Shown here in pieces: positions 1 to 64,000 of a stretch of 64,000 nucleotides of DNA. Both the position numbers and the translations under genes were made by a program. The notes under the pieces are model-generated. The model was not told the DNA's origin. It saw nothing but the letters and a program-made list of their open reading frames with translations, and did not search any database. Within the stretch, counting starts at the first letter, position 1; each line of letters begins with the position of its first letter. The stretch comes from Fistulifera solaris. Lineage: Eukaryota. Location of the stretch: positions 248,001 through 312,000 of the forward strand of contig AP026130.1 in the NCBI GenBank assembly GCA_030295235.1, read 5' to 3'.

Positions 1-561
1 CATTTCCTTCAAATGCTATCGCTGCGGAACACCGGGACACGTCGAAGCCGATTGTACGGCATTACCGAAAGCCCGTCCGTGTCCACTCTGTGCGCAACTG
101 GATCACGATGTCCGGACCTGTCCCTCGAAAGCCGTCTGTTTCAATTGCGGTGTGCCCGGACATGTTTCACGACAGTGCCCAAAAGCAAGGGTGTACCGCC
201 CCGACGACTCGAGGCCTTGCCCTATACGGCCACGCGCGGGGCCGTGTGTCCCGTGTGTCATCGTGCGGGTCATTTTCTGTGTCAAGAATTCAAGTGGTTT
301 GTGGGACTGCAAGGAGGTATCACGTGTTTCAATTGTGGCCGATTTGGTCACAATGGATTTGATTGTGATCGTGTGCGTCCGGAAGAATGTTTGCATCGGG
401 AGGATTTGGTGTTGACCGAAATCAGTAAAGTTGACAAAGAACAACGGACGGAACAATTGATTCAGGCGGAGCGTCATCGTGAAGCATCACGACAATTGGA
501 AGTGGAACGGCGTCGTGCCAAAAGTGCTCCGCCGTCGCGAAGAGAGCGGTGGCGTAAATAA
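1..561 (+). CDS. Multi-CCHC zinc-knuckle protein (AIR1/2-ZCCHC7 or CNBP-like), 5' partial and frameshifted
   Basis: Several CX2CX4HX4C knuckles across frames (CYRCGTPGHVEADC, CFNCGVPGHVSRQC, CPVCHRAGHFLC, CFNCGRFGHNGFDC), a basic C-terminus, and a stop at 559-561. Confidence 0.7.
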   Translation, partial: HFLQMLSLRNTGTRRSRLYGITESPSVSTLCATGSRCPDLSLESRLFQLRCARTCFTTVPKSKGVPPRRLEALPYTATRGAVCPVCHRAGHFLCQEFKWFVGLQGGITCFNCGRFGHNGFDCDRVRPEECLHREDLVLTEISKVDKEQRTEQLIQAERHREASRQLEVERRRAKSAPPSRRERWRK

Positions 562-639
562 AAATAAACTATATTTTAAGTGGACTAGGCCATCTAAAGA
601 GTGTAAAACATCCGGACATATTATTCTTTTCGATTTTTT

Positions 640-1902
640 TTAACCATCCATCAAACGCGGTATCAAGTTGACTTTGGGAATGTGATCGAACCACAAATAA
701 TCGGCCACTTTGGATTGGGACGCCAGTGTTTCGGGTCCCGTCCCAATTTCGAGTCGCAAAAACCGACTTTTCGACAAGGTATCTTCAGCCGTGGGATTCA
801 ACAAAATGGTCGTGACCGAATCGTCCGTGACTTGGGATTGTCCCAAGAAACGACACAATCGAGGAATGCGTCCATTGATGCCATATAAGAAGCGGACCTG
901 GGTCATGGGAGTGACTGTCACGACCAACGGTGCCGTCCCGTGGGTGGCGGCGTATTTTGCACACGCCGTCGCGGCCGCTTCGTGTTCCAAAATCGTTTGC
1001 GAAAAGAAATTGGCAAAGTCGAGCGACGGTGGTAAATCCTTGATGAGGGATCGATCGGTATAGACTTTGAATTTGGGATCTTGGGGCAACGCAATGAATC
1101 CTTGTGGGTCAATGACGTATTGAGTGCGACGGTCCATGTCGACATTTTGGAGACCCCCCTTTTGGACGGCTTGGATGTCTTGAATTTCGGGAGATAAAGC
1201 AATAAGATCGAGTTTCTTGATTTTGGCCAATTGCCACAGTGGTTGATAGAGTGCTTGTAGAGTCGAATCGACATTGGCTTGGGATAACGCTCGCAGAAGA
1301 TCATCTTCCTGACATTGATTGGACGTATATTGATTCAGCATCGATTGCACACTGTACGGGAACGGCAATCCGAGTGCCGTGTTACTATTACGACGCGACG
1401 CCAGAGTCTCTACAAGATCGACCGCGAATTGAATATCACTGGTGGTAAATTGTTGAGGCAATCCCAAACACACAAAGGTGGGACCCGCTTGCGGTTTGGT
1501 TTTGGTGACCGACTCGATGGTCCCAAAAACGGCCTTGTTGAGCATATTGTTCAAATTGATGGTATCTACAACAATGGCATCTTTGTTCGTCCCGGATCCT
1601 TGCGCGAGTTCTTTTAATATTTGAGTTTGTTGCTGGCTGCGCAAGGGCAAGAGTGTCGGAGGAAGGGTCGAATCGACGCGATACGCGGTCGGGCGAATGG
1701 CGGGTCGATAGTCGGTGGCGGCAGCTATTTGGGGTTTTAATACGACGGTAGAAGCCATTCCCGCCAGCATTTGGCGTCGCGATGGTAGCATATCGAGTGC
1801 AGTGGTGGTTCTCGGGGTAGTGGTGGTGAAAGTTGAAAAACTCTGACTTGGAAGCGTCCATGAACTCCATGACAGTATGAATAATAACCAGTATGTTGAC
1901 AT
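640..1902 (-). CDS. Plastid (probably thylakoid-lumen) protein with a ChaN/TIKI-superfamily haem-binding-uptake-like domain
   Basis: Signal peptide MSTYWLLFILSW...SQS-F, a Thr-rich transit peptide, then twin-Arg SRRQMLAG and an AAA cleavage motif. The body resembles ChaN: ALGLPFP..QSMLNQY, YQPLWQLAK..LDLIAL, NFFSQTILEHEA, YGINGRIPR. Confidence 0.55.
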   Translation of the reverse strand: MSTYWLLFILSWSSWTLPSQSFSTFTTTTPRTTTALDMLPSRRQMLAGMASTVVLKPQIAAATDYRPAIRPTAYRVDSTLPPTLLPLRSQQQTQILKELAQGSGTNKDAIVVDTINLNNMLNKAVFGTIESVTKTKPQAGPTFVCLGLPQQFTTSDIQFAVDLVETLASRRNSNTALGLPFPYSVQSMLNQYTSNQCQEDDLLRALSQANVDSTLQALYQPLWQLAKIKKLDLIALSPEIQDIQAVQKGGLQNVDMDRRTQYVIDPQGFIALPQDPKFKVYTDRSLIKDLPPSLDFANFFSQTILEHEAAATACAKYAATHGTAPLVVTVTPMTQVRFLYGINGRIPRLCRFLGQSQVTDDSVTTILLNPTAEDTLSKSRFLRLEIGTGPETLASQSKVADYLWFDHIPKVNLIPRLMDG

Positions 1903-2309
1903 TCGGAGTGTGATCATCCTGAATAAGACTATCGATTGACTTAAAAATTGCATTTGATTGTGATGTAATATTGAAAAGATCCGGTGGATGATTCTATATC
2001 ATCGGCATGTGATTGTTGTCATGGTGGGCGTTTTTCGTTTTGGTTTGTTTTTGTTGAGGTTTTATTATTTCTCGTTGATCGGAGAACTGACAGACTGACG
2101 TCACAAGGAAAGGTGACTGGAACACAAACACAATTCATACTTAATTGTAAAGGTCACTTTCGGACATCTACCGGGACCTACTACTATCATATTTTTGGAC
2201 AAACGAGACGGAGTCGATCCTATGTCTGTCGTTGTGGTTCTCGATCTGTTGTAATCTAGAACGTCTTGTGTCCGTTGAGGGTCACTGAGCACTGAGCACG
2301 AACAAATAA

Positions 2310-2398
2310 CGAAATAAGGCAGTGGTGTAAAAATTATAACTACAAGTGTTACATCTACCACGGAGGCTTCCCCGTCTGTACTACACTCGGTTATTTCG
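2310..2398 (-). repeat. 3' LTR (89 bp)
   Basis: Identical to 9042-9130. Terminal inverted repeat CGAAATAA...TTATTTCG. Preceded on the minus strand by a purine tract. Confidence 0.95.
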
Positions 2399-2406
2399 GT
2401 CCCCTC
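2399..2406 (-). other. Polypurine tract of the retrotransposon
   Basis: The minus strand reads GAGGGGAC immediately before the 3' LTR. Confidence 0.75.
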
Positions 2407-2522
2407 ACGATGAGACCCGAGCTAGGGCTTCAACGTGTCCTTCATAACCGATAAACCCTTATTTCATGGAAAAACAACATAAAAACCATGACGATTCATT
2501 CATCGAATCCATCCTTCATCAT

Positions 2523-2592
2523 GTGGAAAATACATCAAAACCACACATCGACTTGTCCGTGGAAAATACGTCAAAACCACGTATCAAACTTG
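2523..2592. repeat. Two-copy ~36-bp tandem repeat in the element 3' UTR
   Basis: gtggaaaatacatcaaaaccacacatcgacttg at 2523 and gtggaaaatacgtcaaaaccacgtatcaaacttg at 2559. Confidence 0.8.
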
Positions 2593-2699
2593 AAACTTCA
2601 ATCACTGTACCTGGACGAAAAACTTATCCCCAGGAGGCTCATCCCATCGGAATAGTAAACATAACTACCCAACCAGTGCATCGGGACCTATCGCCTGCA

Positions 2700-5600
2700 T
2701 CACTGATGTAAAATACGCTTCACCAGTGGATCTCGTACATTCCCAGCTTGAATCTTCGTCAGAATATCTGCCAAATTCGTCTTCGTGAGGCTCGTAGGAT
2801 ACATCAACAATACCCATCGCAACTCGCTCACGTGCATAGTGATATGCCACCGAATTGGACTTCTTCTTCAGAACTGATTCAGGAATACTCGAGTTCTTGA
2901 TCACTGACATATTGTCACCTTTGACAACCGCAGGATCTTCTACCGGCACACCCATCATCTGTAGTTTGTACCGTAGACCTTCGATTAACTCGACCGCCGT
3001 TTTCATAGCACTAAACTCAGCACCAAATGTCGACGTCTCAATCAAGTTTGCTTCTTGCTGTACCATACTGTCAATGACCTGTTCAAATAGACCAAGACAC
3101 CTGTACGGGAACGACGAGTAACATGGTCACCCGCCAAGTCAGCATCAACGAAACACGTTATTTGCACAGGCTTACCCAATGGCTTTGGACAATCCGTTGG
3201 AATCATAGGCTTAGCATCTCGGTAAAAGTCATTCCAATCAGGTCTAGGTTGTCTGGCGTGCTCGACATACGAAGGATCGAACACAATCTTAGACCTTTCA
3301 TGTGACCTCAAATATGCAAAGACATGCACAACCGCAGCTAGATGGCCTTTCCTTGGCATTGCACTGTGAGACGCAAGCATCGAAACTTCACCACAAATAT
3401 CAACTCTTCCAAGCTCGACCATCCAGCCGTAAAACCCCTATTTGCGAGTGATAAAACTGGATTTCGTCGTCATCGCACTCCCGGCGATATGTCAAGCTCC
3501 GGACGGTACTTCGGTGGTAAAACACTTGGCGCCTTCTTCGGTAAAGCCTCATCTCGCTTTTCCAACCAAAGACAAACGTTTCGTATTGCTTCCTTCACAT
3601 ATTCATTCGAACTCATCGACCAACAAGGCTTTTCATCACCCGGGAATTGATGCTGACCAATCGTTGAACCCAAGTAGCGAGTTGGCTTGCCTATCGAACC
3701 TTCTTTCAGAAGAAAGTGTTGATCAAGCTTGTATAGAATAGCTTCCGGTGCCACAGAAACACACAGGATGTCATCCGTATAGACCAATACCAACTCGTAG
3801 TAACTAGTCCCATCCGGCTTTCTGTGCCGGCCGTATCCATACATCGTTATCCATTTCGACAAGGTGTAAAACTCAACGACTCATGCAAACACTCACTCAG
3901 ATATGACCTCCACGCAGCTCCAGAACTCTTCAGTCCGTAAAGAGCTTTCACGATTTTCGCCTTTCGACCTTTGAACTGTGGACCAAATTCGGCACCGCAA
4001 ATAATAAAGATTCGTTCTCGAACTGGTGCATTCAAGTACGCATTTCCAATATCTGCCGCCATAATGTCCAAATCGTTCAATGCCGCTAGTAGGAAGGCAA
4101 TCCGCACGCTTTCTCTCGATACAACACTAGCATAGGTAATCGAGCTCGGCGGATCCGTCATATGTCCCCCCTGCTGAGGGCGGGCCTTCCGTGTGAAATC
4201 TGGTTTTATATCAAAAACCATGTGAACCCCAATCTTGGTAAAACCAGCAGGATCGGGAGGCGTCTTCGTCAAGGATCTGAAACGCCTTAGCTACCGCCGC
4301 ATCTCTTCGCGAATCGCCTTCGCCCAAAAGTCAGTTCCCGTAGCGCGATCAATGCCAATGCTTCTTCGACTGTCTTTGGCAATGCGATCCCATATTTCTG
4401 AGTAACACGAAAGTAGCGCTTAGCCATCGCTTTGATGATCCTGGTCCTTCTCTTGAGCGTGTAGGGAACCCACCATGAGAAAGCAGGCTCCTCAGCAATC
4501 TGTCTCGCAACAGCAAATTCCGCTAACTGTAAAGGGTGAGACTGCTTTAGGTCTTTCAGTTTCTCCCAAGTAGTAGTGCCATCATTCCATAGACAACACA
4601 GCTTCCATCCCTTGGTAGTCCGCTTAGGATACTTTCGGTTGTTGTGGATCACGAATGCCTCTTCATGCGGAACCGCGTCGACTCTTTCTTGTAGTCCACT
4701 ATTTCCTTTAGGACATAACTTCGCACGCCCATGGTCATCCACTTCGGCATAGATGGCTTCAGCGATCTGATTCGCATGATAAGCCTCCACTTCACCCGTA
4801 TCAAATTCAATCTCATACAGAGCGGTATCGAGCAAAGGGTTAGGATGGTACCGGCCAATAGGATTCCCGTCTTGATCGTGCTTCCGACCTTTAACCGTGC
4901 CGTCACGACATCGAGTCCCCTTGCGGAAGCATTACCCTTGCTGAGACATATTGATTGTATGAATCGTAATCAAACTCATCAGCTTCCTTTATCTCGGGAA
5001 CCGGGATCTTGCGACTCGGTCGAACATAGTATTCCAACTCTGGGGTGCGCTTCGTCTTCCGGTATCTCGGTCGGATCCAAGGGCATGGCTCGGTCCTTCA
5101 GCTTTTGCTCCAACGTCTCGCGTGAACTTTGCCTTCAACTCAGCAACGGCTTGGCTATTCTGTTCCTCAACTGACAAAGGGAAAACACTTGTACGGGAAA
5201 TCGGTCGACCAGAAGCGGGTAGGATCCTAGCACATAGGACATCACCGACATCGGAAACTGGGACCAAGGTATCTTCCAAGATGCTTCCTTTCCATATTTT
5301 CGTCTTGGTGAGATAAACCAAACCCAATCATACCAACCGAACTCACAAATGTGTGAAATATCAGCGGTGTCCCCTGTCAAAAGCGTCTGCGGCACTTCAC
5401 CATCTAACTGTCTTATGGAAAGACAAGAGTGGCTCCGAACATACGCGTGGTAGACCAAACATAGGTCCCATAGACAACGTGGGGAATTCGTGCGAATCAT
5501 AGCACGCCTATACATCCTTTTCAATTCACGAATGCCGTCTTCAGCGAGGTTGGCGTTAGCGGTGTGCTTCGATCGGCCTAATGGTCGCTTGCACTCGTTA

Positions 5601-6760
5601 AGCCTTTCGCTTAAACTCTCCTGCTGTCAACTCTCCGGCATTGTCCGGAATTAAAGTGTGAGGGACTCCGACGACGAAACAAGTTGTCAAGCGTGTAATG
5701 GGCATCGCTTTTCTTTTCAATCGGGTCCACACATATCCAGTGAAAGGGGGTGCAATACACAGCCGCATATTTGTTACCCAGCAGTGAGACACATGTACCG
5801 ACCAGAATGTCGCAGTACATCTCCGTATTAAGCCGAGGATAACGCAGCTGGTACGCCAAATGGTTTGAGACGGCAGCGTTCCAGAGACTGTCGAGAAGTC
5901 CCGAATTGCCCGTTGCGTCGTTCGCTGGAGGCGTTAAGCCTAGCCGTCTCGAATCCCTATACTCCATCGTTTTGCCAAATCTTCGGGTGTGACATATGCT
6001 TTCCGGTTCTTCGTTGAGATTGCGGCACTTGTAAGCGAAGCAGCATACGAATCGATGTCAAAAGCTGCCGAACCGCTCAGCTGAAATCACAGCAATCGAA
6101 CGAGCTGGCGGGACAAGCGTGCGCTCACTCGTAACCGAACCAAGCATCCTCTGTCCCCCTAAACGAAGCTCAGAGTCAAGGGAAACACGCAATGAGTCCT
6201 CATCATGCTGGCGTGGTTAGAATCCATAGGATCCCAGAACGACTTCGGAGGTGACGTTTACATGGATGCAGTCAACGTCCGAGCTCAGTTCTTTGTCGGT
6301 CGGTCGGCGAGTGGGGAAATATGAAATAGTCCCCATCAGTTTCAAAGGAATCTGGAGAGCTGGCTCAGAAAACAAAATAGAATGGCTCTCCGGGCGACGT
6401 TGTTCCGGGAGGTAGGTGTAGGAGAGGAGTTTCATTCACAACGACTTGGTTGTGCCGAAGTTGAGCGGGGCTGATCAAGTGTCGATGCATGTTTGAAAAG
6501 TAGAGTGACTGGTGAAAGAACAAAACGTGGGTTTGCAGCGTCGTGGGGCAATCGTATGCAACCGCAACTGTACCAATGGGAACTTTGGTCACTTTCCCAA
6601 GAGAACTAATGAATGGTTCCACCGAAACTGTTTCGCCGGTATCATACACGAGAACCGCGTCTTTACCGAACGAGCAAGTATCACAGTGCGAGTCCAATTC
6701 AGCTCTACCAGGAGTCTGTTGTCGCATTGCCGCCGCAACTCGCTGCACCGCCAGTCAAGG
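2700..6760 (-). CDS. pol: Copia pol polyprotein (aspartic protease, integrase, reverse transcriptase, RNase H), split by many frameshifts
   Basis: Protease ELDSHCDTC. Integrase core TLIPDNAGELT and LAEDGIRELKR, followed by a KGWKLCCLWNDGTTTWEKLKDLK chromo-like segment. RT motifs ADIGNAYL, KALYGLKSSG, LVYTDDIL. RNase H motifs FVDADLAGD, ETSTFGAEF, GDNMSV, YHYARE. The exact 3' end is uncertain. Confidence 0.9.
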
Positions 6761-6768
6761 TCGTCGAC

Positions 6769-8162
6769 TCATGCGGTTACCTGTCGACTCAACCACATCG
6801 TCACTATCGGAGTCAGCCGTCTCAACAGCTGAAGCATTTCGCTCTCGGACTTAGCCCTTTCACGAGCATTGCGAACTTCTTCCTGTTTCTCTTTCGGTAA
6901 CTTGATCCACTCCTTCCATTTGTAGTACGGGACACCATCTTTGCCTCTCTTTGCTTTTCCGCCCTTTCCTTTACCAGATTTGCCGCCACCTTTCTTGTTG
7001 TTACCGCCGCCAGAATTTCTGGTAACCGAAGAAATGTTGCGAGTGGAACCACGGGTCTTTGCTGCATCTTGCTTCTTTCTATCAACCTGCTCAGCCAAGT
7101 AGTTCATCGCGTTTTCGAAGGTACTTTCCAACACAGCATCAGCCCGGACGCTCGGCGCTCATCTTTAGTTCATCTGCCCAGATGTTGTCTAGAAAGATTC
7201 GCACCTTCCTATCTTCAGTCATCACCTCACCCGCCTCTTCCAAGTCCAAGAAAGCCAAGTTAAGCTTCTGACAGTAGTCTTCAAAGGTAAAGTTACGCCT
7301 TTCCATCATAGAAGACTGTCGAAAGGACTCGGTCAGCATGAGCAATGTTGCGCTTCTGATAAGAACGCCCCATATAGTGAGTCTTCAAGGCAAAATAAGC
7401 GGCGTCCATCTTTGCTGTAAGCAAAAGGCTTAACCCAATTCCAAGCTGGTCCACCGTGTGAAACCTGACGAATAACGGCTCCACAGCATCATATTGTCTT
7501 CTTCATACTGGTCTCCATCATGGCGAAAGTCACGACGAACAAGTTCCGACATAGCATCAGGGACACCGAAACCTGGATCATCAACCCCTTCGATTCCATC
7601 GGGATCGACATGCTCCCGCACAAGGTGCGACAAAGGCGCACCATAAGCTCCAAGGTGATTGCCAAGTACCTCGTCGATGTCTTCAATCGTCTTCCGAGCG
7701 TTTTCCACCTTCAACAACACATCGATCTTAGGAAGATCTTTGTTGGTCTCACGCATCGGCGAATGCGCTCACGCGAAAGTCCAAGCGTTCCAATCGAGCA
7801 AGAGTTGCAAAGCCAGGAACAAACTTCAGCTGCAAGCGGTGCAAGTGGAAAGGAAGTAGCGAAGCTGACGAACACGGAGCTCAAGATTGACTCCGATCGC
7901 AATACCACGGTTCGGAATCATCGCAGGTACCATCGGTGCAGCCTCCGCTCCAACCGCAGGAGGGACAAAGGCTGGGTTTGGAATCAAACCCCCAGGGTTT
8001 CGAATCTTCGTAAAGATCTCCTGAACGTACTTATCACTCCGGTGCGTCAAGTCGTCAAAGCGCGGTAATGCCTTGGCCATTGATGGCCTGACGAGCTGCC
8101 GCATCCTCAATAAAGAGGACATCACGGAGGTAGTTGTTGAATGCAGCAAGATTGGCTGCCAT
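6769..8162 (-). CDS. gag: Copia gag, frameshifted
   Basis: ATG at 8162 (MAANLAAFNNYLRD...). CoDi-gag-like segments PLSHLVRE, RNFTFEDYCQKL, KVRIFLDNI, FENAMNYL, and YYKWKEWIKLPKEKQEEVR. Confidence 0.8.
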
Positions 8163-9020
8163 CGTAAACAAGGAGAAAGGAGAGAAAGTTCACAAATCGG
8201 AATGCGAGGGAGATAAAAGCGAAGCGGCGTTTCTTTTTCTTTTTGTGTGCGAAACTGCATCGTCGCTAAAACGTTTGCACGAAATTCCGACCCCTTTACT
8301 CTCCCTTCGAGTGTTGTTTACTGTAGGGAACTCCAGTGTAAAGCGCCAAAAGTGCCCTTATGTACGTAAGGCCATTGTACACACTAGGCCCTACAGAACA
8401 ATCGTCCACACCCTCATTTAGCTCTGAATCCGTTCATAGTCAAAAGACAGATCGGCCTAAACAGTATAGAACACGACCTCGGACAGGCCAAAATACACGC
8501 ACAACACGATTTCACTTGCGCAACTTCTCGCGAAATCCGACGATGTTGTGCTTTGACCGCCTCTGGAGGAAAAACATCCCTCCACCATGAGGACTTCGCA
8601 ACAATCGGGTGAATAATTCACTCATTTATGTATTCTAGCATTAAAGGTGTATTAGCATGTATACGAGGCGTCCCCCATATTTTACCGACAAGTGACATAA
8701 TCACTGTGGTCCGATGCATCCATCGACAGAGCCAGAACTGTCAATAAAGGAAAGCAACGGTGCTTCATAAGCGCTAATTACCTCACAAACCCAGCCATCT
8801 AATCAAGACATATGATTAACATGATGACTCCATGGGGTCGACCTTTACATAAGGTCATGATCTCACATTTTCATGTGGACAATTGTCGACTTCCGACAAC
8901 GCCGAGATCATCTCCTTGACCACTCAAGCCCAACAGTTAGTAACACATACATAAGGAACATTACTCTTACGATATTACCATTGTTTTCCTGTGTATTTCA
9001 TCGTTTCAGAGGGATTCATC

Positions 9021-9041
9021 GCGAAACCCCGGTTTTTAACC
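9021..9041 (-). other. Putative primer-binding site, non-canonical
   Basis: Directly inside the 5' LTR the minus strand reads GGTTAAAAACCGGGGTTTCGC. It lacks the TGG that pairs with the tRNA CCA end. Confidence 0.45.
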
Positions 9042-9130
9042 CGAAATAAGGCAGTGGTGTAAAAATTATAACTACAAGTGTTACATCTACCACGGAGGCT
9101 TCCCCGTCTGTACTACACTCGGTTATTTCG
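9042..9130 (-). repeat. 5' LTR (89 bp)
   Basis: Identical to 2310-2398. Followed by ATAA (9131-9134), matching ATAA at 2306-2309. Confidence 0.95.
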
Positions 9131-9303
9131 ATAAACCGTTGCGGCGATGGTGAAGAGTTCGCAACGGGAGACGAGAGGCATTATTCCTCTTTCCTTTTAT
9201 TTTTGGACATTTTGCATTGATTGATCTCTGTTGTTGTGAATATATAATTATTTTCTTTGGCTGAAAAAGGATCATAACTTTGCAGACGACTCGATTCACA
9301 AGA

Positions 9304-10617
9304 ATGCTATCATTCCGAATTATTCTGTTCGCATGCGCTTTCTATTGGACACCATCTTCCGGTCAATCGTCGAAACGGCATGTTTCCATTCTCAATGACT
9401 CGACGTCCCTCAAAGCGCAAGTGAATTGGGTGCATCCCCAAACGGGCGACCGCGTGCCTCTCTCACAAGAATCACTCCGTCCGGGAGGAGAATTTCCGCT
9501 CGATACCTTTGTGGGTCATGAATTGGAATTGCAAGAAATCGATTGTTCGAACGCCTGTCGTCGCACTTCCTTTGTCGTTTCCGAACGCCATCCTGCACTC
9601 GTTCGTTTAGTCGACAATTTTGAACTCGTTTGGCAAGACCCTGCTACCAAAACAACACAAGCCGAGACGTTAGTACAAGACTGTCGAAAACAGGCCCAAC
9701 AACAACCCGATCCCTTGAACTATCTTTCCCAGTGCGTCGAACAAGGCATGGCGGCCGCTTTGGAACAAATTCAACAAGACATTGCCTTTCAAACATCCGT
9801 ACGGACCGATATTGCGCATATGCTCGAAAATTATACCTGTTTGGATGGTTCTTTGGAGTCAACGCCCGATGTTCGTCAAGAAGAATGGCAACATCAACCC
9901 GGTGAACCGGTACTCCAGGTACACATCAAACACGAACGACCCGCCAGTCGCATTCATATGATTGAAGATTTCATTCGTCCCGATGAATGCAAAGCGATGG
10001 AAGAAGCGGCCGCCGTCACATTGCATCGGGCCACCGTCGCCGATGGCAAAGGAGGTTCCCGCGTTTCGGAAAATCGCAAAGCGATGCAAGCCGGTATTAC
10101 CGTGCCCTGGGACAAAGAAATGGACGATCATCCGATTGCTCGATTGAGTCGGCGGGTGTACGATTATACCAATCATGTGTTGGGCTTGAATATTGATGAA
10201 TTTGGACAAGAAGATCTCATGTCCATTCAGTACTTTGGCCGTGGACGCAACGATACGACGCCGGATCGGTATACGCCCCATTGCGATGGAGATTGCACGG
10301 GACAACCGCACAAATCCGGCACGCGGATGGCGACCTTGGTCATGTACTGTGACGTGGCGACCGATGGGGGTCATACCAACTTTCGCAATGCGGGCGTGCA
10401 CGTCAAACCGACCACCGGAGCCGGCATTTTCTTTTCGTACATTGATCCGGACACACTCATCATGGATTCGGGATATACGGAACATTCGGGGTGTCCGGTG
10501 TTTGAAGGAACGAAACGCATTGTCACGCAGTGGGTGCGGTTGGGTGTGGATACGGAAAATCCGTGGGATAGTTACAATACGTTGGGAATCAAAAAGTCGT
10601 TGGCGGAGGAGGAATAA
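9304..10617 (+). CDS. Secretory-pathway prolyl 4-hydroxylase (2OG-Fe(II) dioxygenase) with an N-terminal VHL-beta-like domain
   Basis: Signal peptide MLSFRIILFACAFYW. P4H motifs IEDFIRPDEC, YTPHCD (HxD), RMATLVMY, GGHTNF, EHSGCPVFEGTKRIVTQWVR. Confidence 0.88.
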   Translation: MLSFRIILFACAFYWTPSSGQSSKRHVSILNDSTSLKAQVNWVHPQTGDRVPLSQESLRPGGEFPLDTFVGHELELQEIDCSNACRRTSFVVSERHPALVRLVDNFELVWQDPATKTTQAETLVQDCRKQAQQQPDPLNYLSQCVEQGMAAALEQIQQDIAFQTSVRTDIAHMLENYTCLDGSLESTPDVRQEEWQHQPGEPVLQVHIKHERPASRIHMIEDFIRPDECKAMEEAAAVTLHRATVADGKGGSRVSENRKAMQAGITVPWDKEMDDHPIARLSRRVYDYTNHVLGLNIDEFGQEDLMSIQYFGRGRNDTTPDRYTPHCDGDCTGQPHKSGTRMATLVMYCDVATDGGHTNFRNAGVHVKPTTGAGIFFSYIDPDTLIMDSGYTEHSGCPVFEGTKRIVTQWVRLGVDTENPWDSYNTLGIKKSLAEEE

Positions 10618-10808
10618 TGTGTAGAGCCGATCGTTACGTAATTAGTAGTGGGAGTTGTATTTAGTTGTAAAAAGGTAATTGCTCGATTGTGCGTCAGTCG
10701 TTGTGTTCGTTGTCAGTCTCTCTTTCGTTGTTCCGGCGTGGCTTGACCTGTCGTTTCGGCTAGTTTTCAAAAAAAAATTGGGAAGAACCTACGTGTTGGA
10801 TCCATCAT

Positions 10809-12227
10809 CTATGACTGTTGTTTGGATGTTTCCGCCAGTGTTCTCGTACTCAAATAATTGCGAATGGCCACTAAATTGCTGCACAAATCACGCACAATCC
10901 GTCCTTCAATCATGCGGACGGGCAGATACGCCCGGGGACTCACTTCCACGGCGTACGTCAAACGCATGTACTCCGTCCCGGGCGGTGAGCAACCCGGCAA
11001 GGGTTGCATCCTCCAAACGCCTTGATACATCCGGAATTCTCCGTCATCATTTTCAATCGATTGCATGGAAATATCCCGCGTCGGTAATTTGGAGACGGCA
11101 AAGGGTCGAGGGAACTTGTACCGTTCCAGAGGAATCGTCGTCAAATCGTTGGCCCGTTGTTTTCGCGATTTGCCTTCCCAAACATCATCTTGAAAGTGGG
11201 CAAAATCGGGCAAACCCTGGGGCCATTCCCGAACTTCGAGTGTCGTGCGGGCCGAAAATTGGAGACCGGCAATCTTGGCCCCACCGACTTGTCGTAACAG
11301 AGCTCCTTTCATTTGTTGCGCCAATTGTTGACACTGTTCACTTTCGGGACGGGACTTGTCGACCACGAGTCGTTCGGAAGCCTTATATTCTTGCAAGACT
11401 TCATTGACGACGAGGTTGGGAACGACATCTTGCAAATGAGAATAATCCGTCAAAACATTCCAGACATCCTCTACGGACGCCATAATATCGATACCGGCAA
11501 AGATCCGACGGGAATTTTCGGGTGCTTTTTCCACCCTCACCACGGGTTCCCCCGGCACCAAACACTGATCATCGTCCAAGAACGGCGGTGCCATTTCACT
11601 GGTACCGTAATCGACATCTTCAAACGCCAAGGTGGAAACATCCACATCACTACTGTTGACGGCCGCCACATACATATCCGCCAATGCCTTGGAGGCAGCT
11701 TCTTCTTCGGCTTGTTCGACGACGACCAGGGCCCCTTCAATGGCTTGTTCCAAGGTGGCCGCTTGGACGGCTTGCAACGACAATCGTGTTTGCATTTTGG
11801 CTTGTTCAATGGCGATGCGGGTTTCTTGTACGGCTTGTTCCAATTGCAGTAATTTGTCTTCGAGTGGTTGGAAAGTGTCGCTGATTAACGTATTCAAATC
11901 ATCTTCGGAAGTGCTTGCTTTTGTCGTCTCTTTTAGTTTGCGCTGTCGTTGTTGCAAATCTTCGACCGCCATATCCATCGCTGTCAATGTAGCATCCGAC
12001 AAGACGGCACCGACGGGTGATATGAGAGCAATCGGTTTGGACATGCTTTTGACTAAATTGGTGACCCGTTGTTTCAATCGGGCTTTGCGTTCTTCCGGAA
12101 GTGGACGACGGGCGGGGAGTGGATGGGGGGGAGGTCGACTCTTCTTGTTCAAGCCAAAGGCGTCAACGGAGGCGAGTACTACCAGCCACACAACGGCCGT
12201 CCAGAAGAAATGATTTCTTGAATGCAT
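10809..12227 (-). CDS. Plastid-targeted START/polyketide-cyclase (SRPBCC) protein with an N-terminal coiled coil
   Basis: Signal peptide ending VDA-FG. START-like motifs RRIFAGIDIMASVEDVWNVLTDYSHLQDVVPNL, GEFRMYQGVWRMQP, LTYAVEVSPR..PVRMIEGRI..DL..NL.AIR. Confidence 0.8.
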   Translation of the reverse strand: MHSRNHFFWTAVVWLVVLASVDAFGLNKKSRPPPHPLPARRPLPEERKARLKQRVTNLVKSMSKPIALISPVGAVLSDATLTAMDMAVEDLQQRQRKLKETTKASTSEDDLNTLISDTFQPLEDKLLQLEQAVQETRIAIEQAKMQTRLSLQAVQAATLEQAIEGALVVVEQAEEEAASKALADMYVAAVNSSDVDVSTLAFEDVDYGTSEMAPPFLDDDQCLVPGEPVVRVEKAPENSRRIFAGIDIMASVEDVWNVLTDYSHLQDVVPNLVVNEVLQEYKASERLVVDKSRPESEQCQQLAQQMKGALLRQVGGAKIAGLQFSARTTLEVREWPQGLPDFAHFQDDVWEGKSRKQRANDLTTIPLERYKFPRPFAVSKLPTRDISMQSIENDDGEFRMYQGVWRMQPLPGCSPPGTEYMRLTYAVEVSPRAYLPVRMIEGRIVRDLCSNLVAIRNYLSTRTLAETSKQQS

Positions 12228-12592
12228 AATGATGAAAGGGAAGCCTTTTAATGAATGCAAACAAACAGATAGGAACGCAATACAGAGGTGAGAGGCAAAA
12301 AATGGCTTCCGCTCTCGCATCTTTTCCTCCTCTCATCACGCGGAGCAGCTTGCCGATGTTACAAGTATCCAGAAAAGTGTAGACGGGTGTCACCTTGGAA
12401 GGCTGACGTATGCGGCGTGTCGGATTGGGGAATCACGTCACGATACTGTCTTAACGGTAACCATCTAAGTCCCGTATAATTTGATACGCGTGCTTCGCAA
12501 AACAACAAAATGAGAGATGACGATCGAGACGACGAGCCATTGCAAATGACAAAAACGTAGCTCTTTCCATCTCCTGGCACCCAAATAATAAT

Positions 12593-13704
12593 ATGACACA
12601 AGAAGAAGAAGACACGTATTGGATTGCGGCCGTCGAAGCGGGTGGAACGTCGTTTCATGTCGCCATTTGTCAAGTGACCGCTCGTCCCACGATTGTCCAT
12701 CGGACGGAAATTTCGTCGGATCAAGCGCCGCATGTGACGTTGGAGGCGTGTGCTGCCTTTCTCCAACAATTCTCGTATCCGTATCGTGCGTTGGGGATTG
12801 CAACCTTTGGACCGGTCGGATTGCGTCCCGAACATCCGGACACGTACGGACGAATTTTATCCACTTCACCCAAAGAAGCGTGGCGGAATGTCGACATTGT
12901 GACGCCCCTCCGGGAGGCTTGTTCATCGAACAATCCTCACTTGAAAGTGCGTTTGGAAACCGATGTCAATGCCCCCGCCTGGGCCGAATATTTGGAGGCC
13001 AAGGGAAGTATTTCCAGTTGTGCGTACATTACCGTCGGGACCGGCGTCGGTGTTGGCTTGGTCGTCAATCATCAACCCGTGCACGGTCGGCTGCATCCGG
13101 AAGGAGGACATGTGGCGGTACCGCCACTGCCCGGCGACACCTTTGGTGGATATTCGTGGGGCGCCAATTGTCCGTATGGGGGTCAAAATACCGTCGAAGG
13201 ATTGGCTTCGTCAGTCGCTCTCACGGAACGGCTACAGATTTTACAATCACCCGACGCACCACCCCTCCAACGTAGTATTTTGAGTACGTTGCCCGACAAT
13301 CATGAACTATGGGATCATGCGGCCAATGCCTTGGCGAGTTTGTGTACGACCTTGTTGTTGACCTTGTCGATCGAAAAAATTGTCTTGGGGGTGGTGTCAT
13401 GAAACGGCCGGGATTGTTACAAAAGATACAAGTGAGGACGGTCGAACTGATCAATGGCTATATCGAGTTGCCGCAGAATATGTCTACGCTCATTACGACT
13501 TCGGCGGCGGGAGAAGATGCCGGATTGGTGGGTGCCATTGTCTTAGCGCAATCGGCGTGTAATGACGAAGAAACCGCACGCGAACAGCAGAAACTCACCA
13601 AGATGAAACAGACCGCATTTACCTACGGAATATGGCACGGTTTACTCGTGGGAAGTCTTTTGACGGCCGTCTTGTGCAAACGCTTTTATCGAACGACCAA
13701 GTAA
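12593..13704 (+). CDS. ROK-family fructokinase with a C-terminal transmembrane tail; one frameshift near 13390
   Basis: AVEAGGTSF, LGIATFGP, ETDVNAPA, YITVGTGVGVG, HPEGGH, EGLAS, LGGGVM, DAGLVGA. Confidence 0.88.
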
Positions 13705-13791
13705 GTAGATGAGGTTCCTTTCTCTATGAATAGCAAAGTACAATCAAAGAAAATGTAGCTCTATATTAGTAGCTCACAAAGTGTCAGCATT

Positions 13792-15045
13792 TTACAATGC
13801 GGCCTTTTCCAACTGCGCCGCCAAGTCTTCAATGTCTTGATCGTCTTTCTCGTCGTCCTCTTCTTCCTCGTCATCATCTTCCAACAAGTCGTCTTCATCC
13901 ACGACAACATTGGAATACATGGCCCGCAATTGTTGGGCTTGTTTTCGCGTCATTTCCGTTTCCGTCAAGATGAGAGTTTCTAAATTCGCAATTTTGTGTT
14001 GCAACAGCAACTGGACGGCCTCGGTCTCCAACAAATTCTCCGACAAATTCATTTCGAGCAAGGACGTGGTTTGTTGCAAATAGGGCAACAATTGTTCGAG
14101 TCCTTCTTGTTCGATTTCGTTCGTCGCCAATTCCAAACAATCGATAGTTGGGCATTGCAACAAATATTCCGTCAACCGTTCCATCCCTTCCACTTCCAGT
14201 TCATTGCCACTGATCTTGAGGGAAGTCAATTGGGCTTTGGATTTCGTCAAGGCCGTCAACAGCAACTCCAATCCATCGGGTTGTAAGGAACAGTCGACAA
14301 CATTGAGTGCTTTCAAGTGTGGACTTTGCGCAATGGCCGCACAGAGATCATGAATGGGATGTTCGGGATCGTCCCCGGATTTGAGTTCCGAATCCATCAC
14401 ACTAATGTCCCGCAAATGGGGGTTCGCACGCGTCTGTTCCGACAATCCTTGACAGATGGCTTTCGTGCCCTGTTGGAGAGGCCGACAACCGTTGTAATGC
14501 AAGACTTGCAAGTGTTGCCATTGCGGCAACCGCTCAGCGACGACTGCAGCACCTTGCGGCCCAATTTGATTGCGTCCCAACCGAATGGCTTGGATATCGG
14601 GTCGGACTTGTAAAACAAGAAGAGATTCTTTCGATAGGCCGGTATTTTCCAAGGTCAACGTGTGCGGCAATTGCAATAGTTCACGCAACAATTCGACACC
14701 CCGTATCCCCAAAGCATTGTCATCGAGGTGAAGGACTTCCAGGGACTTGCTACTCGAAAAGACGTCATTGAAAAAGGATAAACTCGCCAAGCCATCTTCC
14801 GTCACGAGACCCGCAATGATATCATCCAGCTTTAGTGTATGAATGCGATTTACAATGGATTGCAAAAATTCGCGCAACACATCTAAACACTCTTTGCGCC
14901 AGACCCGACACGACAAATCCAAGACAATGGGAGCGTCGTTGGGTAACAACTGGGTTTGCCATTGTTCGACCAGTGTTTCGGCGATGCTAGTCGTGATGGG
15001 AACCAAACGATCCCCGTGTGAATGAAGTGTGAGCATAGTTGTCAT
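13792..15045 (-). CDS. RANGAP: Ran GTPase-activating protein (LRR domain plus acidic tail)
   Basis: Ribonuclease-inhibitor-type LRRs, including the RanGAP-like segments KLDDIIAGL and LHLDDNALGIRG, and a D/E-rich C-terminus ending DLAAQLEKAAL. Confidence 0.8.
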   Translation of the reverse strand: MTTMLTLHSHGDRLVPITTSIAETLVEQWQTQLLPNDAPIVLDLSCRVWRKECLDVLREFLQSIVNRIHTLKLDDIIAGLVTEDGLASLSFFNDVFSSSKSLEVLHLDDNALGIRGVELLRELLQLPHTLTLENTGLSKESLLVLQVRPDIQAIRLGRNQIGPQGAAVVAERLPQWQHLQVLHYNGCRPLQQGTKAICQGLSEQTRANPHLRDISVMDSELKSGDDPEHPIHDLCAAIAQSPHLKALNVVDCSLQPDGLELLLTALTKSKAQLTSLKISGNELEVEGMERLTEYLLQCPTIDCLELATNEIEQEGLEQLLPYLQQTTSLLEMNLSENLLETEAVQLLLQHKIANLETLILTETEMTRKQAQQLRAMYSNVVVDEDDLLEDDDEEEEDDEKDDQDIEDLAAQLEKAAL

Positions 15046-15459
15046 GAAAATGAAGATTGAAAGAAGGAAGAAAGAAAAAGGATAAATTAGTAAATGCTGG
15101 GGAAGGGAAAAAAGAAAATGACGGGTCTTCCCAAGCCATTTGCATCTCGTTTGGTTGTGGCGGGTTCTTGTGGAGATGACGCAAGCCGCGGGATGACCGT
15201 TGGTAAGGAATTCACTGTACCGGTAACTGTACTGTCATGTCCGTCGCTCGGTGTCCGTCTGTCCGTCCGTTATACCGTCGTCTGTCTGGCCTTCCGTCCG
15301 CTTGACTTCGCGTTTTCGCACGTTGAACGCACTTTCAGCACCCGCTTTTCTTTCGCGCCTTTATGTTCTGTTTTCTTTCACTGTTTCCTCCTCGGGTCAC
15401 ACAAGTTACTTTCTTTGCTGGACTTTAACACTAGTTTTCCTTGAAAAGTCAATGCCAGA

Positions 15460-16493
15460 ATGAATTGGGGCTCGCAACGTTTGTTACAACGCTTGTATCC
15501 TAGAAGGAATCATCCTCGCGTCATTCCATCCTGGCATCCTCGTTCATCGTCGTCTTCCGTAGCGCAAGACGAGGATCCTTTGACCGAATATGATCGACCA
15601 CAGAAAAATTGTCACACTGTCCGACGTGTACTTGTTCCTCATCCTCATTGCCACCACCATTACCGGAACCCCAATATTCCGTTCGACGTCGCGTCTTGCC
15701 GTCGCATTTGACGGCACTGAGTTCGGCTCCAGGAACCCAGCTCTTAATTGAGGCATTGACGAAAAACAGTGCCGCAGCGTATATTCCGTTAACAGAACAT
15801 TTTTGCAATCAATCCGATCCGGCCTTTTGTGGGATTACAACTCTCCAGATCATTTTGAATGCGTTGGCGGTCGATCCGATGGTCCGATGGAAAGGAGGAT
15901 GGCGATATTTTGGCGATGAAACCGTGCTGTTGAGTCAATGTTGTTTGTCGGTGGAAATGGTCCGACGAATGGGTGTCACGATGGAACAGTTGCAACAATT
16001 GGCCGTTTGTCACGGATTGCGGGTCCAAATGGAACGGCCCTACCAAAATGAAGAACTCTTTCGAACGCATGTGCGGGATTGTTTGCAACAAACCGATCCT
16101 TCCGCCATGCTGGTGGTATCGTATGCCCGGAGTGCCTTGGGACAAACGGGAGAAGGACATTTTTCGCCGTTGGCGGCGTATCATGAAGCCTCGGATCAAG
16201 TGTTGTTGTTGGATGTGGCAAGATTCAAATATCCACCCTACTGGGTTTCGGTATCGGAATTGTATCAGGCCATGACCTTCGTGGATCAAGTCACGGCACA
16301 ACCGCGGGGATGGTATGTGATGCGTCCACCCTTGCTTTCCAGCAGTTACAAGGGCGTACCGATTACGTCGGAAGAACGTCGTCCGGCGTCGCTGGTGCCA
16401 TTGGCCGGTCAAAGTGTTTCCCCGTGTCCTCTGCATCCGGTCAAGATCGATTTCTGTCAAGCCGTCCGGCCACGCCGTCGTCCCAATTCCTAG
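15460..16493 (+). CDS. PCS: Phytochelatin synthase (glutathione gamma-glutamylcysteinyltransferase); N-terminus joined through a frameshift near 15605
   Basis: Catalytic triad motifs QSDPAFCG, GQTGEGHFSP and LDVARFKYPPYWV; also LNALAVDP..WKGGWRYF. Confidence 0.93.
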
Positions 16494-16565
16494 TATTACG
16501 AAATGCTCATTATAACTCTACCAAGTGAACGGCTATTTTTCATTCGCAAAAATTTGCATTTTATT

Positions 16566-17601
16566 TTATGTCAAAACACCATATTTGCGAAGAATGTCGT
16601 CCGCCGCAAATGCCAAGAGTTGACTGTTAGTATAGGGAATGTTTGGATCGTTCCTTCGTTGGCTGCGAGCCTGATCCATAGCACTCTCGAGTTGCAGTTG
16701 GCGCCACTCCACAAATCGATTCTCTTCTTCTTGCTCTTGTTGACGATATGTATCTTCCTCGGGCATGGCTGGTTCTATTTCAGGAATAGAGTTGTCTACT
16801 TCCATGACATCCTCTGCTTTTTTCCGGACGCTGGCGCTTTGTATTCGGCTGCTGCTGTTTCAATGTGTGATAGGTCTCCTTCACAAAGGGCAAGACTTGT
16901 TTCAATTCCAAGCGCGTGAATTCGGTGGAAGCATCGATGAGGTCCTCGAGTGCCACGTCGGCGACACAAATCAAGGCCGCCGCCTCGTACGCGGGTCCGT
17001 AGCGAACGAAATCGTACAGTTGACCCCGACGATCGGATTCATTCATGGTAGGATGGTTTACTACAAATTGTGTCATTTGATCAAACAATTGTTGCGCCAA
17101 TTGACTGGCCTTGCTGGAATCTAATATTTGGAGTCGAATCGCCAACGCTTCGATGCGCCGCGGATCGGCTTGCGCGGTGGTGGAACGGGAGGATCGTCGT
17201 ACTTCGATGGGGCGTTTCTGTCCGGTCAGTTGGCGAATGATTGGCACTTGCGTGCTTCGTTGAATCGGTGGATGTATGGAGCTCGGCGGTTGCAGATAAT
17301 TGTTGAGGGATTGTTGCAATTGTTCGAGATGCAATGTTTTCGTATTCACCGCCTTTTCCAATTTTTGCCACGGCAGACGGCTTTTGGTTTCTTGACGATA
17401 CGCTAATTCCAACAAGACAGCTGCACGAGTATTGGGACGATCGTATTTGCCGAGATTGCCTGTTTTGACGCGTGTTTCGAGGATACGGACCTGTTCGGCG
17501 GCTTTGCGGATCGTTTGCTTCGAAATATCTACGGCGTGATTTTTCGTCAGCACTTCGGCTAATCGTTCGACGGGGTTCCCCAATTGATACGTCAGCGGCA
17601 T
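16566..17601 (-). CDS. ORC6: Origin recognition complex subunit 6-like protein; frameshift near 16800
   Basis: N-terminal segment IRKAAEQVRILE...AAVLLELA resembles the ORC6 TFIIB-like fold. C-terminal RFVEWRQLQLESA resembles the ORC6 'YEEWKRKILE' helix. Confidence 0.6.
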
Positions 17602-18083
17602 CTTTTCTATGAAGAAGGAGGATGAGACGAGTACGCGAGACTTTTTTCAAAAATCCGAGTGAACAGCAGTGGACGAAAGCCTTTTTTTTCATCATTTTTG
17701 TGTCATGGTCGTTTATCATCATCTCTCTTATTCATTCGTCGCGGTGCAATTTTGGCAAGCTGAATTTCGGTGCCGGTCCGCTGAGAAGTTGTTCGCGACA
17801 ACGTCGCAATTTATTATTCCGTTGAAACTATCTGTTGACACTTCGTGCAACATAAAAAACCATACTAATCAAGATGATTAGAGCCCAACCTCTAATCAAT
17901 CTCACGCCTGTCACTCGAAGTCACATTCTTTCTATAAATTATTATACAGCGATGAAGATACAATATTCCCGACAGAACCAACCAAAATCCCATCGTCCAA
18001 CATTTTTGTTTTTTGCGGCACGACGTGATTGTGAACAAGGAACAAGATACCTTACCTGGTATACATCACATATTACAGCAACC

Positions 18084-21000
18084 ATGACGTCCTCTAGAGT
18101 TCGTGTAGCGGTCCGTGTGCGGCCATTGGGTCATCAAGAGGTCGCACAAGGAGGCACTCATGTGGTGACGGCGCGACACCCCGAGATTCGTTTGGGGGAA
18201 CGACGATTTACGTTCGATTCGGTGTTTGATACTTCCGTGAGCCAGGCGGCTTTGTTTGAGGAAGTTTCCGGGCCACTGCAAACCAGTTTTTGGATGGATA
18301 CAACGCTACGGTGAGTTCTCTTTGAGTTCGAGCTTGGGGCAACAAAGGTGCTCGATTCTGTCCTCTCACATACTTGAATTTTGTTTGCAGATTATGGCGT
18401 ACGGTCAGACGGGTTCCGGAAAAACGTTTACCATGGGAAGTGAAGCTCATTCAGAGCTTGAAATTACGGATAGTACGGGTTTGATTCCGCGTTTCATGAA
18501 TGGCCTTTTCGAAGAACTCGAACAACGCCGCGGCACGAACGCGCTGTCGAGATACAAAGTAGAAGCGTCGTTTCTGGAAGTATACGGAGAAGATGTTCAT
18601 GATCTGTTGCTCGAATCTCGTCCGTCGTTGCCGCTCCGCGAAGGTGCGAATGGGGGGATCGTTTGTCCGGGGTTGACGATGAGACACGTGCAAACGGCCG
18701 AACAAGCGGTGGAAGTTCTTCACGACGGAACGAAGAACCGCACCACCGCGGCCACTTTAATGAATCTCACGAGCAGTCGATCCCATGCGGTGTTTACGGT
18801 GACGCTCACACAAACAGCGTCGTTGCCGAACAGTGACGTGGAAGTCACCACCACGAGTCGTTTCACGTTTGTGGACTTGGCGGGAAGTGAACGATTGAAA
18901 AGACGGGTGCCGAAGGCACGCGGGCGAAAGAAGGAATCAAAAATCAATGAGGGGCTGTTGGCTTTGGGAAACGTTATCAATGCTTTGGCGGATGATGAGC
19001 GTTTGTTGGAAGGAAAGAAAATGCATGTTCCTTATCGTCAGTCGAAATTGACTCGGCTGTTGCAGGACGCATTGGGTGGAAACAGCCAGACTCTGTTCCT
19101 TGCCTGTATCTCGCCGTCCGATACGAATGCTAGCGAGAGTTTGTCAACTTTACATTACGCGAATCGAGCCCGCAACATCAAAAATGCTCCGACGAAGAAC
19201 GTCGATTCGAATGTCTTGGAAATGCAGCGGTTGCAAGCATACAATAATATACTTCAAAGCGAGCTGGTCAAACTTCGCTTTGGTGGCGGCGAGAACCCTG
19301 AGCTATCCGTGGACGAGCTGCTGTTGAAAAGTGAAGTAAACGATTATCTTTCGCGACTACATCAAATTGCAATGACTTCTATTGACGGGTCAAGTCTGCC
19401 ATCCGGCTTCGGAACAAGTCATCACGCTCCAGTCAGTCTTACCTCGCCGAAGCCAAATAAAGTGAGACCCTGTCCGAGTTCCGTGCTCCGCGACATCTCA
19501 CCGAATAAATCGATATTTGAACACTGCGACGCAGACATGCTTACGGAAGTGAACCCAGACGAGGGAAATGTCAATCTTGAATCACCTGCTAGAGCTTCAG
19601 CAAAAGACTCAAGACTTCGACGATTCAAAGAAGAAAGACGATGAAGAACTAAAAGCCGTTACGGGGGAACTTGTCGAGCAGGAGGCGATGTTGCTTCAAC
19701 TTCGCGATAGTCTCAAAGTATACCATCATATGAAAGACCAATACGAGAAGCTGATGGTCGAGGTACAGCACCTCGAGACCGAAAAGGCACAGCTTGCTGA
19801 TCAACTCGAAAAAAGCCAAAAGTGATCCTAGCGCTGGATGTTCCGTTGCGATTAAAATGAATCTGGAGAAGGTGGAACAAAACTTAGCTAGAGCACGAGA
19901 TGAGACGAGAAAATATCGACAGATGTGCAAGAAGGCGGAGCAGGAACAGCAAAAGTGTTTGGTGCTAGAACGTAAGGTCAGCGAACTAAAGTCTAAGAGC
20001 GCAGCCCTGGTACGAAAACAGAAAGCATCAGCAGCACAGTTTCGTGACTATACTGAGTCCAAGCAGCGCGAAATCGCCGCCTTGAAGAGAAAAGAAAAAG
20101 CTACTGAAAAGAAGATGAGCAAGCTGCAGTCGGAAATTCAAATCCACCGCCGGAACCTCGATAAGCGTCAGGTATTCTGCAACAAACTTTCATCGAAACT
20201 CAAGGAGACGGAGACGCATTTGATGAAATTGCTGGCTCTCCGTAAGAAAGAATGTCGTGAAAGAAATGCCAAGACGGGCAAACAACGCGCAACCATGGTT
20301 TCGAAGGACGCCAATGTCCAGCAGGGCCTTGCTCCTGCTGACGATGAGGTATTGAAGTCGATCAAAATGTTGGTTGACAGAGTTGTATCAGCAGCTGTGA
20401 CTAAGGAATGCGCAAAGAAGAAGTATCAGAGCAGATTCAATGAATACACACAGACTATGAGGCTGCTTGTAGATCAAGTCAAGACTTTGGAAGAATTCAA
20501 GAGTACTGAAAGCGGGGATTCGGAGGACGGGTTGCAGCAGGAAGCCGAGCAGCAGATCGAAGACCTTGAGCTCAAGATAGAGTTACTAGCGGGAGAGTTG
20601 GAGCTGCTCAGTTCCGAGCTTCCAGCCGACGATGATGGTGCGAATGATGCTTCGGAGCACATCAATCAGCTACTTGGAGACAAAGAAGCGCCTGTTCTTC
20701 GTAGCATGTTAGCCGCTTATCTTCAAGAGTTGATACATGCGGAGGTACGAGAAACCAACTTGTAAACCGTACAAGAACTCATTGACACAACATACTCACC
20801 GTTTTCCTATCAGTTTGAGAATAAGCAGCTTTCTGAGTCCATCAAAAGAAAGGAGTCCGTCGTTGAGGGTTTGGAGTCTGAAATCGCACAGTTGTCTTCA
20901 CGGATTTCAATATTGAATTCCAGAGACGAAGAACACGAAACATCACTTGTCGAAGCAGAAAAGCAAAAATTAGAACTGGCAAACCAAAGCCTATCGAGCA

Positions 21001-23121
21001 AAGTTGCGGAACTGGAAGACAAGATGAAGATTTTGAAGAGACTTGAAACAGAAGATCGCATTGAAAGGACGAAACTTGCATCAGCGCTAGAAAGAATTGC
21101 TCTACTGGAGGCTGCCTTAAAGCAAGCAGATGTTCATAATGTTTCAGAAATGGCTTTGCAAACCATGCAAGGTATCTGGGAGAAATTAGGGACGTCGATG
21201 GAAGACCGCGAGAAGGTCAAGGAACAGATTGCAAATTGTTTGGATGACACATGCAATCGCAAGCTTGATGAAGCACAAAAGCAGCTTGAAAGCTCCTTAT
21301 CGGTTCTTGAGCACGAAACGGCGAAAATGCACTTCATGTATTTATCCTTAGCCGAAGATATTCCAATGCTCTCAGAAGAGCAACAACCTGTCTACCAGCA
21401 GGTGGAAGAAGTGCGGACAAAGTTAAAATCGATCGAGGCTTGGTTCGAGACAGCTTTGAAACGAAGAGACGAGATTGTTGACCAAGCGCAAAACGTAGCC
21501 GCGAGTCTAGAACTGGAAATTGGAAGCATTAGCAATGATCTACAGATAGCCATCAGTGAAGCAGGTGCAAGCCGAGATAAATACGATGTCCCGATTCATC
21601 TAGAAGACAGCTTTTGTCAAATTGTGAAGCTCAGTTACGTCACCTTCGAATTGAAAAGTCCAAAGCGACTGCCAAGTATGCCTCCATGCAGACCGAAACA
21701 CAAAAGCTTATCGCGGATATGAATCTTTCAGAATCTGCTATTCTTCCCATGGTACACACTTACCTTGAGAAGCAGTCGCTTGGCCTTCCTTCATGGTGGC
21801 GCAACGAGATTGCGTCAGCAGTGACGTTCTCCCTGGTTTCTGAAAATGGCTTTAGCAGACACACTTCGGTCTACGTCAAACATCTCAGTAAACTTCACGA
21901 AATAATCACTGCGGTTTTCTCTTGCACGCGGTCATCTGTCCGCAAAACTGAAGGGGATTGTTCAGAAAGCCCAAGAAACCCTCCTTGACACTGTTGATGA
22001 AGAAATCGATGCGAAGGAGGCGTACTCTAGTTTTCATGACGCTTTATTTCGTCTTCCGCCACTTTCAAGAGAAATGATTAACGCGTGCAGCACGGAGATC
22101 GACGCGTTGTTAACTGGGGTGCAGTCCATGATACAGAGCGAAATTGAGGCCTTGACAGTTGTTTGGGAAGCACTTGACATATCGAGTAGCAAACGAGGGA
22201 CATTTTGGGGTGAAATCCAAGAATCGATGAGATCAATAGAAAATAGCATGTCTAGTGTATTCGACGGCGATGCTTCCTCGGACTGTGTCTGGGATCTCGA
22301 AGAATGGATACTCCCAGCCAAGGAGAAGGCTACAGTAACTTTCTTGGAACTCGAGAAGCTACTTTTCAAACTTCAAACGATCCATAAAGAAGTCGAGAGA
22401 CTTTCAGCGAAACAGGATGTCAAGAGCCGAATTATATCTTTGGATTCTGAGATACGAATCCTAAATGCCAAACTTGCAGAATTTGGAAGAAACGAAGTGC
22501 GACAAAGAGAGACTTATTACAAAGAAAGCCACGAGCTCTACTCTTCTCAAGGAAGAGCGATATCGAAAGCAAATGCAATCAAAGTTTTCGGCGAAATTCG
22601 CGCAGCTTGCGGCGCTCCTGAAAACGTGGTCAATCGATGATGACGGTCAATTTGATCCGAGACTTTTGAGTGAGGAGGTTCGAAATCTTCTTGCAAATTC
22701 CAACGAAATCGATTCGCTTGTTGAAAAACGCACTGAATTCATGCATTTACGTACCATACAACCTAAGACTACCAACAAGCGAAAAGCAGACGGGGATGTG
22801 CAGCCGAGAAAGATTGCGAGGATTCAAAGTCGCGATGATGAAAAGCCTTTACCGTCGTCATCAAGGCGGGATGCAAAGAATGTGTTCCAGAATGTGGCGT
22901 CTAGTGATATCAAGAAACTCAGTCCACCAAGGGCAAAGAAGACTCATTCTTCCGGAAAGATTCAGAAAGCGCCACGCCTTCCGCTAGCCAACAAAGTTGA
23001 AGCGATGCAGGTGGCAAAAGGTCTTTCTCCAAAGAAAAAACTTACTCTCCCTCCGTTCGGGCATGTTCTTGAAAAAGCTTTTACTCCAAGGGACAAGAAT
23101 AAGGAAAACGAAATCATTTAA
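18084..23121 (+). CDS. Kinesin-4 (KIF4/KIF21-like) motor with a long coiled coil and a C-terminal MAP65/Ase1/PRC1-like domain; introns 18311-18390 and 20745-20813; several frameshifts
   Basis: Motor motifs [78 protein letters not shown]. Kinesin-4 stalk AAQFRDYTESKQREIAALKR. MAP65-like segments IWEKLG, VWEALDI and DKERL...LLKEERYRKQM...LLKTW. Confidence 0.85.
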
Positions 23122-23187
23122 CTAGCTGATATTCATCATTTAAAATTACAAATAATAGTACCATTGCCGTACAGTTGCGCATGTCAT

Positions 23188-24612
23188 TTATGTATCATCT
23201 AGCCATACCATAACCACACAAATGTTATCCCCTGATCCTCTCTTGAAGGCCTCGTACGCAACGCTCTTGGCCATATTCTTCCGGAGCACGAGCTTGTAAC
23301 TATCCTTTTCTTGGCTATCCATGTCATCATTGTTTCTAAGCTCACTCTCTATTCGATCATGCACGAACGAAACAACATCTTGACTCGACATAGCATCCCA
23401 TAACCCATCCGATGCCAAGAGTATAAACTCGTCGCGGTCGTCGAGAACTGGAAAATGTTTGATCTCCACCTCTCCACTTACAATGGGCTTTGCGTAGCGG
23501 TCTCCGATAGCCCTCGATAACGATAAATTTCGAACGCGATGGACCTTGGCAAACCTATCCCACTCTATGGTTTCACCCATTCGCATTATGCGTGCCTTTT
23601 CGCGTTCTTCATTCGGCTTGTGATCGGTTGTCAGGTCGATCGCCTGACCCGCTCGACTCAATATGGCTCGGCTATCCCCGATATTTGCAGACATCACGGT
23701 CCGATATCCCGCTTCGTTGTCATGTAGGAAGACTGCAACAGCGGTACTTCCTTGGTAATGGAGTGCATCATCTTGTAAAACATCCTCTTCAATTCGATTG
23801 AACGCATCGCGAAGCGCACTAGCAAGACACGCTAGCGACGGATTTGCTTTATGCTGGGGACACGTTATTCTTTCTTCATCGTGTAACTCTTTCAAACTTT
23901 CTCCAAGCTGTTGATAAAGCCGTCGCTTGAGATACTGGCTCACACCTCCTCCTCCGTGTCCATCAAATACCGCAGCGAAGCGACCTCCATCGGCAACGAA
24001 GTATTCGTCTTCCATGGTAATTCGTCCACCTTTTATGGCTCGAGCAGATATCTATATTGGGAACAAGTGTGAGAGCTGAAGTTGATCGAGCTCAACGGAA
24101 GACATTTGTGAGTTCACTTACGTCATAAACTCGTCGCCGATCGTGAAGAATGGGAACGTTAATTGCTTGAACTTTGCTGTCTTCTTCGTTAACTAGACTG
24201 TCTCGTTTCTCTTGCTTTTCTTGTAAAGAAGATTCCACTTCGTTTGAATCCGCAAGATATAAAGCAGAAGCATTGGTAGCGCTTTCTCCTCCTTGATTTC
24301 CACCACCCGGAGGGGTGGGTCACCCGCGGATCGGTAACTTTGCGACGGAAAAAGTGACACAAGTGTCGCAGACCCAGCGAAGGCGATGGTAGTGGAGAAT
24401 AGAATCTGACGGAGGGATACCCAGTCTTTCTTTTCGCTCCTCTGTGTCGTATTTTCAGAGCTACCTAATGCGGTAGAGAATTCTCTGCATACGAGCGCGG
24501 AATGATACAGAGGAAGAGCCCGTTGGTTCACGGTCGATACGAGCATGGTAGGCGGTCTGGTTGCATTTAACAATGAGGGGGGAGTCAGAGAAAAAGCGCG
24601 GTAATTGCCCAT
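23188..24612 (-). CDS. Protein phosphatase 2C (PPM family) with an N-terminal extension; start uncertain, frameshifted
   Basis: GGRITMED, AVFDGHGG, ANIGDSRA, DHKPN, LSLSRAIGD, LASDGLWD, GSGDNICV. Confidence 0.9.
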
Positions 24613-25426
24613 TATTTTTTCGATCTCTGCAAGTTCCGCTGGTATACTGATATTGATAACAGCAGCGAGACCTTGGTAAAAAGCTCGACGAAGTAGCGCT
24701 GTACGCTGAGGATCTCACATAGCTCATAGTGCGAACGAAAGCAGAAGCTGAACACTACCAAAGCTTTCTCTTGTTTTTGGACTGCTGTAGAGAGGATGAA
24801 CCTCGAGCAACAACAATGAGATATCCAGGGGAAAGAACAAAGAAGGATCCGAGGCCTTTTGCTGTTGCCTCGGCCGCTGCGTTTCTCGAAAGAAATTTTA
24901 GTTGTTGACATCTTCGTGTCTTCGAAGGAACTATGCAAGAGACTGTACTCACTACTCGTGACTCAATTACAAACAGGACGGAAACCATTTCCGTTCCGTT
25001 AGTATTGTGTGTGTTCTTCGCGAACTTTCTGCCTTGAAGTCCGGCAGCTTTTAGTCGCAACGGTAACTAATTTGGAGGTATCTTTTGCCCCTTGCTTTTG
25101 CCTTGATCTTTGCGTGTTGCGCGATTGTGCGTCGCGCCACAAGGCCAAATAGTATTTCAAAGAACCGTTTAATCTATAGGCTAAAGAGTAAAGACAGATG
25201 CCGGATCATCGCTATCCTTGTTCTTTTGATATTTTTAGTACTCTCTGCTTTAGTGCAGCAGCTTTCTCCAACGGAAATTATTGGATCGCTTTCGGCTCCC
25301 GGCTCCACCCTTTTCAAGAAAGCTTTGGAAAAGAACAAGAAAAGACGCAATTGTATTGCAACTTACTTGCTGCGACGCTTGGTCAATATATCATAAACTT
25401 TGTTATAAAATACGAGATACGAAGTA

Positions 25427-26911
25427 ATGATACCCACGATGCTCGAAGAAAAGAAAGATGGCGATAAGGTTTCTTCGGCCGATGATTTGCCTAGCATGAT
25501 GTACGAAACGAATTGTGAAACGCCAAGGTTTTCTCCATCCAGTAAATTCTCTCTCAATGCAACTGGAAAGCGACTAAAAGAGCACTTCTCCTCGACTCCA
25601 ATTGATCCTGAACTAGCGTCGTCGTTTACAGAAAGTAATCGGCTTACCGACGCAGAGAAAGCATACCTTGGGTCGCTTCTAAGGAAAGGTGATTTATCAC
25701 TGATAGAACGCGCCACGAAGCGACTCAGCGACCCGATCGTTTTCCCACCCGCAGAAGATGTCGACGCAGAAGTCACATTATCTGCCGCTGAGGATGTTGC
25801 TATTGCGACAACGAAACGCCGAAACTCGCAAGTTCAACAAGAGCTCTATCGCTTGCATGAAACTAGCTCGGTCAATCCAAGTCATCTTTTGAAACGGATG
25901 AACTATCTTCAAAAGAATTCGATGCTGGAGGACACGGAAGATAAATTATCCGGGCGAGAATCTGATTTGGGGGACACGGACCTCAGTGAGGCTGTTGCCG
26001 CTGTAGACGCATGGAACCCCTTTAAAGACGTGTCTAGTTGGATTGACGGCAGCCAAGGAGTTGAAGTTGGAGACAATGGAGTCCCAATTCCGAAAGAAGG
26101 AGGATCTCGAGCTGCTCAGAGACTTTCACATGCTACTGATCCTTTTCGCATTCTAGGCACGACTGCGGATGACGTCTCATGTCATCCGCACGTTTTGTCG
26201 CCTCCTCTGATGGAGTCCTTGCTTGCTTTTGTGCCCGAGCCCTTTGCGCAGCATAATTTCTGGCTCAAATATTCACTGGTGAGAGACGGAGCAAATATGT
26301 GGAACTTTTTGCGTCAAGTTCGTGCGTCCGAAGTATCATTTCTGGCGATTGAGACAGTGGACGGACACGTTTTTGGAAGTTTTACTTGTCAAGCTTGGAG
26401 ATTGTCCCAGGGCTGGTATGGTAAGCAGACTGGTGAGGCAGCGTTTTTGTGGAAAATGAGGCATTCCAGGGACATTGATCCTATCGATGTAGCTCGATCG
26501 TTCGTGGAGCAAGTAAACAAGGAGAGCGAAATCCAGGTGTTTCCTTATCGCGAAGGCAATGCAGCTGTGCAATACTGCTCTTCTGGGGGCTTGATGCTCG
26601 GTCAAGGAGAACTTCTTCCTCGAAATGACTTGAAAGGCAAGCATTATGGCCACGGTTTGTACCTGGAAGGTTCCTTGCTGAAAGGATCCACTAGCAATAG
26701 TGAGACGTTTGGAAACCCGTGCCTCATCAATGCCGATGAGCGAGGAGCTCTATTCGAAGTAGCAAATATGGAAGTCTGGACGCTGACTTCGCATTCAGAC
26801 ATGAAAAGCGCAGAGCAATCAGAGCTGTCGCAGCTTTTTTTGTTGAATCGCGACAAGGACGAAGGCAAAAATCTAAACATTATGAAAATTCTCGTCGGCG
26901 GTCCGATTTAA
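25427..26911 (+). CDS. TLDc-domain protein (OXR1/NCOA7-like)
   Basis: FWLKYSLVRDGA, IETVDGHVFGSFT, GEAAFLW, GLYLEGSLLKGSTSNSETFGNPCL, FEVANMEVW. Confidence 0.85.
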   Translation: MIPTMLEEKKDGDKVSSADDLPSMMYETNCETPRFSPSSKFSLNATGKRLKEHFSSTPIDPELASSFTESNRLTDAEKAYLGSLLRKGDLSLIERATKRLSDPIVFPPAEDVDAEVTLSAAEDVAIATTKRRNSQVQQELYRLHETSSVNPSHLLKRMNYLQKNSMLEDTEDKLSGRESDLGDTDLSEAVAAVDAWNPFKDVSSWIDGSQGVEVGDNGVPIPKEGGSRAAQRLSHATDPFRILGTTADDVSCHPHVLSPPLMESLLAFVPEPFAQHNFWLKYSLVRDGANMWNFLRQVRASEVSFLAIETVDGHVFGSFTCQAWRLSQGWYGKQTGEAAFLWKMRHSRDIDPIDVARSFVEQVNKESEIQVFPYREGNAAVQYCSSGGLMLGQGELLPRNDLKGKHYGHGLYLEGSLLKGSTSNSETFGNPCLINADERGALFEVANMEVWTLTSHSDMKSAEQSELSQLFLLNRDKDEGKNLNIMKILVGGPI

Positions 26912-27143
26912 CATGTTGACTCCCATCAACTCGCACTCATTCATCAGGTTCGCTAATAAATCTGTTGAGGGCTTCCACCAAAATAATTTACGACAATGGA
27001 CTTATTGGCATATAACAGCGCACGAAGGCTTCCACTCTTAATAAATTCGAATCGAACTTTACGAGAAATGACTGATTAAAAAATCATAATATTTTCACGT
27101 TAGCATCCTTGTACCCTGCTGTGTTCCAACGTTTACTTAGAAA

Positions 27144-28500
27144 TTAGTGTGGCTTACAATCGACGTCTACGGCCAACACGCGGGCACCAGCCGAAGCGGT
27201 TGTGACAAAAACATCACACTCCTTGTCGTACTTCGCTTTGTAAGCTCCCTTCAAAGCTTCCGTCAACTTCTCTACCTTGTCTTTTTTTCACAAGAGTGAT
27301 GGTGCAGCCACCAAATCCACCTCCTGTGATTCTGCTTCCGTAAACTCCTTCGACCTTCTGCGCAGTCTCCACAAGTAGATCAACCTCTTCACAACTAACG
27401 TCGAAATCATCTTTCAAACTCGCATGACTGTCATTCATAAGAGCACCAACGCGGTCCCAGAGTCCCATCTTCAATGCTGTTTTGCATTCGAGCACTCGTT
27501 TATTTTCCGTCACGACGTGTTTTGCGCGCCTGTAAATGACATCCCCCATCTTGTCCTTGGCGTCTTCGCAATCCTGGAGGTTTGCATCACGCAAACTAAG
27601 CACGTGGTATAGAGGAACATTTTGCATGGTGGCCACAGCGTCGGCGCACTCGCGTCGCCTCTTTCCGTATTCTCCATCCGCAATCTCGTGTGCCACGTTC
27701 GAATTCGCCACAACAATGGCGGGGGTATCCTCGGCCTGTTTGAATGGAATTTGGGTAATTTCAAGCGACTGGCAATCGAGAAGCATGCAATTGTTTTTCT
27801 CGGCAGCGGAAGAAACATACTGATCCATGATACCACAGGGTGATAAAGCCCATTCGTTCTCCGCTTTTTGGCAACGAATGGCTCGTTCTCGCTGAATGTT
27901 GCCACTCGAAGTGGCGGAGAACGCCATATCGTGCATGAAGCACTCCAAAAAGGTTGCAGTAGCCGTTTCAAGAGCCGCCGAACTGGACAATCCGGCACCT
28001 ATGGGCACGTCACTCGCAAAGGCGATGGCTAGATCCAGTGTGCAGCCTTCATGAGGCAAATCGGGGACGTATTGAACGATCGTCCCCACCACATAATTCG
28101 TCCACGATTTCGGTGTTGTCTCGTCAGGGGGTGTAAGAGCATTCACTGCCAACTTTCTTTCTTCAACAATATCATCACCATCGTTCTTTTGAGATGAGAT
28201 CATTCTTAGACGGATCGTTGTGGGTCCAGAACCTTTTCCTGTGTGAACGAATCCTGTTCCGTACGCAACGACTTGGTAGTCAATGGCCATGGGGAGGCAA
28301 TATCCATCGTTATAGTCCGTATGCTCCCCTATCAAGTTCACCCGTCCAGGAGCACAGACAATGAAGGCTGGAGGTTTGTGTGTTTCGGCCAAATGTGCCA
28401 GTTTGCTCTTGTAGAGGCTCTTGGCTTCGTCAACCAGTTTGGAAACATTTGTGGGAAGCTTTGCGTTCGCCAATTTCGGTGGATGGTGAGTCTCAGACAT
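27144..28500 (-). CDS. GALK: Galactokinase; frameshift near 27285 in a T run
   Basis: APGRVNLIGEHTDYNDG, PIGAGLSSSAA, CGIMDQ, YRRAKHVVTEN.RV, SHASLKDDFDVS, GSRITGGGFGGC. Confidence 0.95.
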
Positions 28501-29349
28501 AGTTCGGTTTGTGGGTGTATCGAAGAGCTATTGTAAATCACTGTGGATATAGCCGAGTTATAGTTCGACCAGGTTTGGAAAGAAGTGATAAAAAGGATTT
28601 CCAAGCCAAGTTATGAGAGTCATCGTCATCGATCACAAAAACGGGGTAATCTTGAAACGCGAGATGAGGAGACGAGAAAAGATCGTTGCACGTCTATCGA
28701 ACAATAAAAGGACCATGACCGATGACCCCGATTGTACGATTAAGGTTACAGTTGCTTTTAGTACTACACCCTCAATAGTTCTACGGAGTAGTTAATTTTT
28801 TTAGTATCTCTAGCTCCCTAGGCACGGTTTAGGTAAAACAAAACGAAACGCTGGTTCTACCGAACGCCGTTGATCCAACCTCTTTCAATTCTTTGGTTTG
28901 TATTTTTCATCTCTCTTTGCTCCGGGATAGTATACAATGATAGAATCGAAACCAAGATATTTTGAGCATGCAAGATCATCTCGTCCATGTCCGGATCATA
29001 ATCGATGACGAAATAAGTATGATCTTGATTGTGGAGATTGCTTAGCTAAGCACCAAAGAGCCAGTTGCTACAAAGAGAGCTCCCCTTTCTAACTTCTATC
29101 TTTTGTAAGTCCATTCATTGTTTCTAAGCTAAAAGATCCCCACATCGTCTTTGCTTCACATCGGCTTCTATATGTTGGGAACGGTCAAAAGATAAGGGCA
29201 CATCCATTGCAAATTCTCTGTCACTATTTTCAGCAATGTTGTAAATGTTTACTATTTATTTCGGCTCAGTTGAATGTGTGGTTATTATCTATCTTGAACA
29301 ACGGTAAATCCTTCATGATATTCAAAACGCAAGATCAATGTGACGGTGC

Positions 29350-29754
29350 TCAAGATGCTTCAGCATCCTTTCCGGCTTCCTCGGCATCCTTTGCCTTTTT
29401 CTGCTCCCAGTAGCTATCCATATCTTCATCAAGCTTCTTGCTGGCGACCTTTTCATCCTTCATCATGTAGTCGTCCATTTCCTTGTCCAGATCCTCTTTC
29501 GTTTTCGGCTTCTCCTTTTGCTGCGACTTCTTCTTGTCTCTCGCTTTTCCTTGAGACTTGCCTTTATTCAACTTCGACTTATCACCGCGGGACATTTTCT
29601 TTTTGTCGGGAGTTTGTGACTTGTTAAGAAGGCTTCCTTTCGGCTGTTTGGCTTTCGTGCCCTTCTTGGTGACATTCTTGTCAGCAGCAGCATTCTGTTT
29701 GGCGACCTGGGGCTTGTTTTTGCCCTTTCGACCTTGTGAAAAGCTTTTCGCCAT
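29350..29754 (-). CDS. Small Lys-rich protein with a duplicated C-terminal FoP/CHTOP (UAP56-binding) motif
   Basis: KTKEDLDKEMDDYM followed by KKLDEDMDSYW, after a basic low-complexity region. Confidence 0.7.
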   Translation of the reverse strand: MAKSFSQGRKGKNKPQVAKQNAAADKNVTKKGTKAKQPKGSLLNKSQTPDKKKMSRGDKSKLNKGKSQGKARDKKKSQQKEKPKTKEDLDKEMDDYMMKDEKVASKKLDEDMDSYWEQKKAKDAEEAGKDAEAS

Positions 29755-30669
29755 GATTTTCGTTTCAATCAATTTAGTTGTTCGAAAGGTCTTGATGTCT
29801 TGCAATGATACAAACTGCTTTGACATCCAACAGCAAAAAGGCCAGTCGTTCTTCAACGGATCACGAGTTGTCAACTGCGAAATAATTTCATCACGAATCA
29901 TGAATCACGAATCATCATCACGAACCATCTGGCGTGCAATGGAAGTACAGTTAGATACAAAGTATCAATTATGAATGTCTCGTTGTTTTGGTGTCGGTCG
30001 GCTCGCATCCGGAACTGGCCTTATACTATAATTTCACACTAAATATTCAAAGCGCGAACCATGCTTGCGTGGCTGGATGACTTTTGTCTTTTGACCTTTG
30101 CTTTATTGTCCAATGCATCTTGACACCATGGCGAAGGCGAAGATCCGAAACCAGATTCCAAGACGACGAAAGCAAGACCATGGCAATGACAATGACCATG
30201 ACCATGACAGGTTATCAAACAAGTTGCTCTTTATAAAAACATTAATCGGTTAATATAAGGGCTTTTTGCGCGAGCTGCGGTTTACAAAACGATAGTCATT
30301 CTACTGCATAGTTAGAGACTTGCGTCTTGCGTGGCGGTTATCGTTAAAAAGCGGGAGATGATGCCCCAGTTCGCGTTCTTGTTGCAATGCCAGCCTACTT
30401 GGCTGACGAGTTGTCTAGACTACCTGGTACGTGGAAATGCAGACGCCTAGTTCTAGAAATGGACGAAAATGATCATTGAAAATCTTTAAGTAAACACAAG
30501 CATGACAAGTACATCGGCGCAATCCGCAACCCTTTCCTCGACGGCAACGGGTCGATCTTCCGCGAACGTGACTTATAAAATGATCATAAGACGATACGAG
30601 TGAAGAAAACCCCCGACGCTATACCACACATTCCCCCAAGAAGTTGACACATGACGCCGTTCGTGGCGC

Positions 30670-30944
30670 TTAAGCAGCGGCTTCAACGGCCGGGGCTGAT
30701 TCCGCTGGCGCAGCATCGGCCGCCTTCTTCGCTCCCTTCTTCGCCTTAGGAGCAGCAGCCTTCTTCGGAGCAGCCTTGGCCTTTTTGGGAGCGGCAGCTT
30801 TTTTCGGGGCGGCCTCCTTCTTCGCAGCGGGGGCTTTCTTCGCTGCGGTTCCCTTCTTGCCACCGTCTTTTTCTGCTCGGCCTCGCTTTCCTTGGCTTCC
30901 TTAGTGGCTGTTTTGGCCGCGCGTGGGATCGATGCTCGAGTCAT
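30670..30944 (-). CDS. Small Lys/Ala/Pro-rich protein resembling a histone H1 C-terminal tail (~91 aa; one frameshift near 30855)
   Basis: MTRASIPRAAKTATKEAKE..., then in the shifted frame AAKKAPAAKKEAAPKKAAAPKKAKAAPKKAAAPKAKKGAKKAADAAPAESAPAVEAAA*. Confidence 0.6.
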
Positions 30945-31437
30945 GCTGCTTAAATATTAAAAGTAGTTGATAAAACCTTTGGTTTAGCTGCTTTGTAAAC
31001 GATCTTCGTTCCGCTTTTTTGATTTTTTGCCAGAGCCAAACGGACCTCGGCTCGTTCAAACGGAGGTAGGATTCCTTGTAGAAATCGTACCATGACATTT
31101 CCTTGAGAAAAACAATTCTGAAGTCTTTGCCCGTAGATCTGTGTACATTTTGTACCAGAAGTTGCGTAGGGAAGTTGAATTTTAGTGTCGGCCCAAATTT
31201 ACAAAAGCGGCGCATTGAGCCAAAAGGATGTTCTTAGTACACTTTTACTGTACACGCCGTTCGGCCAAAGACACAGCGCACAGCATGCGCAAAAATTCAA
31301 ATTGTTTACTCCCGGTACGACACCTTTGAGCATAGGCGGACGAGATGGAGAGCTTCATTTTGCGAGCTGTTGCAGATCCGATACCAAATGGCAGCACCTT
31401 CATGATAATGATTCATACCCAAATACTATCACAGCAA

Positions 31438-32321
31438 TGATAGCACTCGGATTATTCACACTGCTGGCAACAGATATTACCAAGCGAAGTCCCTGGTCAC
31501 CGGCGGAATGGCAAATTTTAGTGAATATTGGAAGAGAAGAAGGCTCCTGGATGCCCGAGACGTGGGCCACATCCGGTGCTCGTCTTTCGTTTCCCATGGA
31601 CGTGATGGTGGCCTCCGATTATAATACTGCAGAAAAAGACAAAGAATGCGAATTCATGGGTGGAAATTCCATGCGACTGGTTGTATTAGAAGACCCCACG
31701 TTTGTGAGTTCTGATGGGGAACAATTTATCGGTATCCGCGAAGAAGGGGCGTGGAAGATGCAGATGCCGAAACAACGCGGAACCGCCGGCATTCTGCGGT
31801 TTTGGGTCGATGTAGAACAGGCGGATGGATTGAGCCAAGGTGTAGGAGCTTTGCGCAATGATGTGACGTTACCCGCCGAGAGGATTTTCTTCATGTCGAA
31901 ATGTTGGCGCGAGGAAGATTTGAAAATTGCTGCACGAAAAATGAAGCCATATGAGACTGCAGCCGAAGAGGCTCAACGAAAAGTGGAAGAGCAACTCTCT
32001 CATGAAACTGGAGATCGGCGACTGGATGGGACGGATCCATTGGAAACGGCTTTGGGAACAATCAGCATGGCGAAATTAATAAAAGATCGAGATGACCGAA
32101 TGAGGGAATTGAGAGAGGCTGAAAACACACTGCCACGAAATGCCGAACGCCTGAAACTAGGATTTTGGCCGGGAACCGATGAGAAGCTTGCTATCGGTGA
32201 GGGGACGATCGCTGTCAAGAGGAAAAAGTTCTTTGGTGATGAATTCCATATATTGGGGAAATGGCGAGCAATTCCGATACTACAAAAAGAAGATTCAACC
32301 ATCCTTGAACAAAATAGATAA
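31438..32321 (+). CDS. Hypothetical protein, possibly with a signal peptide
   Basis: Long globular-looking ORF with a hydrophobic N-terminus (MIALGLFTLLA). No family recognised. Confidence 0.6.
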
Positions 32322-32768
32322 GCAATGAATAGATTTAACAAGTTATCTTGTCATTTTGATAGCAACTTTTTATACCATCCGGTTAGAGCTCCTAAGCTTG
32401 CACTTAGATGTACTCAACACTTGATAGTCAAATCACCGCAGTACTAGAATCCAGTCATTCGATTTTTATTGGTACTCAGTGCTATAGGCAAACAATTCTC
32501 AACGAACAGCAGCGACAATAAGACGTTATGTACATAGAAGCTATCGTTCGAAATTTGACAAAGCTTGAAAATTACTTAGACGCATTTCAATACTGGATGG
32601 ATAATTAGGGAAAGTGTTGCGGTGGATGCAGAAGGAACTTATCGTCGCGACGCTTTCCGGTCCGAGCGGCCGGACATTATTGTTTTGACTTTTTTTTAAT
32701 TTGAAAGCGGCTTCTCTGTGTTGCATTGAATCTTCGCAAGCCTTTGCATGATTCGTATCTAAGAAAAC

Positions 32769-35700
32769 ATGACGGCAAAAGTAGCTGAAACGGAACCCGA
32801 GGCCGATCGGCTGCTGGTTCTGGGAAGACCCGATTACGATCGTTGTGATAACAAAGTCGTGTCGGCACGTTATACGTTCTACAACTTTTTACCTGTGGTA
32901 AGTAGCCGTTTGTTGCCGCCTTTGCTCGTTCCCTTCTTCTGTTACGGCAAAATTTGGATCGTTCGAGGCTTGCTGTTTGTTATTTCATCTCTTGTTGCAT
33001 GAAAAAATAATTCGGAAGTTGAATGAAGCAATGTGTTCATTACTGTTCCTGACGCTTCTTGCATTTACAGGCCACCATGGAACAATTTCGACGCTTCGCC
33101 AACTTGTATTTCTTAATAGTCGGTTTTATCATGTTTTTGGGTCAATACACTACTTTGTTTGAAACCGCCATTTCCCCCCTGGACGACGTGGGGTCCCTTG
33201 GCAGTGGTGATTTCGATCTCGTTGTCGGTCGAAGGATCGGCCGACCGTAAACGTCATCGGAATGACCAGGAAACCAACAACGCGGAATGTGTGGTCATTC
33301 GAAGTGCGGCCGATATTGACAAAGATGAGGCGAAGCGTGACGAGCATATTTTAGGGGGCGCCGATGTCGTGGTGAATACTTCCAAATCCTATTTCAAGAT
33401 GGACTCTTCGAGTGTACACGGCCAGGCCGACTCGATTGTCAAAATTGGTTTCCAAAAAATCCGTCGTATGGATATCCGACAAGGACACCTTGTTTTAATT
33501 AAAAACAGAGAAATGGTTCCTGCCGATTGCGTTCTTCTCGCGAGCAGCAACGATCAAGGTGGCGCTTACATCGAAACGTCGTCCATCGATGGAGAAACCA
33601 ACTTGAAACTGCGAAATAGTCCACAACTGCCAAAGGAAGTTACCAAAGCTCTGCGGAGCCAAAAATTGAAACCTTTGAAGGAAGTAGACGAGGAAGTGGA
33701 TGGTGAGGTTCATCTGTTCGAGAGCATTGAAACGGCCACGAAGCGCATTGCGCGATTCTCGGCTCTAGGTCATCCCAACGGAAGAACTGTGACAGAACAC
33801 CCGACCTATCGTATCGATGAAAGTTCCTTGGCTCCCCAAACGGGTGCGGAGGCCCCTCGCCGCGGTCACAAATTTGGGCAGTATATGGAGCAGAGGGGAA
33901 GCGTATCGGCCAAACATCCCGAGCCAGGGGCGGCGGACGATGCATACGTCGCGGCGTTGGTGACAGAGCCACCCAATGCGAGTGTTCACACTTTCGGAGG
34001 AAAACTGACTCTTCCACCATTGACAGTCGGGGAGATTGCCACGACATTCCCTTGGGTGCAGAGAATGTTCTGTTGCGCGGTGCTGTCCTGCGCAATACGG
34101 AATGGGCGATTGGAGTTGCTTTCTTTACGGGCACGGATACCAAGTTGATTCAGAACTCTCACGAGACGCCTCCAAAATTTAGTCAGCTTGACAGACTGAT
34201 GAATTACACAGTCCTGTGTATCCTCTGCATCATGTTCTTAACTATCTCATACTTGGCTTCGAGGGCTGTTGTCACAAATCGCGACGCGTTTGACACGTTG
34301 TTTTACGTTGGGTTTAGTGATAATGCCACCGAACCTTGGCCGTATCTTCCGGCGGAACAGTTTGGAAATTTGCCTCCTAACTGGACGGAATCCACCTACA
34401 ACTGGTTGCAGTATTTCCTCTTGTACATCACATTGTTGACAAACTTTGTGCCTTTGAGTCTCTACGTGACGGTGGAAATTGTCACTGTGTGCAACCTGTG
34501 GTTTCTTTACGCCGATTTGGACATGTACGATGATACAACCGATACGAGAGCTACTGCCCGCAGCACGATCATCACCGATTTGGGTCGTATTCAATACATA
34601 TTCTCGGACAAAACTGGTACGCTTACACAAAACGTAATGCGCTTCAAGCGTTGTTCAGTTGATGGAATGATATTCGGAGCGCCTATCCAGAAATCACGAC
34701 CAGGTGAAACGGATGGAGACGATGATGAGCCCGCAAGCTTTCACCCAGTGCGTCAGCTTTTAGTGGGTCAGCTCCCGCTGCCGGCGTCGGCTCGGGGATT
34801 GGAAGGTCTTGGTGGCGAATCTAATGAACAACTTGATAACAAGCTGACATTCAATGCGGAAATGTTTCTTCGGGTGATGAGTTTGTGTCACACTGTCGTT
34901 GTCGAAAAAGATATCGACAATAAAGAAGATATCGATGCAGGTGCTTCTGCCAGCTCAGGACGCTCGAGTAGATCAGGGATGTCGAGGCTGTTCGGTAGAA
35001 AGCGCACAAACACGAACGACTCACAAAGTGGTACTCCTTTGTCAATTGTCAACGAAAAAGCCGAGCTTGACAGAATGTTTATGGAGAAAACTCCTTTTCG
35101 CCGATCGAACTCGAACGAGTCTTTTGATCCGGCAATAAATCGTCGTGATATCCAAGGCCCTGACGGAGCTCCATTGGGGTATGCATATCAAGCGGAGAGT
35201 CCAGACGAAGGTGCTCTCGTCTCGGCAGCAAGTAGTACGTTCGGTTTTCAAGTTGTTTCACGTGATACAAGCGGAATAACGCTTCGAACGAAGTACATAT
35301 CGCATCTGGAAGATAAACGACTCGTAACTGGTCTTGTGGATAAGACTATCACAATGGATCGAATCGCAGCAGAGACGGCGAGCTCGCGTGAGTTTCCTTC
35401 ATCTGGGGCCGAAGAAACTCCGTCGACTGCGCCACCTACACCCGTTGCCGAAAAGTCTGAGAGGCAGGACGAAAAATGGTCTATTTTAGCTGTGAACAAG
35501 TTCGACTCTGATCGTAAGCGAATGTCGATCTTACTTAGATCACCTCCTGAATTGGGCGATTTGCCCATGTTGTTTTGCAAAGGTGCTGATTCTGCAATGT
35601 TGGAACCTGGAATTATAGCTAGTTCGCAAATAATCAGTGGTGATGGCGGCGCTCCCCCATCTTTTGCAGATATGCAAAGGCCCGCAGGCACTGATTCTAG

Positions 35701-38337
35701 AGGACGCGATGTATCTGAACTTTCGTTCGTCCCTGAACGTGACGATTCTGACGCCAACGGGGTTGACGCTGAAGGGTGGGAACTCGCTCAAATGCTCGGC
35801 ATGCAGTCTCATCTCGGAGATTTCGCCAGAGAAGGTCTCCGCACATTGGTACTTGGTATGCGTATTCTCAGCGAGAGTGAATGTGAGAAATGGATGGAGC
35901 AATACAAGGCTGCTGCTACATCCATGACAAATAGATCCGAGTTACTCACTGAGGCTGCGAAAGAAATAGAACGCGATCTTCATGTTGTTGGTGCAACTGC
36001 GATTGAAGATAAGTTACAAGTCGGTGTACCGCACACTATTTCACAACTTGAAAAGGCCGGTATCAAGCTTTGGGTCCTCACAGGCGACAAACGCGAGACG
36101 GCTATAGAGATCGGGTATTCCACCCACGTTCTTACACCAAAAATGCACTTGACCGAGGTTCCTGATAACGGGGACGTTCACGTTCGGACCCAAATGGCCA
36201 TGGAATTCATGCGTCTCATTAAAATTGGAAAGCTCCGTGAATACCAAAAGTCCACGTTGGACGATTTAGGTCCGACGACAATGAAAATCAGGATGGAACG
36301 ATTTATGTTCACTACTGGGAAGCGTTATCGAGCTTTGAAACGGATTACCACAAAGTGGATTGCTTCCGTTGTAGCTTTGTTTGGCATGAAGGATAAAGCT
36401 AAAGCTTTGAACAAAGAAGTCGAACGGTGGGAACAAGAAGAACGGGATATTCTAGAAGCCGTGGAAGTCCGAAAGAGAACCCGCGCCCGAGCCGAAAAAG
36501 TTATCCAAGATTGGTTGCAATCAGACGAAGGGAAAGCAGCAAAAGACAAGAACAGGTCAAAACAAGGCCAACGGCCACGACGATGAAGACTTATCGCTGG
36601 CTTCTGAAGAGGTACCTGGTGTTTTCAATAGAGCGTCCTCGGCCAAGTCGTTGCTGAGAAGTTTTACGGGGACGGGGAAATTGTCCCAACAGGAGGTGCG
36701 ATCACTTTCGCTAGCTCATCTTACCGCTCAACAAGCAGAATCATCGGACAACGAACCTCTCGTTGACGAAGACGCGCTTTCGCTTGAAAGCTTTGTTCCG
36801 GGAGGTGACGCCAAAACTATGGACTATGATAAGAAAAAGCGAACGATTCTTGAACGGTTATTTGCGGTTGATAAACAAGTTCGAAAAGGTCGACTTATGA
36901 AACACATGTTCAAATCGAGGATTCAAGAAATATCTGAGAGGAAACTCGAAGCAGGCCACACGGCACAACCTACCAGTATGACATCGGGGCCTAGAGCACT
37001 CGTCATCGAGGGCGCTGCATTGAAGTCGCTACTTGGAGATCCTGAATTGGAAGGTATTCTTTTGCAGTAGCCAGTAAGTGTGAAGCGGTAATTGCATGCC
37101 GTGTCAGTCCAAAACAAAAAGCGTTACTGGTAAACCTGGTCAGACGAAATGTGAAGCCCGAACCGGTGACGCTTGCCATTGGAGATGGTGCAAATGACGT
37201 GGGAATGATCCAAGAAGCCCATGTCGGTATCGGAATTTCTGGAAAGAAGGAAAGCAAGCAGTGAACGCTTCCGATTTCGCTATTTCTCAATTCCGATTTT
37301 TGGAGGAGTTGATTTTGATTCACGGACGCTGGAACTTTTTCCGTCTCAGCACTGTCGTTTTATTTTCCTTCTACAAAAATGCCGTCATGGCTGGGTCCTT
37401 GGTTGTGTTTGCCGGGCGTACTCTGTATAGCGGAACTCCTCTGTTTGACGAGTGGGTTATTGCCATGTTGAACTTCGTCGCCGCTTTCCCTATTATCTTC
37501 TTGGGTCTTTTCGACAGATGTCTGGATAAAGATTACGTAAAACAGAACCCCGAAGTGTTCAAGGCAACCAGAGAAAACGAGCTGATGACCTTCCGAACTC
37601 TCAGCCGATGGGTATTTCTTGTCTTTGTTCATATCTTCTCCATCTACTATCTCACTGTCCCTCCACACGGTGATGGTGGCGGTATCTCCACAGCTTGGAA
37701 GGGTTTGATGAATGGAAGAGACGATGATCGACCCGGTGATGGTGAAGGTGGTGATCTGAAGAGCGTTGGCACAGTAGCGTACACGTGCATGATTTTCATG
37801 TTTGCCTACAAGGTAAGTTTTCTTTTGCAACATTTACAACGATTGCAATCCGATATTGTGCGTTGTTCTGACCCATGTTATTTGACCATTAAACAGGTTC
37901 TCTTCGAAAACAAGACGTTGATTCACGGACGTTGGCCAGCCTTCACGCTCCGCAAAGGTGTGGGCGAAGGCTTTTACAGTCGTCTGGCCTATACATGGCA
38001 TGGAGTCATTTTTCTGTCCATCGGCTTTTACTTCTTCGGTATTTGCACGTACCAGTTGGTCGGTCGCATCGGAGCCAGTGACTTTTCCTCGTACGTGTAC
38101 GTGCCCAATCACGTCTTTGGCACCCGCTCGATGAGTTGGATGCTGGTCACCTTTGTCCCCATAATCGCCATTGGATTCGATGTGTCCGGCAAAGTGTTTT
38201 CGAACATGTTCTACCCGACGCAGACGCAGATACATTTGGAAATTGAATGCATGCAAAATATGGAAAAACAGAATAATCATTCTCCCAACAAGCAACCGAG
38301 TACCCGAGCTGACGGTCGTATCACGGCGACGGCTTAG
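32769..38337 (+). CDS. P4-type ATPase (phospholipid flippase); introns 32898-33070 and 37813-37896; several frameshifts
   Basis: [25 protein letters not shown], phosphorylation motif [69 protein letters not shown]. Confidence 0.95.
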
Positions 38338-38448
38338 GAGGGACTTTTGAACCCATTGTAATTGAAACAAATCATACTTTTAATAAAAAATTTATTTTAG
38401 GAATCAATTTACTTCGCACCAAGCGTTACTGTTCACTTGTGCGATGCA

Positions 38449-39600
38449 CTAGAGTGACATGGCATCCCGAATGGCTTTCAGAGCATCCGACGATTCTTCT
38501 GCCGCTGATTCTGGCGCTGGCGCAATGACTCCATCACTGTTTCCTGCATTTTCTTTCAAAAACATCGGCTCGCCTTCTAAATCACCTACTTTCTGGAGAA
38601 TATCACAACGCAAACTGGTCAAGGCCGGTGGTTCAAATCCCACAATTTGTTCGTCTTGTAGTACAGGTTGCAAGACCGTGACACCGGCTTCGACGCGCAA
38701 GAGTGTTTCGTCTTTTGCAAGCCACGCCAATCGACACAATCCGACTTCGGCATCGGTCAGAATGCGCGGACATTGGACAAAGACCCCACCGGGCAAACGC
38801 AAATTCCAACGATCGACCGGGGCACTCCCGTGCCAATCATCGCCTTCGGGTAATTCATCAATGGTCCATCCTCGATTTCCGTTGGTAGGGCCCCACGTCC
38901 AACTGGTTCCTTGCCATTGTTTGTGCCACGCGTACGGTGGGACGGGACGATGAAAGCGAATTGAGTTGTCTTCCGTTTCGGTTTCGGCCGTGGGCGGCAC
39001 GTCTCTCAAAGCTTCGCGCGCAATCAAACAACGAGCCAATTTCAATCCCTGCGGTGGACATGATCCCGGTTCAATGTCCCGTTCCCAGACGGGAGCATGT
39101 TGCAACAAGACACGGACACGGGCGTCTTCGTAGGATAGAATCAATTCGGTCGCCAACAACCCCGATCGCGTCAACGTCGGTCCGACAATTTGGGAATGCG
39201 CGGCCAAACGATTGCGCACCATCAAATTGTCGCGGGTGTATTGTGCGACGGGTATTGTTTGTGTTTCCATGCGATCGAAACACGTCGCACAATCGGACCG
39301 TGTCGCTCCCACGACAATCTGATGGGTTTGTTTTACCGTATCATCCGTCAGCAAATCCAAATCGACCGACGCCACCACTTCATCCAAAACATCGCCCATG
39401 TAATCGTAGGTCGTCCAAATGCCTTTCCAGGAACCTCGGGCGTGATATTGTTTGTATAAATTCCATTGTAAATCGGGATCGTCGGGTTCGCCCAGCGAGG
39501 AAGCGAGGGAGGAAGTCGAACGGGGTCGAGTCGTCTGTGTAATGAAGGATTGACTGGGGTGTATCAGCCATGTCGCCGTAAGCAGGAAATGTAGTTTCAT
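38449..39600 (-). CDS. Plastid-targeted protein of unknown function (possibly DUF3598-like beta-barrel)
   Basis: Signal peptide MKLHFLLTATWLIHPSQS-F. Two W-x-G repeats (GSWKGIW, QWQGTSW) and the segment LRLPGGVFVQCP. Confidence 0.55.
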   Translation of the reverse strand: MKLHFLLTATWLIHPSQSFITQTTRPRSTSSLASSLGEPDDPDLQWNLYKQYHARGSWKGIWTTYDYMGDVLDEVVASVDLDLLTDDTVKQTHQIVVGATRSDCATCFDRMETQTIPVAQYTRDNLMVRNRLAAHSQIVGPTLTRSGLLATELILSYEDARVRVLLQHAPVWERDIEPGSCPPQGLKLARCLIAREALRDVPPTAETETEDNSIRFHRPVPPYAWHKQWQGTSWTWGPTNGNRGWTIDELPEGDDWHGSAPVDRWNLRLPGGVFVQCPRILTDAEVGLCRLAWLAKDETLLRVEAGVTVLQPVLQDEQIVGFEPPALTSLRCDILQKVGDLEGEPMFLKENAGNSDGVIAPAPESAAEESSDALKAIRDAMSL

Positions 39601-39965
39601 TATCTTAAAACTGAGGGGTTCAAAAATGTATTAACAAAGGCAAGGCAAAGCTTTCACAACAAGTTGAATGAAACCTCACAACATCACTTTTTTCAAGAGC
39701 ATGCATCGGAATGCTGTGCACGGCGCACATCCGAAACACGATGCGACGCGACACGTGCGTCACAAGGAACATTCTACGTCACATCAATCCTCAAAAACGT
39801 TCCAGATTCCACAGGAGCTAGGTAGAGTTCAAGGGGAAATCAAAATCTATCTTATCGTCAAATAAGAACAATTGCTAGTTACAACCTCAATGACAATCTA
39901 TTCATCGTGTATAAACTAGGCAAGCCGAGAGGTACATTCCAATGAATGTATTCGACCCAGCTTCT

Positions 39966-41287
39966 TTATTCTTCCAATTCCCGCATCCATTCTTGATGCA
40001 AGACACCGTTTTCCGACAAGGCACACGATGGGATCGGGACATCCCCATCAACAATCACGCCACGATAAAATGCGACACCTGGACGTGCTTCGAGACATCC
40101 GGTACGTTGTGCCACTACCTCGGGAGGACCCATACAGACATCGGCGACATAATGATTCACCGTCGGGGCAAACGATTTCACTTTTTGCACATGGTGCAAA
40201 ACCACCATCCAGGACGCGGGGGCATACGACAACAACTGCGTGCTGAGCCAGTTTCCCCACACGTCTCTCTCCTCAACGGGAACATTGGCGTGCACGTGCA
40301 ACCATCCACCACAGTCTTCTTTCAAGGCCCGGACGGCAGTTTTCCAACCCCTTGACTACTCGGCAACAGACCTAACGAGACGCGATCAAATCGTTGATGA
40401 CCCCACGGAGCGTGTCGACAATCGCCTTCATAGACAGTCGCCCGATCGTGCACGTGATTGTCTTTCAAATTAAAGGTCAGCGCCGCCACGGCTTCGGGAT
40501 TCCATTCACACGCCACGACGTGTTTCGCTCGACCGTGCACCAATGCCGGTAACGTAAAATAGCCAATGCCCGCATATAAATCCAAGACTTCTTCTCCGGA
40601 TTGCACTAGTGTTTGTCCGAAGCGTATTTTTTCGGTAATGTTCCCCCGACTAAACATGAGTTTCGTTATATCCAGCGATTGTCGTATGCCTTGTTCGGTA
40701 ATGGTCATCCATCCTTCCTTGTCGTAAGAACCATCGTGCCACACCACTTCAAAAGTACTGTGACGAACTGGATTGTTGGGATCAATGGTGCCGCGACGGA
40801 CGACCCGACGACTGGAATACAATGCAGCGAGACGTTGCCACAAGGAGTCGTTGGAAATGTCGTTTGTGGTAGGGGCATGCCGTCGAATATAAGACGACAA
40901 TGATACGGGCTCCCACATGGTCGCTGGAATCACCACCGTCCGATCATCTCCCATGAGTTCCAATGGATGATGGGGACCAGTGGGTAATGTCGAAGGATCC
41001 ACCTTCATCCATGCTTGCAAAAAATCCATCAAAATTTGTTGAATGGCATTCGGATTGGTAGGATTCCCCAGAACCGCCGAACGGTAGGGACAAAAGCAAC
41101 TTCCTCGTTCGACATTTTCAAACTCTTCTTCTTTCGTTTCGAGAACAGGAATCGCAACCCGACCATCGGGAACCGGATGCATTCGTACGCGAGGATGCAG
41201 CAGTCCTTGTTGCGTCAATCGTGTTTTCCATCGTTTGGCCTCGGAGGGTTGTACATAAATGACACTCACTTCTTCTCCTTTTTGCAT
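39966..41287 (-). CDS. TYW2: tRNA wybutosine-synthesizing protein 2 (TYW2/TRMT12, Met-10+ SAM-dependent family); frameshift near 40345
   Basis: EQGIRQSLDITKLMFSRGNITEKIRF, VLDLYAGIGYFTLP, ACEWNP, DRVSLGLLPSS, GGWLHVHANV, KVKSFAP..HYVADV. Confidence 0.88.
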
Positions 41288-41591
41288 TTTTGTTGGATTC
41301 AATGAGAGAGAATGAAATGTTCGGGGCACTGCGATGGTTTTATTGCCAAAGAAAATGCATCCTGTTTGCGCCCGGTTGGTTTTTCGGCACCGCGAGTCGT
41401 GTGACGGTCTGTCCATCCTCCCGGATGAATGAGTCTTGTGTATGACGTCAATACACAACGAGAGACCACCCAAAAAACCGCGCCCCTTCGCAACTTTTTG
41501 TTTTGTTTCTCACTTTTATTTTTCTTCTCTTTTTCATTTTTGATTGTACCGGTTGACTCTTCTTTTCAATATTCTTCATATACACACAATT

Positions 41592-42701
41592 ATGTCTTCT
41601 ACAACAACACTCGATGACTCCGAAGACTTGCCACAACATCGCGTCCTTCCCGATTCCCGCGCCACCGAAGCCGCCAAACAATTGTTGTGTGGTGGCATGG
41701 CCGGAGCCGTCGCCAAAACGTTGACGGCACCCTTCAGTCGTTTGACCATCCTGTTTCAAGTCCATTCCATGGTCACCACGAAAGAACATCGTCCCAAATT
41801 TGCCATGTCCTTACGGGGAGGTGTCGATAAAATCATTGAACGGGGCGGCGTTCGAGCCTTGTGGAGGGGCAACATGACGTCCGTCTTGCATCGATTTCCG
41901 TATTCGGCCATTAATTTTGCTGTCTACGAACATACGTTGGATTTGTTAACCGAACGAAAACAACAACAACGACACGATCCGCACGAAACGACGGCACAAT
42001 TGGTCCGGCGGATGACCAAAATTGTCATGCCGGCGCAACACGACGAAGAGTCATCACAACAGCATCATCCTCCCAGCAACCACGCGGATACTACCAAACC
42101 ATTGCACAAATTCATTGCCGGAGCCGTTGCTGGAACGACGGCCTGTTTGGCGTGTTATCCGTTGGACTTAGTGCGGACGCGATTGACGACGGAATTGGAA
42201 GGACACGAACATTATCAAGGCATTCGGGATGCCTTTCGCAAAGTCTATCGAACGGAAGGCTTGAAGGGATTTTATTCCGGAGTCGGACCGACCTTACTGG
42301 TGGCGGTCCCCAATTTTGCCATTTCGTATACCGTCTACGGGACATTGAAAGAATATACGCTCGATGATGATTTGTTTTATAATTTGCGGCGCATCGATGC
42401 GGACAGTGGAGAACCCAAATTGGGATTTTGGTTGACGGTCGGTTGTGGCGCATGGAGTGGGATCTTGGCCACGTTGGTGACCTTTCCGATGGATACGATC
42501 CGACGACGGATGCAAATTCAATCCTTGCATGTTCCTGCCGAACAGCGCATGACGTCGTATCAACAACTGCATTCGTTAATTATGAAGGAGGGATTGGTAT
42601 CGCTGTATCGTGGTTTGACACCGGAAATTCTCAAAGTCATACCCATGGTGGGGACGATGTTTACCGTATACGAATTTGCCAAGGATCATTTGAACGTGTA
42701 A
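41592..42701 (+). CDS. Mitochondrial carrier family (SLC25) protein
   Basis: Three carrier repeats (APFSRLTILFQ, YPLDLVRTRL, FPMDTIRRRMQ), with LWRGN, FYSG and LYRG. Confidence 0.93.
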   Translation: MSSTTTLDDSEDLPQHRVLPDSRATEAAKQLLCGGMAGAVAKTLTAPFSRLTILFQVHSMVTTKEHRPKFAMSLRGGVDKIIERGGVRALWRGNMTSVLHRFPYSAINFAVYEHTLDLLTERKQQQRHDPHETTAQLVRRMTKIVMPAQHDEESSQQHHPPSNHADTTKPLHKFIAGAVAGTTACLACYPLDLVRTRLTTELEGHEHYQGIRDAFRKVYRTEGLKGFYSGVGPTLLVAVPNFAISYTVYGTLKEYTLDDDLFYNLRRIDADSGEPKLGFWLTVGCGAWSGILATLVTFPMDTIRRRMQIQSLHVPAEQRMTSYQQLHSLIMKEGLVSLYRGLTPEILKVIPMVGTMFTVYEFAKDHLNV

Positions 42702-43624
42702 CAAAAAATACACAGTTTGGTACCTATTGCACAATTGGCTTTTGTTTTAGGCAATGTTTAGACATAATCAATGTCAAGTAAATGGTCGACTCCTGAGGCG
42801 TGGAAGCGCTTTTCCATTTTCAAAGGCAATTGTACAGGACTGGCCGACATGTCGACCGCATGCGCCGTGAGTTCTTCTTCTATTAAGTATACTTAGACTT
42901 GGAGTTAGAATGATCGATCGAGTTCAAGTTCGTCCATTGATTGGACCCGCTTGAATCCGTAGTCGCGTTTCTAGGATGTCACTTTGACATTATTGTTCAC
43001 AATCTGCCATGTGACGCGCTCGGATTGAAACCCGAGGGGCGTCGTTGCGGAACGAATGTGAGGGGCTTCCTCAAAAAGATTGACAAGATGATGATTTCCG
43101 TAGGTATATCTCGTTGCTGGACCGTACGGAAGGAGCAACTATCTGGCCTTTTCGGCAATGGCTTGCGCCTAGTCTCGATTAACTGGGCACGATCCCGCAC
43201 AGCGGTGCTACTAAAGTATTTATTGCGTCTTGGAAACTGGAGAAACCACCACGCCGGGTGCATACTTGTGGGTTGTGGTGTAGACAGATGGTCGGTCCTA
43301 AATAGTTCCTTGTTTATAATGGTTTACGCTACACTACGATGAGAATTGGTTTCGTGTAACCGGTACGACATTTACTGTGAAACGTCACTCCTCGGCATCC
43401 ACGAATGTCGCTCCACAATAAAAAAATCACAACACCTTCAAGAAGTCGTCACAATCCTTTGTTCTATCGTCGTGATAAAGCATAGAAAGAGTCAACATTA
43501 TTTCATTGTTATTATCATCAGGCGGATAGCATTTGCGACTCGATACCCAACTACTCATCATTACATCATTTTCTTCATTCGCAACGTTTTCGACGACAGG
43601 TTCTTTACATTCCAAATCTCCAAC

Positions 43625-45715
43625 ATGTCGGGAAGACTCTTCCTCTGGACACTACTACTCGTCGTGACCGAGGCCTTTCAACCAATCTTGCATCGTTCCT
43701 TGCCGAACACCCGTTTATTCGCGACTCCTCCGACTTACGATGATACGTGTGATATTCTCGTCTTGGGAGTGGCCCCGCGGCTCGCGCCATTGCTTCGCTC
43801 CTGGCCGTATCCGATGATCTCGATGTTCTTTTGACCGATACCAATATCGACAAGGAATTTGTTCCCAATTACGGAGTGTGGCAAGATGAATGGCAAGCTG
43901 TTGTGGATCGCTATGCGGCGGCCGGTGTCAGTCTCGATGGGAAAGAGGTTCCTTCTTCGGTGAATCGATTGTGGAAAACGACCGATTGTTATTTTGGGGG
44001 CAGTTTTGATATTCCCGTCACCGAACGACTCCGCATCGATCGTCCGTATTGTCGGATTGATCGAATGGCGTTGCGGGAAGCATTGTCGCCCGACAGTGGC
44101 AACGGGAATGCACCATACCGAATGATGGCGGCAAAGCACATCAGTGAAGCCTTCCAAATCAATCTCTATCAACCTGCCGGGACGTTAATTCATGATGCTG
44201 ATGGTACCACGATTCAATTGGAAACTCTCGAACAAGAACGCTTGACGGTACGAACGAAATTGGTCATTGATTGTACGGGCCACGAAACCAAATTGGTGTT
44301 GCGGGAACCCCGCGGTGGGAATCAGGCTCCGCCCGGATTTCAAATTGCGTACGGGGCCTTGGTACAAGTCGATGAAACGGAGAGTCCCGACTTGACGCAG
44401 ATTGGACCGTACGATAAGGAAGCCATGACCTTGTTTGATTATCGGACGGATCATTATGTCGATCCCGAGGATGAAGCCAAAGTGGGTGCCGCACCCACGT
44501 TCATGTACGCCATGCCGCTGTATGACAATCTCATTTTTCTTTGAAGAAACGTCCTTGGTCGCACGTCCGGCCGTCAGCTTTCAAGAATGCAAAGACCGGT
44601 GCATTGAACGTTTGAAATATCATCGCATTAAAGTCACAGAAGTGTATGAAGAAGAATTCTGTTACATTCCCATGGGTGGTGCGTTACCGGCAAAAGATCA
44701 ACGCATCATTGGATTGGGTGGCAGTGCGGTCATGGTACATCCCAGTACCGGTTATCATTTGTGTCGTGTCCTGATGGCCGCGGCCGATGTGGCCGAAGTC
44801 ATTCGGAACGAATTGGTCGAAACCGCCCAACCCAATTTGGACCGGGCCGCCGCGGCGGCCTATCACGCCATGTGGTCCCCGGAAAACATGCGGCAACGCA
44901 ATTTTGCCGTATTTGGGGGTGAGTTTTTAATGAAACAGGATGTGGTGGGTTTGCGTGGATTCTTTGATGGATTCTTCCGGTTGCCGCTTCCTCTGTGGGC
45001 GGGATTCTTAGCGGGATGGCCCGGTTTGCCCAACAATGACAAGCACGAATCGTGGTGGGCGCGTTTGTGGTACGGTTTGAATTTTATTGTTCGAATCCCG
45101 GGACCCGTGGCGGCCGATATGGTCTATAGTATCTTGACGTATTCGATCTTCCGCAATCTGTCGTTAATGCAGTCGGTGACTCCTTTTCTGGGTGCTCCGG
45201 AGAGTTATGAATACAAAAAGAACATGGATACCGTTGGAGATGTTGCAGCCAAGCAAGAGGGTCGACGAATGGTACAAGCATCGCAAATTACCATGGATCT
45301 ACCCCGCTTCTTTGATGATGACACGGGAACCAAAGCCGAGACGGAAACTGCCTTTTTCCTGAAAGATGATGTCCCTTTCGTTGGCACCGTTTTCCCGGAG
45401 AAAAAGGAGATCGTGTCCGTTGCGTCCCCGGAATCCACAATACAAGAAAGTACGGTTCAAAAGGAGTCAATATCTTCACAAACACCCCCGGAAGACAAAA
45501 ATGATGATATTATCATCGCCCGACAGAAAGTAAAGGCCCAAGAAGCTTTGTTGAAGGCTCGTTTAGAATTGAGCAAATCTACTAGAACGGCGGAAACTTC
45601 ATCACAACATGATGTAGTACATGAACCGGTCAATTCTTCTGAACCAATGGACGCCGCTACAAGACAAGAACGAGCCCGCAGAGCTATGATGGAAGCGAGA
45701 CTCAAACGCAATTGA
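43625..45715 (+). CDS. LCYB: Plastid lycopene beta-cyclase (CrtL type); frameshifts near 43770 and 44540
   Basis: Presequence ending TEA-FQ. Dinucleotide-binding DILVLG, then NYGVWQDEW, QIAYG, TFMYAMP, FFEETSLVARP, EEFCYIPMGG, MVHPSTGY, FFDGFFRLP. Confidence 0.9.
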
Positions 45716-45794
45716 GGAAAGGTGCTACTATTCTAGATTGTATTAACATAGATAAATAATGTTACATTCAATAATTGTGTTCTTTTCTAGAGAG

Positions 45795-46604
45795 TTACAC
45801 ATCCAAATAATCGGGGTGCGCCGACGACGGCAATCCTCCTTTCCGTAACGGTTTGCCATTGGAAAAGTTGCGCATTTCATTTTCGACTTCCCGGCAAAAT
45901 TCAAACCGCCTCCGGCCGGCGAAAACACCACGGTGAGGCGGGGACACGAAAGACAACACAGCGATCGGTCCGGCTTGCCCGCCGATCGCGGCCACAACTC
46001 AAAAAGGCGTCGATGGCATCGTCGTTACAATGGAAACACCGTCCATCGGTGTCGACAAGAAGCCACGGTAGGGTTGAGAGGTGAGAAGGAAACAACACGG
46101 CATGGACGGGTTGACGCGTCGAATGGACACAATTTTGTCGAACGGAACATCGACTTCAATGTTTCCGATCCAAAAACGGAGTGTTCCATCGGCTGTCACA
46201 TCCACCGACCGCACTAAATTGTACCAGAACCACGCCAGGAGGAACAAATTCGCCAAACAAATCCCCACGACCGTTCCGTGCGCCCCGACGGGGACGGCGG
46301 CTATCATTAATCCAATAAAGACGGCTTCTAAGATGATGATTTGTATTTTGAAGCCTTGATGATTCAAATGAATATATACGAGTCAGTGTTATAATTGTTG
46401 AAGTTACAAAAGAATCACTTTCTCTCACTTACTCGTCGAAAACGGCGCCGAGTGAAACGAGTGCAAGACGCTGCCATCGTCGGTCACGTAGGTCAAGGAT
46501 TGTGATATAAGAAGCGGATCTTCGTCAGCCAACATTTCTGCCTTTTGTTTTTGTGCTGCTCGAGCTATTTCCGCCTGCGATGATGATTCGGATTCTAACG
46601 CCAT
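45795..46604 (-). CDS. Small two-transmembrane protein of unknown function; intron 46355-46432; one frameshift near 46000
   Basis: ORF pieces join in frame through a GTAAGT...AG intron. Two hydrophobic helices are followed by a beta-rich, PH-like segment (DVPFDKIVSIRR). Confidence 0.55.
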
Positions 46605-47355
46605 GGCGCAAAAGAATTGCAACAAATGAAAGGATTTGCTTTCGAAAACAAGAAAGGCAAGGGCGTTTGCGGTTTTTGCAGTTTGCACTTTCCCAGTTTG
46701 TGCTCCGTGCGCTATAATAAGCGCCTGCACTCCCAATGATGGTGTCATTGCTACTTTCCAAACATATAATCCAGTACCAGATTATTTCTTCAACGGAAAA
46801 TTCATGAAAAGCTATGGAATGAGGAATCCAGAATGATCATGCTTTAATTTTTCCTCCTCCCCGAGGCCGGCGGGCGCGCGATGAGTCACTTCATCACCAA
46901 TGACGTACTTTCCGGACGAAGAACAAACGAAAGAATCCTTTCTACTTTTCATTTCATACAAAAAGGAGGCGCAGCGATCTTCGTCAGTTCAACTTCCAAT
47001 GCTGATCCGTCTTTGCTGAATGCGATTAAGTAAGATACGTGTTATTTCTACTAGCTAGGAATTTACTATTTTCATGACTAGTTTTATTTCTATTAGGTTG
47101 TTTTTGATATAATACTTTCAAAATACTGTGTAGAGGCTTGCGCGCATAGCTACTGTCACTATGGCGGTCATTTGTGGGACGAATGACGGGCCATCACAGC
47201 GGGTGAAAAAACTTCGTCACCGGCCATCGGTCCTCGAGTACCGCACGCTCTGCGGACGCTTGCGTAAGTTGTTGTACGAACCCTTTTTCATCATCATTGC
47301 GCATCCTCTGCTTGCTGCCTCAGTCATTACTCTCTTTATTCAAATAATAGAAATA

Positions 47356-48038
47356 ATGAAAGTTTCTGCAGCTGCTTGTCTTTTGTTGGTTTCATCGGCA
47401 ACCGCCTTTGCTCCTTCCCGACCGGCCTTTTCGGCCGTTTCCTCGCTTCGCATGACCGAAGAGGTAGAAGCGCCGCCCGCCCCCAAGGCCGATGTCGGAG
47501 GTGCCTTGGTTCCCATCAAGGAAGAAACGGTCGAATTCACAGCGGGTCTTCTCGGTGGTGCCTTTGGCTTTGCGGTGGGTGGACCCCTATTTGGTCTGAT
47601 TGCGGCCGCCGCCGCCAACTACGTCTCCAAGATGGACGGTGACGTTTCGGATGTGGTACAGGCCGTCTCCAAGACAAGTATTCAAGTGTTCAACTACCTT
47701 GCTACTCTAGACAAAAAGTACGAAGTGCTCAAAAGGCTCAAGGATCCCTCGAGAATGCTCTGGACAACCTCAAGAAGCAGGAATCGGTTGACCCTGCTAC
47801 GATTGAGAAGGTAGAGCAAGCGTTGGCCAACACCAACAAGAAAATCAAAGAAGTCAATGATGAATACGACCTTGTTGGAGGTGGTGTCACAGCTCTCGGT
47901 GTTGTTGGTGATTTGGTGGAAAAGATCGTCGACAAGGCCGGAGAATTGAACAAGGAGTACCAGCTTACCGAGAAGGCCAAGGAATCATTGAACAGCGCTA
48001 TTGCCAAGGCCAAGGCTGCTGCCAAAGAAGCATCGTAG
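47356..48038 (+). CDS. Plastid-targeted membrane protein of unknown function; frameshift near 47733
   Basis: Classic diatom bipartite presequence MKVSAAACLLLVSSATA-FAP, a Gly-rich hydrophobic hairpin, and an amphipathic helical C-terminus. Confidence 0.7.
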
Positions 48039-49327
48039 ATATTTATTTCGTCCTCGTAGAAGAAGTTTAACTGAAGGGAGTTGAGTCCATTAAACTTTGA
48101 CTTTGTTCGTAAGTTTGATGCAACGATACCAGAAAGCTAATTAAATTTGCCTTGCATCACCTTAGATTTATCCATTGACTTGTGCTACCATACTTTGCTG
48201 CAATCGTTGCAGTCCTTTGTTAACACGGAAACTGCTTATGCCTAAACTTAGACTGCTCCGTAATGCTTTCTTTGCCCTAGTGTTGGGCAGCGCCTACTGT
48301 ATACAGAAGCCGTCGGCGTACGTAGTCATTGGCGAGTCTTTAGACGTCACGGTCTAGTCTGCTACAGCAAACCTTTTTGTGCATTATTTGTCTCTAAATC
48401 AATGAAAGTATCAGGTAATGCAAAGAATTGCAGCTTATATGCGACACCATACACCCTTTTAGCACGCAAAGCAAAACCAAGGATCTTGTGGTGTCTCCGT
48501 CACACGTTCGAAATTCGCAATGGAGAGGCATCTTGTCTCATCGAAGCTAGAGATATTTTAGTGTGATACAGACTGTTTTGCGTGTCTTCGATTCCGCAGC
48601 GATCGGATGTACTGCAAGAATGCAAAGCTACCTCACTTTATTAGTGCTGGTAAGGAGGTCACCGTCACCGTCACCGTCGATATTATGTTTTTTATTGATT
48701 TGACTACCTTGGAGATTTGCTCATGCGTGGCACGGTGTTGGGATCTGTAGTCTAGGAGAGCGAAAACAACGACCCTTGCTAAAGAGACCGGGAGTTCGAT
48801 GGGGGGAACCTTAGCCGGATGTGGAACAGACCGTCGGTTTCATAGCTAGCTGGCCCGCGCACCCAATCGCTGATTATCGGTTGCAACGGAAAACCCACTT
48901 TTCGGTTATTTAGGCAAAGCCTTCAATGTATCGGATAGAGAGTAGGAAGGACGAAGCCGCCATGGATGCTGCCATGGTTGTGAGTTGTGAGCACTGCGTT
49001 CGAAAGCAAAATTAAAATTTCAAGAAGAATGCAATAACCTTTCTTATGCGCCGATGATCCTTGCCAGCATCACAGCATCCTTTCCGAAAGAATAAAACTC
49101 AACTCGCATTTGACAGCACAAGGGTCCACGAGAGGCACGAGCAATTGAGGGTTCGACGAATTTTTGATTCACAACGTCTTGACGAGGCCACATTAAAATA
49201 CATTTTGTCACCTTCTTTTTTTAAGGGAAATGCAGTCTCCGCGAACGCCAAGTATGTCGATCCAAGACCGCATTCGAGCGATGAACGAAACGCTGGATAA
49301 GGTAGAAGCAACCCCGCTGTAGATTTA

Positions 49328-52300
49328 TTGAATTCCACTCCATCGGAAGAAAAAACAATATTGACAATGGAGTCCTCCGATGACAAAGCGCAACAATCCG
49401 CATCGGAGGAGAATGCTTCCACACCGTCTTCAAAACGTACTTCTGTAGTAGATATGTGGAGAAAGAGAGAAGGACCTAAGACAACGGCAAGTCCTTCCGC
49501 TGCGGAGCGTCCTAAAGGGTCGTCAACGTCAGGGGCGCGTCAAGTGGTAGTGACACCTCCTTTTGTACAGAAACGACGATCACTCGTTGCTTCGCCGGAT
49601 TTGACATTGCCTCCCGATAGCAACAAAGTGGAAAGTGAAGCGAGAAATGGTGGGGAGGAAACTAGGAACGAACCGTCAAGAGTAATGCGTAATTCGTGGC
49701 AGCACAAACAGTCGCTCGTTCAGCCATCGCCAGCTTCTGTGCCCAAGCCTTTCTGGGTCTCTGCACCGAAAGTGAACGGTGTTAAGGAATTACAATCCTT
49801 TCAACCTCCAGAAAAGATGAATACTCCTGTTGTGCTTCCGAATGAGACAGACGCGCCACCCCGAGAGAATGTAGCTGCATTGCTGAGAACACAGTTAGAG
49901 AAAGATGCTCCCAAATCTCCCAGTTCCTTGAATTCACAGAGCAAGCAGCAAAGCGTGGCAACAAAAATTCCTTCCTTCAAGAAACGTGCACCTGTAGATT
50001 TGACAATCGTGCCTTCCACGAACGACCCGGAGGCAGATACCCGATCGACACCAGGAAGTAGGAGGTTATCCGACTTGGTAGCTGTCGTTCAAAAGCACGA
50101 GCTAGCGGAAGGTTCTCCACTTCCGGAAATTTTGAGTACGAAAGCTTCATCGCCAGCGATGGAATCTCCGGGGGTGAGGAGGTCAAGCGTGGTAGATTTC
50201 TGGAAATCTCGTACGACGCAACCTGTCGCGGATCGTCCACCCGCAAACGTACCGCGCAAGTCGACGGCCCTTCCTGCTGCATCACTAAAAGATGTTTTTG
50301 AGAAGATAAAGGAAAAGGAAGCGCCTATCGAGGACAATGATCAGCACGAGATGAAGTCCGAGGTACCAAGCAACGGAGCACAGCATGAAATGACAAACGA
50401 AGCGGATAATGAGACTGTTACCACCAGTACAAGCGTTGCTGACCGATGGAAGCAGAATATGGAAAATCGCGCTATAGAAAAAAGTCAACTTCCCCGTGAT
50501 CGACCTTCTGATGCAGCACGGACATCAACGGCTGCTCTATCGAGTACACTGAAAGATATATTTGAAAAGAGAAAGGAGAAGGATCAAACGGAAAGTAATG
50601 CGGAGCTTGGCAATCGTCCCAGAGATAGTGGTCTGCAGCAACAGAAACCAGCGGCGAAGAGCGAAACCGGCACGGCCAGCGTCTTGAATCGATGGGTTCC
50701 GAATGCGGCTACACGTGCTCCTGGAGCACTTTCCTCCAATCGAGTCGCAGGGGAGCTTTCTTCAATCGTTTCAGAGCCCATCGAACCTTTCGAGGGGACA
50801 ACTGCTGCGTCGCCACACGCTATTAGCTTCAAGGAAAAAGCTCAATTGTTCGAAAAACCCTCAAAAAAGCAACCTGAAATTTCCGTCACAAAGAAAACAC
50901 AGCATGTTGGGAACGCTGTCTCTGGAAAATTTAGCGGGCAACCAAAGCAATCACCTGCAGTAGAGGCTGCCTCGAAGCGATGGAATCAAAATGTCATAAG
51001 CAAGCCTTCCGCGAGTAAGACAGTCACCGTTAGTACTGCCGCATCTACATCCGGAAATGGCCGTCTGCCACAATTTCCGCCAATGCATCCTAAGAAAGGC
51101 TCTCCTTTGGAAGGATCTCCCAAATCTATGAATTCCTCACGCAAGCCTGCGCTGCGCAGTTCTATTGTCCAGGAGGATGGCGTATTTTCGAGAAATTGGG
51201 AAGACGACTCGTCTGGCCCAGGGGTGTCTTCAAGCTTGGGCCCGACAAATGACAGTCTCGTGGACCCACAAGTTGCAAACGATAGGGGATTCGAACCCGA
51301 GAGGTCGATAGTGGACAAACTTCCCCGAGAGAAAGCGGCCCACGGTACAGCAACACATGCACGCTCAGCATCGACCGGATCATTCGGCGAGCTTCTACCA
51401 GATTCTAATGGAAACCCGACACCATCTTTGAAAAGACACGCTAGAATACCATCTGCTGGATCGATGGGTGATCTTGGAGCTAGGTATAGGGGTTCTTCCA
51501 TTGGATCCGTCGATGACGCTATGGGACCGACTAAAGAGTCCAGCTTGAAACAAAGTGAAGAAACTGCGAAGTCTAATGATGAATCGAACAGAAAGACACC
51601 TTTGTCGTCACGGATAGCGCAGTCTTTACTAGAGCAGATGAAGTCTTCGGAAGCATCGGGCCTAAGACCAATTGAATCGACTGTTCTTCCTAAACCACTG
51701 CGATTTCAAAAAGCTGATCAAGAAGTATCTGGGGCCAAGAAAAATCAAACAAAGTCAGGAGACTCTCTTGTTTCGTCCAAGGAATCTGCGTTCGATACTT
51801 GGCCGTCAAAGAGCGACGAGGGAAACGAGCATGACTTTGGTAGCGCTCGCAAGCGCAACCGACGAAGCTTGGCGAGTCTTGGAAAAAGGCACATTGCAAA
51901 AAACCTGGCGCAGAAAACCACGTTTGGCGATGCCTCCAGTCTAGTTAGCAATCCAGCTACTAGCCTTTTCAGCGGTAGCAGCCAGCGCTCAGCAACGTCG
52001 TTGGGCAAGGGAACAGAAGGCACTGTGAAATCATTGAATGTGGTCACTAGTGATTGGTCAGATAGTGCATGGCCTACTGACGGGGTGGGTCCAATGTTCA
52101 GTTTGAGTGTAGATTCCGGTTCACCAGGGCACACAGAAATCCCTAATGAGGTTGTAACAAAGAAAATACAGCCTCCAGGTCAAAGCCTAAGAAACGAAAC
52201 CCCCAGAAGAAGACTCATGAACAAGAAGCCGTCGTCGACCAAAAGCACCAGCTCTGGCAAATTTTACATCCCAGATACCTTGGAACCTATCGATGAGTAT

Positions 52301-53390
52301 CAATGGTCGCAACAAGCGGCGAATATTGCGTCACAAGCGATTCCTCAACCTTCGGAATACACAGCACTAGATGTGTCCGTATCAGATCCTAAATGGCAGA
52401 GTGCTTCAGATATGTCCTTTGGTATGAAGCCATCTCTACACTCTCCTGGTTTCGAAGACCACAAGTCTGATTTTTCTGTTTTCAGCGACTCTGCCATTAG
52501 TAAGGCTTCGTCGACATCTTCCTTGGCGAACAGAGCAGAACGGGCTCTCCAAGCTCGACGAAGAAAAAACCGAACATATGTCACTACCGTGAGAGAACCG
52601 AACATGCCTGCGCAGGTGACGCAGAGCGTCGTTGGTCACAGTGAACAAAAGCACCCAGCACGGTCAGCTTCCCACTTACATGCTTCCAACCCTGAAGGCA
52701 GTTTTGAAGAAGGAGAAGTAGATTTTCGATACGATGAAGCCTATGTGCAATCGCTTTCCGAAAAGCGAAGAGCAGCTGGAGTTAGGACCACCTACAATAC
52801 TTCCTCGCGATTCATGGAGGAGGAAGAATCTGAGCTTCAGTCTGCGCCACCTCGGGTCCGCAAGCCTGTAGAAGATGATGCCTCAGTGGAGAGTGGTGAA
52901 AGCTCTTATCGAACTTTGGAGACAGCAACATCGGAGAGCGAAAGCCCATGGTCAAAAGGGCATTCGAAGCGACGCGCTGCTGGCCCTGTTCCAGAAAAAG
53001 TTCATTGATGAAAGTGCAGAGAATATGGACAACTTTCAAAAAGCCTTTGAATCTTTAGGTCTTTCGCAGATTGCATCCGATCTTGCTCGGGAAGTAAGAT
53101 TAGCAACGTTGGATATATCAAATCTTGCCAGAGGTATGAATGAAACTGTCAAGACGTTCCGTACCCCGGCATGCACGAAAAGCAAGGCTATGGTCCCAAA
53201 GGAAGACGCGCCTTTTGATGAGGATGTCGCTATCGAAGTTGAATATCTTGAAGATTATGCTGATGATGACGAATCAGAATCGAATCCCGCTATGTTGCAT
53301 GGAAGCTTCAACGATTTTGATTATGAGGACGAAGTGCCCTTCGACCAACCACCATCACAGGGTCGCGGTACCAAATCTGCCTATGTTTGA
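49328..53390 (+). CDS. Large Ser/Pro-rich, intrinsically disordered protein; frameshift near 52990
   Basis: 1226-aa low-complexity ORF continuing in a shifted frame to 53390 (FDEDVAIEVEYLE). Confidence 0.7.
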
Positions 53391-53472
53391 GCATCGAAGA
53401 CCACTTCCGTGGAAATGCGATTTGAAGCTACATTGTGTACTGTAATTAGTGTTCATTGCAAAACTTAGCATT

Positions 53473-56146
53473 CTAGTTGTAACTCTTGGTTGTCCCCTTT
53501 GTTGTCAAGAATTCCACCATTTCTATTGAAGCACCATTCAGTAAAGCGCAATCAAGAACACCATGGGCTGAACTATCGTGAGCATCACTAAAGAAACCGA
53601 TTAGAAAACCCGTTGGAAAAATACAAGCAATCTTTTCATTCGAACTTACAGTTTGCCGCCGTTTTGAAGTAAAAACTCAGCCATCTCAATGGCGTGCCAC
53701 TCTTCGTCTCCTTCTGGTACAGGTACGAGGGCACAAGCGTGGAGGGGCGTCCGCCCACCTTCGTCTGGGTTAGTCCAGTCAGGACTCCCTCCACGCGCAA
53801 GAGACCCGGCTGCTGCTACGAGGTCACATTTTTGGCCGCGTCGTACAACGCCTTGCTGTACTTCTCTACCTTTTCTTCATCCGTCAAACCCTCACATCCC
53901 TCATATTGCAAAAAACCTTTCCACTGATATTTGCTTTTAATCCAAGCTTCCCGCCCCTTCCTGTCGGCATTCTCCGTTGGCTTTTGCCATCCTGTCTGCG
54001 CGGCCAGTCCTTCTTCCCAAATTGGATTTACTTTGTCATTCCCGAGCAAGCAGATGACACCGCCTTCCGCGAGACTTATTGAGTCGAGCTTTAGGGATCG
54101 AACTCGGCTAACGTGTATTCCCAAAGAACGGTGAACGCCACTGCATTCTATGCAAACCAGAATGCCGAGATTTAGTGAAGCCCAGTCAGGTGAAGCCATA
54201 CCACAGTCCGCACAAGTCGGGTTCAGGTTCATGATCTTTTCCACCAGTGGGCTGGCGTTCTGAGGAGGACCAAGAGGATTTGTTTCCATTTCCGGTGATG
54301 TGTCGCTTACTTCGCGTACTTCTGTAGGCGGCAATTCCGAAAAGCTAGATTCTCTCGTATTCCCTGAATTTATGGGCTTCCTTCCGAGGTTTTGGTTCAA
54401 GTGCGGCGCATTCGGGTCGCCGTGGTACAACCTATGTTCCATCGCCGATCGGATACCATCCACCCAAATCTTGTAATCGATGGGTCCAGGGGCTTGCAAC
54501 GTCAAAGGCTTTTCACTGGGAGTGACTAACTGAAAACAAAAGCGTGGTCCTTGTCCCTCCACTGGAAGTTCTCGGACGGTACACAATACTACGTCACAAA
54601 CCTTCACTCGCGAAGAATAGGCCCCCTTTCGACGATAGGGACGGTCGTCGCCATCCGCACTAAAGTAGTAAATTGCATCATTGTCCATGACAAACCATCG
54701 ACGTTGCCAAGCCTGCAGTGCCATCAGTGACGTATTTTTCTTATAGAGCCAACCTTCGATTTTCACTCCCGGCATTGTGTCGCGCTGATATCGTGATGTA
54801 GCCGCCAGTGCATGTGGTAAATTCCACAGTTGAACTTGCTCTTCAATGTCATCTACTTTGAGGAGCTGTCGTTCTATTTCCTTGGCATCCCCATCTGCAA
54901 TGGCCGCCGCAGCTTTGGATGCCTCCGTTGCCTTGATACGGATCGAGTGCACCGCATCCCTCAGGGCAGTCTCACGACCCTGCCATGTCGGAACAATGGT
55001 ACTCGCATGTTCTTCTCGAAGCTTATTTTGTCTCTCTTGAATTTCTTTGATACTCGGAGACAGAGCGTCCACCGCCGTTTTGCACCTTCCGTGATAATTG
55101 CTGATTTCGTGCAAGGTAGAGATAGCATTTTCGGCCACTTCAAAATTGCGACGGTGTTTGATGCTGATCAAATGCTTCATCAGCTGGAATCGCCTTAATT
55201 CCGCCATGCCCTGCAATACACGAACCTGTTCGAGTGACGAAACGAGATTGCTAGCTTCCATCGCCTTTTCGATACGCGAATCACCCGGATTGGACGTAGC
55301 AGCATCATGACCTCCACGACCTAAATTCCAGTTTTTAAAGGCTTTCCCGAGACGCTCTCCGGCCGCTGTTTTTCCGGCGGCCTTCTCACAAACGATTCCG
55401 AAAAGTTGTTCTTTCCGTTCAGATACTTGCCAAATTGGAGTTCCGCCGCTTCGGTGGCTTCATCGGCGTCGGATTTGAGGATGGATACCGTTTTGAGTTC
55501 CGAAGCGGCAAAGGCCTCAAAGGACATGCCCAAGGTGCTTTCAATCGACTGCAGCATGGCAATCTGATAAAAGGCTACTTCATCCAGCGCCTACGAATTC
55601 TCGTGAGATTTATTCCTCAAACGATTCGATTTGGATGTTATTTCTTACCTTCCCCAAATGTTCCAACAACTCGGCCATTTCTCCACCCACCGCTTTGCGC
55701 CGCGCTGCCACCAATTGATCAATTTCCTCTGGCGTCATGCCATCTTCCCTACTTTGCTCTTCATCCCACCGCAATCGACACGAACTCGCCAATCGCCGTG
55801 TCGCTTCTCCCATTAAGGCACCCGTTTGACACAAGGTCTTGGTCCGCGTGGTGATTTCGCGCATCGCGTCGGTCAACAAACTGAGCGATTGGATTTCGTG
55901 GTCACAGAACGATTTAAAGTACGGTGAATCGGCCGTAAAGTTGTGACGCGGATTCCAAGCTGCATCGGACGTGGTAGTGGGAAGAGTGGAAGTCGTAGTC
56001 GAGGGTTCTTCCGGACTGTCATTGAGTAAATGTGGTTCACCTAAATCAAAGTTGTCGTCGCTCGAGTTGTTGGAAGCGTTTTCGACCGTTTCCTCGGTTT
56101 CCTTGACTTCCTTGGTTTCTTGGACTTGCTCATCGGTACTGCTCAT
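53473..56146 (-). CDS. ArfGAP with BAR, PH and ankyrin domains (ACAP/centaurin-beta/AGD-like); introns ~55564-55648 and ~53589-53649; frameshifts
   Basis: BAR start ADSPYF, PH domain IEGWLYKK...WQRRWF...RFCFQL, ArfGAP zinc finger CADCGMASPDWASLNLGILVCIECSGVHRSLG, ankyrin GRTPLHAC. Confidence 0.92.
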
Positions 56147-56598
56147 CTTACGGTTGCTTTGACTACAATGTAAAGGCGCAGCAAGGATGAACAGCTTGTT
56201 TCAATGAGAAAATGGGGATCTTTCGATGACTTTTAAGTTTTGTTGCGACCTAACGGTTCCTTTTTTGGAGCCGCAAAAACGACGAAGGGGAGAAAAAAAG
56301 GCAAAAGGGCGGTCGGAGTGTCGTTGGCTCACGTGTTTTGTATTATCGTAAGCAGTGCCGCTACGATTTAAGCTGGATCTTGCTGGGTTTATCCAAATGA
56401 CCCGTGACTGTGACCCTTCGGACGCAATCACCCTAGTTTTCTAGCTGCGTAGGCCTTGCACAGCACTTGTTACGGCGCCAAAAACCCAAAATGTAGGGAG
56501 CACTGAAAAAATTTATACAAGGGCAAAGCGGGTATCTCTATATAGAGTAGTTTTTAACAATTAACTCGCTCGTAGTAATGTCATGAAGAATGCGACAA

Positions 56599-58630
56599 TT
56601 ACCTCGTCGCCGTCTCATCCGCCCAATCCGCCGACGTAGAGAACAATAAGCCAATCACCATAGCCCAGAATATAGACAAGAATGCATAAATCATTCCATC
56701 GAAACGCATGAGAATGGGGTCAACACCCGCCAAGATTTCCACCACAAAACTCGCCAACGAACTCATGGTACCACCAAATCCATTGATGAACGACACCAGA
56801 ACAATGCTTTCGAGAGGTCCCGGTTCACCCGCGAGCAAATTGCCCAGTCCACCCGATAGCGCACAGGCCAGCATGTTGGACGTAAATGTCCCCAAAGGAA
56901 ACGTCGGTCGCCACGCGTTCAATCGAGAAAGTCGCCAACGCGCCAGGACGCCCAACGGTGAGAACAACAAGCTCAAGGCGAGTTCTTGATTCTTTGGGTC
57001 GTCAAAGAAGGAAAGTGAGGTACATTGTGTGACCAACGCCATGATGAACACGGCCGTGATGATGGCACGGAGCGACGGCATTTGGTCTTCGGTGTGACGC
57101 AAGGGAGGAGCCGTTTCGGTTTCCGAGTCGTCGGGAGCACTTTCCGACTGGTCATTGGCCGCCACACGAATTCCGTAACCGCGACGCTCGTCCCGTTTCG
57201 TCTCAAAGCGACAACGCCAAACAAAGATGTAGACCGCAATGTGTTGTCCGAACCGGTAGGCGATGATGGGGAGCTGCAAGCCCAGCATGTAACCGACGAC
57301 CGCCTTGCCGATCTCGCCTTGCTCCAAAAAAAGTCACCATGGCCGAATTCCAAGACGAAAAGGACGACAGGGCACCACAGAAGCCATCCCGCAGTCCCAA
57401 CATGATATCATCACTCATGGCTTCGGGTGTCGTACCCGCATCCCATCCATCAGCAATGTTCACTCGTCGCAGACGTGAGATGTTCTCCGTCACATTGGCA
57501 GTGACATCCGTAATGATCTGTTCGACTCCGAGCGGATCGTCGGAAGTTGGTTCCGCTTCCTCGGGCTGTGAAGTGTCGCTCGTTTCTTTGCCGGAAACAG
57601 TGCTGGAGTTTGCATTTCCCAAGTGAACGTTTGACATCTGGGACGAAGGGTGTTCCGGTACTCGAGGAGGTGTCATTGTGGTTCTTTGCGATCGTACAGG
57701 TGAATCGGGACATTCTTGCAATTCCAAATCAAACGACATATTGGCTTCTGGTCGATCGGCCTCGGATTGCGGAGAATAAATCCCCGAAGCCAAATGTGGC
57801 TCGGGGAGATCATCATCATCATCTTCGGAATTCCGCCGATATCCGTCGGCAAAGTAATGTTCCATCACATCCACATCTTCCTTGCGGACGGGGAAGAGTA
57901 TTAAACATTTCGACGCTCGTATGCGACGCTCCAATGCCAACAACTGGACATCCCGTAAATCTTCATTTAAATGAACGGGTGGTTGCCAACTGTGAAAGTA
58001 TTTTTGTTTCTTGGGTCGTCTCCGTCGGAGGGTGGGACGAGTCGTCGTTGCAATGTGCAAGCCGTCTCCTTCATCATCTTCTTCTTCCTCATTCGGATTG
58101 TGACGACGATCCCGAATTTCTTCCGCCAAGACCATTTGTTGCAAGCGGGGTGGGGAAAATCGTGTATGAATGATTTCCATCAATCGTTCTCCCGAACACA
58201 GCATCCCCATGAGAAAGCACGACAAACAATTGAGTGGTAATACCACAAAGAGTGGACTGTCGGAATTAAAGACATTATCAAAATTCGCAAACCACGTCGA
58301 TGCCCCCAAACGAAAGACAATCCCGAGTTGCGTAAAGAGCGATAGAATCAAAATATCATCGTACGTGGTCCAGAAATGATGGACGAATTGTTGATCTTCG
58401 TCCGCTTGTGGGTCTTCGGGAGTTTCTTCGGCCGGTGAAGGCTCTTGCCGCTGTCTGGATTGTCGCTGCGGATAAAAGAAACTGTGCACGGCTTCTCGTG
58501 ACGGTTTCGCAATCGATTCTTCAAAATGCGTCGAAACTTCATCGAAATGACTGACGAGAAGATCGGTCGTTGTTGCTGCGTTAGGGCGATTCGTTTCGGT
58601 GGGTGGATTCGAATTTGACATGATGAACAA
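56599..58630 (-). CDS. FEX: Fluoride export protein FEX (tandem CrcB/Fluc domains); frameshift near 57330
   Basis: Fluc motifs LGIVFRLG, LNCLSCFLMG, GFCGALSSFSSW in domain 1. LFSPLGVLARWRLS, PLGTFTSN, GFGGTMSSLASF in domain 2. Confidence 0.85.
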
Positions 58631-59002
58631 TACTGTTCTTTTGAATTAAACGAGAAGCATTGAGAAGGAAGATGACGATCGTAGGATAGACCTTTGCTTG
58701 GCAATGAAACGAATAATAAAACGGTGTGGCTGCGCGTGTCTCCAACTCCCCCGATCACACACGCTCTGCGGTCCGTTAAATAACGGCACCGTTATCGTAA
58801 TACCGAGCCCAAAGTACTCACAGCGTTGTACTCTTTTCCAGTCCCGCGTGAGTCCCGGCTCACGGAATGAAACACACGACAATTATTAACCGCGATAGGC
58901 CAAGATGCGAACAAATAATAAAAACACAATAACAATTACTGTTGACATCTCTGTATTATTCTCTGTTTTCGATCACAAATACTCACATAAACACTTACGA
59001 TT

Positions 59003-60337
59003 ATGAAGTCTCAAGATACACCATTGAAAGAAGAAGAAGCGAATGAACATCCAGCGGCGCGAAATCCTCCTTCGTATTATCCGCCTTCTCATCATCTTCC
59101 TCCTCCGCCGGGAGTCTTCTATCCTCCTCCTGTTGTACCAGCACAAAACACTACCAGTCCGTTCCACACATCACTACTTTTAGCGACAGGAGGTTTTTTG
59201 GGAATGACGGCGGCCGCGGCGATTCGGTGGTTGAATGGTGAAGATTTTTCCTTACTTCCTCCGAAACAGGACCCACCACCTTCCGTGGACGTCGAAGAAT
59301 TGCGACAACAACAACAACAGCAACAGCAACAACAACAAGTAGATAAAATTGTACAGCGTCTAACGAATGTGTTAGAAAAGCAACACGAAAAACAGCGGAC
59401 CAACGATTGTGTCAATTTGTTGCGAACGAAATCGTCGTCGTCGGAAGATGTCGTAGTACCCCGGTTGATGCAGATACAATCCGAGCTGACGGCGTTGCGA
59501 CAGACACTGCAAGAAAATGAGCCATGGGAACAGCAATTATCGGATACATTAAACAATTTACACGACTGCGTGGAGCATCTTCGAGGGAACACCGTCGATG
59601 ATGGTTCGAATCATCGTACCAACGCCATGACACGCGTCGAACTACCTAAATCATCACTGAATCATCCGAATGAAAACAACAAAGATCCGTCTCCTACTTC
59701 TTTAACAGAATCCGTCCGTACATTGATGGAACAGAACCACCCGGAGGATTTGCGGGCCGGTGTCCCACTGTTGTTTCTCTACATATCCAACCTATTGCAT
59801 CATCCGACGGCACCACGGTACCAAAAGATATTCATGTCAAATGACAGCTTCCAAAAAGTCGATCAATTGGTGGGTGGAAAAGAATTCTTGTTGGTACTGG
59901 GATTTGTGGAACAGGGCACCTATTTGGAATGGCAACAAGACGTGAAGGATCACGGGGAGGTATTACAGTGTGCGACGTCGGCTTTGAAAGTACTGAAAGC
60001 CGTGCCTTCTGTTATGGAACCGGAATTCGTGGAACGAGTCGTTGCGGCGGCGCGAGGAACCAGTTGTCCACCCACACCCACAATCCATACGTCTCATTTG
60101 GAAGAAATAAAAACACCGGAAATCGGTCTAATTGCATCACCACCAAATACGCGAAAACAACATTTTGAAAATCCTGCATTTCCGTTGCTGGATGGGAACG
60201 ATGTTGCTGATAATGATGAATCTCCCGTTTTGCCCATGTCTGCTCAAAGTAACCGAGAGCGGACGACCGAGGAATCGTTTTCACCAATTCGAGATAGCAC
60301 GGGTGATACGGAGGCTACAGATGTATTATGGAAATAG
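59003..60337 (+). CDS. PUB-domain protein with an N-terminal hydrophobic segment and coiled coil (Pex14-like architecture)
   Basis: Pro-rich start, a hydrophobic helix LLLATGGFLGMTAAAAIRW, polyQ and coiled coil, then PUB-like LYISNLLHHPTAPRYQKI..N..F...GGKEFLLVLGF. Confidence 0.7.
   Translation: MKSQDTPLKEEEANEHPAARNPPSYYPPSHHLPPPPGVFYPPPVVPAQNTTSPFHTSLLLATGGFLGMTAAAAIRWLNGEDFSLLPPKQDPPPSVDVEELRQQQQQQQQQQQVDKIVQRLTNVLEKQHEKQRTNDCVNLLRTKSSSSEDVVVPRLMQIQSELTALRQTLQENEPWEQQLSDTLNNLHDCVEHLRGNTVDDGSNHRTNAMTRVELPKSSLNHPNENNKDPSPTSLTESVRTLMEQNHPEDLRAGVPLLFLYISNLLHHPTAPRYQKIFMSNDSFQKVDQLVGGKEFLLVLGFVEQGTYLEWQQDVKDHGEVLQCATSALKVLKAVPSVMEPEFVERVVAAARGTSCPPTPTIHTSHLEEIKTPEIGLIASPPNTRKQHFENPAFPLLDGNDVADNDESPVLPMSAQSNRERTTEESFSPIRDSTGDTEATDVLWK
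59306..59338 (+). repeat. (CAA/CAG)n polyglutamine microsatellite
   Basis: caacaacaacaacagcaacagcaacaacaacaa encodes Q11. Confidence 0.9.
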
Positions 60338-60380
60338 ATGATTGAATAAAGAGAAAGTAATATACTATTAAATGGAAAAA

Positions 60381-63300
60381 TTAGGCAAAAGGGTCAAACG
60401 GATTCGTGCTCTTTGGCGGAGCTTGTTGAGAAGGTTGCGGAGCACTACTGGTATAACCTGCCTGGTATTGTGGAGTAGGTGCTTGCCCTTGGTTGTAATG
60501 ACTATTGTATCCTGAATATGGTGCTGTTTGCCCGGCGGCGGGGATAGACGGCTGAGCACTCGGCTGTGCAAATCCGTACCCTGCTGAGTTGTATACTGGG
60601 CCGACAGAAGGTGGGACTTGCGGAGGTGTGGAAGGAGCGTGAGCTAAAGGTGCCGCGTTATTTGCTACAACGGAAGGTTGTGCTGCAGGTACGGGGACAA
60701 TGGTTGGCTGATATGTTGTGTCGACTTGTATTGGAGCCTGGGCAGTCCCAATCAATCCAGCTCCGCTTGGAACCGTCCCAGGGATTTGTTGTGTCACATA
60801 TAAGTGTTGGTTAGCCACTTCGGGAGGGTCGGGTTTAGTAACGGTATCGAAGGGGTTTGAACTAGCTACCGGTACCGTTGGTTGGGAAACTGTCATGCTG
60901 TCGAAAATGCCCAACAAGTCATCGTTAACTTGGGGTACCGGCACCGAAGGGGCTGTGTTTGCCATTGCACCTCGCGGGTCGGTAATAGGCGGAATGTTGA
61001 CTATGGTCCCCCGAGCGTTCGGATGCATTGCAGCATGCATAGTATCAAAAGGAACATTGAACCATAACTTCTGATCGCGTGTCAACTGTACTACGTGTTA
61101 GTGATACCGCGTAAGAAAACAGCCACATACCAATTGCCGACAATTACTCACCCGCGGCGCAGCGTTATTCCGCAGCTGCCATCTCCGCTGTGCGCACACT
61201 CGCCGCACATTGAACAGCCGGGACCGATCAACGAGGAGACCATATACGTCAGTAGCCGCATTTCGAACCTGCTGCACTATTTGTCCCCGCATGTTTTCAT
61301 AATTCTTCATCGCTCGGATCTTATCAAGCCCATCTGTTGCTTCCGCAATCACGGCGGTTGGTCCGTGGTAAAGAAGGTTGCGCAAAATCATTAGTGCCTG
61401 GTAGCCGTGTTTCCATTGCATGCCTCGCGAATCGCGAATGCGCAGCCACAGAACCGACATGACATCGGCCAAAATGGTACTGCACTCAAGACACTCCTCG
61501 ACAAGCTGAGCCACAGCTTTTGCGTAATCGCCTTCAAAAGGTTTGTTGGATGTCAAGAGCATGGCAGTGCGACGAGCGTTTGATTGCACTGCCGCTGCTC
61601 TCCTCGACAGACTGCTTTGCGCGAGTTGACGACATACTTTTCGGACATCGAGTAGGCCAAAATCTATTTGATGCCTGCGGTGATAGTAACAGCACTGCAA
61701 GAACAGGGGTGTGTCAGGTGTATTGAGCGGCTGGCGGTTTCGGATTTCTTCGACACGGCGACTGACAAATTCCGCTAGCATTTGTGTCTGGCAGAAATTC
61801 TGCAGTAAGGGCCAAATGGGGGTGCCTTCACCTTCTCCCGCCGATCGTTTGTGGGCGAGATATTTATTTCGATCGAGTACGGCCGCCGAATCGCCCGGTG
61901 AAACAGAGAGATACCAACGAACATCTCCAAACATACAAAGGAAGAAAATGGTGAAAGAAATTCGCGCTTCCTCCTCGGCTGCCTCGTTGTGACAAGATTC
62001 AACATAGATATAGTCCGGTGCCATGGATTTCGCATCCGGTGCTTCCGTCGCGGCTAACTGCACTTCCACTTCTTCCACCTCTTCAACATCATTGCTGTCC
62101 TGGTTGCTCGACGATCCTTTTTTCTGCAAAAACATCTTGCCTTTGTTCTTAATTTTGTTCAAGGTCGTTTTTACGGCTTTCGTGGCTTTGGCCGCCGTTT
62201 CCCCCATATTGGCGAGCGCGGACTCCCCGTACATGGCTTTCTTATCCGCCTTGACAATGTCCACCAGCTCTTGCGCCAAGCACTCGGATGGCGTCGCGGG
62301 AGCACCCGATCCCAGCTGATTTACCATTTGTCGTGGCGACGAAAATTCTCCCTTGACCGTGGTCATGAACAGATCCGGAATGCGCTGATTGACGGTATTG
62401 GCATCCATACCCCGCGTTTCCATGTTGTTGGTGTCCAAATGAATAATAAGAACATCACCCAATCCGTCCGTATAGTCTAAACGGGACACCACGGGCGACA
62501 AAATACCAATCAAGTAGGGATAGGGCGCCGCCAGATACTGCCACAAATGCGGCGGCATGACGGGAATGTACAAATGCTGCCATTGGAGCATGCCTTGCGC
62601 CAGCATGGCGAGAGCCGCATGCGAGCAAGCGGCCAACCGGGTCGGACTATGGCTTACCATGATGACACGACGTTCCGAAAGAAGAGCCGACAAAATGCGG
62701 AGCGCGTGGGCCACACCCACACAGCGTAGTAGGGGTAAAATGGAGTTGCTGGCATTTGCCACGGATTGACTCGACGAGGCGGTCAGTAACGCGGTGGGAA
62801 TCAAGTAGCGATTGAGATCGACGGAAGTAAAGGTGGGAACGGACAATCCCAGTTCCAGTCCTTCCAAAGTTGCGAGAAGAGGAACTCCCTGTTGCTCTGG
62901 GGGTCTCGTCTGATATATTCTCGCCAAATGCTGCTGATGATTGACCAGATTGTGCAACAGCCACTTTTGCGGTTCCGCGTGAGCTTGTTGATACGGCGGC
63001 ATCGTCGCTTGATGGTAGGAAATCGCTTGCAACGATTTGAGAATAGAGGCATAGAGCGAATCGGCACCCGCCGCACGCGTCAATATCACCAGTGCCCGTT
63101 CTCCTCGTCGTCCTACATCGTATCGGGATCGAGCCACCAAATGGGGCGGTAAATACCTTCGTACGTGCCCATGCATGCGGGCGCCCGTACTGAGCTGCAA
63201 CGAAAACGTGAACTGAAGGAAGGGTGTATTTTGCATCGCGTGGTAGTCGTAACGATTGAGGGGTGACGCTCCTGAAGCGGGCGGAGCCGACGTCTGATCG

Positions 63301-63478
63301 TATTCTGGAAACGCAAAACTGGCGACTTGCGGGATACTTTTTGCATTTCTTCCATGAGAGCATCGTCTCTTGCCGGGGACGGCACCCAGAAGGGTTTTGG
63401 GCAAGACGACGAAGCCGCTGGATGCGGAACATCCAAAAACAGATCAAAGAGGGGCAGCGGGCTTGCAGGTGCCGCCAT
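60381..63478 (-). CDS. DENN-domain protein fused to an ENTH domain and an epsin-like tail; intron 61086-61151; frameshift near 63350
   Basis: uDENN FAFPEY...FTFSL...HGHVRR; cDENN SALLSERRV...QWQHLYIPVMP...AAPYPYLIG; dDENN FCQTQMLAEFV; ENTH VLWLRI...WKHGYQALMILRNLLYHGP; tail motifs DLLGIFD, NPFD, NPFDPFA. Confidence 0.88.
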
Positions 63479-64000
63479 TTTGCAGCGTCTTTTTGTTGAA
63501 CGAATTATAAATAGCTTCAAGTGAATCAATACAGATTGCTGATTACCTTGTTAATGCGCAACCCATTTTCCTCTCGTCATCGGCTGCTTCCGCGACGACG
63601 GTTGAAAAATCCAACCGCAATCGCACCTCGTGTCGTACTGGTTTCTGTCGGATCCGTTAGGAGCTCGGAGTAATAGGAGGTCATTATCTTTTGGAATCGC
63701 TATAATGTGTATCGTGAGAAGATACTACAGCCTAATGCTAAACAATGAAAAAGACGAAAGCGAACGATGATATGACCTGGTTGCTTATGAACCGGTCGAT
63801 GCTCAGAAATGAACAGAAAGTAGCGTTGGCAAACTATCAAGCGATCACTATTCTTTTATATTGATGAGAACACCCATCCTACAAAAGAGTAACTTCAAGA
63901 GCTTGTTTCAAGGTCGCAAGCTCCACGCCATAACTCTTTGCGCCTTCGCTCGTGTCGCAACCGAGACTTCCCAGCGCCCGGTTCTCCAAGAAGATGCAAT

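Follow-up and report, generated by a model that had tools for sequence, protein, structure and literature searches.

How does an LTR retrotransposon become integrated when its LTRs begin and end in CG, given that CA-3' is treated as near-invariant at the ends joined by retroviral-type integrases? The question is raised by a locus of the diatom Fistulifera solaris lying in a stretch of 64,000 nucleotides (contig AP026130.1, positions 248,001 to 312,000), here called the window. An earlier note on its sequence had described a Copia element with CG...CG termini and a 4-bp target site duplication (TSD), and suggested that the integrase of this lineage may accept such ends. We followed this up with other copies of the family, related families, public short-read data and the literature.

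Structure of the element

The element is a recently inserted Ty1/copia LTR retrotransposon of 6,821 bp on the minus strand. Its pol is in the order PR-IN-RT-RH, the reverse transcriptase is of the RVT_2 type, and direct LTRs occur together with a PBS (primer-binding site) as well as a PPT (polypurine tract) and a TSD, all as in Ty1/copia elements; the TG...CA termini usual for this group, though with known exceptions, are not found. The following features were located in the window.

2306..2309, no strand: TSD copy ATAA (flank comparison; one copy in the empty allele)
2310..2398, minus strand: 3' LTR, 89 bp, CGAAATAA...TTATTTCG (repeat comparison and genome matches)
2399..2406, minus strand: end of the PPT, GAGGGGAC, adjoining the 3' LTR (sequence reading)
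2703..3437, minus strand: C-terminal part of pol, in pieces, presumably RNase H from its position and characteristic motifs (tblastn with the uninterrupted database relatives P0122, P0003 and P0004; no Pfam hit in this region)
3470..4290, minus strand: reverse transcriptase, in pieces (Pfam RVT_2, E=5.9e-11 for 3850-4290)
5135..6057, minus strand: integrase core (D, D, E), in pieces (translations and profile alignment to PFV, Ty3 and MMTV integrase)
6392..6748, minus strand: start of pol with the motif ELDSH, which we take to be of protease type (94% identity to P0122 residues 1-119; no Pfam hit in this region)
6770..8170, minus strand: presumed gag (ORF1) region, in pieces (by position; no significant Pfam hit in this region)
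9028..9041, minus strand: PBS, GGTTAAAAACCGGG, adjoining the 5' LTR (complementary to tRNA-Lys(UUU) of the host at positions 27-40, 13/14 here)
9042..9130, minus strand: 5' LTR, 89 bp, identical to the 3' LTR (repeat comparison)
9131..9134, no strand: TSD copy ATAA (flank comparison and empty allele)

The pieces of pol align lengthwise with uninterrupted database proteins of 1,346-1,348 residues. The relatives resemble CoDi elements in all features compared, and one of them belongs to a cluster labelled as diatom. No relative was found in the viral contig collection, which gave only chance matches of 16-18 bases, the genome contig collection gave a single short contig without ends, and no RNA record was listed as carrying the sequence.

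Ends of the LTRs and target site duplication

The two direct repeats are identical at 89 of 89 positions, and their identity ends exactly at CGAAATAA on one side and TTATTTCG on the other, which together form a perfect 8-bp inverted repeat. ATAA is duplicated in the flanks, a 5-bp duplication fails, and the PPT tract and the PBS both adjoin the CG termini. Across the genome the pattern proves not to be a matter of chance: 28 LTR matches make up 13 paired loci, one solo LTR and one copy with the 3' LTR cut after five bases, and the LTRs are 87-89 bp long. The start CGAAATAA is kept in 27 of the 28 matches and the end TTATTTCG in 25, two of the others ending in CG with one internal change and the last belonging to a diverged copy. 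The CG...CG ends with their inverted repeat, and the PPT directly beside one CG, had been described from a single copy and are thus borne out by the repeat comparison and by the genome.

We shifted the assumed boundary from -4 to +4 and combined each shift with TSD lengths of 3-6 bp at the 14 testable loci. With the boundary at CG..CG, an exact 4-bp duplication was present at 13 loci and one of 5 or 6 bp at none. The best other boundary reached 5/14, leaving aside two 3-bp subsets of the same 4-bp duplication, and non-cognate flank pairs, which served as a control, matched in 4 of 156 cases. The exception is a diverged, internally duplicated paired copy on contig C33, which is without a TSD and has a 3' LTR starting with CA. 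The scan rules out a shifted boundary as well as a 5-bp TSD, so the duplication of 4 and not 5 bp held, as did the expectation that other copies would carry the same ends and TSD length. Because the PBS adjoins the LTR, the U5 boundary is fixed also independently of the TSD, and a blunt end is implied.

Short-read contigs assembled from four public runs, coming from four studies, were compared with the locus. A contig of run X2, a wetland metagenome from another study, joins position 2305 to 9131 and skips 6,825 bases, which equal the element plus one 4-bp copy, the four letters fitting either side; the empty allele predicted in the earlier note was thereby found exactly as foretold. A contig of run X1 covers 1800-2368 without differences to the window, so that the left junction agrees with short-read data, as the note's argument against a sequencing error had required; as X1 may be the source strain, it checks the assembly and not independence. 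Contigs breaking off at 2310 (X1) and at 9041-9042 (X2, X4) reveal further junctions at the edge of the LTR. On contig C12 the paired locus is likewise empty, but a small deletion at the site means that the TSD is not fixed by it.

It could be argued that the true ends are TG..CA, or the TSD 5 bp, and that the CG termini come from misplaced boundaries or sequencing. The assembly is indeed rich in small indels: between the window and each of nine near-identical copies there are 54-73 indel events in addition to 41-83 substitutions, and a third to half of the indels between copies are in homopolymers. Against this stand the boundary scan, the empty allele, the error-free short-read junction and the position of both PBS and PPT beside CG. 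Sequencing error at the LTR ends is ruled out by the short-read contigs, and we give an artefact as a whole practically no credence.

Age of the insertions and integrity of pol

The insertions are young, since all 12 LTR pairs examined were without substitutions (a one-base gap was present in three). All 15 stretches of the family that were read are frameshifted in the assembly, and in none of them does a family ORF exceed about 370 residues. As indels relative to the window are common to short-read contigs of three or four runs, and as close relatives have an uninterrupted Pol of 1,346-1,348 residues, most of the frameshifts are probably errors of the long-read assembly, a conclusion that applies to the family and not to any single copy.

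The state of pol bears on a further possibility: a TG..CA family living in the same genome could supply the integrase in trans, the ends of the CG..CG family being merely tolerated. Such a situation would agree with the frameshifts in every copy read and with the presence of TG..CA families with 4-bp TSDs in the same genome. Most of the breaks, however, are probably assembly errors for the reasons just given, and both the primer tRNA and the integrase clade, which includes C-starting relatives, are the family's own. Mobilisation in trans therefore seems to us very unlikely.

Primer-binding site

The 14 bases that follow the 5' LTR are complementary to tRNA-Lys(UUU) at positions 27-40; two nuclear genes for this tRNA were found. 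The match is complete in two of 13 copies, 13/14 in ten and 12/14 in one; ten of the 13 have an A opposite C32 of the tRNA, and one pattern search of the genome found no second tRNA-Lys gene with T32. The site adjoins the LTR and is complementary to the anticodon arm as far as about position 40, which points to a half-tRNA primer as in copia/Ty5. The tRNA matched is tRNA-Lys(UUU) and not the initiator tRNA-Met. Self-priming of the Tf1 type was rejected, the longest complement of the PBS to the family's own LTR being six bases. In other families of the same genome the PBS matches half tRNA-Ile(AAU) or half tRNA-Asn(GUU) in the same register. The tRNA-Ile(AAU)-matching site has a C opposite A34, as expected for inosine, and one further family has a PBS that we take to resemble a half tRNA-iMet motif.

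Ends of related families

The ends were compared with those of 38 other RT-bearing loci of the genome and 35 metagenome loci. Automatic LTR calls over the 38 loci left nine rows without resolved ends and were wrong in about five, and there a reading by eye was used. In the same genome, 4-bp TSDs accompany TG..CA or TA..TA ends, CA..TG ends (four copies resolved) and AC..GT ends (two copies), and 5-bp TSDs accompany TG..CA, TA..TA or TG..TA ends and, in one copy, AG..CT. The CA..TG, AC..GT, TA..TA and AG..CT copies have inverted repeats of 4-9 bp, with 3 bp in one. In the metagenomes, where ends were set by PPT and PBS positions without a TSD, CG..CG was found in L086 and L099. A single end was visible in three more loci: L091 ends in CG, L077 starts with CG and L090 with CA. 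Other metagenome loci have TG and TA starts. The same PPT end precedes LTR starts TG, TA, CA, CG and, as GGGGAC, AC in relatives. The idea that a PPT ending in GGGGAC marks non-canonical ends was rejected, for TG- and TA-starting relatives carry it too.

Trees were built from 24 of 52 RT-RH rows and from 23 integrase rows, mostly one or two per family, with the long-branch AG..CT row excluded. In the RT-RH and integrase trees the CG..CG family groups, with support of 100/99, with its nearest clade-mates that have a visible LTR start, L077 (CG) and L090 (CA); a TG..CA family is placed beside this clade (support 91/96 and 97/97). L086 and L091 are joined to the CA..TG family by the integrase tree (100/99), a pairing without support in the RT-RH tree. 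LTRs that start with C and end in G are thus spread over two integrase clades, and both clades include CG as well as CA members. A single CG..CG clade or origin was rejected in both trees (p-AU <1e-6). For one C-starting clade, a grouping named after the first tree was seen, the outcome differed: the RT-RH data reject it (p-AU 0.018), the integrase data do not (0.09). What the groupings and these tests leave as common to the families is a G at the 3' terminus that arose once or twice, the base next to it varying between C and T. The CG ends are real as a trait, but they are not confined to a single family.

Integrase and the specificity of end joining

The window's own integrase is in pieces, and the fold was judged from a model of the clade-mate P0138, which comes from L077 (pLDDT 81.6), for which the top Foldseek match was PFV integrase (E=3.7e-9). 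The model predicts a DDE integrase of retroviral fold with foamy virus as the best match. An N-terminal HHCC zinc finger, usual in Ty1/copia integrases, was not seen by eye in P0004 and P0138 and gave no Pfam hit; a small helical domain is modelled at the integrase N-terminus of P0138. The junctions argue strongly that the integrase accepts CG-3' ends.

In other copies, single segments give HTPNANLAE as the sequence of the loop preceding the catalytic E. In the profile alignment, the position five residues ahead of the catalytic Glu corresponds to the Gln found after a conserved Pro in PFV, Ty3 and MMTV. It carries Asn (aligned with foamy-virus Q215) in nine of nine C-starting or G-ending rows from six families, and Asn is present in no T- or A-starting row. 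Of the 12 rows in the same large clade that start with T or A, 11 have Trp or Phe there; the remaining one, L135, was misread at a frameshift in the alignment and has Trp in a separate reading. In the 5-bp group three TG..CA rows have Gln, the TA..TA row and the TG..TA row have His, and one row is misread. If specificity has been switched, A ends would pair with Gln or Trp, G ends with Asn and, within the 5-bp group, TA ends with His.

In PFV, Q215 directly contacts the DNA end. The residues P214/Q215 of PFV, equivalent to P145/Q146 of HIV-1, are in contact with an inhibitor which touches the terminal CA as well (PMC2920056, PMC7912079). By correlation, the loop Asn would be the likeliest determinant of the G ends. 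Because kin share residues, this correlation represents few independent changes, and it rests on only one or two in evolution. Nor can the loop residue explain all variation of the ends, since integrases of the Trp type go with CA, TA and GT ends. Another proposal, that loss of Gln from WQN explains CG, was rejected: the AC..GT family has WQN and one TG..CA family has WSN.

The same comparison bears on whether the integrases of the 4-bp CoDi clade have a specificity at all. They may largely ignore the last two bases, so that the ends drift and the Asn marks descent. The large clade does span TG..CA, TA..TA, AC..GT, CA..TG and CG..CG, three of these end types being covered by Trp-type integrases, and the CG rows do not form one clade (p-AU <1e-6); Ty1 integrase has also been described as lacking CA specificity at millimolar Mn2+ (PMC8487063). 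Free drift, however, would not keep the non-canonical ends symmetric, as they are in the inverted repeats of the related families and in the 8-bp repeat here. The start is also kept in 27/28 LTRs, and the C-start is retained between elements about 58-68% identical in Pol (L077). We find relaxed specificity rather unlikely. Another reading is that diatom Copia integrases switched end specificity repeatedly, from A-3' to G-3' and separately to T-3', by way of the residue equivalent to HIV-1 Q146, each family having its own cleaved half-tRNA (Lys, Ile, Asn, iMet). We put this forward tentatively, as a possibility.

Proposed mechanism

For the element itself, it is likely that the observations are explained by a mobile family of CoDi type, primed by half a tRNA-Lys, whose own integrase joins G-3' ends as a co-evolved trait. 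The primer of minus-strand synthesis would be the 5' half of the host's tRNA-Lys(UUU), a fragment that ends at position 40, within the anticodon stem. As the half-tRNA site adjoins the LTR, the U5 end of the cDNA would be blunt and end in CG; the match is observed and the priming follows from it by inference. In Ty1 cDNA, too, the PBS adjoins the LTR and the end is blunt (PMC8487063). Plus-strand synthesis probably begins at the GAGGGGAC tract beside the other CG, and two bases may still be trimmed at the PPT-side end.

Both G-3' ends would then be joined with a 4-bp stagger by the family's own retroviral-fold DDE integrase, an action that the observed junctions suggest. A weak symmetric target preference may exist: purines at -3 or pyrimidines at +3 occupy 23 of the 26 positions (p ~4e-5 against 0.5). 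The pattern, picked post hoc, is in keeping with a symmetric integration complex. On this view, the G end would have evolved alongside the integrase as a trait of the lineage, with both ends changing in step as an inverted repeat.

Significance

Concerted integration by Ty1 required CA at physiological metal levels (PMC8487063). In this genome, young multi-copy families precisely integrate G- and T-ended DNA, and the candidate determinant of specificity is open to simple oligonucleotide assays. Should end specificity truly have been switched repeatedly, these families would be a natural allelic series that reveals how retroviral-type integrases encode the CA rule and escape from it. There is also a practical side. 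The family would be missed by LTR finders that require TG..CA, one of the seven plant motifs, a 5-bp TSD or LTRs of at least 100 bp, so diatom transposon counts are probably too low.

Comparison with known systems

No description of a CG..CG LTR family was found in the literature searched; Repbase, GyDB and some supplements were outside its scope and may hold a precedent. The same search found no precedent for an LTR of 87-89 bp, for symmetric G ends over two integrase clades, for the half tRNA-Lys site or for the candidate residue. In the passages searched, PMC2774666, PMC12130899 and 10.1101/2025.10.24.684338 added nothing further about LTR ends.

Among elements with unusual termini, Errantivirus or Zam-clade gypsy elements have AG..TT or AG..CT ends (PMC3601003). 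There, too, a whole clade is without TG..CA, but it belongs to the Ty3/gypsy superfamily and its LTRs are A-starting, not C-starting. Half-tRNA priming is known from Drosophila copia and yeast Ty5, both Ty1/copia elements. Plants have 1/2 tRNA-Met and 1/2 tRNA-Ile lineages, with half-molecule primers produced by anticodon-stem cleavage (PMC6317226), and Candida elements have internal tRNA-Arg or tRNA-iMet sites (PMC4139406). The diatom family resembles the half-tRNA-primed elements in a PBS that is complementary to the anticodon stem-loop and adjoins the LTR, and differs in its putative primer, tRNA-Lys(UUU). In the passages searched, neither a half tRNA-Lys nor a half tRNA-Asn primer was described.

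In 50 plant genomes seven non-canonical LTR motifs were listed, the first T being invariable (LTR_retriever, 10.1101/137141), with AA..CA as a separately reported exception (PMC5659011). Plant Copia elements without TGCA include Tos17 (TG..GA), AtRE1 (TA..TA), TARE1 (TA..CA) and elements with TGTT and AACA (10.1101/137141, PMC5659011). As far as these sources go, the likeness is that non-canonical ends are mostly found in Copia elements and that the LTRs are short. In the plants, however, mostly one end is changed and TSDs are mostly 5 bp, whereas here both ends are changed symmetrically and the joined 3' base is G.

By tabulated features, the CG..CG family is most like the diatom groups CoDi3 and CoDi4 of the CoDiI lineage. 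The family shares with these groups the Copia domain order, a length of about 6.3-7.7 kb, a 4-bp TSD, short LTRs and the lack of TG/CA in some members. TG/CA is absent in CoDi3.2, 4.2 and 4.3, LTRs of 153-844 bp are reported, and Blackbeard has the 4-bp TSD TTCC (Maumus et al. 2009, PMC2806351). TSDs of 4 bp are found in most CoDi3 and CoDi4 copies (Filloramo et al. 2021, PMC8147415 Tables S10, S11). The 4-bp stagger suggested in the earlier note is thus real but not new to the lineage. The same tables give the motifs TGCA, TACA, TGTA, TATA, TGAG, TGGA, TGAT and one TTCG, which all start with T and do not include CG..CG; the shortest tabulated CoDi LTR is 112 bp, with 112-163 bp for CoDi4.2-4.4, compared with 87-89 bp here. 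The 4-bp TSD is therefore already known in diatom Copia elements, and it is the C-start, the G-end and the length of the LTR that are unusual in this family.

Insertion site and copies of the CG family

The Copia retrotransposon with CG..CG LTR ends and a 4-bp TSD (the CG element; window 2306..9134, minus strand) is flanked by a divergent gene pair, with one gene starting on each side, at window 1953 and 9304:

640-1953, minus strand: 437-residue ORF, start about 350 bp from the CG element
9304 (ATG), divergent from the 437-residue ORF: 2OG-Fe(II) oxygenase gene, about 170 bp from the CG element

Given its place between these two starts, the insertion splits what would be a short promoter region serving both genes. 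Several CCHC zinc-knuckle-like repeats were seen in open frames at window 1-561, and the frames are truncated by the window start.

Altered copies of the same family were observed elsewhere in the host genome assembly. The RT region of one hosts a nested TG..CA element (L118, contig C7:1012000-1021990), 8.3 kb long and flanked by a TSD of 5 bp, the 3' LTR of another (L042, C1:2675150) ends after five bases, and a third (L041, C33:438238; 86-90% identity) carries a large internal duplication and is without a TSD. Elsewhere on contig C33, a Copia element (L123, C33:824610-834600) has inserted among short GCACTT/GCACAAC-type units that are repeated in tandem.

Primer-binding sites and host tRNA genes

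An A faces C32 of tRNA-Lys in 10 of the 13 PBS copies of the CG family, including that at window 9028-9041, and the match to tRNA-Lys is full in two of the 13. No tRNA-Lys gene with T32 was found with one search pattern. The A could come from RT copying of a modified C32, or from drift.

Host tRNA genes, and the gene flanking the insertion, are present on the contig pairs C11/C12, C19/C20, C5/C6 and C15/C16, and the pairs are about 88% identical (one locus checked), which suggests that they represent two diverged subgenomes or haplotypes.

Other Copia families of the host

Non-canonical termini also occur outside the CG family. One family (L138, L139 and L146, on contigs C2, C3 and C4) has AC...GT termini and a 4-bp TSD, with tandem LTR copies at the 3' end of L138, and a distant Copia element (L147, C7:1291960-1301950) has AG...CT termini and a 5-bp TSD.

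Half-tRNA sites were likewise seen in other Copia families among the 38 other RT-bearing loci (L112-L149). One family has a site resembling half tRNA-iMet, and an Asn(GUU) site is present as well. In the sites of the Ile(AAU) type a C faces A34, reading as if A34 were inosine.
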